The notes beneath the pieces are model-generated. The model worked only from the letters and a program-made list of their open reading frames with translations, was not told where the DNA came from and ran no database searches. A DNA stretch of 64,000 nt from Clostridia bacterium (GTDB lineage Bacteria > Bacillota > Clostridia > Oscillospirales > Acutalibacteraceae), in NCBI GenBank assembly GCA_017465085.1, contig JAFTWW010000037.1, positions 17,765 through 81,764 of the forward strand, written 5' to 3'. How positions within the stretch are numbered: the first letter of the stretch is position 1; every line of letters starts with the position of its first letter. Below, piece by piece: positions 1 to 64,000 of this stretch. The position numbers were made by a program, and so were the translations under genes.

Positions 1-807
1 GGGTATGTGAATTACTTTTTCGGCGGCAGAGGTGAGCCGCAGAATCATATCGTGGTCCTGACTGCCATCATACATAGTTCTGAAAACCCCTACCTTATCT
101 AAAAGGGAGGCCTTGAAAACCGAGAGATGACAGATATAGTTATTGGCAAGAAGGTTATCGTAGGAAAAATCGGGCTTATAGTGACGGGCTAAAATCGCCC
201 CTTTACCTTTACTGCCATCAAAGGTATATTCATCGGTATAAATAAAATCGGCATTCTCCTGCTCAATAGCCAATGCAACCTTAAAAAGCGCAGATGGATG
301 GAGCAGGTCATCATGGTCAAAAAGGGCTATATATTCGCCCGAGGACATTTTTATACACTCATTGGTATTTTCTGCAATGCCCTTGTTTTCGTTAAGCTTC
401 TTATATACGATGCGATTATCCTTTTGCGCATATTCACAGCACACTTTTTCTACAAAGCTATGCTCATCATCGCTTCCATCCGCAAGGCAGAGTTCAAAAT
501 TTTTATAGGTCTGATTTACAACCGACTCAATCATTTCCCTTAAAAAGCTCTCGGGGGTATTATATAAGGGTACCAAAACGCTGAATTTCACATTATTTCT
601 AAATGGGAAATTCTCCTGCCCATATCTTTCCTTATCCGAAACATCGATGCTTATCTTTTGCTTATCGAATGCGGTAAAATGCTTTGTATGGGCAATAGCG
701 GCCATAGGTCCCACTCTGAAAAACCATTTAAGGAAGATGCCTAAAACGGTGGTAAATCTGTTTTTAAGCATCTGTTTTTTCACAAAACTTAAAAGTTTTT
801 TTAACAT
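1..807 (-). CDS. Family 2 glycosyltransferase (C-terminus runs off the window edge)
   Basis: Own translation of the minus strand from ATG at 807: MLKKLLSF...NVKFSVLVPLYNTPESFLREMIESVVNQTYKNFELCLADGSDD...IALFDHDDLLHP. This shows GT-A/GT2 motifs. The frame is open to base 1, so it is absent from the ORF track. It starts 10 nt after the ABC ATPase stop. Confidence 0.75.
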   Translation of the reverse strand, partial: MLKKLLSFVKKQMLKNRFTTVLGIFLKWFFRVGPMAAIAHTKHFTAFDKQKISIDVSDKERYGQENFPFRNNVKFSVLVPLYNTPESFLREMIESVVNQTYKNFELCLADGSDDEHSFVEKVCCEYAQKDNRIVYKKLNENKGIAENTNECIKMSSGEYIALFDHDDLLHPSALFKVALAIEQENADFIYTDEYTFDGSKGKGAILARHYKPDFSYDNLLANNYICHLSVFKASLLDKVGVFRTMYDGSQDHDMILRLTSAAEKVIHIP

Positions 808-817
808 AGATTCAAAC

Positions 818-1561
818 CTATCTTGTAGTTGTTTTATACTGATCGCAAACCTCTTTGGTTTCGCCAATCATTTTAATCTTACCTTTTTCAATCCAAACGC
901 AGTGCTTACACAGCCGCTCTATCTGCTCAATAGAATGGGAAACGATAATTACCGTAGTATCCCCTTCTATCATCTGCTTGATTTTCTCTTCACACTTACG
1001 CTGAAACAGAAAATCGCCAACCGCTAAAATTTCATCAACTATTAAAATATCGGGGATAATAACGGTAGCAATGGCAAAGCCTATGCGGGCAACCATACCC
1101 GAAGAATAATTTTTCATAGGCACATCGAGAAAATCTCTCATCTCGGAAAACTCTACTATTTCATCGAATTTTTCATCCATAAACTTCTTGGAGTATCCGA
1201 GCACCGAGCCGTTAAGATAGATATTTTCCCTTGCTGTAAGCTCCATATCGAAGCCTGCGCCAAGTTCTATTAAGGGGGCTATTACGCCACTTGTTTCCAC
1301 CGAGCCGCTTGTGGGCTCCAAAATGCCCGAAATTATTTTAAGGGTGGTACTTTTACCACAGCCGTTAAGGCCCACGATACCGAAAACATCACCTTTTTTT
1401 ATATCGAAGGATATACCGTCAAGCGCGGTGAAATTTTCAAACTTAAGCTGCCTTTTAATTGCCTTTAAGAAGTATTCCTTAAGGCTATCGAGCTTTTCGT
1501 TGCTCATATTAAAGCGCATTACTATATCACGCAGTTCAACTGCATTTTCTTGGTTAATCAA
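818..1561 (-). CDS. ABC transporter ATP-binding protein, polysaccharide/teichoic-acid exporter type (TagH/Wzt-like)
   Basis: 247 aa. Walker A GLNGCGKST, signature YSSGM, Walker B ILIVDE. Sits next to an ABC-2 permease and a GT2. Confidence 0.9.
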   Translation of the reverse strand: MINQENAVELRDIVMRFNMSNEKLDSLKEYFLKAIKRQLKFENFTALDGISFDIKKGDVFGIVGLNGCGKSTTLKIISGILEPTSGSVETSGVIAPLIELGAGFDMELTARENIYLNGSVLGYSKKFMDEKFDEIVEFSEMRDFLDVPMKNYSSGMVARIGFAIATVIIPDILIVDEILAVGDFLFQRKCEEKIKQMIEGDTTVIIVSHSIEQIERLCKHCVWIEKGKIKMIGETKEVCDQYKTTTR

Positions 1562-1577
1562 TTTAATTCCTCCTCAA

Positions 1578-2408
1578 TTAAATGTGAAGAATAAACTTTT
1601 TCTCGGTCTTTCTGAAGAACACCCAGCCGAGCGCTAACACAGCAAGTCCCACGCCGAAGCAAATCAGATTATCCTTAAGGGAAGGCACAACGCCGTAAAT
1701 CATAACATTTCTAAAATAATTTATATAGTGATACATCGGGTTACAACGGATAATATTTCTAATGAATACGAAAACGGGATCAGCTCCATCTACCATACTT
1801 ATCTGATAGAAAACGGGGGTCATATACATCCACATAGTAAGAAGCACGCTGTATAGGTGAATGATATCTCTGAAAAACACGGTGAGGGCGCTGAGCAACA
1901 GGCTCATACCGCAAACAAACAGGAAACAATAGAATATTGCTACGGGGGCTAACAGTATAGTAAATGAGGGGAATGCGGGAAGAAAATTTGACCTGAATAT
2001 CATTACAAGGAAAACCGCCACCAGACTAAGCGAGAAGCTGACAAGTGAAAAAAGGCATTTTTCCAAGGGGAAGATATATTTAGGAATATAAACTTTCTTT
2101 ATAAGGGCGGCGGAACCTAATATAGAGGTCATAGAATTAGAGGTTGCTTCGGCAAAGAAATTCCAAAGAGATGCGCCCACTATATAATAGGTGGCAAAAT
2201 CTCCATCAACCTGAATCCTCAGCATCTTACTGAAAACTGCTGTAAGGACAAGCATAGTAAGAAGCGGATTTAACACACTCCAGGCAATACCGAGAACAGA
2301 ACGACGGTATTTAACCTTGAAATCCTTTGAAACAAGATTTTGAAGAAGAGGAGTAAATCTCTTAAAATCAGAAATGAGACCCTTGGAACCTGCTTTTTTA
2401 TTGCTCAA
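1578..2408 (-). CDS. ABC-2 type transporter permease (TagG/Wzm-like)
   Basis: 276 aa polytopic membrane protein. N-terminal FKVKYRRSVLGIAWSVLNPLL motif is typical of ABC-2 exporters. Lies directly upstream of the ATPase. Confidence 0.85.
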   Translation of the reverse strand: MSNKKAGSKGLISDFKRFTPLLQNLVSKDFKVKYRRSVLGIAWSVLNPLLTMLVLTAVFSKMLRIQVDGDFATYYIVGASLWNFFAEATSNSMTSILGSAALIKKVYIPKYIFPLEKCLFSLVSFSLSLVAVFLVMIFRSNFLPAFPSFTILLAPVAIFYCFLFVCGMSLLLSALTVFFRDIIHLYSVLLTMWMYMTPVFYQISMVDGADPVFVFIRNIIRCNPMYHYINYFRNVMIYGVVPSLKDNLICFGVGLAVLALGWVFFRKTEKKFILHI

Positions 2409-2468
2409 AATATATCCCTCACTAAATCAATATAGTCCTTTCTAAATTATACCAAACAAGTAATAATA

Positions 2469-3176
2469 TTGCAAGAGAAATTGCAAATAATAAATAGGGT
2501 GATAAATTTGATTTCTGTAGTTATAAGAACGGCAATACTTTATATTATCGTTACCGTGGGTATAAGGCTTATGGGTAAAAGGCAGATCGGTGATATGCAG
2601 CCTAATGAGCTTGTAGTTACCCTGCTCATATCCGAAATAGCCGCCATTCCCCTGCAAGATATGGATCAGCCCGTATTTATAGGTGTTGTTGCAATATTTA
2701 CCCTTGTTATTATTGAAATTATTATTTCCATACTTTCAATGAGAAGCTATTTCTTCAGAAAAATCGTTAACGGCAAATCGGTTGTGCTTATTAAAAACGG
2801 TATGATAGACCAAAAGGCTATGAAAAATGTGAGGATGACTGTATTTGACCTAGTGGAGCTTTTACGCTCACAGGAGGTTTTTGATATATCCTCTGTTGCC
2901 TATGCAGTACTAGAGGTTAACGGAAGTCTGAGCGTTCTTCTTAAGGGTAAGGCAAAGCCCGTAACGCCCAGCGACCTTAATTTAGGCGCAGAGGACAAGG
3001 GGCTCCCCTTACCCGTTATCAGTGACGGTAAGGTTATAGATGAATCCCTCGATTTTTTGCAGATAAGCAGAAATAATCTTGAAGGTATATTAAAAAAAGA
3101 GCGACTCACCATTAAGGATGTTTTTCTTATGATGGTGGATAAAAAGGGTAATAAAAACATTGTGAAAAAGGTGTAG
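2469..3176 (+). CDS. DUF421 (YetF-like) membrane protein
   Basis: RLMGKRQIGDMQPNELVVTLLISEIAA motif plus a C-terminal soluble domain. The start is uncertain: TTG 2469 from the track, or possibly GTG 2499. Confidence 0.7.
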   Translation: MQEKLQIINRVINLISVVIRTAILYIIVTVGIRLMGKRQIGDMQPNELVVTLLISEIAAIPLQDMDQPVFIGVVAIFTLVIIEIIISILSMRSYFFRKIVNGKSVVLIKNGMIDQKAMKNVRMTVFDLVELLRSQEVFDISSVAYAVLEVNGSLSVLLKGKAKPVTPSDLNLGAEDKGLPLPVISDGKVIDESLDFLQISRNNLEGILKKERLTIKDVFLMMVDKKGNKNIVKKV

Positions 3177-3180
3177 GTTT

Positions 3181-3561
3181 ATGAAGAGGCTTTTTTACGC
3201 GCTGGTAATTTTACTGTTTATAACTGCTGTGTGTATATTCGGCAGTATTCTTATATGTCATTACTGCGAAAACTCAAAGGAAGAACTGAGCTTTTGTCTT
3301 GCTCTTTGTGAGGAAGAGGATTGGAAGAGCGCCGAAGCCTTATCAATAGATGCCATAGATAACTGGAAAAAAAGAGAGAAGTTTATGGCAATATTTATAG
3401 ACCACAAGTTGCTTGATAATATTACAGAAGCCATATCTACCCTACCCATATATGCAAATTTGAAGAGCAAATCGGATTTTTATGCAAGTTGTAGTCAGAT
3501 TACGGTGATTATTGATAGAATACGGGATTCGCAGACATTTCATATAGAAAATTTTTACTGA
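3181..3561 (+). CDS. DUF4363-like small membrane-anchored protein
   Basis: 126 aa with a single N-terminal TM. Lies 4 nt after the DUF421 gene, a pairing common in Clostridia. Confidence 0.55.
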   Translation: MKRLFYALVILLFITAVCIFGSILICHYCENSKEELSFCLALCEEEDWKSAEALSIDAIDNWKKREKFMAIFIDHKLLDNITEAISTLPIYANLKSKSDFYASCSQITVIIDRIRDSQTFHIENFY

Positions 3562-3621
3562 TTTTTTGCATAATATTTTCATAAAATGCAAAATATTTTG
3601 AATATTTATGCAATTTGCCCC

Positions 3622-3650
3622 TTGACAAATCATATATACGGTGCTATAAT
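3622..3650 (+). promoter_or_regulatory. SigA-type promoter of the amino-acid ABC operon
   Basis: TTGACA (3622-3627), 17-nt spacer, TGcTATAAT (extended -10, TATAAT 3645-3650). Confidence 0.6.
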
Positions 3651-3704
3651 CACTTCATAAACTTAAATTAAGGCGTATTTTAATACGCGGAAATGAGGAA
3701 AATT

Positions 3705-4466
3705 ATGAAAAAGATTATAGCATTACTTTTAGCAGTTTGCATGGTATTCTGCTTTGCAGCCTGCGGTAAGAACACAGATGATGCCGATAACAAGCTTGTT
3801 ATGGCAACCAATGCCGAGTTCCCTCCCTATGAGTATCATGAGGGTGATGAGATTGTTGGTATCGATGCTGAAATCGCAGCTTTAATCGCTGAGAAGCTTG
3901 ATATGGAGCTTGAAATCGCCGATGTTGATTTCGATTCCATTATCCCCGGCGTTCAGGAAGGCAAGTACGATATGGGTATGGCTGGTATGACTGTTACCGA
4001 TGAGCGTCTCGAAAAAGTTGCATTCTCTGATACTTATGCCAAGGGTGTTCAGGTTGTTATCGTTAAGGAAGATGGCAACATCGCTTCCCTTGATGATGTT
4101 GAAGGCAAGAAGATTGGCGTTCAGCAGGGCACTACCGGTGATATCTATGCTTCCGATTCCGTTGAAAACGGCGGCTATGGCGAAGAGAATGTTACCAAGT
4201 ATGCCAATGGCGCTTTAGCGGTTGAGGCTCTTAAGTCCGACAAGGTTGATTGCGTTATCATTGATAACGAGCCTGCTAAGGCTTATGTAAAGGCTAACGA
4301 GGGTCTTAAGATTCTTGATACTGAGTATGCTAATGAGGACTATGCTATTTGCTTTGCTAAGGAAAACACCGAGCTTCAGACCAAGGTTAACGATGCTCTT
4401 AAGGAGCTCATTGCTGACGGTTCTGTTCAGAAGGTTGTTGATAAGTACATCAAGGCTGAGGAATAA
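3705..4466 (+). CDS. Amino-acid ABC transporter substrate-binding lipoprotein
   Basis: Signal peptide with Cys (LLAVCMVFCFAAC). Family-3 SBP motifs (ATNAEFPPYEY, MAGMTVTDER). ATG 3705 is preferred over 3693 because GAGGA sits 6 nt upstream. Confidence 0.9.
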   Translation: MKKIIALLLAVCMVFCFAACGKNTDDADNKLVMATNAEFPPYEYHEGDEIVGIDAEIAALIAEKLDMELEIADVDFDSIIPGVQEGKYDMGMAGMTVTDERLEKVAFSDTYAKGVQVVIVKEDGNIASLDDVEGKKIGVQQGTTGDIYASDSVENGGYGEENVTKYANGALAVEALKSDKVDCVIIDNEPAKAYVKANEGLKILDTEYANEDYAICFAKENTELQTKVNDALKELIADGSVQKVVDKYIKAEE

Positions 4467-4487
4467 TCCCTACACTCAAAAAAATTT

Positions 4488-4516
4488 AAGGGCGGTTTGA
4501 TACCGCCCTTATTTGT
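4488..4516 (+). terminator. Intra-operon hairpin/partial terminator after the SBP gene
   Basis: AAGGGCGG-tttgata-CCGCCCTT followed by ATTTGTG. Confidence 0.5.
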
Positions 4517-4531
4517 GCATTACGAACGGAT

Positions 4532-5275
4532 GTGATTAAAATTTTAGATTGGTTAAAACAGCTCTGGGAATCCTTCTCCCACGAATTTGATTTTGTTTTT
4601 ATTCAGGGCGGCCGATATCAGCAGATGCTCACAGGTATTCTTAACACCCTAAAAATCACCGCAGGCGCTTTACTTATAGGTGTGCTTATAGGTATTATTG
4701 TTGCCGCTATCCGCTCTTCCTATGATAAGAGCAGAGTAAGGCGTGGCTTCGGCTTTACTATACTTAAAGTGCTGAATGCCATCTGCAAGATTTATCTTAC
4801 TGTTATAAGGGGAACACCTGTTGTTGTTCAGCTTATGATTTTCTATTTCCTTGTTTTTGTATCGGCAAGAGATGGCGTACCCGTTGCAATATTTGCCTTT
4901 GGTATTAACTCAGGCGCCTATGTTGCCGAAATCTTCCGCGGCGGTATTATGGCGGTTGATAACGGTCAGTTTGAGGCAGGCCGAAGCCTTGGCTTTAACT
5001 ATGTTCAAACTATGATACATATAATCATTCCACAAATGTTCAAGGCTGTGCTCCCTACCCTTTGTAACGAGTTTATAGCATTGCTTAAAGAAACCTCCGT
5101 AGCAGGATATGTGGGTGTTATGGACCTTACCAAAGCAGGTAACTCCATTGCGGGCAGAACTTATTCTTATTTCCTACCATTGCTCACCGTTGCGGCTATC
5201 TACTTAGTTGTTGTTATGATTCTTACCTGGCTTGTAGGAATACTTGAAAGGAGGCTGCGCAAGAGTGACCACTAA
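4532..5275 (+). CDS. Amino-acid ABC transporter permease
   Basis: 247 aa. His/Glu/Gln/Arg-type permease with EAA-like loop ([22 protein letters not shown]). Confidence 0.9.
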
Positions 5276-6005
5276 CGATATTTTGATCAAGGTTGAAAAT
5301 CTTAAAAAGAACTTTGATAGCATCGAGGTTTTGAAAGGCATCAACTCCGAAATCAAGAAGGGCGAGGTTGTTGTTATTATCGGAGCATCGGGCTCGGGTA
5401 AATCCACCTTCTTACGCTGCCTTAACAGGCTTGAGGAATCTACTGACGGCCATATATATTTTAACGGCACAGATATTACCGACCCTAAGACCGATATAAA
5501 CCTGCACCGTCAGAAAAGGGGTATGGTTTTCCAGCAGTTTAACCTTTTCCCCCATATGACCATACTTAAGAATATGACCATAGCCCCCATTAAGCTTTTA
5601 GGTCTTTCAAAAGCGGATGCTGAGAAAAAGGCTATGGAATTGCTGGAGAAGGTTGGTCTTGCAGATAGAGCAAACTCCTACCCCTCTCAGCTTTCGGGCG
5701 GACAGAAGCAGCGTGTTGCCATAGTTCGCGCTCTTTGTATGAACCCCGAGGTTATGCTCTTTGATGAGCCCACAAGTGCTCTTGATCCCGAGATGGTTGG
5801 CGAGGTGCTGACAGTTATGAAGGAATTGGCGCAGAGCGGTATGACCATGGCGGTTGTAACTCACGAAATGGGCTTTGCCCGTGAGGTTGCCGATCGCATA
5901 CTCTTTATCGATGAGGGTATTATTATGGAAGAAGGCACACCCGAAGAGGTTTTCACAAATCCCAAAAGTCCCCGCCTTCGCGACTTCTTAAGTAAAGTAT
6001 TATAA
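5265..6005 (+). CDS. Amino-acid ABC transporter ATP-binding protein (GlnQ-like)
   Basis: Walker [18 protein letters not shown], Walker [15 protein letters not shown] 5265 is preferred over the track start 5244 because of GAAAGGAGG at 5246-5254. Confidence 0.9.
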
Positions 6006-6008
6006 TCA

Positions 6009-6041
6009 TATAGCCATCCGCAAGGGTGGCTATATTGTTTA
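6009..6041 (+). terminator. Rho-independent terminator of the ABC operon
   Basis: ATAGCCATCC-gcaa-GGGTGGCTAT followed by ATTGTTT. Confidence 0.6.
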
Positions 6042-6072
6042 ATATTTTACTAATTTATGACACATATTTACA

Positions 6073-6101
6073 TTGAAATCAGCTAATAAGTATGCTAAAA
6101 T
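6073..6101 (+). promoter_or_regulatory. SigA-type promoter upstream of the cobalamin riboswitch
   Basis: TTGAAA (6073-6078), 17-nt spacer, TGcTAAAAT (6093-6101). Confidence 0.5.
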
Positions 6102-6107
6102 TATAAA

Positions 6108-6300
6108 GTTCAAGGGAAGCAGGTGGGATTCCTGCGCGAGCCCGTCGCCGTAAGGCACCGAACGAGTTAAGGTATATCCCCTGCCGTAAAGGGATGAAAG
6201 CCATTGGGATTTCCCGAGAAGGTCCTTAGCTTGTGCCAAGCCGGAAGACCTGAACAAGTTAACAAGCTCCGCATAGTCGCGAGCGCCGATTGGAGTAGGA
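6108..6300 (+). promoter_or_regulatory. Cobalamin (B12) riboswitch
   Basis: AAGGGAAGCAGGTGGGATTCCTGCGCGAGCCCGTCGCCGTAAGG core. B12-box-like GCCATTGGGATTTCCCGAGAAGG. GCCGGAAGACCTG 3' element. Sits between a promoter and a lipoprotein gene. Confidence 0.85.
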
Positions 6301-6323
6301 AAATTAAATTTGGAGATGTTAAA

Positions 6324-6782
6324 ATGACTAAGAAAAACTTTATTTCCCGTTTTTCGTTTACAGTCCTTTTATGTGTGCTCATTACGGCTACAGCACTAAC
6401 ATTTACGGCTTGTAACGATACCAAAGATGATGGCCCTTTAAGCAGCGGTCCTTCCCAAACTGTTACCGATACTGTTACAAAAATCGGTGAAGGCACAACC
6501 GTTTTCGATTTTACCGTAATCGATATTGAGGGTAACGAAACCAAATTTGAGGTTTCAACCGATGAGACCACCGTGGGAGCCGCTCTTCAGAAGGTAGGTC
6601 TTATTGAAGGAGAAGACAGTGAATTCGGCCTTTATGTAAAGAAGGTTAACGGAATTACCGCCGATTATGATGTTGACGGTACATACTGGTCCTTCCTCAT
6701 CAACGGTGAGTATGCCTCCGCAGGCGCTGATACCACCGAAATTAACACGGAGGATTCCTATTCCTTTAAGGTAGCAAAATAA
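6324..6782 (+). CDS. DUF4430-like (transcobalamin-fold) surface lipoprotein, putative B12-binding
   Basis: ATG 6324 is preceded by GGAG. Signal peptide ends in TFTAC. The C-terminal YWSFLINGEYASAGA motif is typical of DUF4430. The track start at 6204 lies inside the riboswitch and is rejected. Confidence 0.7.
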   Translation: MTKKNFISRFSFTVLLCVLITATALTFTACNDTKDDGPLSSGPSQTVTDTVTKIGEGTTVFDFTVIDIEGNETKFEVSTDETTVGAALQKVGLIEGEDSEFGLYVKKVNGITADYDVDGTYWSFLINGEYASAGADTTEINTEDSYSFKVAK

Positions 6783-7291
6783 TGAAGCTCAAATTAAAGG
6801 AGATTGCTCTCTTTGCTTTACTTGGAGTTCTGATGTTCACCTCAAAAAAGCTGATGGAATTCCTGCCTAATATACATCTTGTGGGCACCTTAACCGTTGC
6901 CTATACTGCGGCATTTCGCAGTAAGGCCCTGTTCCCTATTTATGTTTATGTGTTTTTGGATGGGCTTTTCGGCGGTTTCGGGCTTTGGTGGTACCCATAC
7001 TTATATATATGGACAGTTCTTTGGGCTTTTGCAATGCTGATACCGCAGAACTTACCTAAAAAGTTTTTGGTTATCCTGTATATTTCGGTTTGCGGATTAC
7101 ACGGATTTTTATTCGGTGTTCTCTACTCACCCTTTCAAGCTTTGGCATTCGGCCTTGATTTCAAAGGAACAATCAACTGGATAATTGCGGGGATTCCCTT
7201 TGATGTTATCCACGGAGTAAGCAATCTGCTTGTAGGAACACTTATCTTCCCTATTGCCTCGGTCTTAAAAAAGGCAGTAAACAGAATATAA
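6782..7291 (+). CDS. ECF-type S-component-like membrane protein (putative cobalamin-specific)
   Basis: 169 aa with about 5-6 TM helices. Start overlaps the DUF4430 stop (TAATG). Under the same B12 riboswitch. Confidence 0.55.
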   Translation: MKLKLKEIALFALLGVLMFTSKKLMEFLPNIHLVGTLTVAYTAAFRSKALFPIYVYVFLDGLFGGFGLWWYPYLYIWTVLWAFAMLIPQNLPKKFLVILYISVCGLHGFLFGVLYSPFQALAFGLDFKGTINWIIAGIPFDVIHGVSNLLVGTLIFPIASVLKKAVNRI

Positions 7292-7296
7292 GTCAA

Positions 7297-7335
7297 AATA
7301 ACCTTCGTGTTTTTATACGCGGAGGTTATTTTTTA
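7297..7335 (+). terminator. Rho-independent terminator
   Basis: AATAACCT..AGGTTATT stem followed by TTTTTT. Confidence 0.6.
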
Positions 7336-7410
7336 ACCTTTTTTATAAACTTTCATACAATGTATTGAAGTGTAGTCTTCAAATATATTTTGAAATCAGG
7401 AGGCAATTAT

Positions 7411-8211
7411 ATGGCAGATATCAATACCGCCGAAAACGGCGAATTCAGAGAAGCTGTATGTGTAGATGTGGGCAGAGTTTATGATTCCTGCTGCGACCGT
7501 GACTGTCTTGAAGATATGCGCTGCTACTTCACTGCAGAATCACAAACATACATCAATCAAGCCAAAAGCATCAGACTTAAAAAGGCAGAGGTACTTAATG
7601 TTTATATCGATGTGGAGCCCGTTAACTTTAACCGCGGCTTTTACTCTTGCGATATGACATTCTTCTTCCTCGTAAATTTGGAGGTTTTCACCTCACATAA
7701 CACCTGTCCCGTTGATGTTAACGGAATATGCTTCTATAACAAAAAGGCAATCCTTTTCGGCAGTGAGGGCAGTGTTAAAACCTTTACAAGTGTTATGGAT
7801 GACAGTTCCTGCGAAACACAGACAATTGGCTCTACCAACATGCCTAAATGCGTGGTACAGACCGTTGAGCCCGTAGCCCTTGGCGCTCATCTCGGCAAAT
7901 GCAAGGGCAGGTACGAAAAATCCTGCTATATTCCCAAGAACATTCTTGAATACTTAGGCTCACCCTTAGTTATGGATGATGATGACAATACTACGGTTTA
8001 TGCATCCCTTGGTCTATTTACCATTGTTCAGCTCGTAAGAAATGTTCAGATGCTTATCCCTGCATACGATTTCTGTATGCCCGAAAAGCACTGCTGCGGC
8101 GATACCACCGATCAGCCCTGCGATGTTTTCAGAAACCTTAAATTCCCCACAGAAGATTTCTTCCCTCCCCGCTCATTAGACGGAGATAATCCCTGCGGCT
8201 GCGGAAACTAA
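7411..8211 (+). CDS. Cysteine-rich hypothetical protein (18 Cys in 266 aa)
   Basis: AGGAGG lies 7 nt upstream of ATG 7411. Has its own terminator. N-terminus AVCVDVGRVYDSCCDRDCLEDMRCYF, C-terminus HCCGDTTDQPCD...NPCGCGN. No family recognised. Confidence 0.7.
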   Translation: MADINTAENGEFREAVCVDVGRVYDSCCDRDCLEDMRCYFTAESQTYINQAKSIRLKKAEVLNVYIDVEPVNFNRGFYSCDMTFFFLVNLEVFTSHNTCPVDVNGICFYNKKAILFGSEGSVKTFTSVMDDSSCETQTIGSTNMPKCVVQTVEPVALGAHLGKCKGRYEKSCYIPKNILEYLGSPLVMDDDDNTTVYASLGLFTIVQLVRNVQMLIPAYDFCMPEKHCCGDTTDQPCDVFRNLKFPTEDFFPPRSLDGDNPCGCGN

Positions 8212-8220
8212 ACAAAAATT

Positions 8221-8249
8221 AAGCCTCCCATAAGGGAGGCGAATTTTTA
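8221..8249 (+). terminator. Rho-independent terminator
   Basis: GCCTCCC-ataa-GGGAGGC followed by GAATTTTT. Confidence 0.65.
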
Positions 8250-8252
8250 AGG

Positions 8253-8348
8253 CTATATAAACATCCTTGCGCCGAAATACCCAAAAAGAATGAGCGCCAC
8301 TGCAACAAGGGTTAATGCGGCGCTTTTGAAAAAGATTTTATATTTCAT
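8253..8348 (-). CDS. Possible 31-aa single-TM micro-protein
   Basis: Own translation MKYKIFFKSAALTLVAVALILFGYFGARMFI with GAAGGA upstream. Too short for the ORF track. Weak call. Confidence 0.25.
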   Translation of the reverse strand: MKYKIFFKSAALTLVAVALILFGYFGARMFI

Positions 8349-8413
8349 CTGCATTTCCTTCACCCACATATTAGGTTTTCATCTTATCTGCTGTTTATTC
8401 ATCGGAGGTATAT

Positions 8414-8737
8414 ATGCTGATATATAAAAAAATAACTCCGAACATAAAGGTAGTTCCCGCAAAAAAATATGTTCTCACCTTTAATTGCTTTGAGGATTTA
8501 GCATGCTGCTGCGCATACTTATCCAGTTCGCAGAAAAGCATCCTTTACAGATGGGAGGACGGCTACCGATTACTGCTCTGCTGTAGAACGCCGCCCAAAA
8601 TCATTATAATAAAAGAATTCTGCACCGCCGTAAAATCAGGCAGTACAGAATTTTCGTTAACCGAAGAATACGGTAAATATATTTACGGTTCTGATGCGGT
8701 TGAGAGAATAAACAAGGCATTTAATAAATTAAAGTGA
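8414..8737 (+). CDS. Hypothetical protein, possibly a short MecA-like adaptor C-terminal domain
   Basis: 107 aa. The pattern F.DLE......L....SILYRWEDGYRLLL ... EEYGKYI resembles the MecA/YpbH C-terminal domain. Recalled from memory only. Confidence 0.35.
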   Translation: MLIYKKITPNIKVVPAKKYVLTFNCFEDLACCCAYLSSSQKSILYRWEDGYRLLLCCRTPPKIIIIKEFCTAVKSGSTEFSLTEEYGKYIYGSDAVERINKAFNKLK

Positions 8738-9373
8738 CTTAATCTCTTTTACCCTTGCCGCCATATCCTCGGCTGAGAATATATAGTTACCTGCAACAAG
8801 AACATTGGCTCCCGCCTTTACGGCTAAGGGGGCCGTTTCTTTGTTTATTCCGCCATCTACCTCTATATCAATATTAAGGCCCCTACTGTTACACTCATTT
8901 TTAAGCGCAGTTAATTTATCGAGGGCGCTTGGCATAAACTTTTGTCCCCCAAAACCAGGCTCAACCGACATAACAAGCACCATATCGCAAAGGGGCAGTA
9001 AATCGAAAATACTTTCTGCAGGTGTGCAGGGTTTAATAGTTATGCAGGATTTACATCCAAGCTCACGGATTTTTTTAAGCAACGCCACATTATCAGAGCC
9101 TGCTTCATAGTGAAATCCTAAAATATCGGCATACTTAGCAAAGTCCTCAACATATCTATGGGGTCTATCTATCATAAGGTGAATATCAAGGGGAAGCTTA
9201 GTATGCTCCTTTATTGACTTGATAACAGGTACGCCAAAGGAAATATTGGGCACGAAGATGCCATCCATAACATCAAGATGCAGCATATCAACCCCTGCTG
9301 CCTCAAGCTTTTTTATATCCTGCGCCAAATTCAAGAAATCGGAAATAAGCACCGATGGTGAAATCTTAACCAA
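8729..9373 (-). CDS. rpe: Ribulose-phosphate 3-epimerase
   Basis: 214 aa. HLDVMDG, VEPGFGGQKF and DGG motifs. Confidence 0.95.
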   Translation of the reverse strand: MVKISPSVLISDFLNLAQDIKKLEAAGVDMLHLDVMDGIFVPNISFGVPVIKSIKEHTKLPLDIHLMIDRPHRYVEDFAKYADILGFHYEAGSDNVALLKKIRELGCKSCITIKPCTPAESIFDLLPLCDMVLVMSVEPGFGGQKFMPSALDKLTALKNECNSRGLNIDIEVDGGINKETAPLAVKAGANVLVAGNYIFSAEDMAARVKEIKSL

Positions 9374-9540
9374 AATAAATTACCTCCTTTGGTATCTTAA
9401 TCATATTTTATACCTTTATTTAACTATTGTCAACACAATACCAATTAAAAAACTGTTTACAATTGATACCATTCTGTAATTTGACTATAATCGGATTTTA
9501 TGATAAAATCAATTAAAGAAATTGATAAACGAGGTTAAAA

Positions 9541-10902
9541 ATGAAAGATTCCTACTGCGAAATTACAGAATATATAGAAAAGCTCGCAGAGCTTTCCTGC
9601 AATAACAATAATATAAAGCCTGAAATGTATAGCGAGCATTCGGTTAAAAGAGGTCTTCGAGATTTGGATGGTAAGGGCGTTGTTACGGGGCTTACCGAAA
9701 TATCCTCCATAACATCAAGAAGGGTTTTACCCGATGGCACCGAGGAATCCTGCGATGGAGTTCTGTGCTACAGAGGCTATAATATAAAGGATTTGGTAAA
9801 CGGCTTTATGGCCGATAACCGTTTTGGCTTTGAAGAAACGGTTTATCTTCTGCTTTTCTCCGAGCTGCCCACCAAGGAGCAGTTGGCCGAGTTTAAGTTA
9901 GCCCTTGCGGATTACAGAAGTCTGCCTACCTCCTTTGTGCGTGATATGATACTGAAGGCGCCCGGTAAGGATATGATGAACATTCTTTCCCGTAGCGTTC
10001 TGGTGCTTTATGCCTATGATGATAATGCCGATGATATTTCTATTCCCAATGTTTTAAGGCAGAGCCTGTTCCTTATTTCCGTTCTCCCTTTACTTGCGGT
10101 TTACAGCTATCAATCCTTCCAGCATTACCACAACGGCAAGAGCCTCTTTATTCACATGCCTCACCCCGAGCTTTCTACTGCCGAGAATATTCTTCGCCTT
10201 TTAAGAGAGGATAGCAAATATTCTGCCCTTGAAGCCAAGATGCTTGACCTTGCCTTAGTGCTCCACGCGGAGCACGGCGGCGGTAACAACTCCACCTTTA
10301 CCACCCACGTTGTAACCTCCTCAGGTACCGATACCTATTCTTCGGTTGCGGCGGCTCTCGGCTCCCTTAAGGGACCGCGCCACGGCGGCGCAAACGTTAA
10401 GGTTGTTCGTATGTTTGATGATATGATTGCAAATATCGATATCAAAAATGAGGACGCCATCAGAGATTATTTGAGAAAGCTTCTTGATAAGGAGGCCTTT
10501 GATAAAGCAGGTCTCATCTACGGTATGGGCCACGCGGTTTATTCCAAATCTGACCCACGAGCCGATGTGCTTATGAAATGCGCCCGTGACCTTTCTATTG
10601 AAAACGGCTACGAGGAAGAATATAAGCTTTATGAAACCGTTGCCCGTATAGCGCCCGAAATCATTGCCGAAAAGCGTAAGATATATAAGGGTGTAAGCGC
10701 CAATGTGGATTTCTACTCAGGTCTTGTTTACAGAATGCTCCGCCTCCCCTACGAGCTATATACTCCCATCTTCGCAATTTCCCGAATAGCAGGTTGGAGC
10801 GCCCACAGAATCGAAGAAATTCAGTGCGCAGGTAAAATCATCCGTCCCGCCTATGTCAATGTTAAGGAGCCTCACGAATATATCCCTATGGATAAAAGAT
10901 AA
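9541..10902 (+). CDS. Citrate synthase
   Basis: 453 aa. HAEHGGGNNSTF, GPRHGGAN and GMGHAVY catalytic motifs. Confidence 0.9.
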   Translation: MKDSYCEITEYIEKLAELSCNNNNIKPEMYSEHSVKRGLRDLDGKGVVTGLTEISSITSRRVLPDGTEESCDGVLCYRGYNIKDLVNGFMADNRFGFEETVYLLLFSELPTKEQLAEFKLALADYRSLPTSFVRDMILKAPGKDMMNILSRSVLVLYAYDDNADDISIPNVLRQSLFLISVLPLLAVYSYQSFQHYHNGKSLFIHMPHPELSTAENILRLLREDSKYSALEAKMLDLALVLHAEHGGGNNSTFTTHVVTSSGTDTYSSVAAALGSLKGPRHGGANVKVVRMFDDMIANIDIKNEDAIRDYLRKLLDKEAFDKAGLIYGMGHAVYSKSDPRADVLMKCARDLSIENGYEEEYKLYETVARIAPEIIAEKRKIYKGVSANVDFYSGLVYRMLRLPYELYTPIFAISRIAGWSAHRIEEIQCAGKIIRPAYVNVKEPHEYIPMDKR

Positions 10903-10907
10903 TATTT

Positions 10908-10946
10908 CCGACCGACTGCAAATATACTTGCGGTCGGTCATTTTTT
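10908..10946 (+). terminator. Rho-independent terminator after citrate synthase
   Basis: GACCGACTGCAA..TTGCGGTCGGTC stem followed by ATTTTTT. Confidence 0.7.
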
Positions 10947-11049
10947 ATTAAAAAACAGAAAATTTTTGAATTTTTGCCTTTTTCGATGCAAAAAACAGGG
11001 CGAAAACAAAGAAAAAACCAAAAAACAAAGAAAAATTCAAAAAAATTCC

Positions 11050-11078
11050 TTGACTTTTTACGCATTTTGTGGTATTGT
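11050..11078 (+). promoter_or_regulatory. Candidate promoter of the BMC operon
   Basis: TTGACT (11050-11055), 17-nt spacer, TGgTATTGT extended -10 (11070-11078). Embedded in A-tracts. Confidence 0.45.
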
Positions 11079-11141
11079 TATGATGTAATAAGGTGTAAAC
11101 CAAACAAAAAACCAAAAAATATATTCAAAGGAGAACCAAAA

Positions 11142-11939
11142 ATGGCAAACGAATTTGAAATTAAGAAACAAATTTGTGAAATCGGAAAGCGTATTTATGA
11201 CAAGGGCATGGTTGCTTCTAATGACGGAAATATCTCCGTTAAGTTAAGCGACAATGAGTTCCTCTGCACCCCCACAGGTGTTAGCAAGGGCTTTATGACT
11301 CCCGAGTACATTTGTAAGGTTGACCGTGACGGTAAGGTTATTCAGGCTAACCCCGGTTTCAGACCCTCTTCTGAAATAAAGATGCATATGCGTGTATATA
11401 AGGAGCGTCCCGATGTTAATGCGGTTGTTCACGCTCATCCCTTATATGCTACCGGCTTTGCAATAGCAGGTATTCCCCTAACTCAGCCCATTATGCCTGA
11501 GGCAGTAATTGCTCTTGGCTGTGTGCCCATCGCTGAGTATGGTACCCCCTCCACCGAGGAAATCCCCGATGCAGTATCTAAGTATTTACAGTCCTTTGAT
11601 GCTGTTCTTCTTGAAAACCATGGCGCTCTTTCCTTCTCTGATAGCCTTCTTAACGCTTATCACAAGATGGAGTCTGTAGAGTTCTATGCCCGTCTTCTTT
11701 ACATATCCAACCAGCTTGGCGGTCCCAAGGAGCTTTCCGAATCTCAGGTTCAGCGCCTTTATGAAATTCGCCGTCAGTTCGGTATGAAGGGCAAGCACCC
11801 TGCTGATCTTTGCCCCAATGCTAAGAGCGGCAAGCCCAGCTGTCACGGTTGCGGCGGTAACTGCAACTGCAATCACGGCGCTGATAACGATTTAGTTTCC
11901 GAAATCACCCGCCGCGTTCTTGAGCAGATGGGTAAATAA
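11142..11939 (+). CDS. Class II aldolase/adducin-family protein (FucA/RhaD/AraD-like) with Cys/His-rich linker and C-terminal encapsulation-peptide-like helix
   Basis: AAAGGAGA RBS precedes ATG 11142. The track's 56-codon upstream extension is rejected. SNDGNIS and HAHP (metal His) motifs. Tail is ...CPNAKSGKPSCHGCGGNCNCNHGADNDLVSEITRRVLEQMGK. Confidence 0.85.
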   Translation: MANEFEIKKQICEIGKRIYDKGMVASNDGNISVKLSDNEFLCTPTGVSKGFMTPEYICKVDRDGKVIQANPGFRPSSEIKMHMRVYKERPDVNAVVHAHPLYATGFAIAGIPLTQPIMPEAVIALGCVPIAEYGTPSTEEIPDAVSKYLQSFDAVLLENHGALSFSDSLLNAYHKMESVEFYARLLYISNQLGGPKELSESQVQRLYEIRRQFGMKGKHPADLCPNAKSGKPSCHGCGGNCNCNHGADNDLVSEITRRVLEQMGK

Positions 11940-11952
11940 TCAGGTGAGCAGC

Positions 11953-12435
11953 ATGGATGAACATGTTTTGCGAAACTTGATTGAATCCGTAGTCCGTGAG
12001 GTTAAATCGGAAGCGCAGAATATAACCCTTAATCAAGCCAAGCTTCTTTGCGCAGAAATTCAGAAAAAGGCCAAGGAAATGGGTGTTAATGCGGTTGTTG
12101 CTATATCTAACAGCACCGCCAATCCCATTTTGGTTGAATGTATGGATGATGCATATATTGCAAGCTACGATGTTGCAGTACAAAAGGCGTTTACTGTAGT
12201 TTCCCTTAAGATGTCCACCTCAACACTTAAGCCCTTGGCTCAGCCCGGTGGCTCCCTTTACGGAATACAGTTTACCAACAACGGTAAAATTGTTATTTTC
12301 GGCGGCGGCGAGCCTCTTTACAGCTCTTCTGGTAAAATCATCGGGGGACTTGGAGTAAGCGGCGGCAGTGAAGAGCAGGATACCTTCTTAGCCGAATACG
12401 GAAGAAGAATTTTTGAAAACAGTATCAGATTATAA
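11953..12435 (+). CDS. GlcG/DUF336 (PduO-C-terminal-like, haem-binding family) protein with N-terminal EP-like helix
   Basis: GVNAVVAISNS...GGLGVSGGSEEQD motifs of DUF336. About 20-aa N-terminal extension MDEHVLRNLIESVVREVK. Confidence 0.75.
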   Translation: MDEHVLRNLIESVVREVKSEAQNITLNQAKLLCAEIQKKAKEMGVNAVVAISNSTANPILVECMDDAYIASYDVAVQKAFTVVSLKMSTSTLKPLAQPGGSLYGIQFTNNGKIVIFGGGEPLYSSSGKIIGGLGVSGGSEEQDTFLAEYGRRIFENSIRL

Positions 12436-12454
12436 TCAATTTTCTAAAAAAGGC

Positions 12455-12478
12455 GGGGAGATTCCCTCCCCTCTTTTG
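12455..12478 (+). terminator. Internal hairpin/partial terminator before the BMC-H gene
   Basis: GGGGAG-attcc-CTCCCC followed by TCTTTT. Confidence 0.4.
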
Positions 12479-12515
12479 AATAATTTTTTGTCATTTTATT
12501 AAGGAGGATATAAAA

Positions 12516-12794
12516 ATGTCACTTGAAGCTTTAGGTATGGTAGAAACCAGAGGTCTTGTTGCTGCTATCGAGGCTGCCGATGCTATGGTAAAGGCTGCTA
12601 ACGTTCAGTTAATAGGCACCGAGAAAATCGGCTCCGGCCTTGTATCTGTTATGGTACGCGGCGATGTAGGCGCAGTTAAGTCTGCTGTTGAAGCCGGCTC
12701 CAACTCTGCTTCCCGTTTAGGCGAGCTTATTGCTACCCACGTAATTCCCCGCCCCCACGAAGATGTAGAGAAGATTCTCCCCTCTTTAAAGTAA
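12516..12794 (+). CDS. BMC-H shell protein (PduA/EutM type, single PF00936 domain)
   Basis: 92 aa. [26 protein letters not shown]...[15 protein letters not shown]...HVIPRPH. Strong AAGGAGG RBS. Confidence 0.95.
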
Positions 12795-12874
12795 TTATCT
12801 GAAATCAACAAGGGGGCCTATGTGCCCCCTTAATGTTGGTTTACCCCATTTTTTGGAAGGAATAGGTTAGAACA

Positions 12875-13156
12875 ATGATTGTCGGAAAAGTAATCGGAAG
12901 CATCGTTGCTACAAGAAAAAATGAAAATCTTATTGGCAGCAAATTTATGGTTGTTGAGCCTATTGCCGAGCTTGGAAACCCCAAGGAAAGAATCGTTGCT
13001 GTTGATAACGTGGGCGCCGGTATCGGTGAAACCGTATTAGTAGCAACAGGCTCTGCCGCGCGAATCGGCTGCGGTATGGCAACATCCCCCATTGATGCCG
13101 CCATTGTTGGTATTGTTGATAGCGGCACGGGACTTACCGGAGTTAGTCAGGTATGA
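12875..13156 (+). CDS. BMC-P pentameric vertex protein (EutN/PduN/CcmL family)
   Basis: 93 aa. MIVGKVIGSIVATRK...VAVDNVGAGIGETVLVATGSAAR. Confidence 0.9.
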   Translation: MIVGKVIGSIVATRKNENLIGSKFMVVEPIAELGNPKERIVAVDNVGAGIGETVLVATGSAARIGCGMATSPIDAAIVGIVDSGTGLTGVSQV

Positions 13157-14493
13157 ATTTAGAACAGATAAAAAATCTTTTACGCGAAAACGGTATCGTT
13201 GGCGCAGGCGGAGCAGGTTTCCCTACATATGCTAAGCTTGATAAAAAAGCCGATACCTTAATACTTAACTGCGCAGAATGCGAGCCCTTGCTTCGTCTGC
13301 ACAGGCAGGTACTTAAAATGTTCACCTATGAAATTTTAAGCACCCTTGATTTGATTTCGAAAATATTAGAGGTTGAAACCGTTTACATCGGCATCAAGGG
13401 CTCTTACAAGAGAACTCTTGAGGCAGTAAATGCGGAGCTTACCTCTTTTCCAAATATGAAGGTTTGCACTCTGCCTGAGGTTTATCCCGCAGGCGATGAA
13501 GTAGTGCTTACATATGAAGCTACGGGCAGAGTTGTTCCCGCTGGCTCTATTCCGCTTTCTGTGGGTGTTACTGTCCTTAATGTTGAAACGGTATATAATA
13601 TTTACCGCGCATTAGAGGGTAGCCCTGTTACACATAAGTATGTAACCGTTACGGGCGAGGTTAAAAACCCCATAACAGTTTACGCCCCCATCGGTGTTCC
13701 TCTGCAAAATCTTATTGATATGGCAGGCGGAATTACCATAGAGGACCCCGCTTATCTTATCGGCGGACCTATGATGGGAAAGCTTGGCTCCCCCACAGAG
13801 CCCGTGACCAAGACCACCAATGCAGTTTTGGTGTTACCTAAAAATCTTCCGCTTGTTCAGAAGAAGCTTAGCAAGACCTCTATTGACCTTAAGAGAGCTA
13901 TGTCGGCCTGTTGCCAGTGCAGTTACTGCACTTCCCTTTGCCCCCGTCAGCTTTTAGGTCATCCTATCGACCCCAGCGCCTTTATGTATGCGGCGTCCAA
14001 TCACGTAACCTGCGATGTTATGCCCTATGTTAACTCTATGTTTTGTTCGGGCTGCGGTCTTTGTGAGATGTATTCCTGCGGTCAGGGGCTTTCCCCCAGA
14101 GCACTGCTCACCGCCGCTAAGAATGGTCTTCGTAAAAACGGCTTGAAGCCACCGCAAGATCCCAATATGCACAGCGTTCATCCCGATAGGCAATTCCGTA
14201 TGATTCCTTTATCCCGTCTTCGTTCAAGGCTCGGGCTTAACCCCTATAATAAGTCCGCCCCTGTAACCGAGGATGAGGTTAGGGCTAAAAAGCTCAAAAT
14301 TGCCCTTTCTCAGCACATAGGCGCCCCCGCGGTACCCGTTGTTAATAAGGGTGATAAGGTTTTAGCAGGTCAGTTAATAGCCGAGGCTGCTCCCGATGCG
14401 CTTAGCGTTGCAATACACGCTTCTATGAGCGGAACGGTTGCAGATATAAACAAAAAATACATAACCATTTTAGTATCAGGAGGAACTGAATAA
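13153..14493 (+). CDS. pduS: PduS-like Fe-S flavoprotein (RnfC/NuoF-like, SLBB, two 4Fe-4S motifs)
   Basis: 446 aa. GAGGAGFPTYAKL N-terminus. CCQCSYCTSLCP and CSGCGLCEMYSC cluster motifs. Confidence 0.85.
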   Translation: MNLEQIKNLLRENGIVGAGGAGFPTYAKLDKKADTLILNCAECEPLLRLHRQVLKMFTYEILSTLDLISKILEVETVYIGIKGSYKRTLEAVNAELTSFPNMKVCTLPEVYPAGDEVVLTYEATGRVVPAGSIPLSVGVTVLNVETVYNIYRALEGSPVTHKYVTVTGEVKNPITVYAPIGVPLQNLIDMAGGITIEDPAYLIGGPMMGKLGSPTEPVTKTTNAVLVLPKNLPLVQKKLSKTSIDLKRAMSACCQCSYCTSLCPRQLLGHPIDPSAFMYAASNHVTCDVMPYVNSMFCSGCGLCEMYSCGQGLSPRALLTAAKNGLRKNGLKPPQDPNMHSVHPDRQFRMIPLSRLRSRLGLNPYNKSAPVTEDEVRAKKLKIALSQHIGAPAVPVVNKGDKVLAGQLIAEAAPDALSVAIHASMSGTVADINKKYITILVSGGTE

Positions 14494-15041
14494 TGAATAA
14501 AGCATTAGGTATGGTTGAGTTTAAGACAGTATCCTCCGGTATGCGCGCGGCAGACCGAATGGTGAAGACTGCCGATGTTGATTTAATTCAAGCGGATACC
14601 GTGTGTCCCGGTAAGTATTTAGCGCTTATAAGCGGTGAATTAAGCGCCGTTAAGGCTGCCGTTGAGGCGGCTTGTGTTGCCGACCCTGAGCAGCTTATAG
14701 ATAGCTTTACTCTCGGTAATCCCCACGATTCCATATTCAGCGCCCTTTACGGCTCGGCCGAAATCGGCAATCCCAACGCCTTAGGCGTTTTGGAAACCTT
14801 CTCTGCCGCCGCCGCCATTGTTGCCGCTGATACTGCCGCAAAAACCTCTTTGGTTGACCTTATTGAGCTTCGACTTGCAAGAGGTATGTGCGGTAAATCC
14901 TATCTGCTCTTAACGGGCGAAATTGCCGCTGTTGAAGCCGCTATTGAACGGGCTAAGGCAGGCGCAGGCGAATACGGTATGTTCCTTGACAGCGCCGTTA
15001 TCCCCCGCCCCGATGAGAAATTCTGGCAGAAAATTCTATAA
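14493..15041 (+). CDS. pduT: PduT-like tandem-domain BMC-T shell protein
   Basis: 182 aa. Two BMC domains (ALGMVEF..., ALGVLETFS...). Conserved pore Cys in TVCPGKYLALISGE, as in PduT TICPGKF. Confidence 0.85.
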   Translation: MNKALGMVEFKTVSSGMRAADRMVKTADVDLIQADTVCPGKYLALISGELSAVKAAVEAACVADPEQLIDSFTLGNPHDSIFSALYGSAEIGNPNALGVLETFSAAAAIVAADTAAKTSLVDLIELRLARGMCGKSYLLLTGEIAAVEAAIERAKAGAGEYGMFLDSAVIPRPDEKFWQKIL

Positions 15042-15062
15042 TCAGTATTAAGGTGTTAAATT

Positions 15063-16250
15063 ATGAAAATTCTTGTTATAAATGCAGGTAGTTCTTCGCT
15101 TAAATACCAGCTTTACAATATGGATAGCGGCGAAGTACTTGCTAAGGGTAACTGCGAGCGTATAGGCTCGGGCGGTTTTATCACCCATAAAAGACCTGGG
15201 TTTGAAAACTACGCCTGCGAGGTAGATCTCCCCTCTCACGATGAGGCTCTCTCCCTCGTTTTAGGCCTTCTTGTAAGTGAGGAATACGGAGTTTTAAGCA
15301 GTATTGATGAAATCGATGCCGTAGGTCACAGAATTGCTCACGGCGGTGAAAAATTCAAAAGCTCCACCCTTATTGATGATGAGGCAATAGCTTACCTTGA
15401 AACCATCGTTCCCATCAATCCCTTACACGGCCCTCCTGCTATTAAGGGAATTAAGGCTTGCAGAAGGCTTATGAAAGATACTCCGCAGGTTGGCGTTTTC
15501 GATACCTCTTTTTATTCTCAGATTGAGGATTACCGCATTATCTACGCCATTCCCTATGAGTATTACACCGAAAATAAAATCCGCCGTTACGGTTTCCACG
15601 GCACCTCCCACAGATATGTTTCTGCCAAGGCTGCCGAAATGCTTGGAAAACCTATTGAAGAACTTAAAATTATTACCTGTCATTTGGGTAACGGCTCTTC
15701 TATAACTGCGGTTAACGGCGGCATCGCCGTTGATACATCCATGGGCTTCACTCCTCAGGAGGGTATCCCTATGGGTACAAGAAGCGGTACTATTGACCCC
15801 ACCGTTGTTCCCTATATTATGAAGCAAAGAGGTCTTTCTGCCGAAGAGGTAGAGGATGTTCTCAATAAGAAATCCGGACTTTTGGGTGTTAGCGGTCTTT
15901 CTAATGACTACAGGAATGTTTTAACCGCCGCTAAAGAGGGTAACTACCGCGCAGACCTTGCTATTAAGATGCTTTCAAACGGCATTAAGAAATATATCGG
16001 CAGCTACACTGCCGAAATGAACGGTCTTGACGCTATCGTTTTCACCGCAGGTATCGGCGAAAACGATTCCACCATAAGAAGCCTTGTTTGCAAGGATATG
16101 GATTATCTTGGAATTAGGATAGATGAGGATAAGAATAGTTCCGCCTCAGGCGCTGCTGATATTTCGGCAGATGATTCCAAGGTTAAAACCTTGGTTATAC
16201 CCACTGATGAGGAGTATATGATTGCCCTCGATACCTTAAAATTTTGTTAG
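15063..16250 (+). CDS. ackA: Acetate kinase
   Basis: 395 aa. MKILVINAGSSSLKYQLY, FHGTSH and TCHLGNGSS motifs. Confidence 0.95.
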   Translation: MKILVINAGSSSLKYQLYNMDSGEVLAKGNCERIGSGGFITHKRPGFENYACEVDLPSHDEALSLVLGLLVSEEYGVLSSIDEIDAVGHRIAHGGEKFKSSTLIDDEAIAYLETIVPINPLHGPPAIKGIKACRRLMKDTPQVGVFDTSFYSQIEDYRIIYAIPYEYYTENKIRRYGFHGTSHRYVSAKAAEMLGKPIEELKIITCHLGNGSSITAVNGGIAVDTSMGFTPQEGIPMGTRSGTIDPTVVPYIMKQRGLSAEEVEDVLNKKSGLLGVSGLSNDYRNVLTAAKEGNYRADLAIKMLSNGIKKYIGSYTAEMNGLDAIVFTAGIGENDSTIRSLVCKDMDYLGIRIDEDKNSSASGAADISADDSKVKTLVIPTDEEYMIALDTLKFC

Positions 16251-16261
16251 GAGGTAAGTTT

Positions 16262-16900
16262 ATGGCATACGATGATGCTTTAGTTGCTGAAATTGTCAGC
16301 AGAATTATGGCGCAATGTTCTGATGATGAGAACACCGTTCCCGTTGGCGTTTCTAACCGCCACATTCATTTGAGTAATGAGCACGTTGAAATTCTTTTCG
16401 GTAAAGGCTACGAGCTTACTCCCTTTAAGGATTTATCTCAACCGGGTCAATATGCTTGTAAGGAGTTACTTACCATCGTTGGCCCCTCACTTCGCCCTAT
16501 AGAAAACGTCAGGGTTTTAGGTCCCGTGCGTTCTGCTTCTCAGGTAGAGATATCCCGCACCGATTCCTTTGCGCTTAAGGTTAAGCCCCCCGTTCGCGAA
16601 TCGGGTGATATCGCAGGCTCTGCCCCCATCACCATCATTGGACCTAAGGGTGTTGTAACACTTAAAGAAGGTTGTATAATTGCTAACCGCCATATTCATA
16701 TGAGCGAGGATGAAGGCAAGGCTTTTGGACTTAAGGATGGCGACTATGTTACCGTTGAGGCAAACGGTGAACGCCGCACCACATTCTATGATGTTCAGGT
16801 GAGAGTTAATAAGGCTTTCAGACTTGAAATGCATATCGATACCGATGATGCAAATGCGGCAGGCATCGGCAACGGCGCTAAGGTGAAGATAATTAAATAA
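16262..16900 (+). CDS. pduL: Phosphate propanoyl/acyl-transferase PduL with N-terminal EP-like helix
   Basis: Duplicated SNRHIHLS / ANRHIHMS PduL motifs. N-terminal DALVAEIVSRIMAQ. TAGGAGG RBS. The track start at 16244 overlaps ackA and is rejected. Confidence 0.9.
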   Translation: MAYDDALVAEIVSRIMAQCSDDENTVPVGVSNRHIHLSNEHVEILFGKGYELTPFKDLSQPGQYACKELLTIVGPSLRPIENVRVLGPVRSASQVEISRTDSFALKVKPPVRESGDIAGSAPITIIGPKGVVTLKEGCIIANRHIHMSEDEGKAFGLKDGDYVTVEANGERRTTFYDVQVRVNKAFRLEMHIDTDDANAAGIGNGAKVKIIK

Positions 16901-16902
16901 TT

Positions 16903-16935
16903 AAAAAAACCGATGGAATTCCATCGGTTTTTTCT
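16903..16935 (+). terminator. Rho-independent terminator ending the BMC operon
   Basis: AACCGATGG-aatt-CCATCGGTT followed by TTTTC. Confidence 0.8.
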
Positions 16936-17036
16936 TTACATTTCTAAAAATATAGGTTATAATCAAAGTGAACTATATTTATATTTTTCTATATTTTTAT
17001 CCTGATTTATTCATTTTTGTTTCAAGGAGTAGGATT

Positions 17037-17861
17037 ATGAGCGAGTATGCTTCTATGCTTAATATCAGCGGTTTAGTATTAAATGAAAACGCTACTGTTA
17101 AAGCCGACTGCTATAATGCTATCATTATAAAAAACGGCGCTCTTACTGCCTCCATCGGTGCAGATGTTTTAACGGTGCCACAAAATCATTTGATTGTTTT
17201 ATCTTCCGATACCGTCAATTACATAAAGGCTGATGATAACCTGGTTGCTTTATCACTCGCCTTTGATGGAAGCGGTGAAATCTTAGAAAAGATTAAATGC
17301 AAAGCGTTCGAATTAGATGAGGATAAAGTAAATCTTATTTTTGAAATCGCCGCCAAGAGTGATAACCTAAAGCTTTATAAATACGATTCTGCTTTAAGGC
17401 TTATTTTCTCCTACTGTTATGAAACAGATAGTGCTGATTTAATTTCCGATAAGAAGGATGCCATTTTATTCGGCAAGGCTGTTTCGATTTTAGAGGATAA
17501 TGTGGGCGGAGATATTTCGGTTAACGAATTATCTGAGGTGCTAAAAATCAGCCTTTCGCACATCAAAAGGCTTTTTGCAAAATACTCCTATCTTGGCGCC
17601 CACGAATATTTGCTTGCTCTTAAAATATTAAGGGCTAAGGAACTGCTGAAACAAAATGTTTCAGTAACCGAAACTGCAAGGCTTGTTGGCTTTGCAACCC
17701 AAGCCTATTTTTCTGCCGCTTTTAAGAAGATAACGGGTGTTTCTCCTAAATCTTATTTCAGTAACGATACTGAAGTACCTTTAGTTAAGCCTAAAACTCA
17801 ACCTAGACCGAAAAGAGCTCCTGAAACAAAAAAAGAAAATTTGCCAAGCTACTTATTATAA
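17037..17861 (+). CDS. AraC-family transcriptional regulator
   Basis: C-terminal double HTH (ISVNELSEVLKISLSHIKRLF ... AYFSAAFKKITGVSPKSY). AAGGAG RBS precedes ATG 17037. Confidence 0.85.
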   Translation: MSEYASMLNISGLVLNENATVKADCYNAIIIKNGALTASIGADVLTVPQNHLIVLSSDTVNYIKADDNLVALSLAFDGSGEILEKIKCKAFELDEDKVNLIFEIAAKSDNLKLYKYDSALRLIFSYCYETDSADLISDKKDAILFGKAVSILEDNVGGDISVNELSEVLKISLSHIKRLFAKYSYLGAHEYLLALKILRAKELLKQNVSVTETARLVGFATQAYFSAAFKKITGVSPKSYFSNDTEVPLVKPKTQPRPKRAPETKKENLPSYLL

Positions 17862-17896
17862 AAATAAAACCCTTTCTTGCGAAAGGGTTTTTATTT
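17861..17896. terminator. Bidirectional terminator between AraC (+) and GH38 (-)
   Basis: AAACCCTTTC-ttgc-GAAAGGGTTT flanked by A-run and T-run. Confidence 0.7.
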
Positions 17897-20283
17897 TATA
17901 CCGTAAATATCTTGAGTTCTCTTTTTGCGAAGGTAAGCTCAAGTTTTTTATCAAGGCTCGGTATTTCAACCACGGTCTTCTGTTCATCATCGGTGGTGTT
18001 GAACATCGTTATCTCGTATCCATCATCTTTGCTTCTTACAGAGGATAGAAGAACATACTCATTGGTGGCGGTTATAAAGCTACCTGCCTTTTCTCCCTCG
18101 CCCGATGGGAAGAAGGAAATTATCTGGGGCTGCTCATTATATATTTGCGCTACCTTATCGATATTTTCTTCCGTTGTAATCCTGAATGAGAAGCTTCTCT
18201 CACCAATATCGATGTGCTTAAGATATCTATTGTGGGGAGCTATCTGCCTTTTCTCAATAGGATGAGCCGAATAAATAGGTGTTCTCAGTAGTGATAGCTT
18301 AATGGTGTTTTCATTAAAACTGCCGCCATATATACCCTTATTTACAACATAGAGCCTATCGCTATCAGATTTAATTCCGCACCACTTATGAGAAACGGCT
18401 TCCCTCTCATCATCATAGAGGGGCTCACTGCCAAATGCAGTCTGACCCCAAGGTGTGCCCTTAAACTGAGTATCAAGCCTATATTTAACCATAACATTAG
18501 GCTCATTTGAATAAAGAATTACATCAACATCTATGTAAACATTATTCTTAGGTATTGTATACTCTACAACAGCATAGGATTTGCGGTAATTAAAGAATGC
18601 CTGTACCTTAGTTCTTACTTCGCCATCCTCAACTATTCTAACATTAGAACATTTTTCTTCAGGATATCCTACAAAGTCATTTGCCTCTTCATCACTTAGG
18701 AGCTTAAAACAATCCTTATAATCCTTAAAGGAGTTAACATTCATACCCCAAGGATCTTCATTATCATTATAAACCTCTAAGATACCGCTGTTTTTAACAA
18801 GAGCCTTACCGTCAACTTCATAAAGGTCAATAAGACCTGTTTTCTTACTGATACGAACCTTCATACGACTGTTTTCAACCGTAATATCATCTTCGCCATA
18901 TACTTTTTCAGGAAGGTCCTTTTTCTTATATACAGTAAGTCTGCAATCAAATCTTGTAACCGAAGAGGGCGCAAGCTTGCCCACGAAGGAAACCTTTTCT
19001 ATCCAATCAAGATTAAAGGTACATTCAGGCTTTTCATTCTGAGAAGGTACCTCATTACCCTGCTCATCATAAACCTTGGCAAGAGTTATTTCTTCCTCGT
19101 TCCAGTTCTGATCCTGAAGCATAAAGCCGATTTCGAACTCGCCCTCAACCTCATACGGATGTGGATTATATACCATTATAGGAATTTCTCCCTCATTAGC
19201 CTTCTTCTGACCCTCACAGAGCTTGAAGAAAGCCTTTGTATAAAGACGGTCGGCAATCTCCTCGCCATAGCCTAAGGTGTGGAGCGCATCCTCCTCAACT
19301 GGCTTAATGCCTGAACCCGGAAGAATATCGTGGAACTGGCAGAATGCCAATGCCTTTTTAGCTTTTTTAAGCTCACCGTAATCAAAATCACAATCCTTTA
19401 ATGCCTTAGCATTGCTCATTGCCTTTTCGGTTAAAGCGATTTTATTTTCAAGGGTACGGTTAGCCTGCTTAATTCTTACCATAGAGGTATAGCAGCCTAC
19501 TGCCCAAGCAATAAGGGGCTCATTATATGTAGGAATATTATCAGTATTTACATCGGCAAAATATTGGGGAGCATTTGAATGGATAATCTCAACATCTTCA
19601 TACCTTGCGGCAAACTCGTTAATATCCTCAATATCCTTTCTTGAAGGACCGCCGCCGTGGTTGCCTACACCCCAATAAAGCAGGAATATTTCCTTTTGGT
19701 CTTTATAGGTGCCAATATGTTGTTTTACCTTAAGCAGAGCGTTTCCTTTGCCGCTGTTATAGCCTGAATATATACTATGGGTTAAAATTTTACTGTCATC
19801 ATAACCCTGCCACCAGAAATTATCCTTATACTTGCCGCCCGGACGCATAACAATATAATTCTCGAAGCCTTTTTTATTGAGTATCTGAACAAGGCCTTGG
19901 GTATGACCGAAGGAGTCAATATTCATAGCGGTTTTAGGCTCAACACCGAATTTTTCCTTGAAATATTCTCTGCCTAAATTTATCTGTTCAAGAAGGCTTT
20001 CGCCCGAGGTCATAACGCAATCGGGCTGTAGATACCAGCCGCCTATAATATGCCACTTGCCTGCGGCTACCAATTTTTTGATGCGCTCAAATAGCTGAGG
20101 CTCATGCTCCTCAACCCACTCATATAAAAGTGCTTCGTTGTGATTGAAGATAAAGCCATCGTATTCCTCACAAAAATCTGCGGCAACGCGGAAGGTTGAG
20201 ATTGCCTCGGCAAGTCCCTCGTTCCAACGCCACAGCCAAGCGGGATCAAGATGGGCATTACACAGCAAATGCATTTTTCTCAT
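17896..20283 (-). CDS. GH38 alpha-mannosidase
   Basis: About 795 aa. N-terminal HLLCNAHLDPAWLWRW and GNHGGGPS motifs of GH38. Start at MRKMHLL (20283) is preferred. Confidence 0.9.
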   Translation of the reverse strand: MRKMHLLCNAHLDPAWLWRWNEGLAEAISTFRVAADFCEEYDGFIFNHNEALLYEWVEEHEPQLFERIKKLVAAGKWHIIGGWYLQPDCVMTSGESLLEQINLGREYFKEKFGVEPKTAMNIDSFGHTQGLVQILNKKGFENYIVMRPGGKYKDNFWWQGYDDSKILTHSIYSGYNSGKGNALLKVKQHIGTYKDQKEIFLLYWGVGNHGGGPSRKDIEDINEFAARYEDVEIIHSNAPQYFADVNTDNIPTYNEPLIAWAVGCYTSMVRIKQANRTLENKIALTEKAMSNAKALKDCDFDYGELKKAKKALAFCQFHDILPGSGIKPVEEDALHTLGYGEEIADRLYTKAFFKLCEGQKKANEGEIPIMVYNPHPYEVEGEFEIGFMLQDQNWNEEEITLAKVYDEQGNEVPSQNEKPECTFNLDWIEKVSFVGKLAPSSVTRFDCRLTVYKKKDLPEKVYGEDDITVENSRMKVRISKKTGLIDLYEVDGKALVKNSGILEVYNDNEDPWGMNVNSFKDYKDCFKLLSDEEANDFVGYPEEKCSNVRIVEDGEVRTKVQAFFNYRKSYAVVEYTIPKNNVYIDVDVILYSNEPNVMVKYRLDTQFKGTPWGQTAFGSEPLYDDEREAVSHKWCGIKSDSDRLYVVNKGIYGGSFNENTIKLSLLRTPIYSAHPIEKRQIAPHNRYLKHIDIGERSFSFRITTEENIDKVAQIYNEQPQIISFFPSGEGEKAGSFITATNEYVLLSSVRSKDDGYEITMFNTTDDEQKTVVEIPSLDKKLELTFAKRELKIFTV

Positions 20284-20345
20284 ATAAACACCACCAAAAG
20301 TATAAATATTCAAGATAATTATACAATGGTTTCAAGTAAAATTAA

Positions 20346-20377
20346 AGGGCTTTTTTGAACAAGTCAAAAGAGCCCTA
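20346..20377 (-). terminator. Hairpin downstream of fhs (end of pur-fhs transcript)
   Basis: AGGGCTCTTTTGA-cttgt-TCAAAAAAGCCCT on the minus strand. Weak U-tract. Confidence 0.4.
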
Positions 20378-20394
20378 TAAATTTATGCAATATG

Positions 20395-22071
20395 TCAAAA
20401 TAGTCCAATAATTTTGCCGTTTTCATCCACATCGATACGCTCTGCGGCGGGTGATTTGGGCAGACCCGGCATTGTGAGTATATCTCCCGTAAGAACAACT
20501 ATGAAGCCTGCGCCTGCGGAAATCTTTACATTTTTGATGGTAACGGTAAAGTTTTCGGGAGCGCCAAGCTTTGTGGGATCATCGGAAAAGCTATACTGAG
20601 TTTTAGCCATACAAACGGGGCAATTGGAAAATCCTAATGCTTCAAGCTGTGCAATCTGCTTTTTGGCGTTGGGTAAAACTATGATACCGTCACCGCCGTA
20701 AACCTTTTTAACAACAGCCTCGATTTTTTCCTCAATGGAGCCCTCAAGCTCATAAGAGAAGGTAAAGTCACCTTTCTCCTCTTCGCAAAGGCGTACAACC
20801 TCTTTAGCCAACGCCTCGCCGCCCTTACCGCCATCAGCCCAAACGGTTGAAAGCACGGTATTAACGCCGAGCTCGCGGCACTTATCGATGATAAACTCGA
20901 TTTCATTATCGGTATCCGTGGGGAAACGGTTAACGGCTACCACACAGGGAAGCTTATAAACATTCTTCATATTGGAAACGTGGCGAAGAAGATTGGGAAT
21001 ACCCTTTTCGAGAGCCGCCAAATCCTCATTACCAAGCTCGGTTTTAGCGAGACCACCGTGCATTTTAAGTGCGCGAACAGTGGCAACTACCACTACGGCA
21101 TCGGGTGTGAGCCCTGCCATGCGGCATTTAATATCAAGGAACTTTTCAGCGCCTAAATCGGCGCCGAAGCCTGCCTCGGTGATGGTATAATCACCCATCT
21201 TAAGAGCCATTTTAGTAGCCATAACGGAGTTACAGCCATGGGCAATATTAGCGAAGGGACCTCCGTGAACAAAGGCGGGTGTGCCCTCAAGCGTCTGCAC
21301 CAAATTAGGCTTGATAGCATCCTTCAAAAGCGCAGTCATAGCGCCTGCGGCCTTTAACTCTCCGCAGGTAACGGGCTTATCATCATAAGTGTAACCGACG
21401 ATGATTCTTGAAAGTCTTTCCTTAAGGTCGGTAATAGAATCCGAAAGGCATAAAACTGCCATAATTTCACTTGCAACGGTGATGTCAAAGCCATCCTCAC
21501 GGGGAACACCGTTTGCCTTACCGCCCATACCGTCAACAACAAAGCGGAGTTGACGGTCGTTCATATCAACACAACGCTTCCAGGTGATTTTGCGAACATC
21601 AATACCTAAAGCATTTCCCTGCTGAATATGGTTATCAAGCATAGCGGCAAGAAGGTTATTTGCGGCGCCTATGGCATGGAAATCGCCTGTAAAGTGAAGG
21701 TTAATATCCTCCATAGGAACAACCTGAGCATAGCCGCCGCCTGCGGCTCCGCCCTTAACACCGAAAACGGGGCCAAGGGAGGGCTCACGAAGGGCAACTG
21801 TTACATCCTTGCCTATTCTTTTAAGGCCATCTGCAAGGCCGATGGTGGTAGTGGTCTTACCCTCGCCTGCAGGGGTGGGAGTTATAGCGGTAACCAAAAT
21901 AAGCTTACCGTTTTCCCTATCGGTTTCATTAAGTAACGCGGGGTCGATTTTTGCCTTGAAATTTCCGTACTGCTCTATATATTTTTCATCCACATGAGCG
22001 GTCTTGGCAATTTCTTTAATATTTTTCATCTCACAGCTTTGAGCTATTTCAATATCAGATAAATAAGCCAT
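20395..22071 (-). CDS. fhs: Formate--tetrahydrofolate ligase
   Basis: 558 aa. [16 protein letters not shown]-loop and typical FTHFS motifs. Only 16 nt after the purL stop. Confidence 0.97.
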
Positions 22072-22087
22072 TTAATGCACTCCCCTA

Positions 22088-25000
22088 TTATTTGAAATAT
22101 TTAACTGCGGCTTCAAACATACGAATATCGTAATCACCGCAAACATTCTTATAAAGTCCCTCGCCGATACGCTCACTGTGTCCCATTTTACCGAATACTC
22201 GGCCATCGGGTGATGTGATACCCTCAATGGCGTACATAGAATCGTTGGGGTTGAAGTGAACATCACTTGTGGCATTGCCATCAAGGTCAACATACTGCGT
22301 AGCAATCTGACCGTTTTTAGCAAGCTCCTTGATTAACTCTTCACTTGCTAAGAATCTGCCCTCACCGTGAGAAATGGGCACATTATAGATATCGCCTACT
22401 TCTGTGAGCGAAAGCCAAGGAGATTTATTAGAAGCAATTCTTGTGCGAACTATTCTTGACTGGTGGCGGGAGATGGTGTTAAAGGTAAGCGTGGGGCAAT
22501 TCTCATCGGTATCGATGATTTTACCGTAAGGAACAAGGCCAAGCTTTATAAGCGCCTGGAAGCCGTTACAGATACCGCACATCAGACCATCTCTATTTTC
22601 GAGCAACTCGGTAACGCCCTCTTTTATTTCGGCATTGCGGAAGAATGCGGTTATAAACTTACCGCTTCCATCGGGCTCATCTCCGCCTGAGAAACCGCCG
22701 GGGATGAATATCATCTGTGAGGTTTTAAGCTCTTCTGCAAAGTTTTCAATGCTTCTCTGAATACCCGAAGCCGAAAGGTTATTTATTACCATAATCTTAG
22801 GCTCGGCGCCCGCATCGCTAACCGCCTTTGCGCTATCGTATTCGCAGTTAGTACCAGGGAATGCAGGAATAAGCACCTTGGGTTTTGCAACCTTTATGGC
22901 AGGCGCTTTATGGCCCTCTGCCTTAAAGGAGAAATTCTCCATAGGAGTTTTGCGGTCGGGAATGTTACAGCTGTAAACGCTTTCAAGCTTATCCTCATAA
23001 ATCTTTAAGAGATTTGAAAGCTCGATACTTTCTTCACCTAAGGTTATCGTACCGTTATCAGTAACGGTACCGATATACAAAGCGCCATCAATTTCTTCGG
23101 TAGCTTCAAGAACGAAGCCTGCATAGCAATAATCAAAGATACCCTGATTACAGATGTTCTCATACTTAAATCCAAGTCCGTTACCAAACGCCATCTTCAT
23201 AATGGCTTCGCCAATGCCACCCATTCCGGGAGTGTAGCAGGAAACAGCTTTACCGCTACGGAGTATTTCCGTAACCTTATCAAAGGTATCAAGCAAGGAT
23301 TTAGTATCAGGCAGATTTGTTGCCTTATCATACTCAGGACAAATGACATAAACCTTATTTCCCGCCTTCTTAAACTCGGGGGATATGATATCCTTAACCT
23401 TTTCGGTGGTTACTGCAAAGGAAACCAGGGTGGGAGGAACATCTATATCCTCAAAGGTACCGCTCATAGAATCCTTACCGCCGATGGAACCGATGCCAAG
23501 CTCTTTCTGAGCCTCAAAAGCGCCGAGGAGTGCTGCTAAGGGTTTGCCCCAACGCTTACCGTCTTTTCCAGGGCTTTCAAAATATTCCTGGAAGGTAAGA
23601 TATACATCCTCAAACTTAGCGCCCGTTGCAATAAGCTTGCAAACAGACTCAACAACGGCTAAGTATGCGCCGTGATAGGGGCTTTGCTCGGTAATAAAGG
23701 GATTATATCCAAAGGACATAAGCGAGCAATCATCGGTATGCTTTTTCTCAACCGAAATCTTCTGCACCATAGCCTGAATGGGAGTAAGCTGATTCTTACC
23801 GCCAAAGGGCATAAGAACCGTGCCCGCGCCGATGGTAGAATCAAAACGCTCGGAAAGACCGCGCTTTGAGCAGATATTAAGGTCGCTTGCTATTCTTTCG
23901 TAATTCTCGGTAAATGTGCCTTCAACCTTGCAGTCCTTAAGAGCAGGTTTTTCGGGGGTAATAGTAATATGCTTTTCTGCGCCGTTGGAATTGAGGAAAT
24001 CGCGGCTGATATCAACGATTTTCTTACCGTTCCAGTTCATAACAAGTCTAGGCTCTTCCTTTACTACTGCAACGGGGAAAGCCTGAAGATTCTCGGTAGC
24101 GGCAAGCTTTAAGAATGCATCCACATTATGAGGCTCAACCACAACCGCCATTCTCTCCTGAGATTCGCTTATGGCAAGCTCGGTACCATCAAGTCCCTCA
24201 TATTTCTTAGGAACGGCGTTAAGGTCGATTTCAAGGCCATCAGCAAGCTCGCCGATAGCAACCGATACACCGCCTGCGCCAAAGTCGTTACAACGCTTAA
24301 TCATAAGGGTTGCCTCTTCGTTGCGGAAAAGGCGCTGAAGCTTACGCTCTTCGGGAGCATTACCCTTTTGTACCTCAGCTCCGCAGGTTTCTACCGACTG
24401 CGCGTTATGAGCCTTAGAGGAGCCCGTAGCTCCGCCGATACCGTCACGGCCCGTGCTACCGCCAAGGAGTATTACAACATCTCCAGGGGCGGGACACTCT
24501 CTGCGAACATTCTTAGCAGGAGCGGCGGCAATAACGGCGCCTATTTCCATACGCTTTGCGGCGTAACCGGGGTGATAGATTTCATCAACGATACCCGTTG
24601 CAAGACCTATCTGGTTACCGTAAGAGGAATAACCCGCCGCCGCAGTAGTAACTATTTTTCTCTGAGGCAATTTGCCCTTAATGGTCTCATTAACGGGCTT
24701 TAAGGGGTCTGCCGCGCCCGTAACACGCATAGCGCCATATACATAAGAACGGCCTGAAGGGGGATCACGGATAGCTCCGCCAATACAGGTGGCGGCGCCG
24801 CCGAAGGGCTCAATTTCGGTGGGGTGGTTATGGGTTTCGTTTTTAAAGAGAAGAAGCCAAGGCTCTGTTACGCCATCAACATCAACATCGATTTTAACGG
24901 TGCAGGCATTGATTTCTTCGGACTCATCAAGCTTATCAAGTTTACCGTGCTTTTTAAGATACTTAACGGCAACGGTGGCAAGGTCCATTAGGCATATAGG

Positions 25001-25777
25001 CTTTGTTCTGCCAAGCTCCTTACGGACAGCAATATAATCATCATAAGCCTTCTGTAAAAGCTCATCCTCAAACTTAACGTCATCAATAACGGTTAAGAAG
25101 GTGGTGTGACGGCAATGATCCGACCAATAGGTATCTATCATACGAATCTCTGTAATGGTGGGATTGCGATTTTCACTCTTAAAGTAATCCTGACAGAAGG
25201 CAATATCATCGGCATCCATAGCAAGACCGTAGTTCTTAACAAAATCCTCAAGGCCCTTTCTATCAAGGTCTAAAAAGCCCTCTAGGGTTTCTACGGTAGT
25301 AGGAATATTATAATTAACCTTTAGGGTTTCGGGCTTAGTAAGAGCCGCTTCCCTTGCTTCTACAGGGTTTATAACATACTTCTTGATTTCGGCTATATCA
25401 TCTTCTGTAAGGTTGCCGTAGAGGGCATAAACCTTAGCAGAGCGAATTATGGGGCGCTCGCCCTGAGATATAATCTGTATGCACTGCGCGGCGGAATCGG
25501 CTCGCTGATCAAACTGACCTGGGAGATATTCTACTGCAAAAACAGTGGCGCCTGATAAATCCACATCGGCCGATGCTATATCGAGCTGAGGCTCGGAAAA
25601 TACAGTCTTAATGGCATAATCAAAAAGTTCTTCGGTTATATTTTCCGCATCGTAACGGTTTATAACTCTTACATCCTCAAGTTCTTTTATGCTAAGAAGA
25701 TTTTTGGCATCCGCAAGGAGCGCCTTTGCTTCATTAGCGAGTTCCTTTTTCTTTTCTACAAATACTCTGTAAACCAT
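22088..25777 (-). CDS. purL: Phosphoribosylformylglycinamidine synthase, single-chain large form
   Basis: 1229 aa. FGAM synthetase domains plus C-terminal glutaminase (GICNGFQ, HGEG). Confidence 0.95.
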   Translation of the reverse strand: MVYRVFVEKKKELANEAKALLADAKNLLSIKELEDVRVINRYDAENITEELFDYAIKTVFSEPQLDIASADVDLSGATVFAVEYLPGQFDQRADSAAQCIQIISQGERPIIRSAKVYALYGNLTEDDIAEIKKYVINPVEAREAALTKPETLKVNYNIPTTVETLEGFLDLDRKGLEDFVKNYGLAMDADDIAFCQDYFKSENRNPTITEIRMIDTYWSDHCRHTTFLTVIDDVKFEDELLQKAYDDYIAVRKELGRTKPICLMDLATVAVKYLKKHGKLDKLDESEEINACTVKIDVDVDGVTEPWLLLFKNETHNHPTEIEPFGGAATCIGGAIRDPPSGRSYVYGAMRVTGAADPLKPVNETIKGKLPQRKIVTTAAAGYSSYGNQIGLATGIVDEIYHPGYAAKRMEIGAVIAAAPAKNVRRECPAPGDVVILLGGSTGRDGIGGATGSSKAHNAQSVETCGAEVQKGNAPEERKLQRLFRNEEATLMIKRCNDFGAGGVSVAIGELADGLEIDLNAVPKKYEGLDGTELAISESQERMAVVVEPHNVDAFLKLAATENLQAFPVAVVKEEPRLVMNWNGKKIVDISRDFLNSNGAEKHITITPEKPALKDCKVEGTFTENYERIASDLNICSKRGLSERFDSTIGAGTVLMPFGGKNQLTPIQAMVQKISVEKKHTDDCSLMSFGYNPFITEQSPYHGAYLAVVESVCKLIATGAKFEDVYLTFQEYFESPGKDGKRWGKPLAALLGAFEAQKELGIGSIGGKDSMSGTFEDIDVPPTLVSFAVTTEKVKDIISPEFKKAGNKVYVICPEYDKATNLPDTKSLLDTFDKVTEILRSGKAVSCYTPGMGGIGEAIMKMAFGNGLGFKYENICNQGIFDYCYAGFVLEATEEIDGALYIGTVTDNGTITLGEESIELSNLLKIYEDKLESVYSCNIPDRKTPMENFSFKAEGHKAPAIKVAKPKVLIPAFPGTNCEYDSAKAVSDAGAEPKIMVINNLSASGIQRSIENFAEELKTSQMIFIPGGFSGGDEPDGSGKFITAFFRNAEIKEGVTELLENRDGLMCGICNGFQALIKLGLVPYGKIIDTDENCPTLTFNTISRHQSRIVRTRIASNKSPWLSLTEVGDIYNVPISHGEGRFLASEELIKELAKNGQIATQYVDLDGNATSDVHFNPNDSMYAIEGITSPDGRVFGKMGHSERIGEGLYKNVCGDYDIRMFEAAVKYFK

Positions 25778-27051
25778 TACTTAACCTCCGTTAATGCCTT
25801 TAATGCCTTGGCGCCTATATCCTTGCGGAAATAAGCGTTATCAAAATGAATTTTATCTACATAGGAATAGGCAGTTTTTATTGCCTTATCGAGAGTATCC
25901 TCAACTGCGGTTGCGCCTAAAACTCTGCCTCCGTTAGTTAATAGCCTATCTCCATCAAGCTTGGCGCCTGCCACGAAAACCTTATCCGAAAGCGTTTCGG
26001 GTATATTCATCTCGTAGCCTTTTTCGTAGGCCTCGGGATAGCCCTTTGATGCCATAATTACACAGCAGGCAGACTTATCACTAAACTTAACATCTGTTTT
26101 TTCCAAGGTGCCAAAGGTGGTAGCCTTCATAACGGTGAGCAGGTCACTTTCAAGAAGGGGTAAAACAACCTGAGTTTCGGGGTCACCGAAGCGGCAGTTA
26201 TATTCTATAACCTTCGGTCCCTTTTCGGTTAGCATAAGTCCAAAATAAAGGCATCCTTTAAAGGTTCTGCCCTCGCTGTTCATAGCGTTTATGGTGGGTA
26301 GGAAAATAGTTTCCATACACTCTTTAGCAATATCCTTTGTGTAGTAAGGATTAGGAGCAACGGTACCCATACCGCCTGTATTAAGACCCGTATCGTTATC
26401 CCCTGCTCTTTTATGGTCCATTGAAGATATCATAGGAACAACGGTTTTACCATCAGTAAAGGCAAGAACAGAAACCTCAGGGCCTGTTAGGAACTCCTCT
26501 ACAACCACGTTATCGCCGCTACTGCCGAACTTCTTGTTCTGCATCATTTCAACGACTGCCCTATTTGCCTCTTCCCTTGTGGTAGCTATGATAACACCTT
26601 TACCAAGGGCTAAGCCATCCGCCTTAATAACGGTAGGAATGGGCGCGGTCTCAAGGTATTTGAGAGCCTCATCAAGATTATCAAAAACCTCATAGGAAGC
26701 GGTGGGAATACCGTATTTCTTCATAAGATTTTTGGAAAACACCTTACTGCCCTCTATTATTGCGGCATTAGCTTTAGGACCAAAGCAATCGATACCCGCA
26801 TTTTCGAGAGCATCAACGCATCCTAACACCAACGGATCATCGGGGGCTACTATGGCATAATCAATTTTCTGCTCGGTTGCAAACTTAACAATGCCATCAA
26901 TATCCTTAGCATCAATATTTACACAAGTAGCATCCCCGCTCATACCTCCGTTACCCGGGAGAGCAAAGATTTCTTTTACTTCGGGGTTTTCCTTGATTTT
27001 CTTTATAATCGCATGTTCACGGCCGCCGCCGCCAACTACTAATATCTTCAT
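25777..27051 (-). CDS. purD: Phosphoribosylamine--glycine ligase
   Basis: 424 aa. MKILVVGGGGREHA and ATP-grasp motifs. Confidence 0.97.
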   Translation of the reverse strand: MKILVVGGGGREHAIIKKIKENPEVKEIFALPGNGGMSGDATCVNIDAKDIDGIVKFATEQKIDYAIVAPDDPLVLGCVDALENAGIDCFGPKANAAIIEGSKVFSKNLMKKYGIPTASYEVFDNLDEALKYLETAPIPTVIKADGLALGKGVIIATTREEANRAVVEMMQNKKFGSSGDNVVVEEFLTGPEVSVLAFTDGKTVVPMISSMDHKRAGDNDTGLNTGGMGTVAPNPYYTKDIAKECMETIFLPTINAMNSEGRTFKGCLYFGLMLTEKGPKVIEYNCRFGDPETQVVLPLLESDLLTVMKATTFGTLEKTDVKFSDKSACCVIMASKGYPEAYEKGYEMNIPETLSDKVFVAGAKLDGDRLLTNGGRVLGATAVEDTLDKAIKTAYSYVDKIHFDNAYFRKDIGAKALKALTEVK

Positions 27052-27065
27052 TATATTTCTCCTAA

Positions 27066-28250
27066 TTAGTGGTGGAATAAACGCATACCCGTAAAGGACA
27101 TTACCATCCCGTATTTATCACAGCACTCAATAACTGCATCGTCACGGATGGAGCCGCCGGGCTCTGCGATATACTTAACGCCGCTTCTCTTTGCCCTTTC
27201 AATATTATCACTGAAGGGGAAGAAAGCATCTGAGCCTAAAGCAATACCATCGATACTATCAAGATAAGCTCTGATTTCGGCATCGGTTAAGGGCTCGGGT
27301 TTTACGGTAAAGTACTTCTGCCAATTACCCTCGGCGCAAACATCCTCTTCGTTGCGGTTGATGTAGCCATCGATAACATTATCTCTATCGGGGCGACCAA
27401 GAGTATCCTTAAAGGGAAGGTTTAAAACCTTATCGTGCTGACGAAGGAACCAGGTATCTGCCTTGGTACCTGCAAGTCTTGTGCAGTGGATTCTTGACTG
27501 CTGACCTGCTCCCACGCCTATAGCCTGACCATCTACCGCATAGCATACGGAGTTGGACTGGGTATATTTAAGGGTAATAAGAGCGATAATCAAATCGCGT
27601 ACTGCGCTTTCGGGCATATCCTTATTAGCGGTAACGATATTAGAAAGGAGCTCTTTATTGATCTCAAAATTATTTCTTCCCTGCTCAAAGGTGATACCGA
27701 AAACATCCTTATTTTCGGTGGGCGCAGGAACATAATCGGGGTCAATTTTAACTATATTATAGTTGCCCTTACGCTTTGATTTAAGAATTTCGAGAGCCTC
27801 GGGCTCGTAACCAGGGGCTATAACGCCATCAGATACCTCGCGCTTAATGAGTAAAGCGGTGGTAACATCGCAAACATCGGATAAAGCAACCCAATCACCG
27901 AAGGAGCACATTCTATCGGTGCCTCTGGCCCTTGCATAAGCGCAGGCTAAGGGAGATTCATCAAGATTTTCGATATCATCAACAAAGCAAGCCTTTTTAA
28001 GCTTATCGGAAAGGGGTATGCCAACTGCGGCAGAGGTGGGGCTAACGTGCTTAAAGGAGGTAACTGCGGGAAGACCCAAGGCCCCTTTAAGCTCCTTTAC
28101 AAGCTGCCATGAGTTAAAAGCATCAAGAAAATTTATGTAACCGGGTCTGCCGCAAAGGATTTCTATAGGAAGGTCGCTACCATCCTTCATAAAAATCTTA
28201 GAGGGTTTTTGATTGGGGTTACAACCGTATTTAAGTTCAAATTCTTTCAT
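27066..28250 (-). CDS. purH: AICAR formyltransferase (PurH transformylase domain only, no IMPCH/MGS domain)
   Basis: 394 aa. LKYGCNPNQ, GVGAGQQSR and C-terminal FTGMRLFHH. Confidence 0.85.
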   Translation of the reverse strand: MKEFELKYGCNPNQKPSKIFMKDGSDLPIEILCGRPGYINFLDAFNSWQLVKELKGALGLPAVTSFKHVSPTSAAVGIPLSDKLKKACFVDDIENLDESPLACAYARARGTDRMCSFGDWVALSDVCDVTTALLIKREVSDGVIAPGYEPEALEILKSKRKGNYNIVKIDPDYVPAPTENKDVFGITFEQGRNNFEINKELLSNIVTANKDMPESAVRDLIIALITLKYTQSNSVCYAVDGQAIGVGAGQQSRIHCTRLAGTKADTWFLRQHDKVLNLPFKDTLGRPDRDNVIDGYINRNEEDVCAEGNWQKYFTVKPEPLTDAEIRAYLDSIDGIALGSDAFFPFSDNIERAKRSGVKYIAEPGGSIRDDAVIECCDKYGMVMSFTGMRLFHH

Positions 28251-28261
28251 TTTATTACTCC

Positions 28262-28888
28262 TTAAATTTCAAGTAACTTTTTGCCGATATAATCTGCCAT
28301 AATAATATGTCCCTTATCGCTTGGATGAAGTCCATCGGGAACTATCTCTTTATCATATGGATCAATTATACCGCTTCTAAACAAATCAATGACGGGAACA
28401 TTATGCTTTTTAGTTATCTCAATAATGGCATCAACATAATCCTTCAAAATCTTACCATCGTGATTTGGAACATTCTCATCTGCTCTTCTGAGCGGTGTCA
28501 TAAAAATGATTTTAGCATCTTTGAAATCAGCCTTCAGCTCTTCAATAAGGGTATTTACAGCGCCGCAGAAGGTATAAATATCTCTGCTATCTATATCGCC
28601 CATTTTGGAATCGCCGTGGCCGAAATCATTGGTGCCGCCAAAAACTACAACAGCATCTACAGCCTTTGTCATAATCTTGGCTCTAAGACCAAAATATAAA
28701 TCGTAAATATGATTATAATGAACTGTTTGCCTGGCAATACGTGTTCCGCCTACACCGCAATTATAAGCGCGGGTTAAACCGAAATCTCTTTTGATAATCT
28801 GATGGAAAACATTATCGGGGCCTGTGGTACCGCTCCCCTGTGTTATACTATCGCCGAGGAAATTGATTTTCAAATTTTTAAGTTCCAT
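28262..28888 (-). CDS. SGNH/GDSL-family hydrolase
   Basis: 208 aa. Block I FLGDSIT, block III GGTND, block V DGLHP. Confidence 0.8.
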   Translation of the reverse strand: MELKNLKINFLGDSITQGSGTTGPDNVFHQIIKRDFGLTRAYNCGVGGTRIARQTVHYNHIYDLYFGLRAKIMTKAVDAVVVFGGTNDFGHGDSKMGDIDSRDIYTFCGAVNTLIEELKADFKDAKIIFMTPLRRADENVPNHDGKILKDYVDAIIEITKKHNVPVIDLFRSGIIDPYDKEIVPDGLHPSDKGHIIMADYIGKKLLEI

Positions 28889-28890
28889 AT

Positions 28891-29610
28891 TTACGCCTCG
28901 TTTTTATTTACAATTCTTGAATCGTACTTGCCTGTTTCAAGGTCAATATATCTTACAAAGAGAGAAACCTTATTATCCATATTTAAGTTTTCCCAAACTA
29001 AATTGGTGAAAGCATCGATATCCATATCAGGAAGTTCTAAGGTTTTAGGCTCTCCCTCAAAGCTTGGAAGTGGATTGCCATCGCACTTATATGTGTGAAT
29101 AAACTTAGCTCTGCCTGCGAGAGGATTTGAATAGGCATAGGTATATCTCTGACAGGAGGAGCCATCTCCCTCGGCAGATTTGAGAATAGACATTGCATAA
29201 TTCATATCGCGGTTTTCAAGGCGGATAATGCCCGAAATACGAGGAGTGAAGTTTGGAGCATCATCCTCAAACTCACGGGTACGAAGAGCCTGCTCGAAGG
29301 TCATCTGCCTATCCATAAGCTCATAGATGGTATCGGTCTGGTCACCGTTGGTAACGATGGTCTTATTGCCGAGCACTCTTACGGGAGCATAGATAATAAG
29401 ATGGGGGTCGGTCATCTTAGACTCATCAAATGCCTGAGTTCTGATACCTTCGCCATCCTCAACAAAAACGCGGTTGCGGCTGTTTTCGCTTCTGCCCATT
29501 ATAAAGTAGGCGGTAACTGCCTTTTTGCCATCGGCGCTCTTGCCGATCATAATACCTCTACCGTGATATTTAAGGGAATTTAATTCCTCTGCAATATTCT
29601 TGATTTCCAT
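28891..29610 (-). CDS. purO: IMP cyclohydrolase, PurO-like (archaeal type)
   Basis: 239 aa. YHGRGIMIGKSADGK..AYFIMGRSENSRNR is typical of the PF07826 family. Recalled from memory. Confidence 0.75.
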   Translation of the reverse strand: MEIKNIAEELNSLKYHGRGIMIGKSADGKKAVTAYFIMGRSENSRNRVFVEDGEGIRTQAFDESKMTDPHLIIYAPVRVLGNKTIVTNGDQTDTIYELMDRQMTFEQALRTREFEDDAPNFTPRISGIIRLENRDMNYAMSILKSAEGDGSSCQRYTYAYSNPLAGRAKFIHTYKCDGNPLPSFEGEPKTLELPDMDIDAFTNLVWENLNMDNKVSLFVRYIDLETGKYDSRIVNKNEA

Positions 29611-29627
29611 AGCCTTTTTCCTTTCGG

Positions 29628-29708
29628 TTATTCTGATATTTGTGTTTTTCCGTCTTTAACAGTTATCTTGCCTTCACAGAAAAGCTTTACTGCACGGGGC
29701 AGTATTTT
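29628..29708 (-). other. In-frame continuation of purN beyond the TAG (KILPRAVKLFCEGKITVKDGKTQISE, then TAA)
   Basis: Own translation of 29708 down to 29628 in the purN frame. It resembles the usual PurN C-terminus. With it the protein would be about 210 aa, and the gap to purO shrinks to 17 nt containing an RBS. Confidence 0.6.
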
Positions 29709-30260
29709 CTATTCTGCCTGCTCCATAATTCTTCTCTGTAGGGTTTCGGGGGTATCACCATCTAAAACCTCTACCGCCTTTTGCAGAATTATGGGACCTG
29801 CATCGCACTCAGCGGTAACAAAATGCACCGTAGCGCCCGATACCTTTACGCCCTTTTTAAGCGCCGCTTCGTGAACATGGAGCCCGTAAAAGCCTTTGCC
29901 GCAGAAGGAAGGTATTAAGGCCGGATGAACATTTATCATCCTATTTTCGAATGCATCGCAGACATTGTGATCGAGAATGGTCATAAATCCTGCATATACA
30001 ACAAGGTCTGCTCCTTCATCAATCAGCAAATCTCGCATAGCCTTGCTATAAGAAGAAATATCCGCAAAATCCTTCCTTACCAAAACCTTGGTTTTAATTC
30101 CGTTTTGTTCTGCGCGTTTAAGAGCATAAGCCTCGGGATTTGAGGCTATAACGCAGGTAATCTCGCCTGAGCCTAACTCTCCCCTTTTCTGCGCATCTAT
30201 AAGGGCTTGAAGATTTGTTCCGCCGCCCGAAACTAAAACCGCTATTTTCTTTTTACTCAT
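29709..30260 (-). CDS. purN: Phosphoribosylglycinamide formyltransferase, ended by a premature in-frame TAG
   Basis: 183 aa. VLVSGGGTNLQA, NVHPALIP and catalytic region are present. The conserved C-terminal helix is encoded in frame after the TAG (see next feature). Confidence 0.85.
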   Translation of the reverse strand: MSKKKIAVLVSGGGTNLQALIDAQKRGELGSGEITCVIASNPEAYALKRAEQNGIKTKVLVRKDFADISSYSKAMRDLLIDEGADLVVYAGFMTILDHNVCDAFENRMINVHPALIPSFCGKGFYGLHVHEAALKKGVKVSGATVHFVTAECDAGPIILQKAVEVLDGDTPETLQRRIMEQAE

Positions 30261-31297
30261 AGGATAACACCCTCATCGGATGAGATTATCTCACCGATAA
30301 CATAGGCATCCTCACCGTTGGCATTCAATATCTCGAGCGCTTTCTCGGCATCCTCTTTTGCTACAACAACGCTCATACCAACGCCCATATTAAAGGTATT
30401 GAACATATCGCGCTCAGGAATATTGCCGACCTTAGCTATATAGTTAAAGATGGGAAGAATCTTAAGGGCGCTCTTATCCACCTTTACGCTCTTACCGTTT
30501 GGCAGAGCTCTCGGAATATTTTCATAAAATCCGCCGCCCGTTATATGAGAAACTGCCTTAACACTAACCTCATTAAAGAGGGCAAGCATTGATTTAACGT
30601 ACATTTTAGTAGGAGTGAGCAGAGTTTCTCCCAGGCTCTTACCGCCAAGCTCTTCTACAGGGGCCAAGAGGTCTGCATTTTCGATATCGAAAACCTTTCT
30701 TACAAGGGAGAAGCCGTTTGAGTGAACACCTGTTGAAGCAAGGGCTATAACGGTATCACCATCGGCTACGGTATTTTTATCAAGTATCTTTGATTTATCA
30801 ACCACGCCCGTGCAATAGCCTGCAAGGTCATAATCATCCTCGGGCATAAGGCCTGGATGCTCGGCAGTTTCACCGCCGATAAGGGCGCAGCCTGCCTGAA
30901 CACAACCCTCTGCAACACCTCCAACGATTTCGGCTATCTTTTCGGGATAGTTTTTGCCGCAGGCAATGTAATCGAGGAAGAAAAGGGGCTTGGCGCCGCA
31001 ACAGATAATATCGTTTGCGCACATTGCCACACAGTCAATACCAATAGTATCGTGTTTATCAAGAAGCATAGCAAGTTTAATCTTGGTGCCAACACCATCA
31101 GTGCCCGAAACCAAAACAGGCTCGGTAATACCCGTCAGGTCAAGACCAAAGCAACCGCCGAAGCCGCCCACATCATCAAGGCATCCTTCGTTCTTTGTTC
31201 TTGCTATATGCTTTTTCATAAGCTCAACTGATTTATAACCTGCGGTAATATCAACGCCCGCAGCGGCGTAGCTATCAGATTTTGAATTAGTATGCAT
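30257..31297 (-). CDS. purM: Phosphoribosylformylglycinamidine cyclo-ligase
   Basis: AIR synthase motifs (DGVGTK, GGETAE). GAGGA RBS precedes ATG 31297. The track's upstream extension is rejected. Confidence 0.95.
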   Translation of the reverse strand: MHTNSKSDSYAAAGVDITAGYKSVELMKKHIARTKNEGCLDDVGGFGGCFGLDLTGITEPVLVSGTDGVGTKIKLAMLLDKHDTIGIDCVAMCANDIICCGAKPLFFLDYIACGKNYPEKIAEIVGGVAEGCVQAGCALIGGETAEHPGLMPEDDYDLAGYCTGVVDKSKILDKNTVADGDTVIALASTGVHSNGFSLVRKVFDIENADLLAPVEELGGKSLGETLLTPTKMYVKSMLALFNEVSVKAVSHITGGGFYENIPRALPNGKSVKVDKSALKILPIFNYIAKVGNIPERDMFNTFNMGVGMSVVVAKEDAEKALEILNANGEDAYVIGEIISSDEGVIL

Positions 31298-31336
31298 AAA
31301 AATATCCTCTATATCTTCTAAAATTTTATAAGGCGG

Positions 31337-31442
31337 GGTTTGAAATAAAATTGTTCGCAGTGCCGCTTTGAAATGAGCGGTGCTGTACAAGGGGTACTGC
31401 CCCTAATGAAAAAGCGGCGCTGTGGGCGATTTTATTCAAACC
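31337..31442. repeat. 106-nt structured element with 14-15 nt terminal inverted repeats in the purF-purM spacer
   Basis: GGTTTGAAATAAAAT (31337-31351) pairs with ATTTTATTCAAACC (31429-31442). Nested stems are GCAGTGCCGCTTT/AAAGCGGCGCTG and AGGGG-tactg-CCCCT. Confidence 0.5.
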
Positions 31443-31443
31443 T

Positions 31444-32868
31444 TTATTCCTTTCCGTTCCAGCAATATGTGCAAAGGTCACATTCATCTATGCCGATTGC
31501 CTTTATAATTCCCTCGAGGGACTGAAATTCCAAGGATGCGAAATTGAATTTTTCGCATATTGTTTGGCGCAGTTTCTTGCCACGCTCGGTCTCCCCGTTG
31601 CTGTATTCATCAATATAATTGAAGCCCTCTTCCCCTTCAAGCTCCATTATTACTCTACGGGCTATGAGCTCCATATCATTAGTAGAGCGGGAGAAGTTAA
31701 GGTATTTACAGCCATACATAATGGGAGGGCAGGCCGACCGCATATGAACTGATTTTGCGCCGTTTTCGTATAGGAAATCTACGGTTTCCTTAAGCTGAGT
31801 TCCGCGAACAATGGAATCATCAACGAAAAGCAGATTTTTATCAACAATGAAATCGTGAACGGGTATCTGCTTCATTCGCGCCACCTTATTACGCTCGGTT
31901 TGCTTTGTAGGTGTAAAGCTTCGCGCCCAAGTGGGAGTATATTTGATAAACGCGCGGGTATATTTTTTGCCGCTCTCGTTAGCATAGCCTATGGCGTGAG
32001 GAATACCCGAATCGGGAACGCCTCCAACATAGTCTACATCCTGAGCTACTCCGTTCTTTTTATCGTTCTGAGCCATAATCTCACCGTTGCGGCAACGCAT
32101 CGCCTCAACATTAACACCCTCATAGGTGGAGGTGGGATAACCGTAATAGCTCCAAAGGAAAGAGCATATTCTTTTCTTTTTACCGGGAGCTACCAGCTGA
32201 GTTATACCGTTTGGTGTGATTTTAACTATCTCACCTGGGCCTAACTCTTTTTCATCCATATAGCCTAATTTCTGATAAGCAAAGGATTCAAAGGTAACGG
32301 CATATCCATCCTCGTTTTTACCTATAAGCACGGGTATCCTGCCTAAAAGGTCACGGGCCGCAATAATAGCGCCCTTGCTCGTTAAAATAAGAATGGAGGC
32401 AGTTCCCTTTATCTGCTCCTGCGCATATCTAATACCCTCAGCAAAGGTATCCCTCTGATTAACAAGCGCCGCAACAAGCTCGGTGGTGTTAACCCTGCCG
32501 CCTGTCATAGCATCAAAATATCCGCCCGTTTGTGCAAGACACTTATCGATAAGCTCATCGGCATTGTTGATAATTCCAACGGTGCATATAGCGTAAGTGC
32601 CGAAATTTGAACGGATAAGCATAGGCTGGGGATCGGTATCGCTTATACAACCTATTGCAGAGGTACCCTTCATTTCATCAAAGATTTTTTCGAACTTTGT
32701 TCTGAAGGGAGCGTTTTCTATGTTATGTATTTTACGCTGCAGACCGATTTCCTTATCGTATGCAGCAAGACCGCCTCGGCGGGTGCCCAAATGGGAGTGA
32801 TAATCTACACCGAAGAAGACATCCATCATACAGTCGGTCTTAGAGGTTATGCCAAAAAAGCCGCCCAT
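31444..32868 (-). CDS. purF: Amidophosphoribosyltransferase
   Basis: 474 aa. Ntn glutaminase domain plus PRT motif (LFVDDSIVRGT). Confidence 0.9.
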   Translation of the reverse strand: MGGFFGITSKTDCMMDVFFGVDYHSHLGTRRGGLAAYDKEIGLQRKIHNIENAPFRTKFEKIFDEMKGTSAIGCISDTDPQPMLIRSNFGTYAICTVGIINNADELIDKCLAQTGGYFDAMTGGRVNTTELVAALVNQRDTFAEGIRYAQEQIKGTASILILTSKGAIIAARDLLGRIPVLIGKNEDGYAVTFESFAYQKLGYMDEKELGPGEIVKITPNGITQLVAPGKKKRICSFLWSYYGYPTSTYEGVNVEAMRCRNGEIMAQNDKKNGVAQDVDYVGGVPDSGIPHAIGYANESGKKYTRAFIKYTPTWARSFTPTKQTERNKVARMKQIPVHDFIVDKNLLFVDDSIVRGTQLKETVDFLYENGAKSVHMRSACPPIMYGCKYLNFSRSTNDMELIARRVIMELEGEEGFNYIDEYSNGETERGKKLRQTICEKFNFASLEFQSLEGIIKAIGIDECDLCTYCWNGKE

Positions 32869-32901
32869 AGTAACCTACCTTTATAGATTTTAATTAACGA
32901 A

Positions 32902-33588
32902 TTAAGCAAAGAAAAGTTTAGAAAGAGTCATAGGATCGATATACTCACCGTTCTTATAAACTCTCATATTGCCCGATGCGATTTCATCGATGAGCATTAC
33001 ATTGCCATCCTTATCGTAACCGAACTCAAACTTGATATCATAAAGGTCAAGTCCCTTTTCCTTAAGGTCATCAGCAACGATTTTTGTAATCTGCTGAGTC
33101 ATAACCTTAATATCATCATACTGTTTATCGGTCATAACGCCGAGAGCTACAAGGGCATCCTTGATAACGAGGGGATCGCCCTTTTCATCGTTTTTGAAGG
33201 TCATTTCAACATAGGCGGGAAGGTCTGCGCCCTCTTCAATATAATCGCCGTAGCGGCGGATAAAGCTGCCAACTGCTTTATAGCGGCAGATAACCTCAAG
33301 GCCGTGACCGAAAACCTTAGCGGGAAGAACCTCCATAGTGGTATCCTCAAGGTTTGCATTTATGAAATGAGTTTTTATGCCCGCATTATTTACCTTTTCG
33401 AAGAAATAAATAGACATACGAAGGTTAACATCGCCAACGCCATCTATGGTAAGGCCTACTGCATTTTCGCCCGGATCAAATACTCCATCCTTGCCTGTGC
33501 AATCATCCTTGAACTTGAGAAGGCAGTTGCCGTTTGAAAGTTCAAAAACATCCTTTGTCTTTCCAGTGTAAACAAGTTTCTTTTCCAT
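32902..33588 (-). CDS. purC: SAICAR synthase
   Basis: 228 aa. YTGKTKDV and LIDEI motifs. Confidence 0.95.
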
Positions 33589-33623
33589 AATTATTTCTCC
33601 TTTATGTAATTAAAAATACTAAA

Positions 33624-34112
33624 TTAAAGCTTCTCCATAACGGAAGCATCTTTTTCGAGAACTTTTTTTGCATCGCTTACTCTCTTAAGGTTAAGCTTAT
33701 CGGCAAGAGCCTTATCCTCAACCGCAATGATCTGAGCTGCAAGCAGTGCCGCATTGGCGCCGCCATCAACCGCAACACAGGCAACGGGGATTCCCGTAGG
33801 CATCTGAACGGTGGAGAGCAGAGCATCAAGCCCATCGAAATTAGAGGATTTACAGGGTATGCCGATTACGGGAAGGGTTGTATTCGCGGCAATAGCGCCT
33901 GCAAGGTGAGCCGCCATACCTGCCGCCGCAATAAGTACGCCGAAACCGTTATCTCTCGCGCTAAGGGCAAAATCTCTTGCCTCAACGGGAGTGCGGTGGG
34001 CAGAATAGATATGCACCTCGAAGGGAACTTCAAGGCTTTTTAACATATCGGTTGCCTTTTTGATGATGGGTAAATCACTATCACTACCCATAATGATACC
34101 GACTTTTTTCAT
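33624..34112 (-). CDS. purE: N5-carboxyaminoimidazole ribonucleotide mutase
   Basis: MKKVGIIMGSDSDLP, SAHRTP and AGMAAHLAG. Start at 34112 with an AGGAGGA RBS. Confidence 0.95.
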   Translation of the reverse strand: MKKVGIIMGSDSDLPIIKKATDMLKSLEVPFEVHIYSAHRTPVEARDFALSARDNGFGVLIAAAGMAAHLAGAIAANTTLPVIGIPCKSSNFDGLDALLSTVQMPTGIPVACVAVDGGANAALLAAQIIAVEDKALADKLNLKRVSDAKKVLEKDASVMEKL

Positions 34113-34124
34113 AAAAATCCTCCT

Positions 34125-34252
34125 AAAAAACAAAATAGGCACACTTAACTTATAGGGTTAAATGTGCCCAGACGGCCGACTAATCGGTAGCTTTTGCTAC
34201 CCTACCCTTTGCTCCGTGTGGTGCTCCACTTTAATCCGTCAGTCGTAAAGGG
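34125..34252 (-). promoter_or_regulatory. ZTP (pfl-motif) riboswitch with terminator expression platform
   Basis: Minus-strand RNA reads CCCUUUACGACUGACGGAUUAAAGUGGAGCACCACACGGAGCAAAGGG ... GUCGGCCGUCUGGGCA. A GACGG/CCGUC pseudoknot is possible. It is followed by GGCACAUUUAAC..GUUAAGUGUGCC and UAUUUUGUUUUUU. Confidence 0.8.
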
Positions 34253-34297
34253 CATCTTAAATTTTGGCTTAATAGATTATAAATCTATTACCCTTTG

Positions 34298-34326
34298 ATT
34301 TTACCATTAAATTCGCTATCAGTCAA
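34298..34326 (-). promoter_or_regulatory. Candidate promoter of the pur operon
   Basis: Minus strand: TTGACT, 17-nt spacer, TAAAAT. About 45 nt upstream of the riboswitch. Confidence 0.5.
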
Positions 34327-34406
34327 GGTTATTTGAGCGATTTTGATATTTTTTGGAATAATGATTGATATATATTACTTTTTGCCAAAAAATTTAAGGA
34401 TTTTGA

Positions 34407-34823
34407 CTAATTTGCCTTGGTTTCGCAGTACCTGCAACGGTAAACCTTATTCTCCCTATCGGTAAGCTCAAATATGTGTTGAAGCTCCTGTTCGCAGGAG
34501 GTTATGCAACGTGGATTTTTGCATTTGATAACATCTACAAGGGTTTTGGGCATATCGATTGAAAGCTTATTTACAAGCTTTCCTTCCTTGATGATGTTAA
34601 CGGTGGCATCGGGGTCAACGAATCCTATTACATCAAAATCAACATCGATATCGGCATCAATTTTGATAATATCCTTTTTGCCCATCTTTTTGCTTGAAAC
34701 ATTCTTTATAAGGGCAACAGAAACATCGAGGGTATCAAGGCCTAAGAGTTTATAAAGCTTCATACCGAGTCCCGCTGTAATATGGTCTATTACAACGCCG
34801 TTCTGAATCGAATCTATATTCAT
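34407..34823 (-). CDS. pyrI: Aspartate carbamoyltransferase regulatory subunit
   Basis: 138 aa. C-terminal Zn motif CKNPRCIT...YRCRYC. Confidence 0.95.
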
Positions 34824-35743
34824 ATTGTTCCCGCCTCCTTCAGAAGCTTAAGAATAAGCGCCATCCGCATATATTTGCCGTTAAGCACCTGCTTAAAGTA
34901 GCAGGCGCGCTTATCCTTATCAATAGCAACGCTTATTTCGTTAACCCTTGGAAGAGGATGAAGAATGGATAGGCTTTCCTTTGCATTTTTAAGCTTATCG
35001 GGGGTGAGGATATAGCTATCCTTGAGTCTTAAATAATCCTCTTCGTTGAAAAATCTCTCGCGCTGAACACGTGTCATATAGAGGATATCAAGCTTAGGCA
35101 TTGCAGTCTCTAAATCGGTAGTCTGCTCATAAGGGATATTGTTCTTTACAAGTATACCCTTTTTAACATAGCTTGGAAGCTTTAATTCCTCGGGAGAAAT
35201 AAGAACGAAATTTATGTTTTTATAGCGGCTTAAAGCATTGATAAGCGAGTGAACCGTTCTGCCGAATTTAAGGTCACCGCAAAGACCGACGGTTAAATTA
35301 TCAAATCCGCCTTTTTCACGGTAGATGGTAAGCAAATCAGCCAAGGTTTGTGTGGGGTGACAATGACCGCCGTCACCCGCATTTATTACGGGTACGGTTG
35401 CATTATTTGCCGCCACAAGCGCCGCGCCTTCTTTGGGGTGGCGCATAGCGATAATATCGGCATAACAGCTAACGGTTTTGGCGGTATCAGCAATGCTCTC
35501 ACCCTTTGCAGCGGAGGAGCTGTTCGACTCGGAAAAGCCAAGTACGTTTCCGCCCAGCTCATACATAGCCGCCTCAAAGCTGAGTCTTGTTCTTGTGGAG
35601 GGCTCAAAGAAAAGAGTTGCAAGCTTTTTGCCCTCGCAGATATGCGCGTATTTTGAAGGATTTTCGATAATATCAAGGGCAGTAGAGATAAGCTCCTCAA
35701 GCTCCTCTACGGTTAAATCCAGAATATCAATTACACTTCTCAT
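34820..35743 (-). CDS. pyrB: Aspartate carbamoyltransferase catalytic subunit
   Basis: 307 aa. STRTR and HPTQ motifs. Confidence 0.97.
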
Positions 35744-36396
35744 TCTTTTGCTCCGTTTACAGCGAGATAATTTTTAATTCGCTGAACGTTTTCGCGGTTT
35801 TTCTCATCTTCCTCGAGATACTCGATAATATCATAAACATCAACAACCGAATATACGGGGAAGCCAAACTCTTCGCCAACCTCTGCCATTGCGCTCTTTT
35901 CGGTTTTTCCCTTTTCCTTACGGTCAACCATAACAAATGTTGCGGCAACCTTGGTGCCCTCAAGCTTTGAAAGAATTTCCATACTCTCTCTTATGGCGGT
36001 ACCTGCGGTTATAACATCCTCAACGATAACGATTTCCTCGTTCTCGGTAGGTTTATAGCCAACAAATACACCGCCTTCACCGTGATCTTTCTCCTCTTTT
36101 CTGTTAAAGAAGAAAGGAACATCGAGGCCGTTTTTAGCAAGGGCAACTGCCACAGATACTGCTATGGGAATACCCTTATAAGCGGGGCCGTAAAGAACGG
36201 TTTTCTTATTGCCAACCTTTTCGAAATAAGCCTTAGCGTAGAACTCGCCAAGCTTACAAATCTGTTCGCCTGTTTTAATATCGCCCGCGTTGATAAAATA
36301 GGGTATTTTTCTGCCTGATTTTGCGGTGAAATCACCAAATTTGAGAACGCCTGCTCCCTCTAGAAACTCAATAAATTCTCTCTTATAGCCTTCCAT
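35740..36396 (-). CDS. pyrE: Orotate phosphoribosyltransferase
   Basis: PRT motif [11 protein letters not shown]. Start at MEGYKREF (36396) with a GAGGAGA RBS. Confidence 0.93.
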
Positions 36397-36407
36397 TTCT
36401 CTTCTCC

Positions 36408-37106
36408 TCAATCTACAAATTCTGCTACGCAACGGTTATATGCGGCTACAACATCTTCTGCCGCAGTAATAGGTCTGCCTACTACGATATAATCGGAGCC
36501 GATTTTCTTGGCTTCGGCAGGGGTCATAACTCTCTTCTGGTCGCCTATATCGCCATCAGCAAAGCGAACACCGGGGGTTACGGTTAAGAAATCCTTACCG
36601 CAGGTTTCGTGAACCTTGCCTGCCTCTAAGGGTGAGCAAACAACGCCATCAAGCCCTGCTTTTTTGGCATTGGCGGCATAGTGCATAACAACCTTATCTA
36701 TAGGCTCTTTTATAAGAAGGTCGTTTTCCATACTCTCCTGATCGGTGGAGGTAAGCTGAGTTACGGCGATAAGTAAAGGTCTTGTGCCATCCTCACGGGT
36801 AAGGCCCTCAATAGCGGCCTCCATCATTCTAACCGTTCCTCCTGCGTGGAGGTTGCAGATATCTACATCAAGGTTAGAAAGCACGCTCATTGCCTTTTTA
36901 ACTGTATTGGGGATATCGTGAAGCTTAAGATCTAAGAAAATCTTATGACCTCTCTTTTTAATCTCCTTAACAATCTGGGGTCCCTCAGCATAGAAAAGCT
37001 CCATACCGATTTTAACAAATGGTTTTCTTTCTGTGAACTTATCAAGGAAGGCATAAACTGCCTCGGCGCTTGAAAAATCACAGGCCACAATAACATCCTT
37101 GCCCAT
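36408..37106 (-). CDS. pyrF: Orotidine 5'-phosphate decarboxylase
   Basis: 232 aa. FLDLKLHDIPNT motif. Confidence 0.95.
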   Translation of the reverse strand: MGKDVIVACDFSSAEAVYAFLDKFTERKPFVKIGMELFYAEGPQIVKEIKKRGHKIFLDLKLHDIPNTVKKAMSVLSNLDVDICNLHAGGTVRMMEAAIEGLTREDGTRPLLIAVTQLTSTDQESMENDLLIKEPIDKVVMHYAANAKKAGLDGVVCSPLEAGKVHETCGKDFLTVTPGVRFADGDIGDQKRVMTPAEAKKIGSDYIVVGRPITAAEDVVAAYNRCVAEFVD

Positions 37107-38017
37107 TACTTTACTCCTCCTATAATATCACTTAAATTTTCTATGTTGTATTTCTTCATTACACTTGGTAATTCGTTTATTATATCACGACATACATAGG
37201 GATTAACAAGATTTGCCGCGCCTATTTCTACTGCACAGGCGCCTGCAAGCATCATTTCGATTACATCCTCGGCGCTTGATACACCGCCCATACCAACTAC
37301 GGGAATTTTAACGGCGTTTGCCACCTGATAAACCATTCTCACTGCTACGGGGAAGATGGCAGGGCCTGAAAAACCGCCCATTTTATTGGCTATTACAGGT
37401 TTTTTAGTTTTAAGGTCTATCCTCATACCGAGCATTGTGTTAATAAGACTGATACCATCAGCGCCTGCCTCCTCACATGCCTTGGCAATAGCCACGATAT
37501 CTGTAACATTGGGAGATAACTTAATGATGACAGGCTTGGTTGTAACCTCTTTAACTGCCTTTACCACTTGGGCGGCGGCTTCAGGACTTGTTCCAAAGCT
37601 CATACCGCCTCCGTGAACGTTGGGACAGCTTACATTAACCTCAAGCCAACCCACCTGCTCGCATTTATCTAATTTTTCGCAGGTATAAGCATAATCCTCT
37701 ACGGAAAAACCGCTTACATTTGCCATAACCTTTTTATCAAAGCATTTTTTAAGTTTTGGCAATTCCTCGCTTATAACCTTTTCCACCCCAGGATTCTGAA
37801 GACCAACGGCATTTATCATACCCATTGGGCATTCTGCAATTCTTGGTGTTGGATTGCCGAAACGGGCATCCTTGGTGGTGCCCTTAAAGGAAAAGGTGCC
37901 AAGCATATTTATATCGTAAAATTCTGCGAACTCGTAACCGTAACCAAAGGTGCCGCTGGCGGGAATTAAGGGGTTATCAAGTTCTATACCGCAAAGGTTT
38001 ACCTTCATACTTCCCAT
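37106..38017 (-). CDS. pyrD: Dihydroorotate dehydrogenase 1B, catalytic subunit
   Basis: 303 aa. PASGTFGYG and NVSCPNV motifs. Confidence 0.95.
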   Translation of the reverse strand: MGSMKVNLCGIELDNPLIPASGTFGYGYEFAEFYDINMLGTFSFKGTTKDARFGNPTPRIAECPMGMINAVGLQNPGVEKVISEELPKLKKCFDKKVMANVSGFSVEDYAYTCEKLDKCEQVGWLEVNVSCPNVHGGGMSFGTSPEAAAQVVKAVKEVTTKPVIIKLSPNVTDIVAIAKACEEAGADGISLINTMLGMRIDLKTKKPVIANKMGGFSGPAIFPVAVRMVYQVANAVKIPVVGMGGVSSAEDVIEMMLAGACAVEIGAANLVNPYVCRDIINELPSVMKKYNIENLSDIIGGVK

Positions 38018-38739
38018 AATATTTCCTCCTTTTCAAGCACGGGGCCATCCTTACAAATTCGCTTATAGCCCGTAACCGTTTTGCAGGAGCAACCCATACA
38101 AGCGCCAAAGCCACAGCCCATACGCTCCTCAAAGCTCATTTGACCGCTGGTATCTGCTTTTTTATAAATTGCCTTAAGCATAGGCTCGGGACCGCAGGTG
38201 TAAAAATAGGAATAACCGCTTTCCATAGCATCGGTAACAAAGCCTTTTATACCGTAAGAGCCATCGGCGGTGGTAACCTTTACATCGGCTCCGAGGGCCT
38301 TAAACTCTTCTTCGTAAAAAACCTCATCCTTGGTATTAAAGCCTAAGATAACCGAAACCTTTTTACCCTCGGCAATTAACTTTTTAGCAAGTAGATAAAG
38401 GGGCGGAACACCTACGCCTCCGCCTAAAAGCAGAGGATTATCCCCTGCTTTTGAAAGGTCGTAGCCGTTGCCTAAATCGGTTAAGACATCAAGCTCTTTG
38501 CCGATTTCCATTTTGGCCATAGCCTCGGTGCCCTTACCTACAACCTTATAGATTATGGTGATAACACCGTTCTCACAATCGCAAACGGATATGGGGCGGC
38601 GAAGGTACATACCCTCTATCATGATATTGATAAACTGACCCGATTTTGTAAGCCCATCGGTATCACCGCTAAGCTCCATTTTATATACGCTGTTTGCGAT
38701 TTTCACATTTGATTTAACAGTATAAATTCCCTGCTTCAT
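38005..38739 (-). CDS. pyrK: Dihydroorotate dehydrogenase electron-transfer subunit
   Basis: 244 aa. RRPISV FAD motif. C-terminal CGFGACMGCSC 2Fe-2S motif. Confidence 0.9.
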   Translation of the reverse strand: MKQGIYTVKSNVKIANSVYKMELSGDTDGLTKSGQFINIMIEGMYLRRPISVCDCENGVITIIYKVVGKGTEAMAKMEIGKELDVLTDLGNGYDLSKAGDNPLLLGGGVGVPPLYLLAKKLIAEGKKVSVILGFNTKDEVFYEEEFKALGADVKVTTADGSYGIKGFVTDAMESGYSYFYTCGPEPMLKAIYKKADTSGQMSFEERMGCGFGACMGCSCKTVTGYKRICKDGPVLEKEEILWEV

Positions 38740-38750
38740 ATCATATTTCC

Positions 38751-41700
38751 TTATGCATCAATAGTTGAAATTGTAAGTGTGGTTTCTTCCAGTACATCAA
38801 GAAGAACGCCAACTGTATCAAGGGCTGTGAAGATATTAACATTGTTTTCGGTTGCAAACTGCCTTATCTGCTGACCATCCCTTGAAACGCCTGCATCATC
38901 AAGGTCCTTAGTGTTAATAACATAGGCGATATGGCCCTGACGGATTGCATCGTGGATTTCATCCTTATCCTCATGTATCTTCTTAAGAACATGGGTGCGG
39001 ATGCCGTTTTGCTTTAAGAAGGTGGCGGTGCCGCTTGTTGCAACGATATTAAAGCCTAAATTATAGAAGCGGCGGATATAAGGCAGAGCCTCCTCCTTAT
39101 CCTTATCGGCAATGGTGGCAAATACGGTGCCGTAATTCTGCACCTTCATACCCGATGCCTGAAGGGCTTTATAAAGCGCGCGGTTAAGCTTATCATCATA
39201 GCCTATGGCTTCACCCGTGGATTTCATTTCGGGTGAAAGATAAGCATCAAGACCTCTTATCTTATTAAAGGAGAATACGGGCACCTTAACATACCATCTA
39301 TCCTTCTCCTTGGGATATATATCGAATATTCCCTGCTCTTTGAGTGTTCTGCCCAAAATTACCTCAGTAGCAATATCTGCAAGGCTGTAGCCTGTAGCTT
39401 TTGAAAGGAAGGGTACCGTTCTTGAAGAACGGGGGTTAACCTCGATTATAAACACATTATCGTTTTCATCAACGATAAACTGGATATTGTAAAGACCTAT
39501 AATGCCGATACCAAGGCCTAACTGCCTTGCATAGCGGAGAATTGTTCCCTTAACCTTATTTGAAATACTGAAGGTGGGATAAACGCTTATGGAGTCACCG
39601 CTGTGAACGCCTGTACGCTCAACAAGCTCCATAATACCGGGCACGAAGATATCTCTGCCATCGCAAATAGCATCGATCTCAACCTCTTTACCCTGAATAT
39701 ATTTATCAACTAAAACGGGCTTGTCCTCATCAATTTCAACGGCAGTTTTAAGGTAATGACGGAGCTGCTCCTCACTACCTACTATCTGCATTGCTCTGCC
39801 GCCCAAAACAAAGCTGGGGCGAACGAGCACGGGGTAACCTATTTCCTCGGCGGCGGCAATACCATCCTCAATCTTGGTAACAGCTCTGCCCTTGGGCTGA
39901 GGGATATTAAGCTCATTAAGAATCTTTTCAAAGCTATCGCGGTTTTCGGCTCTTTCAATAGCGGCACAATCGGTACCGATAATCTTAACGCCTCTCTGCA
40001 TAAGGGGTTCTGCAAGGTTAATAGCGGTCTGACCGCCAAGGGATGCAATAACGCCCTCTGGCTTTTCAAAATCGATGATGTTCATAACATCCTCGGGGGT
40101 AAGGGGCTCGAAATAAAGCTTATCCGCAGTGGTATAATCGGTGGAAACGGTTTCGGGGTTATTGTTGATAATAATAGCCTCGTAGCCCGAATTCTTAATG
40201 GTTGTTACGGCGTGAACGGTGGAGTAATCGAACTCAACGCCCTGACCTATACGGATAGGACCTGCGCCCAAAACTACTATCTTCTTCTTATCGGTAAGCT
40301 TTGAAGCATTCTCACCCGAATATGAGGAATAGAAATAAGGGATATATGCATTTGTGTGACATGTATCAACCATCTTGAATACGGGGATTATACCCTGCTC
40401 TTTACGGAGATTATAAATCTCAATCTCCTTCATATTCCAAAGCTTTGCAATATACTTATCGCCGAAGCCCATCTTCTTAGCCTCGGTAAGAACAGCCGTA
40501 TCGCCCTTGTTTTCGGCTAACTTCTTTTCCATATCAACGATATTCTTCACAGCGATAAGGAAATACTCGGTAATCTTGGTTACCTCGTGAAGCTTAAGTG
40601 TGCTAACGCCTCTGCGGAGAAGCTCGGCTACACAGAAGATATTATCATCCTTGAACTCCTTAAGATAATCAAACAGCTCATCATCTGCCATATCGCAGAA
40701 CTTAGGCATAAAGAAATGGTCAACGCCTGTTTCCAAGGATCTTACGGATTTAAGCAGACACTCTTCAAGGTTAGAGCCGATGCCCATAACCTCACCCGTC
40801 GCCTTCATCTGAGTACCAAGGGTGTTGGTAGCACTTGCGAACTTATCGAAGGGGAAACGGGGTAATTTTGCTATAACATAATCAAGGCTGGGCTCAAAAG
40901 CGGCATTGGTATTGGCAATCTTAATATCCTCAAGCGCCATACCAACGGCAATCTTAGCTGTTACCCTTGCAATAGGATAGCCCGATGCCTTGGAAGCAAG
41001 GGCTGATGAACGGGAAACTCGGGGATTAACCTCGATAAGATAATACTCGCTGGTTTCGGGGTTAAGGGCAAACTGAACATTACAGCCACCCTCGATTTTT
41101 AACTCGCGAATAATCTTAATAGCGCTATCGTTAAGCATCTTAAGGTCGTGGTCATTAAGAGTCATAATGGGGGCTACAACCAAAGAGTCACCCGTGTGAA
41201 CGCCAACGGGGTCGATATTTTCCATACCGCATATGGTTATGGCGGTATCATTTGAATCGCGCATAACCTCAAACTCAATTTCCTTATAACCCTTAACGCT
41301 CTTTTCAATCAGCACCTGATGAACGGGAGAAAGCTTAAAGGCGTTAAGGCCTATTTCCATAAGCTCTTTTTCATCATAGGCAAAGCCACCGCCCGTTCCG
41401 CCTAAGGTAAATGCGGGGCGGAGAACTACGGGGTATCCGATTCTCTTGGCTGCCTCTTTAGCCTCCTCGATGCTATATGTGATTTCAGAGGGGATGGTGG
41501 GCTCGCCTATGGATTGGCAAAGCTCCTTAAACATCTCTCTATCCTCTGCTCGCTCAATACTCTTACTGCTGGTTCCAAGAAGCTCAACGCCGCACTCACG
41601 GAGTATTCCCTTCTTTTCAAGCTGCATAGCAAGGTTAAGACCTGTTTGACCGCCGATACCAGGAACGATTGCATCGGGGCGCTCATATCTTAAAATCTTT

Positions 41701-41924
41701 GCGATATATTCAAGAGTAAGAGGCTCCATATAAACCTTATCGGCTATGGTGGTATCGGTCATAATAGTGGCAGGGTTGGAATTGCAAAGCACTACCTGAT
41801 AGCCCTCTTCTTTAAGGGCTAAGCAGGCCTGAGTTCCTGCATAATCAAACTCGGCGGCCTGACCGATAACTATGGGGCCCGAGCCAATAATTAAAATTTT
41901 CTTGATATCTGTTCTTTTTGCCAT
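38751..41924 (-). CDS. carB: Carbamoyl-phosphate synthase large subunit
   Basis: 1057 aa. Duplicated ATP-grasp halves and a C-terminal MGS-like domain. Confidence 0.97.
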   Translation of the reverse strand: MAKRTDIKKILIIGSGPIVIGQAAEFDYAGTQACLALKEEGYQVVLCNSNPATIMTDTTIADKVYMEPLTLEYIAKILRYERPDAIVPGIGGQTGLNLAMQLEKKGILRECGVELLGTSSKSIERAEDREMFKELCQSIGEPTIPSEITYSIEEAKEAAKRIGYPVVLRPAFTLGGTGGGFAYDEKELMEIGLNAFKLSPVHQVLIEKSVKGYKEIEFEVMRDSNDTAITICGMENIDPVGVHTGDSLVVAPIMTLNDHDLKMLNDSAIKIIRELKIEGGCNVQFALNPETSEYYLIEVNPRVSRSSALASKASGYPIARVTAKIAVGMALEDIKIANTNAAFEPSLDYVIAKLPRFPFDKFASATNTLGTQMKATGEVMGIGSNLEECLLKSVRSLETGVDHFFMPKFCDMADDELFDYLKEFKDDNIFCVAELLRRGVSTLKLHEVTKITEYFLIAVKNIVDMEKKLAENKGDTAVLTEAKKMGFGDKYIAKLWNMKEIEIYNLRKEQGIIPVFKMVDTCHTNAYIPYFYSSYSGENASKLTDKKKIVVLGAGPIRIGQGVEFDYSTVHAVTTIKNSGYEAIIINNNPETVSTDYTTADKLYFEPLTPEDVMNIIDFEKPEGVIASLGGQTAINLAEPLMQRGVKIIGTDCAAIERAENRDSFEKILNELNIPQPKGRAVTKIEDGIAAAEEIGYPVLVRPSFVLGGRAMQIVGSEEQLRHYLKTAVEIDEDKPVLVDKYIQGKEVEIDAICDGRDIFVPGIMELVERTGVHSGDSISVYPTFSISNKVKGTILRYARQLGLGIGIIGLYNIQFIVDENDNVFIIEVNPRSSRTVPFLSKATGYSLADIATEVILGRTLKEQGIFDIYPKEKDRWYVKVPVFSFNKIRGLDAYLSPEMKSTGEAIGYDDKLNRALYKALQASGMKVQNYGTVFATIADKDKEEALPYIRRFYNLGFNIVATSGTATFLKQNGIRTHVLKKIHEDKDEIHDAIRQGHIAYVINTKDLDDAGVSRDGQQIRQFATENNVNIFTALDTVGVLLDVLEETTLTISTIDA

Positions 41925-41935
41925 TTTTCTTACTC

Positions 41936-43150
41936 CTAATCTATTTTACTGTAAACTGTTTTTCCATCTCTCACGGTGAGAACGCATTCGCCGTAAAGCC
42001 TCATATCCTCAAAGGGTGTTGCTTTGCCGAGGGATAGAAAATCGTTTGAATTTACTTTAATCTCTTTGCTTAAATCCCACACGGTGAAATCATCACCCAA
42101 AGGTATTCCGAAACGCTTTCGGGGATTTATAGCCATAAGCTCAATCAGCTTTTCTAAGGTTATTATACCCGTTTTAACAAGATGAGTATATAAAACCGCA
42201 AAGGCGGTTTCAAGCCCCGTTATACCAAAGGCGCTTTTTTCAAGGCCCTTGGATTTTTCTTCGGCTGAGTGGGGGGCGTGGTCGGTGGCTATCATATCGA
42301 TTGTGCCATCTTTTACGCCTTCTATGAGAGCCAACCTATCAGATTTATCGCGAAGGGGCGGATTCATTTTGAATCTTCCCTCTTCCCTTAAATCGCTATC
42401 ATCAAGAACTAAGTAATGGGGCGCGGTTTCGCAGGTTATATCCACACCCTCAGCCTTGGCTTTTCTTATAAGCTCAACGCTTTCCTTTGCGGATATATGG
42501 CATACATGATAACTGCATCCCGTTTTCTTTACAAGCTCTATATCTCTTTCTATCTGCTTATATTCGCTCTCACTACATATACCCTTGTGACCGTGAAGCT
42601 TTGCATATTCACCCTTATGGATATAACCGCCGAATAATAGATCGTTTACCTCGCAGTGAGCAACTATCATTTTGCCGAGCGTCTTTGCTTTCAGCATAGC
42701 GCTTTCCATCATACTATCACTTTGCACTCCCCTGCCATCATCCGAAAAGGCAATACAAAGATTTTTAAGCCCCTCCATATCGGAAAGCTGTTCTCCCTTT
42801 TGCCCTACGGTTATAGAGGCGTAGGGGTAGATATTTATAAGCCCGTTTTTCTTAATTAAATCTATCTGCTTTTCTATATTCTCTTTACTATCGGGAACGG
42901 GGTTAAGATTTGGCATTGTGCATACTGCGGTATATCCGCCTTTCGCTGCCGCGCGGCTACCTGATAAAACAGTTTCTTTATAAGAAAATCCCGGCTCACG
43001 AAAATGCACATGCACATCGCAAAAACCGGGAAATACAGCAAAATCGGATAATGAACCCTTTGAAGCCAAAAGGGATTTTAAGATAGTATCATTAGGGGTA
43101 ATATCGGTGAGGATTTTTTTGATTTTTTGCATTCCTATGTTTGTTGACAT
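41936..43150 (-). CDS. pyrC: Dihydroorotase
   Basis: 404 aa. DVHVHFREPG metal motif. GAGGAGG RBS. Confidence 0.9.
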   Translation of the reverse strand: MSTNIGMQKIKKILTDITPNDTILKSLLASKGSLSDFAVFPGFCDVHVHFREPGFSYKETVLSGSRAAAKGGYTAVCTMPNLNPVPDSKENIEKQIDLIKKNGLINIYPYASITVGQKGEQLSDMEGLKNLCIAFSDDGRGVQSDSMMESAMLKAKTLGKMIVAHCEVNDLLFGGYIHKGEYAKLHGHKGICSESEYKQIERDIELVKKTGCSYHVCHISAKESVELIRKAKAEGVDITCETAPHYLVLDDSDLREEGRFKMNPPLRDKSDRLALIEGVKDGTIDMIATDHAPHSAEEKSKGLEKSAFGITGLETAFAVLYTHLVKTGIITLEKLIELMAINPRKRFGIPLGDDFTVWDLSKEIKVNSNDFLSLGKATPFEDMRLYGECVLTVRDGKTVYSKID

Positions 43151-43193
43151 TGTTAATAATCCTCCTCATTATGATACAAAAATCACTATAATT

Positions 43194-43255
43194 TCCCTCC
43201 GCCAACATTCGTTGGTCCCCCTCGACAATCCCTCCACCAACACTCGTTGGTCCCC
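43194..43255. repeat. Two tandem 27-nt units (25/27 identical, 35-nt period) in the pyr leader
   Basis: TCCCTCCGCCAACATTCGTTGGTCCCC (43194-43220) and TCCCTCCACCAACACTCGTTGGTCCCC (43229-43255). Each contains a CCAAC-N4-GTTGG hairpin. Confidence 0.7.
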
Positions 43256-43340
43256 ATCCCTTTAGACAAGGGAGGCTAAGCGAGGAAAATATCTCATAGA
43301 GATTTAGGCAAGGAAGGCACAAGAGGAAATTTTATATAAC

Positions 43341-43440
43341 AAAAAAATCTTGCTTTAAGGGCAAGATTTGGCATACAAAAACTGACGCAGTAATCCTGCA
43401 TCCTATATATTTCCAATCTTGCCGACCTCACGGGATCGTT
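43341..43440 (-). promoter_or_regulatory. PyrR-type transcription attenuator (binding loop, antiterminator and terminator)
   Basis: Minus-strand RNA GAUCCCGUGAGGUCGGCAAGAUUGG resembles the PyrR box (A/G)UCCAGAGAGGCU..GCAAG. Terminator AAAUCUUGC-ccuuaa-AGCAAGAUUU followed by a U-run. The upstream GGCAAGAUU can pair with the terminator 5' arm. Confidence 0.55.
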
Positions 43441-43458
43441 CTTAAAGATTTCCTATGT

Positions 43459-43487
43459 ATTATATCACTTATATATATCTTTGTCAA
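43459..43487 (-). promoter_or_regulatory. Consensus SigA promoter of the pyr operon
   Basis: Minus strand: TTGACA (43487-43482), 17-nt spacer, TATAAT (43464-43459). Confidence 0.65.
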
Positions 43488-43559
43488 CCGAAAAGGAGAA
43501 AAATTTTTAACAAAAAGAACTGCGCCCCACCTTAAAAATAGGGCACAGTTACTAATCTC

Positions 43560-45872
43560 TTATTTGTAAATTCTATCAAGCTCTTTCTGCCAGATTTTCC
43601 AGATATCAATATCCCCTGTTTTATAGTTGGGGGTAAAGTGGTTGTAATAGGTTTTATTATCCTCTTCCCACTCGATTATCCAAAGCTCAGGCTCAGCCGC
43701 TTCGGGAAGCTTTTGAATAAGGCTGACACTATTTTCTTTCTGTGAAAACCTGCCTGAAGCGATTTCCTTTTTATTACCCTTTTTATCAACAGCGATTATT
43801 TTATAGCTGCCGCTATGGGTTTTAAGGGTATCGTTAGAAGCATAGATGCCTATCTCACCATCTATCCCTTTTCTTACAGCCATAAGGCAGAAGAACTGTT
43901 GAGACTGCTTAATCCAACTATAGCAGTGCTTTTTATGAAAATCGTAATCCACAACCGAATAGTTAAAGAGCATGGGCCACATATCCAAAAGGGACCACCA
44001 GATAACTCCCGTTTTTTCAGGGCGGCTGGCTCTGCAATATTCGATTATATCCTTAAATATATTAGAGCATATCACATTTACGGCGAAATTATAATCACCA
44101 AACTCATCAAAGGAAAAATCTCTGCCAAACCAATCCTCACAGGTAAGCTTGCCCACATAACGCCACATACGGAAATATGAATCATATTGATGGGCGATGG
44201 GATTTCTATCTGATAAATCATCCCAAAGCCGTTTAGCTCTCGGCTTTTCGATATCCCATATATGCTCATTTTCGGTTGAGGCGCAGATAAGTATTGGGCC
44301 CGTTTCACCTAAGAACTTGCTCTTAAGATTCCTTAATCTTTCTGCATAAACATCAGGTTTTTTATAGAAATGCTCCTCTGTGCTATGGTGGATTACCTTG
44401 CCATCCCTTTGCTCTACGAAGTTCTCATCCGATTGATAGGGAGAGCTTTCAACATAATCACGGAATGGGTCATTATAAAGAACACACTTCTTTATTACTT
44501 CACGGGTAAGGCGGTTATGGGAGGGACGCATATTGCTATGGCGGGTAAAGTTCCAATCAACGCAGTAATCATCCTCATTATCACCCGACCATACCGCAAG
44601 GCTTGGGTGGTTGCGAAGCCTTTTTATAATCTGCTTAGCCTCAATCTCCACCTTTTGCATAAACCAATCGTCAAGGGGTGGGAATTCACAGGCAAACATA
44701 AAATCCTGCCAGACCATAATTCCGTTTTTATCGCAGTAATCAAAGAAGGCCTTGCCCTCATAGATACCGCCGCCCCAAATACGAATCATATTGCAATTAA
44801 GGTCATCAACAAGCCCTAAAGCCCTTTCTACCCTATCCTCTGCCTGAGAATGAAATGCATCAAGGGGCTTCCAGTTGGTACCGTGAATATAGGCATCCTT
44901 ACCGTTTACAACGAACTTAAACTCGCCCGTTCCATCATCTAAAATATCGCCGGTGTTAATAAGCTTTACAGTGCGAACGCCGAATTTTGACTCCCAAACA
45001 TTTTTAAGCACTTCATCCTTAAATACCTCAAGCTTAATATCGCATAGATTGGGGTCGCCTAAGTTTCTGGGCCACCAAAGCTTAAGCTTTTCGGCAGAAA
45101 GCCAGATATGCTTCTTGCCCGATGGATAAAACATCTTTATTCCGCCTGAAGCCAAAACATTTCCATCCTGCGAAACGGTATAGCGCAGAACATAGCCCTT
45201 GCAGGAGGTTTCCTCGGGTAGCTTATAATCCCAAACAACGCCGATATTAGCGCCGCCATCGGTTACACATATAGTATAAAGATAAACATCCTCAAAACGT
45301 TCTTTGGGAAGATATTCAATATAAACAGGGCGAAAAATACCGCTTGTTAAGAGCCTTGGAGCATTATCCCAGCCCCACTGATGCCTTGCTTTTCTAAGAT
45401 AGGGCGAACCACCGTAATATGTAATACTACGGGCGGTTCCCACTATATCGGTAGGATGCTTTCTTGCCCACAGCATAGCGCTGTGGATAATAACCTTAAG
45501 CTCGTTATCCTTTTCCTTTAATTTGCCGTTAACATCGATGGAATGGATAAGGTGCATATTATCGGCTTCATAGATTTTTTCACCGTTAAGATAAACATCG
45601 GCAATAGTATCTATGCCCTCAAACTTAAGAAAAACATCCTCATCCTTCTCTGCTTTTCTTGCATCAAAGGTTGTGGTATAGGTCCAATCATCAACATCGC
45701 ATAGCTCCTCATAGGGAGCAATCTCATCGACAGGCATGGGATTGCCTATTATTCCCTTTTTATATAAATCAAGCTCGGCGTTACCCGGCACACTCGCCTC
45801 AAGGGTTATATACTCCTTGCTTTCGGGGTGCGTAAAGCCTAACTTCCAAGCTCCGTTAAGGTCGATTTTCAT
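43560..45872 (-). CDS. GH2 glycoside hydrolase, beta-mannosidase-like
   Basis: 770 aa. GH2 sugar-binding, Ig-like and TIM domains (NMIRIWGGGIYE, WSGDNE). Confidence 0.8.
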   Translation of the reverse strand: MKIDLNGAWKLGFTHPESKEYITLEASVPGNAELDLYKKGIIGNPMPVDEIAPYEELCDVDDWTYTTTFDARKAEKDEDVFLKFEGIDTIADVYLNGEKIYEADNMHLIHSIDVNGKLKEKDNELKVIIHSAMLWARKHPTDIVGTARSITYYGGSPYLRKARHQWGWDNAPRLLTSGIFRPVYIEYLPKERFEDVYLYTICVTDGGANIGVVWDYKLPEETSCKGYVLRYTVSQDGNVLASGGIKMFYPSGKKHIWLSAEKLKLWWPRNLGDPNLCDIKLEVFKDEVLKNVWESKFGVRTVKLINTGDILDDGTGEFKFVVNGKDAYIHGTNWKPLDAFHSQAEDRVERALGLVDDLNCNMIRIWGGGIYEGKAFFDYCDKNGIMVWQDFMFACEFPPLDDWFMQKVEIEAKQIIKRLRNHPSLAVWSGDNEDDYCVDWNFTRHSNMRPSHNRLTREVIKKCVLYNDPFRDYVESSPYQSDENFVEQRDGKVIHHSTEEHFYKKPDVYAERLRNLKSKFLGETGPILICASTENEHIWDIEKPRAKRLWDDLSDRNPIAHQYDSYFRMWRYVGKLTCEDWFGRDFSFDEFGDYNFAVNVICSNIFKDIIEYCRASRPEKTGVIWWSLLDMWPMLFNYSVVDYDFHKKHCYSWIKQSQQFFCLMAVRKGIDGEIGIYASNDTLKTHSGSYKIIAVDKKGNKKEIASGRFSQKENSVSLIQKLPEAAEPELWIIEWEEDNKTYYNHFTPNYKTGDIDIWKIWQKELDRIYK

Positions 45873-45960
45873 AACAAAACTCCTTTTCCGCTTTGTAAGT
45901 TGATTATAAACTCTATTTCACATAGATTCAACATACAAACGGATAAAACTGATGTAAAAT

Positions 45961-45990
45961 AAAGAAAAAAGGCACCTTGATGGGTGCCTT
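45961..45990 (-). terminator. Rho-independent terminator after the isomerase gene
   Basis: Minus strand: AAGGCACC-caucaa-GGUGCCUU followed by UUUUUUCUUU. Confidence 0.75.
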
Positions 45991-45994
45991 ATCT

Positions 45995-46531
45995 TTATTC
46001 TTCGATTTTTGTTTCTCTTACAATTTCGGTATCGGTGAAAACATCGGTTTCATCGGTGCTCTTTGTTGAGAACTCAGAAACAACGGCGCCTTTTTTACCT
46101 GCTTGGAACCAGTGAAGAGTTTCAGGCATAATGGTATATTGCTCGCCTGCTTTAAGCACAACCTCGTGGAAAACGGTAACCTTGCTAGAGGGAAGCTTAC
46201 CCTTTATATTATCGGTATTCTTTTCACCCTCAACATAGAGATAAACCTCGCCGTAGCGGCAACGGAAGGTTTCCTCCTTGCCAGCCATAGTTTCGCTTGG
46301 GATATGCTTATGCTCGGGGCAGGTCTGCTCGGGTAATAACACCATTTCCTTTGCGCAAACACGCTCGGTGTTGATATAAACCAAGAGCTGAAGACCTATT
46401 TCATTAACACGGCCTAAGCCAAAATCGGCAACCTCAATGCTGTTTTTCTCATCTTCGGTTAAAACAATATTTGCCTTTTTATAATACTTTAACGCCTTTT
46501 TTACCTGAGCATCATATTCATTTCTGGTCAT
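45995..46531 (-). CDS. D-lyxose/D-mannose ketol-isomerase family cupin
   Basis: 178 aa. EMVLLPEQTCPEHKH cupin metal motif. Recalled as similar to YdaE-type lyxose isomerases. Confidence 0.7.
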   Translation of the reverse strand: MTRNEYDAQVKKALKYYKKANIVLTEDEKNSIEVADFGLGRVNEIGLQLLVYINTERVCAKEMVLLPEQTCPEHKHIPSETMAGKEETFRCRYGEVYLYVEGEKNTDNIKGKLPSSKVTVFHEVVLKAGEQYTIMPETLHWFQAGKKGAVVSEFSTKSTDETDVFTDTEIVRETKIEE

Positions 46532-47742
46532 ATTCTTTTCCTCCCATAGATTTCACCCATTTTTTCTATTTCTTCTTTTTTCTTCATACCGTCAACCGAG
46601 TTTTCTGCAAAAAGGTTGCAGGCTGCGGCGGCCGAAGCGAACTCAAGAAGCTGTTTATCGGTGAAATTGTTATATATTCCGTAAAGAGTGGCGGCGCAGA
46701 AGGCATCCCCTGCTCCAACGCTTCCCTTTATTTTATCTGAAGGAATATTAAGTGAGGGCACACAGGTGAAATTACCCGTTGCCACATCATAGCAAAAGCC
46801 TGCGGGCTTACAATGAATAACAATCTTTTCCTTAACACCCTTGGCGGCTATAAACTCCATCATTTTACGGATATTGTTTTTATCAAGCTCACCCTTTTCG
46901 TTGTAAGCCGAAATATCGGCAACCATACCTGCCTCAATTTCATTGATAATTGCATAATCGCAATATTTAAGGGCGGGAACAATTTTATCCTTAAAATCAG
47001 GGCGGCTTTCACTTACAACATCAATAGAGGTTTTAATTCCCCTTGCCTGAACATCGTGAAGGAAATGCGCCATAACGGTGCCGTACTCACTATCGGGCTC
47101 ATCAAAGGAATCGAGTAATAATATGTAGCCAATGTGAAGCATCTGAGTATTGATGGCATCAATATCCACATCCAAAGGTGAAAACTGCGCGTTTGCGCCG
47201 CGGGCGTGGAAGAAGGTCCGCTCACCCGAAGGCTCATTCATAACATCGGTAAAGCTTGTAGGTTTATCTGCCGATATTTTAACCTGCTCACAATCGATGC
47301 CATAACGGCTCATTTCGGAAAGCACAAATCTGCCGTATTCATCCTTACCTACTTTGCCGAGGGCGGAAATTGGCAGAGTTTTATCGATTTTAGCAAGATT
47401 GATTGCGGTATTAGGCACACATCCTCCTACCGACATCTTTATCTCTCTTATAGTAGAAAGAAGGCCAATGCTTGGATAATAATCGATATTTTTAATGATA
47501 TCGGCGAGAATATTTCCCGCAATGGTAATGCCCTTTTTATCCCCTGTCATAAGATAATCCACAGTTACTCCGAAAACGGATGCTAACAGCGGAAACTGGG
47601 TGATTTCGGGAAAGCCTAAGCCGTTTTCCCAACGGCTTACGGTTTTATTGCTGATATTGAGGCGCTCTGCTAAATCGGTTTGGGTAATGCCGCATTTTTT
47701 ACGCAAATCGGCTATTACACCGCCTATGCTTTTAGGGTCCAT
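46528..47742 (-). CDS. Fusion protein: N-terminal XRE-family HTH plus PfkB/ribokinase-family sugar kinase
   Basis: 404 aa. HTH QTDLAERLNISNKTVSRWENG. Kinase body with GAGDAF motif. ATGA overlap with the isomerase gene. Confidence 0.85.
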   Translation of the reverse strand: MDPKSIGGVIADLRKKCGITQTDLAERLNISNKTVSRWENGLGFPEITQFPLLASVFGVTVDYLMTGDKKGITIAGNILADIIKNIDYYPSIGLLSTIREIKMSVGGCVPNTAINLAKIDKTLPISALGKVGKDEYGRFVLSEMSRYGIDCEQVKISADKPTSFTDVMNEPSGERTFFHARGANAQFSPLDVDIDAINTQMLHIGYILLLDSFDEPDSEYGTVMAHFLHDVQARGIKTSIDVVSESRPDFKDKIVPALKYCDYAIINEIEAGMVADISAYNEKGELDKNNIRKMMEFIAAKGVKEKIVIHCKPAGFCYDVATGNFTCVPSLNIPSDKIKGSVGAGDAFCAATLYGIYNNFTDKQLLEFASAAAACNLFAENSVDGMKKKEEIEKMGEIYGRKRI

Positions 47743-47870
47743 ATCTTCACCGCCATAATTATTTTATATTTTAATTATATCATAAATTTGGACTTAGTAA
47801 ACCCAAAGATAGTAGATTTTTTGCAGATTTGCCCCCCTTTTACACCCAAAATATCTACGACTCGTAGACT

Positions 47871-48902
47871 TTAGAAGCATTTGCAATTTCTTTTCTTTTT
47901 ACAATTCTCAATATTTCCGCAATGGTAGCAAAGCTCGTTTTCACAACCGCCCGTATTGAAGATATCGATTATATTCTGCGCGGTTGTTTCGGCGATATTA
48001 TTGAGCGCCTCCTCGGTTAAAAAGCCCTGATGCGAGGTAACAATTACATTGGGCATTGAAATAAGACGGGCGAGTATATCATCGTTAATAATGTGGCCTG
48101 AGAAATCCTCAAAGAATACATCCGATTCCTCTTCATAAACATCAAGACAGGCCGCGCCGATTTTTCGCGATTTGATACCTTCCAGTAAAACCTCGGCATC
48201 AATAAGCGCTCCGCGTGAGGTGTTTACTATAACAACACCCTTTTTCATTTTATCCACGGTTTCGGAGTTAATCAGATGATGGGTTTCCTTTGTTAAGGGG
48301 CAATGGAGTGAAATTATATCACTTTTCTCAAGCAGATCCTCTAAGGAAACATAATTTATATCACTGCTCTTATCGGGATATTTATCATAGGCGATAACAT
48401 TCATTCCAAAGCCCCTGCATATATCTATGAAAACCCTGCCTATCTTACCAGTTCCTATAACACCTACTGTTTTTCCGTGAAGATCGAAGCCTGTAAGCCC
48501 GTGAAGACTAAAATTAAAATCTCTTGTTCGGATATACGCCTTGTGGATGCGGCGGATAGAGGTAAGCAACATAGCCATAGCGTGTTCCGCAACGGCATAG
48601 GGCGAATATGCAGGAACGTGAACCACGTGTATCTTACCGTAGGCGCTCTTAACATCAACATTGTTATAACCTGCGCAGCGAAGAGCTATAACCTTTACTC
48701 CAAGCTTATGAAGGCTTTCAATCACCTCGGCAGAGGCATTATCGTTAACAAATATGCATACGCCATCACAGCCGCTTGCCAGAGAAACGGTATCAGGGGT
48801 TAACTTTGTTTCGTAAAACTTAAAGGTTATCCCCTTTTCCTCTCCGTATTTCTGAAAAGAAATCTTATCGTATGGTTTGGTATCAAAAAAAGCAAATTTC
48901 AT
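47871..48902 (-). CDS. D-isomer-specific 2-hydroxyacid dehydrogenase (D-lactate dehydrogenase-like) with Cys-rich C-terminal tail
   Basis: 343 aa. GVIGTGKIG NAD motif and the R/E/H catalytic region. Tail is GGCENELCYHCGNIENCKKKRNCKCF. Confidence 0.88.
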   Translation of the reverse strand: MKFAFFDTKPYDKISFQKYGEEKGITFKFYETKLTPDTVSLASGCDGVCIFVNDNASAEVIESLHKLGVKVIALRCAGYNNVDVKSAYGKIHVVHVPAYSPYAVAEHAMAMLLTSIRRIHKAYIRTRDFNFSLHGLTGFDLHGKTVGVIGTGKIGRVFIDICRGFGMNVIAYDKYPDKSSDINYVSLEDLLEKSDIISLHCPLTKETHHLINSETVDKMKKGVVIVNTSRGALIDAEVLLEGIKSRKIGAACLDVYEEESDVFFEDFSGHIINDDILARLISMPNVIVTSHQGFLTEEALNNIAETTAQNIIDIFNTGGCENELCYHCGNIENCKKKRNCKCF

Positions 48903-49005
48903 AGTATTTCTCCTAGAATTTGATTGATATTGTTTTTTTACATTATACCCTAAACATAACTAAAATAAAAGATATAAAAATGATTTTCAAATATGAATTT
49001 TTATC

Positions 49006-49034
49006 TTGACAAAGCCCACCGCTTATTATATAAT
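49006..49034 (+). promoter_or_regulatory. Consensus SigA promoter of tRNA-Trp
   Basis: TTGACA (49006-49011), 17-nt spacer, TATAAT (49029-49034). Confidence 0.65.
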
Positions 49035-49052
49035 GGTCTAGCGATTTGATTT

Positions 49053-49128
49053 AGGGGTATAGCTCAGCAGGTAGAGCATCGGTCTCCAAAACCGAGTGTC
49101 GAGGGTTCGATTCCTTCTGCCCCTGCCA
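49053..49128 (+). tRNA. trnW: tRNA-Trp (anticodon CCA), CCA end encoded
   Basis: Hand-folded cloverleaf. Acceptor AGGGGTA/TGCCCCT, D arm GCTC..GAGC, anticodon stem TCGGT/ACCGA with loop CTCCAAA, T arm GAGGG-TTCGATT-CCTTC, then G-CCA. Confidence 0.93.
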
Positions 49129-49132
49129 AAAA

Positions 49133-49167
49133 GAAAGCACTGACCTTTTGGTTGGTGCTTTCTTTTT
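49133..49167 (+). terminator. Rho-independent terminator after tRNA-Trp
   Basis: GAAAGCACTGACC-tttt-GGTTGGTGCTTTC followed by TTTTT. Confidence 0.75.
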
Positions 49168-49273
49168 AGTTTCGGATAAAAAGGAGGAATCGAAACGACC
49201 TCCAAACTCTGCGAGTGATCGAGCAAAGAGTTTGGGAGAACAGTCCTGTGGACTGTTCGATAGCCGGAGAGGA

Positions 49274-49297
49274 GATTCCTTCTGCCCCTGCCAAAAA
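49274..49297 (+). repeat. 24-nt exact duplicate of the tRNA-Trp 3' end (att-like)
   Basis: GATTCCTTCTGCCCCTGCCAAAAA is identical at 49109-49132 and 49274-49297. No 5' half of a tRNA accompanies the second copy. Confidence 0.85.
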
Positions 49298-49327
49298 ATT
49301 CCTCGAACTTGTTTCGGGGAATTTTTT
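49293..49327 (+). terminator. Hairpin plus T-run after the duplicated tRNA end
   Basis: AAAAATTCC-tcgaacttgtttcg-GGGAATTTTTT. Confidence 0.4.
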
Positions 49328-49445
49328 ACTTCTTACCTATTACCTCTTCACTCCTCCCTCAAAGTTCTCGAAATTTTTGAAGTAATAAGTAAAAAGTAAG
49401 AGGTAATAAGTTTCGGTGTGCCTTGCGGCACGAATTATAAAATAT
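49325..49445. repeat. Heptad-repeat palindrome followed by a TTTCGGTGT-hairpin-AATTATAAA core (copy A)
   Basis: TTTACTT CTTACCT ATTACCT CTTCACT (49325-49352) faces GAAGTAA TAAGTAA AAAGTAA GAGGTAA (49379-49406). It is followed by TTTCGGTGTGCCTTGCGGCACGAATTATAAAAT. Confidence 0.6.
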
Positions 49446-49503
49446 GTAGCGATTTCGAACACATATCTCAAAATTCAAACGGTATCGAATTTGTACAACC
49501 ATT

Positions 49504-49540
49504 CCAAAAAGAAAGCGCCGACCTTTTGGTCGGTGCTTTT
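49504..49540. repeat. Diverged second copy (33/37) of the CCA-end plus terminator module. Also serves as terminator for the minus-strand gene ending at 49547
   Basis: CCAAAAAGAAAGCGCCGACCTTTTGGTCGGTGCTTTT compared with CCAAAAAGAAAGCACTGACCTTTTGGTTGGTGCTTTC at 49126-49162. The substitutions preserve the stem. Confidence 0.7.
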
Positions 49541-49546
49541 ATATTT

Positions 49547-50431
49547 TCAGTTATCCTTCCACAAAACCTCGCGGCTTTGTTCTTTTTCCTTTATCAGCTC
49601 CTCTATAAACAGCGAAAAGCTGAGCAGCATAAAGGGATAGATGAAAAATCCTAATCCGCAACGGAATATGTAAAGCACATCAAGCTGTGGCACCTCTTGC
49701 GCCAACAGAACGGCGGGGGCCACGCTTGCGCCGTGGCTTTCCACATTGATTGATAATATTTTGAATATCCAATAGAGCATCAGCGCGAAAAACTCCCACA
49801 GGATAAAGGATAGCTTTAACAATTCCTCTTTTATAAAAATTCTGAATTTTTTCATTATTTCAAAGGAATATAAAACCGTTTCTTTTGCGGGCGTTTCGGT
49901 TTTAGCAAAATAATAATTGCAGATGAAGAACTTATACGTTACATAAATATAGATGGCAAGTATAACTAATTTAACTATCTGATACGTATCTTCATTGGCT
50001 AAATACGGGATATACGTAGCTACCAAGCCTTTTACGCTATAAAGACTCCTTATCATACCGATAAACTGCGGAACAAGATTTATCAATATAATCTGCTTTA
50101 TGTTTGTGAGTGAGAGGAATTTGATGATGGAGTCATCAACCTTCTTGTGTTCCCCGTTTATAAGGGTGATACAAACCCTGAACATTACCGCCAAGGTAAT
50201 AGGAATAAGAACAAAGGTGGATATCAAAAACGCGGGAACTACCCAGAGGTAACCGATTGCTCCTTTAGCCAAAAATATATTATTCCACTCTCCAAAACCA
50301 AAGGCTTCGCCGAACATAAACTGCAAGGCAAGGGAAAGCATATATGCAAAGGAAGGTATAAAAAATATCTTGAATCGGCTTTTGGCTATTCCAAAGGCTT
50401 TGTTTTTAATAGGCTTGAACATCCTTAACAC
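49547..50431 (-). CDS. Polytopic membrane protein, unknown function
   Basis: 294 aa with several hydrophobic helices. AT-rich codon usage. First in a row of three tightly spaced genes. Confidence 0.6.
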   Translation of the reverse strand: MLRMFKPIKNKAFGIAKSRFKIFFIPSFAYMLSLALQFMFGEAFGFGEWNNIFLAKGAIGYLWVVPAFLISTFVLIPITLAVMFRVCITLINGEHKKVDDSIIKFLSLTNIKQIILINLVPQFIGMIRSLYSVKGLVATYIPYLANEDTYQIVKLVILAIYIYVTYKFFICNYYFAKTETPAKETVLYSFEIMKKFRIFIKEELLKLSFILWEFFALMLYWIFKILSINVESHGASVAPAVLLAQEVPQLDVLYIFRCGLGFFIYPFMLLSFSLFIEELIKEKEQSREVLWKDN

Positions 50432-50434
50432 CCT

Positions 50435-50755
50435 CTACCCTTTTTTCTTATTATCAGGAAAATTCATATTCTTTTTTTGATAGCCAATAAGATATAAATC
50501 CATACAAATCAAAATCAGATATATTCCTACTAAATTGATAATTGGATTGCTAACGAAATGCCCGATAATCGCGAAAAAAATATTAGGGATTATAAACGAA
50601 GCGAAAAAACCAGGAAGCGACCTTGAAAACAGCTTTACACTATCGGGGGACTGATGGATATTAAACAGATACAAAAATAAAACCAAAGCGTTAATAAAGG
50701 GTATAAACATAACTATACGCTGAAATTTAAGAGGAATCAATTTTCGCATATTCAT
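50435..50755 (-). CDS. Small membrane protein, unknown function
   Basis: 106 aa with about 3 TM helices. Lies 3 nt upstream of the next gene. Confidence 0.5.
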   Translation of the reverse strand: MNMRKLIPLKFQRIVMFIPFINALVLFLYLFNIHQSPDSVKLFSRSLPGFFASFIIPNIFFAIIGHFVSNPIINLVGIYLILICMDLYLIGYQKKNMNFPDNKKKG

Positions 50756-50767
50756 TTCTCCTTTAGG

Positions 50768-51043
50768 TTAGTTGTTAATAAAACACATTATTCCAAGTAC
50801 TACAAAGCCAACAAGGCACACGCCTGACATAATAACAAATACATTTTTCAAAAATTTGGTTTTTTCCCCGAAAAACGTTGATATAATTGCAAACATTACA
50901 GAGCCAGGCACTAAGCTTGTTATAAAATTAAAGAAGTGGATATCATAAACGCCTTGCTCCACTTTACCTATATTTGAAATTTGAATAGCGAAGGCGATTA
51001 TATATAATATAATACAAATGATGATTTTTAATGCTTTACTCAT
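50768..51043 (-). CDS. Small membrane protein, unknown function
   Basis: About 91 aa with 3 TM helices. Start is ATG 51043 or GTG 51052. Confidence 0.5.
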   Translation of the reverse strand: MSKALKIIICIILYIIAFAIQISNIGKVEQGVYDIHFFNFITSLVPGSVMFAIISTFFGEKTKFLKNVFVIMSGVCLVGFVVLGIMCFINN

Positions 51044-51328
51044 AACTCCCACCTGCTTTTTATACTTATAATATCACCTAAAAGGCTATTTTGTGACAAA
51101 CTTTTCAAAAATTTATTGCATTAAGATTATACCATATCCCGAAATTCTTTTCAACAAGGGTAAAATTTTTGTCACAAAAAAGCGATATAAGAGATTTTAA
51201 TAATGTTATATATTAAGTAGCAAGATATAATATAGTTCAGTAAAAGCATTGGCCAATTTGCCTTTACTCTTGCTTTAGCGGTTAATAACGGATATAATTA
51301 AATAAAGAGCTTTGGCTAAGGAGATAAT

Positions 51329-52054
51329 ATGTTAGTTAATCTTTTAAGCTTTATTGAAACCGATGAGGATAAAACCTATTTTACGGATTTATATAACAAA
51401 CACAAGGATATGATGTTTTCCATTGCCGACAATATCCTTAGTGACGATTCTTTATCCGAGGATGCAGTTAACGATGCTTTTCTTAAAATAATTGAGCACT
51501 TTGAAACTGTTAAGAATATAAACGAAGATAAGGTTATCGGCTCGACCATAATTCAGATAGCCTTTTTTATGTTTATGGTATTTTTGTATTCAAAGATACT
51601 TATTAAGCCCTCTTTAGAAATTTTACATACGATTGGCTATATTATCGCGGTATTATTGCCTTTACTTTTATCTTCGTATCAGTTTTACGGTCTTATAAGA
51701 TGCCTGATAGCCATCTCGAAGGGAAAATACAAAATAGTTACCGATAAGGTAGTGGGCAAGGATGAAAACTTTCCTTTATTCGATTTTCAGGAGATTACTT
51801 TTCATTGCCCTACCAACCTATCCATTTGTGTTCTTCGCAGGCAGTTCGCCTTTCATTTTTCCTCCTATGACCGATATTTGTTCGGAAGCGGAAGGCAAGG
51901 AAAGCATATACTGTTAAGCACACCTGCCGCCGCCCTTTTTAATTGCACAAACGAGGGCGATGAGTTTTATCTTGCGGTTATTGAAGATAAATTGATTTTG
52001 AATGTATATAGCGTAAAGCGTTATAGATTTGAAGAGCGGTACCTGGGTGCTTAA
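51329..52054 (+). CDS. Chimeric ORF: sigma-70/ECF region-2-like N-terminus fused to TM segments and an unknown C-terminal domain
   Basis: The first ~65 aa (DEDKTYFTDLYNKHKDMMFSIADNILSDDSLSEDAVNDAFLKIIEHF) look like the start of an ECF-type sigma factor. There is no region 4. Two to three TM helices follow. AAGGAG RBS. Confidence 0.5.
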   Translation: MLVNLLSFIETDEDKTYFTDLYNKHKDMMFSIADNILSDDSLSEDAVNDAFLKIIEHFETVKNINEDKVIGSTIIQIAFFMFMVFLYSKILIKPSLEILHTIGYIIAVLLPLLLSSYQFYGLIRCLIAISKGKYKIVTDKVVGKDENFPLFDFQEITFHCPTNLSICVLRRQFAFHFSSYDRYLFGSGRQGKHILLSTPAAALFNCTNEGDEFYLAVIEDKLILNVYSVKRYRFEERYLGA

Positions 52055-52124
52055 CAGGATACTTCAAAAGAACGAATCAAACCAGATCGTTTTTAGTGAA
52101 TAAGAATTAAATTTGAGGTAAAAT

Positions 52125-53051
52125 ATGATTTTAACAGTTACTGCTAATCCCACTATAGATAAGGTTTATTTTGTGGATGAGCTTAAACTCGGCGGTGTGC
52201 ACCGCCCGATAAATACCACAGCTACCGCAGGCGGCAAGGGTATAAATATTGCCCGTGTTGCTACCCTTTTAGGTGAAGAGGCTGTAGCGCTTGGATTTAT
52301 AGGCGGGAGCGCGGGAGATTTTATCCGTGAGCAGATAATAAAGCTTAATATTACCGAGGCTTTTACCAACGTTTCGGGTGAGAGCCGCACAAACTTTAAT
52401 ATTTCGGATTCCCGCGGCTTTTCCACCGAGCTTTTGGAATCGGGCCCTACCGTTACAAAAAAGGAAATTAACGCCCTTTTTGAGCAGTTTGAGGCGTATG
52501 CGGATAAATGTGATATTATCTGCGCCGCAGGTAGCTTACCAAAGGGCGCCGATAGCTCATTTTATAAGGAGCTTATACGGATGGCAAAGGCAAAGGGTAA
52601 AAGGATAATAGTTGATACAAGCGGCGCCACGCTCCTTGATATTATAGATGGCGCACCCTTTATGATAAAGCCAAACCGCGATGAACTAAGGGATATTTTA
52701 GGCTTTGAGGCAAAGGATGATGCTGATATTAAAAAAGCCTTGTTAATCCTTTACAACAAAGGAATCGCGCTACCCGTTATAACCTTGGGCGAAGATGGAG
52801 CCTACGCCTACATAGAGGATAAATTTTACCGTTTCCTCTCCCCTGCCGTTTCGGTTAAAAACGCCGTAGGCTCGGGCGATAGCTTTGTAGCGGGAGTTGC
52901 GGTTGGAATAAGCCGAGGATTTACAATACCAAAAGCAATAGCCTTAGGTATGGCGGCAGGAACTGCAAACACCCAGTTTGATGAAACAGGTTATGTTTCA
53001 AAAGAGCTTGTGGATAGGTTCCTTAAGGAAATTAAATATGAAATAGTTTAA
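52125..53051 (+). CDS. 1-phosphofructokinase/tagatose-6-phosphate kinase family (PfkB)
   Basis: 308 aa. ILTVTANPTIDK and GGKGINIARV. C-terminal GSGDSF motif. Confidence 0.85.
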   Translation: MILTVTANPTIDKVYFVDELKLGGVHRPINTTATAGGKGINIARVATLLGEEAVALGFIGGSAGDFIREQIIKLNITEAFTNVSGESRTNFNISDSRGFSTELLESGPTVTKKEINALFEQFEAYADKCDIICAAGSLPKGADSSFYKELIRMAKAKGKRIIVDTSGATLLDIIDGAPFMIKPNRDELRDILGFEAKDDADIKKALLILYNKGIALPVITLGEDGAYAYIEDKFYRFLSPAVSVKNAVGSGDSFVAGVAVGISRGFTIPKAIALGMAAGTANTQFDETGYVSKELVDRFLKEIKYEIV

Positions 53052-53150
53052 TGGGTAAAAATAATACATTCCGAAGTCAAAATATTCTATTGATTTGTTG
53101 ATTTGCTTGTGATATTATACCATATATAAAATTTCGCAAGGGAGATTTTT

Positions 53151-54692
53151 ATGAACGAAAATATTAAAAATTCCATCATCTACAATATTTATCCCACCTC
53201 TTTTTACGATAGCAACGGTGACGGAATCGGTGACCTGGTTGGAATCACTCAAAAGCTTTCTTACATAAAGGATTTTGCCGATATAGTATGGATAAATCCT
53301 ATTTTCAAATCTCCCTTCAGAGATGGTGGATACGATGTTGAGGATTATTATGCCATTGATGAGAAATTCGGCACTATGGAGGATTTAGATAATCTGATTG
53401 AAGAGGCCCACAGGTTAGGTATAAAGGTACTGCTTGATCTTGTTGTCGGTCATACCTCGGATACTCACAAGTGGTTTTTGGAGTCCTCAAAGGAAGAGAA
53501 GAATGAATATTCCGATTATTATATCTGGAACAGCAACACCTTTGATGCCTGCAATATAGCCCACATAAGCGGCAACAGCGAAAGAGACGGATGTTACGGA
53601 GTAAACTTCTTCTGCTTCCAGCCTGCTCTTAACTTCGGTTTTGCCAATCCTGACAGGCCTTGGCAAAATCACTATTTGGATGAGCCCTGCCTTAAGCTTC
53701 ACGAAGAGGTTGTAAAAATCATAAAATTCTATCTTGCAAAGGGCATTGATGGTTTCAGAGTTGACCTTGCTTCAAGCATTGTTAAGCGTGATATAAACGG
53801 AAAATACTCCTGCGAGGTATGGAGAAAGATATTCGGCAAAGTGAGAGAAGAATATCCCGAGGCTATCTTCGTTTCCGAATGGGGTCAACCTATGTATGCC
53901 GTACAAAACGGTGATTTTGATATTGACTTTTTAACCCACGGCTTTAACGATGGCTACAATCAGCTCTTCAGAAAAGAATCGGGAACAAATATTATTTCCT
54001 CTGAGGGACATAGCTTTTTTAGAAAAGACGGTCAGGGCGAAGCAGGTACATTCTTCCAATATTTCTTAGATAATCTTTTGCAGATAGCGGGCAAGGGTTA
54101 TATTTCGGTTGTTACAGGCAACCACGATCTTCCCCGTATCGCTCTTGAAAGAAATGCAGATGATTTGAAAACCGCCTATGCCCTTATACTTGCCCTGCCC
54201 AATGTTCCGCTTATTTATTACGGCGATGAGATAGGTCTTCCCTATAACCGCCTTAAAACTAAGGATGGCGGATATTCAAGAACGGGCTCCAGAACGCCTA
54301 TGCAATGGTCCGATAAGAAAAATGCGGGCTTTAGCGACACAGACGGTGAAATATATCTTCCCGTGGATAAGGATTATGAAAAGGTAAATGTTGAAGCTCA
54401 GCTAAAGGATGAAAATTCTCTTATCAACGAGGTTAAGAAATTAGTTGAAATAAAGAGAAATAATCCCGAGATTTTCGCCTGCGGTAACGAATTTGAGTTA
54501 ATTTCCGATACATATCCCTTAGTATTTAAGAGAAAAGGCGAAAATGAAGCATTTATTTGCGCTATTAACCCAAGCGAGCGCGAATATAAGGTTGATATCA
54601 AAGCCAAAGAGGTTTTTGCTTCATTTAATGCCGATATTACCGAAAACAGCGTAACCTTAAAACCCGTTTCATACATCTGGGCAAAAATATAA
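53151..54692 (+). CDS. GH13 alpha-glucosidase/oligo-1,6-glucosidase-like
   Basis: 513 aa. YPTSFYDSNGDGIGDL, DLVVGHTS, GFRVDLA and GNHD regions. Confidence 0.88.
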   Translation: MNENIKNSIIYNIYPTSFYDSNGDGIGDLVGITQKLSYIKDFADIVWINPIFKSPFRDGGYDVEDYYAIDEKFGTMEDLDNLIEEAHRLGIKVLLDLVVGHTSDTHKWFLESSKEEKNEYSDYYIWNSNTFDACNIAHISGNSERDGCYGVNFFCFQPALNFGFANPDRPWQNHYLDEPCLKLHEEVVKIIKFYLAKGIDGFRVDLASSIVKRDINGKYSCEVWRKIFGKVREEYPEAIFVSEWGQPMYAVQNGDFDIDFLTHGFNDGYNQLFRKESGTNIISSEGHSFFRKDGQGEAGTFFQYFLDNLLQIAGKGYISVVTGNHDLPRIALERNADDLKTAYALILALPNVPLIYYGDEIGLPYNRLKTKDGGYSRTGSRTPMQWSDKKNAGFSDTDGEIYLPVDKDYEKVNVEAQLKDENSLINEVKKLVEIKRNNPEIFACGNEFELISDTYPLVFKRKGENEAFICAINPSEREYKVDIKAKEVFASFNADITENSVTLKPVSYIWAKI

Positions 54693-54701
54693 AAGCAAAA
54701 G

Positions 54702-54733
54702 AATCCCGTGTTCGCGTTTGCGAACACGGGATT
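54702..54733. terminator. Bidirectional terminator between GH13 (+) and GH2 (-)
   Basis: AATCCCGTGTTCGC-gttt-GCGAACACGGGATT. Confidence 0.7.
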
Positions 54734-54738
54734 TCGAT

Positions 54739-56979
54739 TTATATACCGTATTTATCGGCAAGTTCTTTATACTTTTTAAGGTCAAAGGGCGGATAACCGC
54801 AAAGGTAGTGGTTCATACCCTTTTCCCCATCAATTTCCCACTCGATGATTAGCATCTTATGAGCAGAATAATACATAATGGTGCTGAAGAACTGAGTTGA
54901 CTGATTCTTAGGCGCATAAAAATCGCCATCAAAGATTATCTCTTCGGTTTCGGCATCCTTTATTACACAATGCCCCTTCAAATCTTTAAGGGTATCATTG
55001 CAGGCCTTGAATGCCATTCTCCAGTTCTGTATCTCAGTTGCAACAATGGTAAAGGGAGACTGAGAACGCTTGATATAGCGGTAGGCTATCTTCTTATTGA
55101 AATAATAATCAACCACCGCATCAGACATCTGAGGCCAACCATCAAGCAGGTTCCACCAGATAATACCCGTTTTCTTAGGTCTGCCCGATCTCATTCGCTC
55201 TATAAAGTATTTCTTTGCCTCGGCCTGAGAAATCTGAGAAGCATAGATATAATCCTCGGGGTCGGTAGGTACATCGCCGAAGAGCTGAGCTACCTGCTTA
55301 TGCATAAGCATTGTTCGATTATCCCTATTTTGCTGATCGGATGAGTGGAGATTCCATTCCTCATTATCCTGATAAGGCCATATCTTTTCGGGAGTGATAA
55401 ATTTCTTGATAGACTCCATATCGGGACATCCGTGATAGCCCGTTTCGCTTATAAAGTGGGATTTATCATTCTTATAAAAATCACTCTTAAAGTAATCTCT
55501 CGGTCCCCAAACGTGACCCTCGGGAGCTACGAGCCCCTTGGATTTGTTCTCATAAAATTCCTTAGAATAATAAGGCGAGCTTGCAAGATAGGGTCTTCTT
55601 ATATCGTTAAGGCGAACTACCTTGGGTAAAACCTCACGGGTAAGAGAGTTATTATTGGGGTCTGTGAAATTAGATAAAAGCTGATCAATTTCGTTATCTC
55701 CCGACCAGAGAATAATTGAGGGGTGATGGCGAAGCTTTCTTACAACTGCGGTTGCCTCCTCCTCAATAAGCCTCTTATATCTATCATCTTCCGGATATAA
55801 ACGGCAAGCCATACCGAAATCCTGCCATATCATTATACCATTTCTGTCGCAAAAATCGTAGAACTCGTGGTCCTCATAAACATTACCGCCCCAGCAACGA
55901 AGGATGTTACAGCCGATATCCTTAACGAGCGCTAAAGCCTCGGGATAGCGCTCTTTATCACGGCAGTGGAAGGCATCTAGGGGTACCCAATTAGAGCCCT
56001 TACACATAATCTCAACACCGTTGACAAGGAAGCGGAACTGACCGCTTATACCATCAGTGGCCTCTGTTCTATCAAGCTCTATAGTGCGAAGACCAAAAGA
56101 GGTTTTCGCCTCGTGAACGAGCACACCCTCGCTGTAAATAGAGGCGGTAGCATCGTAAACATTAGGTTCACCGTAGCCATAAGGCCACCACTTTTTAGCG
56201 TTAGGAATTACTATATCCGTTTTTTTAGCTTTACCTGATGCCTTGCCATATTTCGGAAGTTTAACAGTGTGTTCAAAGGTGCTATCTTCGCCACAGCTAC
56301 CCTTAAAAACTATTTCAACATCCTTAAAGTCTGCCCAATCGCACTCGAGCTCAAAAAAGGCATTACATAAATTACCGCTACCACGCATATAAAGCTGCTT
56401 AAAGTAAATCTTATCCCTTGCCTCAAGCTTAACATCGCGCCAAAGACCCGAGGTTACGGCTCTTGGCATAATATCCCAGCCGTAAGTATGAGGCGCGCGG
56501 CGAAGGCCTGTTTCTAAGGCGCCGTTATCCCAAGACAGCATATTGCTTACGGTATAGTTAAGATAATGATTTTCAACACAGGGCGCCTTGATATGTACGG
56601 TCAAGATATTTTCGCCATCTACCAGGTAATCATCCACACGGAATTCGTGGGCTATTAACATATTTTCGCTTTCGCCGAAAAGCCTGCCGTTAAGATAGTA
56701 TTCGGCTACACAGTCAACACCCTCAAAAACAAGATAAACGTTTTCCTTCTCCTCGGGGGCGCTGAAGCTACGCTCATACCACCATTCGAAATCTTCGAAT
56801 TTTTCGGTTTCGGTTATGTTCATACCCATATATAAATCTTCGGGAAGATATCCTTCACGGGATAAATCAAGCTGAACACAACCCGGCACATTTGCAGTTA
56901 AGGAAATCTTTTCGCCTGAGTTACTCTCCTGAGGCTGTCCCAAAAGATTCCATACGCCGTTCAAAGAAATTGTTTTCAT
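54739..56979 (-). CDS. GH2 glycoside hydrolase, beta-mannosidase-like (paralogue of 43560-45872)
   Basis: 746 aa. Same architecture and shared motifs (NILRCWGGNVYE, WSGDNE). Confidence 0.8.
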   Translation of the reverse strand: MKTISLNGVWNLLGQPQESNSGEKISLTANVPGCVQLDLSREGYLPEDLYMGMNITETEKFEDFEWWYERSFSAPEEKENVYLVFEGVDCVAEYYLNGRLFGESENMLIAHEFRVDDYLVDGENILTVHIKAPCVENHYLNYTVSNMLSWDNGALETGLRRAPHTYGWDIMPRAVTSGLWRDVKLEARDKIYFKQLYMRGSGNLCNAFFELECDWADFKDVEIVFKGSCGEDSTFEHTVKLPKYGKASGKAKKTDIVIPNAKKWWPYGYGEPNVYDATASIYSEGVLVHEAKTSFGLRTIELDRTEATDGISGQFRFLVNGVEIMCKGSNWVPLDAFHCRDKERYPEALALVKDIGCNILRCWGGNVYEDHEFYDFCDRNGIMIWQDFGMACRLYPEDDRYKRLIEEEATAVVRKLRHHPSIILWSGDNEIDQLLSNFTDPNNNSLTREVLPKVVRLNDIRRPYLASSPYYSKEFYENKSKGLVAPEGHVWGPRDYFKSDFYKNDKSHFISETGYHGCPDMESIKKFITPEKIWPYQDNEEWNLHSSDQQNRDNRTMLMHKQVAQLFGDVPTDPEDYIYASQISQAEAKKYFIERMRSGRPKKTGIIWWNLLDGWPQMSDAVVDYYFNKKIAYRYIKRSQSPFTIVATEIQNWRMAFKACNDTLKDLKGHCVIKDAETEEIIFDGDFYAPKNQSTQFFSTIMYYSAHKMLIIEWEIDGEKGMNHYLCGYPPFDLKKYKELADKYGI

Positions 56980-57167
56980 TAAATAACCTCCTCAGGTTTT
57001 GCTAATTTTATTTTACAATATGTTTGGAAAATATCAACTGCTAATTTTAATCATATTCGCAGTTTTTTCTGTTATTTCAGAAAAAACAAAAAAACTAATT
57101 TGCATTATTTTTTCTGTTTTTATTGATTTTTTTGAAAAAACAGTGTATTATACCTTTTGGTGATATT

Positions 57168-58001
57168 ATGAAAAGAACTCAATCAGGCAAAAAACTGCAC
57201 CTTGAAAGACCGCCGATTGTTATGAATGAAGACCATATTTCTATTTCTACCCATCATTCTAAAGGGTTTCGCACCCATTGGCACACCTTTTTTGAGATAG
57301 AAATCGTAACATCGGGCAAGGGAATACATAACCTTAACGGTCAACAATTTGAGATTAAAAAAGGCAGTATTTATCTTTTGGGACCTACTGATTTCCACGG
57401 TTTTTATGCTCCCTCTTCTATTTCTATGATAAATATTTCCTTTGATGAAGAAATGCTTACCGATGATATTCTATCATTCCTTATTTCCTCCTCACCCAAA
57501 AAATCCTACGACCTTGAAAGCGGTGACTATAACCGTATCATTATGGCGGCAAAGCTATTACAGCACGAATGTGAGGTGGGAGGTAGCTGCAAAAAGCAAT
57601 TATGCCAGTATATACTCAGCTTTTTCACCCGTAATATGAACATAGAAAATATGGATTATGTAAACCATATTCAGCTTTCGGGTATAAGGAAATCCATACT
57701 TTATCTCGAGATGCATTTCAGGGAAAAACTCACTCTTGAAGCCCTTGCAAAGCATGCTGGCTTTAACCCCACATATTTTAGCGAGCTATTCAAAAAGGTT
57801 ACGGGTGAAACCTATGTTGAGCGGCTCAACACCCTTAGAACAGGCTATGCGGCAATGCTTCTTGCAAACGGCTTTTCCGTTTCGGATTCCTGCTATATGT
57901 CGGGCTTCGGTTCACTTTCAAATTTTCTTTCGGTATTCAAAGCAAAATTCGGCGTAACACCAAGCAGTTACAGAACAGAGCAAATAAAAAAGCAGAGCTA
58001 A
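57168..58001 (+). CDS. AraC-family transcriptional regulator (cupin sensor plus double HTH)
   Basis: HWHTFFEIE cupin. C-terminal LEALAKHAGFNPTYFSELFKK...FGSLSNFLSVFKAKFGVTPSSY. Divergent from the GH2 gene. Confidence 0.85.
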   Translation: MKRTQSGKKLHLERPPIVMNEDHISISTHHSKGFRTHWHTFFEIEIVTSGKGIHNLNGQQFEIKKGSIYLLGPTDFHGFYAPSSISMINISFDEEMLTDDILSFLISSSPKKSYDLESGDYNRIIMAAKLLQHECEVGGSCKKQLCQYILSFFTRNMNIENMDYVNHIQLSGIRKSILYLEMHFREKLTLEALAKHAGFNPTYFSELFKKVTGETYVERLNTLRTGYAAMLLANGFSVSDSCYMSGFGSLSNFLSVFKAKFGVTPSSYRTEQIKKQS

Positions 58002-58017
58002 GCTCTGCTTTTATTTT
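57989..58017. terminator. Bidirectional terminator
   Basis: AAGCAGAGC-taa-GCTCTGCTT followed by TTATTTT. Overlaps the AraC stop codon. Confidence 0.65.
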
Positions 58018-58423
58018 ATATGTATTTCTTATTTTTGCCTTTATTAACACCCGATATTCCGCCGATCAGGGAAGCGAGCATAACTATAATAAATCTAAAA
58101 AGGGTTGTAAATCCGCCTCCGTTGCCATCAAAAACAAGGGCAAACAGGGTGACTATACAGAAGAATACAAGACCTGTTATAAGGCCTACCAAATAGCCCT
58201 TCTCCCCTATTCTTCTCGCGGTGAAGCGGGAAGCGAAAAAAGAGCCTAACGCAAGGCTTACAGTAGCAAAGGCGGGGGCATAAATTCTATCAAGCTTCAA
58301 AAAGAGTATTGCCGCCGAAAATGCGGCAACCGAAACGGCGGTTACTATAATGCCTATAAGCATACCCCAGATATATAATTTAACCTTCTCGTTATTGTTG
58401 ACAGCCGAAAAATCCTTTTTCAT
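58016..58423 (-). CDS. Small polytopic membrane protein (TIGR04086/YrzE-like, usual neighbour of yajC in Clostridia)
   Basis: 135 aa with 4 TM helices. Family assignment is from memory. Confidence 0.55.
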   Translation of the reverse strand: MKKDFSAVNNNEKVKLYIWGMLIGIIVTAVSVAAFSAAILFLKLDRIYAPAFATVSLALGSFFASRFTARRIGEKGYLVGLITGLVFFCIVTLFALVFDGNGGGFTTLFRFIIVMLASLIGGISGVNKGKNKKYI

Positions 58424-58471
58424 AAAAAATCCCTCCGTAATAAATATATTACGAAGGGATCATTTTATTAC

Positions 58472-58825
58472 TTATTTTGCTTCATCATCGTGAACGGTTA
58501 AGTTCTGCTGAAGAGCCCAACGAGCAATGGTCATTTTGCTATGGTCACTCTTGGACTCGATAACAATGGCATCCTCCTTAAGAGAGATAACTCTGCCATA
58601 AATACCGCCGATGGTTAAAATCTCATCGCCAACCTGAAGGCTATCGCGCATTTTCTGCTCTTCCTTTTGCTTTTTGCGCTGGGGACGGATAATCATAAAA
58701 TACATAAGAATAAAGAGAAGAACTAAGGGCGCGAAGGTAACCAGCATCGACATTAAGCCGCCTTCGGTGCCTGCAGTTTCGGTTGCAGACTTAGCTGCAT
58801 CAAGAAGAAAATAGTTAAAATTCAT
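58472..58825 (-). CDS. yajC: Preprotein translocase subunit YajC
   Basis: LVLLFILMYFMIIRPQRKKQKE...GDEILTIGGIYGRV. GGAGG RBS precedes ATG 58825. Confidence 0.9.
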   Translation of the reverse strand: MNFNYFLLDAAKSATETAGTEGGLMSMLVTFAPLVLLFILMYFMIIRPQRKKQKEEQKMRDSLQVGDEILTIGGIYGRVISLKEDAIVIESKSDHSKMTIARWALQQNLTVHDDEAK

Positions 58826-58908
58826 AAAACTTAAACCTCCAAAATATTTCAACAACTATTATACAGAATAATATATATAATTGCAAGGGAAATTTTGTAA
58901 ATTAAATA

Positions 58909-60179
<1,271 letters not shown>

Positions 60180-60186
60180 ATTTTGT

Positions 60187-61209
60187 CTACAAAATCAACA
60201 TCGCGTCTCCGAAGCTGAAGAAACGGTACTTTTCTTCCACGGCTTCGTTATAAGCGCTCATAGTATTATCATAACCTGCAAAGGCAGAAACTAACATAAT
60301 GAGGGTACTTTCAGGCAGGTGGAAATTGGTGATAAGACCATCCATACACTTAAACTCGTAGCCTGGGTAAATAAAGATTCCCGTATCACCCGAGCACGCT
60401 TTAATCTCACCATACCTTTGCGCCACGCTTTCAACGGTGCGACAGCTTGTAGTTCCGACACAGATCACTCTGCCGCCGTTTTTCTTGGTTTCATTTATAA
60501 TCTCGGCGGTAACTTCCGGCATAACATAATGCTCGGTATGCATCTTATGCTCGGTAATATCATCCACCTTAACGGGTCTAAATGTGCCAAGGCCGACATG
60601 GAGGGTTACATAGGCAACCTTTACACCCAAAGCCTCGATTTTTTGGAGCATTTGATCGGTAAAATGAAGACCTGCCGTGGGAGCGGCTGCTGAGCCTAAC
60701 TCCTTGGAATAAACGGTTTGATAACGCTCCTTATCCTCTAATTTTTCCTTAATATAGGGAGGAAGCGGCATCATACCAACCTCATCAAGCACCGAGAAAA
60801 ACTCGCCATCGCACTTAAATTCAATTATGCGGTTACCATCGGGTAAAACCTCCTGCACCCTTGCAAAGAGCTTATCGCTGAACTTGAATTCATAGCCCTC
60901 TTTTGCCTTTTTACCCGGTCCTGCCAAGGTTTCCCAAACAAGAGTTGAGCGTTGCTTTAAGAGAACAAACTCTACCACGGCGCCCGTATCTATTCTTGTG
61001 CCGTAAAGACGTGCGGGTAAAACCCTTGTATTATTAAGAATAAGGCAATCCCCCTCTTTGAGATAAGAGGTTAAATCACCAAAGCCCTTGTGCTCTATGT
61101 TGCCGTTCTCCTTGGAGAGAATGAGTAATCTCGAAGAATCTCTCGGCTCTATGGGAGTTTGAGCTATGAGGTTTTCGGGTAGATTGTAAAAAAAGTCGCT
61201 CGTTTTCAT
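60187..61209 (-). CDS. queA: S-adenosylmethionine:tRNA ribosyltransferase-isomerase
   Basis: [24 protein letters not shown]. Start at 61209. Confidence 0.97.
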
Positions 61210-61240
61210 AAATTTACAGATATTTTTCCCTTCAAATAGT

Positions 61241-61269
61241 TTGACAAATAATCGCATAAATGGTATATT
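61241..61269 (+). promoter_or_regulatory. Candidate promoter of asd-dapA-dapB
   Basis: TTGACA (61241-61246), 17-nt spacer, TGgTATATT (61261-61269). Confidence 0.5.
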
Positions 61270-61369
61270 TATTATGTATGATTATGGTTTAAGCTTAATA
61301 TTTATATATTATATTGCAAAAACGGTCATATGGCAACTATTTTTTCTTTTATTTTTGGAGATGATCACG

Positions 61370-62452
61370 ATGAAAAAGTACGATGTAGGCATTATAGGCG
61401 CTACGGGAATGGTAGGTCAGAGATTTTCTCTGCTCCTTGCCGACCACCCTTGGTTTAACGTTACCGCTCTTGCGGCAAGCAGCAGAAGCGCCGGTAAAAC
61501 CTTCGAAGAAGCAGTTTCTTCCCGTTGGGCTATGACCGACCCTATCCCCCAGAATCTTAAAGATATGGTTATCTACGATGCAGTAGAGGATATGGAAACC
61601 GTAGCGGGCAAGGTTGATTTCGTTTTCTGCGCAGTTGATATGAAGAAGGATGAAATCAAGGCTTTAGAGGAGGCCTATGCTAAGCTTGAGTGCCCCGTTG
61701 TTTCCAATAACAGCGCGCACCGCTTTACCCCCGATGTTCCTATGGTTATTCCCGAGATTAACGATAATCACCTTGATGTTATCGCTTCTCAGAGAGAGCG
61801 TCTTGGTACCAAGCGCGGCTTTATTGCCGTTAAATCCAACTGCTCGTTACAGAGCTATGTTCCCGCAATCTACCCCCTTGATAAGAAATTCGGCGTAGAT
61901 AAGTGCCTTGTTTGTACATATCAGGCAATTTCGGGCGCAGGTAAAACCTTTGAGCGTTGGCCCGAGATGGTGGATAATGTTATCCCCTTCATCGGCGGCG
62001 AGGAGGAAAAGAGTGAGCGTGAGCCCCTTAAAATCTGGGGTGAGGTTAAGGATGGCGAAATTGCCCTTGCCGATAGTCCTAAGTTTACCGCTCAGTGCCT
62101 TAGAGTTCCTGTATCTGACGGTCATATGGCGGCAGTTTTCGTATCCTTTAAGAATAAGCCCTCCAAGGAAGAAATACTTAAGGTTTGGGAGGAGTTCTCG
62201 GGTGTTCCTCAGGAGCTTTCTCTCCCCCATGCACCCCGCCAGTTCCTTAACTACTTTACCGAAGATAATATGCCCCAGACCAAGCTTAACCGCAACCTTG
62301 AGGGCGGTATGGCAGTATCTGTTGGCAGACTCCGTGAGGATAGCCAATATGACTATAAGTTCGTTTGCCTCTCCCACAATACCTTAAGGGGCGCCGCAGG
62401 CGGAGCTGTTTTACTTGCTGAGCTTCTCTGCGCTAAGGGTTATATGGACTAA
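61370..62452 (+). CDS. asd: Aspartate-semialdehyde dehydrogenase
   Basis: MKKYDVGIIGATGMVGQRF and the active-site region SNCSLQ. GGAG lies 9 nt upstream of ATG 61370. Confidence 0.95.
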   Translation: MKKYDVGIIGATGMVGQRFSLLLADHPWFNVTALAASSRSAGKTFEEAVSSRWAMTDPIPQNLKDMVIYDAVEDMETVAGKVDFVFCAVDMKKDEIKALEEAYAKLECPVVSNNSAHRFTPDVPMVIPEINDNHLDVIASQRERLGTKRGFIAVKSNCSLQSYVPAIYPLDKKFGVDKCLVCTYQAISGAGKTFERWPEMVDNVIPFIGGEEEKSEREPLKIWGEVKDGEIALADSPKFTAQCLRVPVSDGHMAAVFVSFKNKPSKEEILKVWEEFSGVPQELSLPHAPRQFLNYFTEDNMPQTKLNRNLEGGMAVSVGRLREDSQYDYKFVCLSHNTLRGAAGGAVLLAELLCAKGYMD

Positions 62453-62490
62453 GTCCTATAAATAAAAATTCAATTGAAAGGGTTGTTCTT

Positions 62491-63381
62491 ATGAAAAACA
62501 GAATTTTTACAGGCGCCGCTACCGCTTTGGTAACCCCTATGAACAGTGACGGAAGTGTAAATTTTGCAAGACTTACTACCCTTGTTGATGAGCAGATAAG
62601 AGGCGGTATTGATGCCCTTGTTATCTGCGGAACAACGGGTGAAAAATCAACCCTCAGATATGATGAACACGTTAAGGTTATAGAGGATTCGGTTAAGGCC
62701 GCCGCAGGCAGAGTTCCCATTATAGCGGGTACGGGTAGTAACGATACCGTTTATTCGGTTGAGCTTTGCGCCGATGCCGAGGCCGCAGGAGCCGATGCCT
62801 TTTTAATGGTGGCTCCCTATTACAACAAAACCTCTCAGGCAGGTCTTGTTGCCCACTATAACTACATTGCAGACCGTGTAAATAAGCCCATCATTCTTTA
62901 TAATGTTCCCTCCCGCACGGGCGTTGCAATTAAGCCCGAAACCTATAAGGAGCTATCTGGGCACCCCAATATCGTTGCCACTAAAGAGGCTAACGGAGAT
63001 TTATCATCAGTAGCGCAGACTAAGTATCTCTGCGGTGATGACCTTGATATTTATTCGGGCAATGATGACCAGACTATACCCATTATGTCCCTTGGAGGTA
63101 TCGGAGTTATTTCGGTGCTTTCAAACATAGCTCCCAAGGTTATGCACGATATGTGTGAGGAGTATTTTAGGGGTAATATTGATGCCGCCCGAAAGCTTCA
63201 GCTTCAGCATACGGGACTTATCAATGCCCTTTTCAGTGATGTTAATCCCATACCCGTTAAAGAGGCTATGAATATGTTGGGGCTCTCGGTCGGTCCTTGC
63301 AGATTACCCCTATATCCTATGGCGGAAGCTGCAAAGGAAAACCTTAAAAATAAACTTATTGAATGCGGTCTTATGCCGTAA
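62491..63381 (+). CDS. dapA: 4-hydroxy-tetrahydrodipicolinate synthase
   Basis: 296 aa. GTTGE, YNVP and active-site Lys in ATKEANG. Confidence 0.97.
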   Translation: MKNRIFTGAATALVTPMNSDGSVNFARLTTLVDEQIRGGIDALVICGTTGEKSTLRYDEHVKVIEDSVKAAAGRVPIIAGTGSNDTVYSVELCADAEAAGADAFLMVAPYYNKTSQAGLVAHYNYIADRVNKPIILYNVPSRTGVAIKPETYKELSGHPNIVATKEANGDLSSVAQTKYLCGDDLDIYSGNDDQTIPIMSLGGIGVISVLSNIAPKVMHDMCEEYFRGNIDAARKLQLQHTGLINALFSDVNPIPVKEAMNMLGLSVGPCRLPLYPMAEAAKENLKNKLIECGLMP

Positions 63382-63407
63382 AGCGTAAATAATTTGGATG
63401 TGAAAAT

Positions 63408-64000
63408 ATGATTAAAATATTGCTTGTGGGCGCTCTTGGTATGATGGGCAAGAATGTTGCATCTTGTGTTGCGGGTGACGAGGATTGTCAGATTATCTGC
63501 GGAATTGATGTAAATAAAGCGGAGCTTTCCTTTCCCGTTTTCACCGATTTTGCCGATGTAAAGTCGAAGCCCGATGTGATTATTGATTTTTCCCACGTTT
63601 CAGTTCTTGATAGCATACTTAAGTATGCGACTGATAACAATATCCCCTGTGTGCTTGCTACTACGGGATATTCACCCGAGCAGGTAGAAAAAATCAAGGC
63701 CGCGGCCAAGGTTATTCCCGTTTTCTTTACTGCAAATATGTCCCTCGGGGTTAATCTTATCTGCTCACTTGCTAAGAAGGCGGCCGCATTTTTAGGCGGA
63801 GACTTTGATATTGAAATCATAGAAAAGCATCATAACCAGAAGCTTGACGCCCCCTCGGGTACCGCTCTTATGCTTGCAAATGCGGTTAATTCGCAGTTTA
63901 ATGATAAATACAACTACGAATATGACCGCCACTCAAAAAGGCAAAAGAGACCTAAAAACGAGATTGGTATTCACTCTGTAAGAGGCGGCACCATTGTTGG
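63408..64000 (+). CDS. dapB: 4-hydroxy-tetrahydrodipicolinate reductase (3' end beyond the window)
   Basis: Own translation MIKILLVGALGMMGK...IEKHHNQKLDAPSGTA...GIHSVRGG. Absent from the ORF track because no stop codon lies in the window. Confidence 0.9.
   Translation, partial: MIKILLVGALGMMGKNVASCVAGDEDCQIICGIDVNKAELSFPVFTDFADVKSKPDVIIDFSHVSVLDSILKYATDNNIPCVLATTGYSPEQVEKIKAAAKVIPVFFTANMSLGVNLICSLAKKAAAFLGGDFDIEIIEKHHNQKLDAPSGTALMLANAVNSQFNDKYNYEYDRHSKRQKRPKNEIGIHSVRGGTIV

Follow-up and report, generated by a model that had tools for sequence, protein, structure and literature searches.

Operon organization and gene content

The window analyzed here is a 64,000-nt stretch from a Clostridia bacterium (Acutalibacteraceae; GCA_017465085.1), covering positions 17,765 to 81,764 of the forward strand of contig JAFTWW010000037.1. 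Eight genes run in one direction (+) at 11142–16900, with a promoter-like site on the 5' side and a strong terminator on the 3' side. The initial annotation had called them a co-directional BMC operon, and a Pfam profile scan gives all eight assignments as first described. Between the genes, the junctions are clean: ribosome-binding sites are in place, and the spacers measure 11–21 nt.

The first gene (11142–11939, +; PF00596, E = 7e-51) encodes a class II aldolase of the L-fuculose/L-rhamnulose-1-phosphate type. Among solved proteins, the enzyme comes closest to FucA structures, and it retains the PSSE, HAH, and NHG motifs. When aligned to these structures, the catalytic domain stops at about residue 215 and is followed by a 50-residue extension ending in DLVSEITRRVLEQMGK; the protein comprises a catalytic domain (residues 1–215), a Cys/His-rich linker (224–243), and a C-terminal encapsulation peptide (250–265). 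The second gene (11953–12435, +; PF03928, E = 6e-32) encodes a DUF336/GlcG/HbpS-like protein whose domain begins at residue 24. Its N-terminus is an amphipathic helix, MDEHVLRNLIESVVREVK, which is the top amphipathic window of the protein and is kept in relatives. The last gene (16262–16900, +; PF06130, E = 2e-79, domain from residue 27) encodes a PduL-type phosphotransacylase with the N-terminal encapsulation peptide MAYDDALVAEIVSRIMAQ. An alignment to RpPduL (5CUO) recovers the GVSNRHIHLS, RHIHM, and EMHID motifs. Encapsulation peptides had been claimed at these three termini from the start, and the domain limits, amphipathicity, and conservation all agree: the terminal segments rank among each protein's most amphipathic 14-residue windows, and all three peptides are conserved across homologues, including those of the further reduced locus L079.

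The shell genes encode a BMC-H (12516–12794, +; PF00936), the sole hexamer shell protein remaining in the locus, a BMC-P pentamer vertex protein (12875–13156, +; PF03319), and a PduT-type tandem-domain BMC-T (14493–15041, +; two PF00936 domains). PduT has the pore cysteine motif CPGKY, which fits the C-P/S/A-G-K/R/S-Y/F motif described previously (PMC6325248). Between BMC-P and PduT lies a PduS-type flavin/iron-sulfur oxidoreductase (13153–14493, +; PF01512, PF10531 (SLBB), PF13534 (Fer4_17), and PF13375 (RnfC_N)), with cysteines at 253/254/256/259/263 and 298/301/304/309. The acetate/propionate kinase AckA (15063–16250, +; PF00871, E = 1e-142) has no encapsulation peptide; complete relatives place it between DeoR and the acylating aldehyde dehydrogenase (AldDh).

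Upstream, a terminator-like hairpin follows the citrate synthase gene (10910–10939, +; 12-bp stem with seven GC pairs, then a T-run) and delimits the operon on its 5' side. Two promoter-like sites, TTGACT-17-TATTGT and TTTACG-16-TATGAT (11050–11084, +), are consensus matches only; in both, TG precedes the second hexamer, and an A-rich tract lies immediately upstream. Short GC-rich hairpins separate DUF336 from BMC-H (12455–12471, +) and BMC-H from BMC-P (12810–12831, +; 8-bp stem with six GC pairs, without a clear T-run). The latter could be an attenuator or RNA stabilizer that sets shell stoichiometry. A strong, bidirectional terminator-like hairpin (16904–16933, +; 13–14-bp stem, then a T-run) follows pduL and forms the 3' boundary. 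Downstream, an AraC-family regulator (17037–17861, +; PF12833/PF00165) has its own promoter-like site at 16935–16963. Orthologues occupy the same post-pduL position in the related loci L002, L018, L079, L085, and L086, and this AraC-family protein likely regulates the operon.

Absence of the core enzymes

Pfam scans of the 55 open reading frames of at least 150 aa in the 64 kb gave no member of PF00171, no PFL-like/Gly_radical protein, no radical-SAM activase, no B12 diol-dehydratase family member, and no Zn- or Fe-type alcohol dehydrogenase. The sole gene in the window resembling an aldehyde dehydrogenase is an aspartate-semialdehyde dehydrogenase adjoining dapA (61241–62452). Searching the window by tblastn with the glycyl-radical enzyme (GRE), activase, PduV, ZnADH, DeoR, and AldDh of a complete relative returned a best E of only 0.27; thus, it contains no pseudogene remnants of these genes. 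Both analyses uphold the original statement that AldDh, alcohol dehydrogenase, GRE or B12 diol dehydratase, and activase are missing from the 64 kb. AldDh was likewise absent from the 20.8 kb searched of L002's 68 kb contig.

Descent from GRM5 loci

GRM5 is the glycyl-radical-enzyme microcompartment for L-fucose and L-rhamnose of Clostridium phytofermentans and Roseburia inulinivorans (PMC3557285, PMC6325248, PMC8217296). The window was compared with 80 related loci from gut Acutalibacteraceae/Oscillospirales MAGs, whose aldolases are 81–98% identical to its own. In 71 of the 80, GRE-module genes adjoin the aldolase (81–93% identical), and ZnADH, DeoR, and AldDh are also present wherever the contig extends far enough. 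The usual order is GRE-activase-BMC-PduV-aldolase-DUF336-ZnADH-BMC-H x4–5-BMC-P-PduS-PduT-DeoR-(AckA)-AldDh-PduL. The window shares with GRM5 the C-terminally tagged aldolase, DUF336, BMC-H, BMC-P, PduS-PduT, PduL, and optional AckA in the same relative order, with 72–97% protein identity to complete loci of the same bacterial family; the aldolase is 92–93% identical to its counterparts there and BMC-H 96–97% identical to their main BMC-H. In contrast to GRM5, the window lacks the defining GRE and activase, PduV, the Zn-ADH lactaldehyde reductase, AldDh, and DeoR; it has a single BMC-H where GRM5 has at least four, and the two divergent BMC-H genes are also absent.

The aldolase and PduL of the window type both nest within clades from complete loci. 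The nesting of the aldolase in the GRM5 clade identifies the window type as a secondary reduction. The likeness first suggested, to the shell, aldolase, PduL, PduS, and PduT half of GRM5 or PVM-like loci without the oxidizing core, is confirmed, with complete GRM5 loci as close relatives. L085 and L086 are complete loci with the same AraC gene behind them. The window architecture and flanks recur in ENA contig L001 and NCBI MAG L002 (in which BMC-H is 100% identical), and over the part covered, including the citS-aldolase-DUF336 junction, in the 8.3 kb Logan contig L082. No fewer than three lineages have the reduced type with shared flanks, and its place on the chromosome is fixed in three. 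No second aldolase copy above 81% identity was present in the one MAG examined. Partial loci of diverse kinds occur in the related set (L012, L018, L033, L052, L053, L077, and L079), and the aldolase is the gene most persistently retained among reduced loci.

Selection on the retained genes

Nei–Gojobori dN/dS between the window copy and L002 ranges from 0.015 to 0.083 for all eight genes at dS of 0.33–1.16; the ratios are approximate, since dS near 1 approaches saturation. Values are 0.021, 0.062, and 0.083 for the cargo proteins aldolase, DUF336, and PduL; 0.015, 0.033, and 0.033 for the shell proteins BMC-H, BMC-P, and PduT; and 0.059 and 0.056 for PduS and AckA. The flanking rpe, citS, GH38, and fhs genes are comparable (0.024–0.051). 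Seven pairs of complete GRM5 loci show dN/dS no lower than the operon, except for PduL, whose value is the operon's highest and slightly exceeds that of complete loci (0.017–0.071). This could reflect some relaxed constraint or an altered role. The operon is evolutionarily maintained and not decaying, and purifying selection on the retained set indicates that it still works.

Relation to other locus types

The gene set fits none of the catalogue descriptions compared. The PVM-like loci found in Firmicutes (PMC4207490; PMC8217296, Supplementary Data 2) resemble it in having a class II aldolase as apparent signature enzyme, no GRE, and a PduL and BMC-P of GRM5 type; Axen et al. suspected that they are GRM5 fragments (PMC4207490). 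However, these loci are described with a GRM5-related AldDh, and L012 and L077, the PVM-like loci among the relatives, also have Zn-ADH and DeoR, whereas the window has none of the three. The PVM loci of Planctomycetes and Verrucomicrobia start with the same aldolase reaction, and the lactaldehyde, lactoyl-CoA, lactoyl-phosphate, lactate route suggested for them (PduL, AckA) is the one proposed below. Unlike the window, PVM loci combine AldDh with a lactate/malate-type dehydrogenase and a BMC-P triplet and have no PduS/T; they are also unrelated in gene order and taxonomy. ACI and HO loci (PMC8217296) divide core enzymes between main and satellite loci. They offer a precedent of an aldolase-bearing main locus with AldDh consistently encoded elsewhere, as would be the case here, although they belong to other phyla, their enzymes are unrelated, and their shell sets differ (BMC-P triplets).

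Proposed function and alternative explanations

The explanation we favor, to which we give an even chance, is that this secondarily reduced GRM5 locus of an uncultured Acutalibacteraceae lineage has a minimal shell and an incomplete core complemented in trans by an unlinked acylating AldDh. It is a cut-down form of the well-known GRM5 type from uncultured gut Clostridia. The losses correspond to four gene-precise deletions: the GRE-activase-BMC-PduV module; ZnADH (the Zn-dependent lactaldehyde reductase) with four accessory BMC-H; DeoR; and the acylating AldDh. What remains is a minimal shell (a single BMC-H, a single BMC-P, and PduT), the cargo proteins aldolase, DUF336, and PduL, plus PduS and AckA, and the shell would hold aldolase, DUF336, PduL, and PduS. 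Within it, the aldolase would cleave L-fuculose-1-P or L-rhamnulose-1-P to DHAP and L-lactaldehyde. An acylating AldDh encoded at another genome site, either the relocated GRM5 enzyme or one from another BMC locus, would most likely convert lactaldehyde to lactoyl-CoA; PduL would then form lactoyl-phosphate and recycle CoA, and AckA would yield lactate and ATP. Electrons from NADH would leave the lumen via PduS/PduT instead of the lost alcohol dehydrogenase.

With its core enzymes lost, the operon most likely depends on one supplied from another part of the genome. In the established model, metabolosome PduL recycles CoA for an encapsulated AldDh (PMC4207490, PMC8217296). An encapsulated PduL is sensible only with an encapsulated CoA-consuming enzyme, whose gene would lie elsewhere. 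ACI loci as a rule have their AldDh encoded outside the main locus (PMC8217296, Supplementary Data 2), and L033, an orphan aldolase with encapsulation peptide amid unrelated genes, indicates that compartment genes do disperse among these relatives. The conserved encapsulation peptides, together with the presence of a pore cysteine in PduT and of the cysteine motifs in PduS, suggest that encapsulation is still in use. PduS/PduT have been proposed to serve GRE activation (PMC6325248); if that were their only role, their retention without GRE would be unexplained, which counts against the trans-complemented locus. So do the slightly raised PduL ratio and the lack of an AldDh in the window and in the L002 stretch searched.

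An unlikely alternative is that the genes are functional and the metabolosome is gone. The aldolase would serve ordinary fucose/rhamnose catabolism, in which an unlinked FucO-type enzyme reduces lactaldehyde and 1,2-propanediol is excreted, PduL and AckA would be the cell's general ATP-yielding pair from acyl-CoA to acid, and shell, PduS/T, and DUF336 would be kept for a secondary reason, such as solubility of tagged enzymes. Aldolase, AckA, and PduL are each plausible outside a compartment, and the persistence of the aldolase, down to the orphan in L033, fits as well. PduL-type enzymes are reported to serve as housekeeping phosphotransacetylases in certain Firmicutes, Moorella among them. However, with dN/dS of 0.015–0.062, BMC-H, BMC-P, PduT, PduS, and DUF336 are under selection as strong as that in complete loci, and all three encapsulation peptides are conserved. 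Moreover, the relative L052 has a separate, untagged, housekeeping-looking PduL paralogue, so the tagged PduL is not obviously required for such a role.

It is improbable that shell, aldolase, DUF336, PduL, and PduS/T form an autonomous compartment that activates the aldehyde or makes acyl-phosphate without a PF00171 enzyme. The AraC-linked reduced loci (window type, L018, and L079) have as common core exactly the shell and the three encapsulation-peptide proteins, PduS/T are selected without GRE, and the Cys/His-rich aldolase linker is conserved. Yet this linker is just as present in complete loci, and none of the retained proteins comes from a family with a known ability to oxidize aldehydes or convert them to acyl-CoA or acyl-phosphate; the studied DUF336 members act as sensors, binding haem, cobalamin, or formaldehyde (PMC8153426, PMC4923194). 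With 72–97% identity between every retained protein and its equivalent in L004, a complete GRM5 locus, there is little scope for new activities. The three options first offered are not equally likely: an incomplete core complemented in trans is the most probable, and for alternative aldehyde chemistry there is no positive evidence, DUF336 proteins acting as sensors of ligands or aldehydes rather than as oxidoreductases (PMC8153426).

We are equally doubtful that the operon is an accessory module, an aldolase front-end with extra shell proteins, of another complete BMC locus (EUT2, GRM1, or PDU) in the genome. Such pairings are known: for PVM-like loci, over half of the genomes also hold EUT2 and/or GRM1A, and GRM5 loci are accompanied by EUT2B in 5–15% of cases (PMC8217296, Supplementary Data 2). 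However, both the shell proteins and the encapsulation peptides of the operon belong to the GRM5 type, and its own BMC-H, BMC-P, BMC-T, and PduL make the locus fit the catalogue's main-locus definition. The accessory module overlaps with the trans-complemented locus, the sole difference being the source of AldDh.

A decaying remnant of a recently broken GRM5, or an assembly artefact or chimeric contig, is very improbable: frequent erosion is evident from the many partial loci, but all eight reading frames are intact, with clean junctions and no gene fragments, dN/dS stays at 0.015–0.083 over dS of about 0.3–1.2 between two lineages in the reduced state, and this reading is largely refuted by the ratios against L002 and against complete GRM5 pairs together with the absence of fragments. 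Independent assemblies from ENA and NCBI share this structure, and the Logan contig shows its upstream part.

Gene content and borders of the operon

The eight genes named in the initial annotation were all recovered by an ORF listing and Pfam scans. The operon opens with a class II aldolase (11142-11939) and a DUF336/HbpS-like protein (11953-12435). The remaining genes encode the hexamer shell protein BMC-H (12516-12794), the pentamer shell protein BMC-P (12875-13156), PduS (13153-14493; Nuo51 FMN, SLBB, 4Fe-4S dicluster, and RnfC_N domains), PduT (14493-15041; two BMC domains), the acetate kinase AckA (15063-16250), and the phosphotransacylase PduL (16262-16900). Together, the H, P, and PduT-type T proteins are a minimal set competent to form a shell. 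PduT displays the pore motif CPGKY, and PduS contains two cysteine clusters.

The 5' neighbour of the operon is the citrate synthase gene citS (9541-10902), to which a terminator-like hairpin at 10910-10939 belongs. The promoter and strong terminator proposed to bracket the operon correspond to promoter-like hexamers at 11050-11084, 5' of the aldolase, and a hairpin of 13-14 bp with a T-run at 16904-16933, 3' of pduL. An A-rich tract, AAAACAGGGCGAAAACAAAGAAAAAACCAAAAAACAAAGAAAAATTCAAAAAAATTCC (10975-11050), lies immediately 5' of the promoter-like site and could be a UP-element-like or regulatory region. The intergenic regions on either side of the single BMC-H gene contain GC-rich hairpins (12455-12471 and 12810-12831), which may adjust how much hexamer transcript is made relative to the pentamer and cargo transcripts. 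An AraC-family regulator (17037-17861) is encoded 3' of pduL, and a convergent GH38 alpha-mannosidase gene lies beyond it.

Encapsulation peptides and active sites

The aldolase is 92-93% identical to its counterparts in complete loci of GRM5, the fucose/rhamnose glycyl-radical microcompartment. Its residues 6-215 align to the L-fuculose-phosphate aldolase structures 4C24 and 1FUA, and the PSSE, HAH, and NHG motifs are kept. A C-terminal extension of 50 residues past the catalytic domain bears the terminal helix DLVSEITRRVLEQMGK; the window thus has the GRM5 feature of a fuculose-phosphate aldolase (PF00596) whose C-terminus carries an encapsulation peptide (EP). PduL aligns from residue 25 to RpPduL (5CUO) with its GVSNRHIHLS, RHIHM, and EMHID motifs intact, and its first 24 residues include ALVAEIVSRIMAQ. 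In the DUF336 protein, an N-terminal helix precedes the Pfam domain. These terminal segments rank among the most amphipathic windows of each protein and are conserved across relatives, bearing out the EP-type termini that had been read from the aldolase, the GlcG-like (DUF336) protein, and PduL. AckA is without an EP. Studied DUF336 members bind haem, cobalamin, or formaldehyde (PMC4923194; PMC8153426), and, speculatively, the protein may act in aldehyde or cofactor sensing.

Between the catalytic domain and the EP, the aldolase has a Cys/His-rich linker, CPNAKSGKPSCHGCGGNCNC (residues 224-243; window 11811-11870), containing C224, C234, H235, C237, C241, and C243. All 17 inspected aldolases have the C-x9-CHxC core, those of complete GRM5 loci as well as an orphan copy (L033). 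The linker resembles a binding site for a metal or an Fe-S cluster; no description of it was found in the compartment literature searched.

Relatives and descent from GRM5

The exact aldolase was found on metagenome contigs with identical gene order. A GTDB species-genome scan with the aldolase returned at least 573 relatives, of which the best 80 (aldolase identity 81-98%) were analysed. These 80 come from uncultured Acutalibacteraceae, Oscillospiraceae, and 'Clostridia bacterium' metagenome-assembled genomes (MAGs), recovered from the guts of ruminants, other animals, and humans. The parent family is very common in the gut metagenomes of ruminants and humans; more than 570 species-level genomes have a window-related aldolase.

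When window proteins were mapped onto the 80 loci, most proved to carry genes beyond the window set, and 71 of the 80 have at least part of the glycyl radical enzyme (GRE) module. In the complete relative L004, Pfam identified a PFL-like GRE with a glycine-radical domain, a radical-SAM activase (AE), a divergent BMC protein, and PduV upstream; a Zn-dependent alcohol dehydrogenase (ADH) and a further divergent BMC-H, both encoded between DUF336 and the shell genes; and DeoR and a 480-aa aldehyde dehydrogenase (AldDh) between PduT and PduL. The canonical order in relatives is GRE-AE-BMC-PduV-aldolase-DUF336-ZnADH-BMC-H x4-5-BMC-P-PduS-PduT-DeoR-(AckA)-AldDh-PduL, with ZnADH between DUF336 and the BMC-H genes and AldDh between DeoR/AckA and PduL. 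The literature describes this organisation for GRM5 (PMC6325248; PMC8217296, Supplementary Data 2).

Neighbour-joining trees of aldolase and PduL group these components with those of GRM5 by descent. The window copy (ENA contig L001) and the NCBI MAG locus L002 nest within the complete loci L003, L004, L005, L012, and L040, in keeping with the proposed resemblance to the GRM5/PVM-like half with its oxidising core removed. By this tree placement, the locus is assigned to the GRM5/PVM-like lineage. L002 (aldolase 98% identical), whose MAG occurs only once among aldolase matches of at least 81% identity, shares all eight genes and the flanks rpe, citS, AraC, GH38, and fhs with the window. The 8.3 kb Logan contig L082 (aldolase 95% identical) matches the window in its upstream flanks and, as far as it reaches, at the citS-aldolase-DUF336 junction. 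A 94%-identical aldolase also occurs inside a complete GRM5 locus (L083) in a different genomic context. A chromosomal site shared with complete loci was considered and rejected: citrate synthase lies 5' of the GRM5 locus in L009 only, and contexts are otherwise varied.

The reduced state of the window type is secondary: four blocks were lost relative to the probable ancestor, a complete locus with AckA and AraC. AraC also follows loci that keep ZnADH and/or DeoR, AckA, and AldDh (L085 and L086), so the ancestral state was probably such a complete locus.

Other partial loci and the AraC regulator

Reduction takes several forms among relatives. L012 and L077 are PVM-like and have no GRE module. 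L052 has lost GRE and activase and kept the divergent BMC and PduV. L018 reads aldolase-DUF336-H-H-H-P-AckA-AldDh-PduL-AraC. L079 (JAZMZQ010000195.1, 3083-6686) is smaller yet, with aldolase-DUF336-BMC-H-BMC-P-PduL-AraC; it is without PduS/T, AckA, and AldDh and keeps the three EPs. In AraC-linked reduced loci, the irreducible core is thus the shell plus the three tagged proteins. The orphan aldolase L033 (JAFQQM010000002.1, 10001-10801) is 86% identical to the window's and has an intact Cys-rich linker and EP. The 10 kb upstream and 4.8 kb downstream of it contain no BMC gene; next to it are genes for a PP-loop ATPase, an Fe-only hydrogenase, and HrcA.

The AraC gene 3' of pduL is orthologous in L001, L002, L018, and L079, which have the C-terminus NLPSYLL in common. 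All orthologues carry an unusual, conserved tail, N/E-L/M-P-x-YLL. Between L001 and L002, AraC is only 55-56% identical (dN 0.39), compared with 87-98% for neighbouring genes. A search of JGI metagenomes with the AraC alignment for further reduced loci returned only four full-length relatives. AraC is not a marker of reduction, since in two of the four (L085 and L086) it follows fuller loci with ZnADH and/or DeoR-AckA-AldDh; a third, L087, displays pduL-araC alone.

Two further genes were seen in these loci. A 499-aa ORF between pduL and araC in L018 (7663-9162 of JAZREW010000177.1) has no Pfam match and no counterpart in the window or any other fetched locus. Just upstream of the GRM5-derived locus L052, a 197-aa PduL paralogue without an EP (3769-4362 of CAJKLB010000011.1) is 50% identical to window PduL and is possibly the housekeeping phosphotransacetylase of the family.

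Missing core enzymes

The absence of AldDh, ADH, diol dehydratase, and activase from the 64 kb, reported in the initial annotation, was upheld by Pfam scans of all 55 window ORFs of at least 150 aa and by tblastn. No GRE (PF02901 and PF01228) or activase (PF04055) occurs in the 64 kb by Pfam or by tblastn with the L004 GRE and AE (best E = 0.27). Both methods also found no lactaldehyde reductase (PF00107/PF08240) in the window and no PF00171 acylating AldDh in the locus or the 64 kb. Among the 55 ORFs, Pfam detected no iron- or zinc-type ADH and no B12 diol dehydratase. From the metabolosome core of signature enzyme, AldDh, phosphotransacylase (PTAC), and ADH, only the aldolase and PduL were found in the window.

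Remnants of the lost genes were ruled out. When GRE, activase, PduV, Zn-ADH, DeoR, and AldDh of the complete relative were run against the window by tblastn (E up to 10), the best E was 0.27 and no pseudogene fragments were seen, and on inspection the deletion junctions are clean 11-21 nt spacers with ribosome-binding sites.

Selection on the reduced operon

Constraint was estimated by the Nei-Gojobori method between L001 and L002, two lineages sharing the reduced state. The dN/dS values are 0.021 for the aldolase, 0.062 for DUF336, 0.015 for BMC-H, 0.033 for BMC-P, 0.059 for PduS, 0.033 for PduT, 0.056 for AckA, and 0.083 for PduL, ratios that are approximate because operon dS is 0.33-1.16 and values near 1 are close to saturation. 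Flanking housekeeping genes give 0.024-0.051, and seven complete GRM5 locus pairs of similar divergence span the same range as the reduced operon. The sole hint of relaxation is PduL, at 0.083 versus 0.017-0.071 in complete loci. The reduced operon is robustly under strong constraint, and comparison with the flanking genes and the seven intact pairs rules out decay.

PduS and PduT show strong purifying selection (dN/dS 0.059 and 0.033) with GRE and activase absent from the locus and the 64 kb, which points to a GRE-independent role and argues that in GRM-type compartments the pair does more than serve GRE activation. Their use for activase reduction is a hypothesis raised and left open in PMC6325248.

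Place among known locus types

Because BMC-H and BMC-P are both present, the locus is formally a main BMC locus as defined by Sutter et al. (2021; PMC8217296), and so not formally a satellite. Unlike GRM5, it has none of the defining GRE, activase, lactaldehyde reductase, and AldDh. It encodes one BMC-H, together with PduS, PduT, PduL, and one BMC-P, whereas the GRM5 entry, in the catalogue text covered, has four BMC-H. With PVM-like loci it shares the class II aldolase signature, the lack of a GRE, and a GRM5-related PTAC and BMC-P; however, those loci include a GRM5-related AldDh (PMC8217296), which the window locus lacks. BUF denotes compartments with no associated AldDh genome-wide; for the window locus, the absence covers the locus and the 64 kb.

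The catalogue descriptions compared were those of ACI, ARO, BUF2/3, EUT3, FRAG1-8, GRM6, HO, MIC2, and PVM/PVM-like, and parts of those of GRM5, MIC1, and MIC4. An exact match to a catalogued type had been named as evidence against novelty, and none appears among these text descriptions. The aldolase-bearing types GRM5, PVM, PVM-like, ACI, HO, and MIC4 are each described with an AldDh in the catalogue texts covered (PMC8217296). As the window locus has none, it is a variant of the known GRM5/PVM-like kind. It is a natural minimisation of a well-known organelle down to three shell proteins, three EP-tagged proteins, PduS, and AckA, and it is as strongly constrained as complete loci are.

Proposed pathway and alternatives

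In metabolosomes, PduL serves to regenerate the CoA that an encapsulated acylating AldDh needs (PMC4207490). Selection on a tagged PduL implies such a partner, and since none is encoded within 64 kb, we infer that a partner acylating AldDh elsewhere in the genome is the likeliest answer. In ACI loci, it is consistently a satellite that encodes the AldDh (PMC8217296), and the dispersed compartment genes of this family (L033) provide a second precedent for an unlinked partner. Fuculose-1-P or rhamnulose-1-P would be cleaved to DHAP and lactaldehyde, which would be converted to lactoyl-CoA, then lactoyl-phosphate, and finally lactate and ATP. The propanediol branch is gone without GRE and lactaldehyde reductase, and the remaining enzymes match the route proposed for PVM compartments. 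For NADH re-oxidation, PduS/PduT are the only retained candidates. An AldDh elsewhere is an unspectacular answer that still leaves the locus a clean natural minimisation, and it would mean that neighbourhood-scored catalogues mis-type split compartments in gut Clostridia.

Use of the aldolase and PduL/AckA outside any compartment is unlikely but the strongest of the competing accounts; the shell genes and EPs are strongly constrained, and L052 has a separate EP-less PduL paralogue. It is rather doubtful, and has no positive support, that the operon encodes a self-sufficient minimal compartment (one BMC-H, one BMC-P, PduT, aldolase, DUF336, PduL, and PduS) that processes the aldehyde without a PF00171 AldDh, a new oxidising or acyl-activating step then involving PduS/PduT and DUF336, or the aldolase Cys/His linker. 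No earlier aldolase-based metabolosome would, if this is true, have had an AldDh-independent core, and an AldDh found nowhere in the genome would make an exception to the metabolosome paradigm. Equally doubtful is an accessory module of another BMC type, itself a variant of the unlinked-AldDh explanation. Decay or an assembly artefact is essentially refuted by dN/dS, the lack of gene fragments, and three independent assemblies. The gene set offers a ready-made minimal shell-plus-cargo template for engineering.

Other genes of the window

The rest of the window encodes transporters, purine and pyrimidine biosynthesis operons, glycoside hydrolases, sugar kinases, a 2-hydroxyacid dehydrogenase, queuosine genes, and asd-dapA. 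In a cluster at 45995-48902, genes for a D-lyxose-isomerase-like cupin and a D-2-hydroxyacid dehydrogenase accompany one for a PfkB kinase with a fused HTH domain; GH2 and GH38 glycosidases are encoded elsewhere in the window. The cluster looks like a sugar salvage system.
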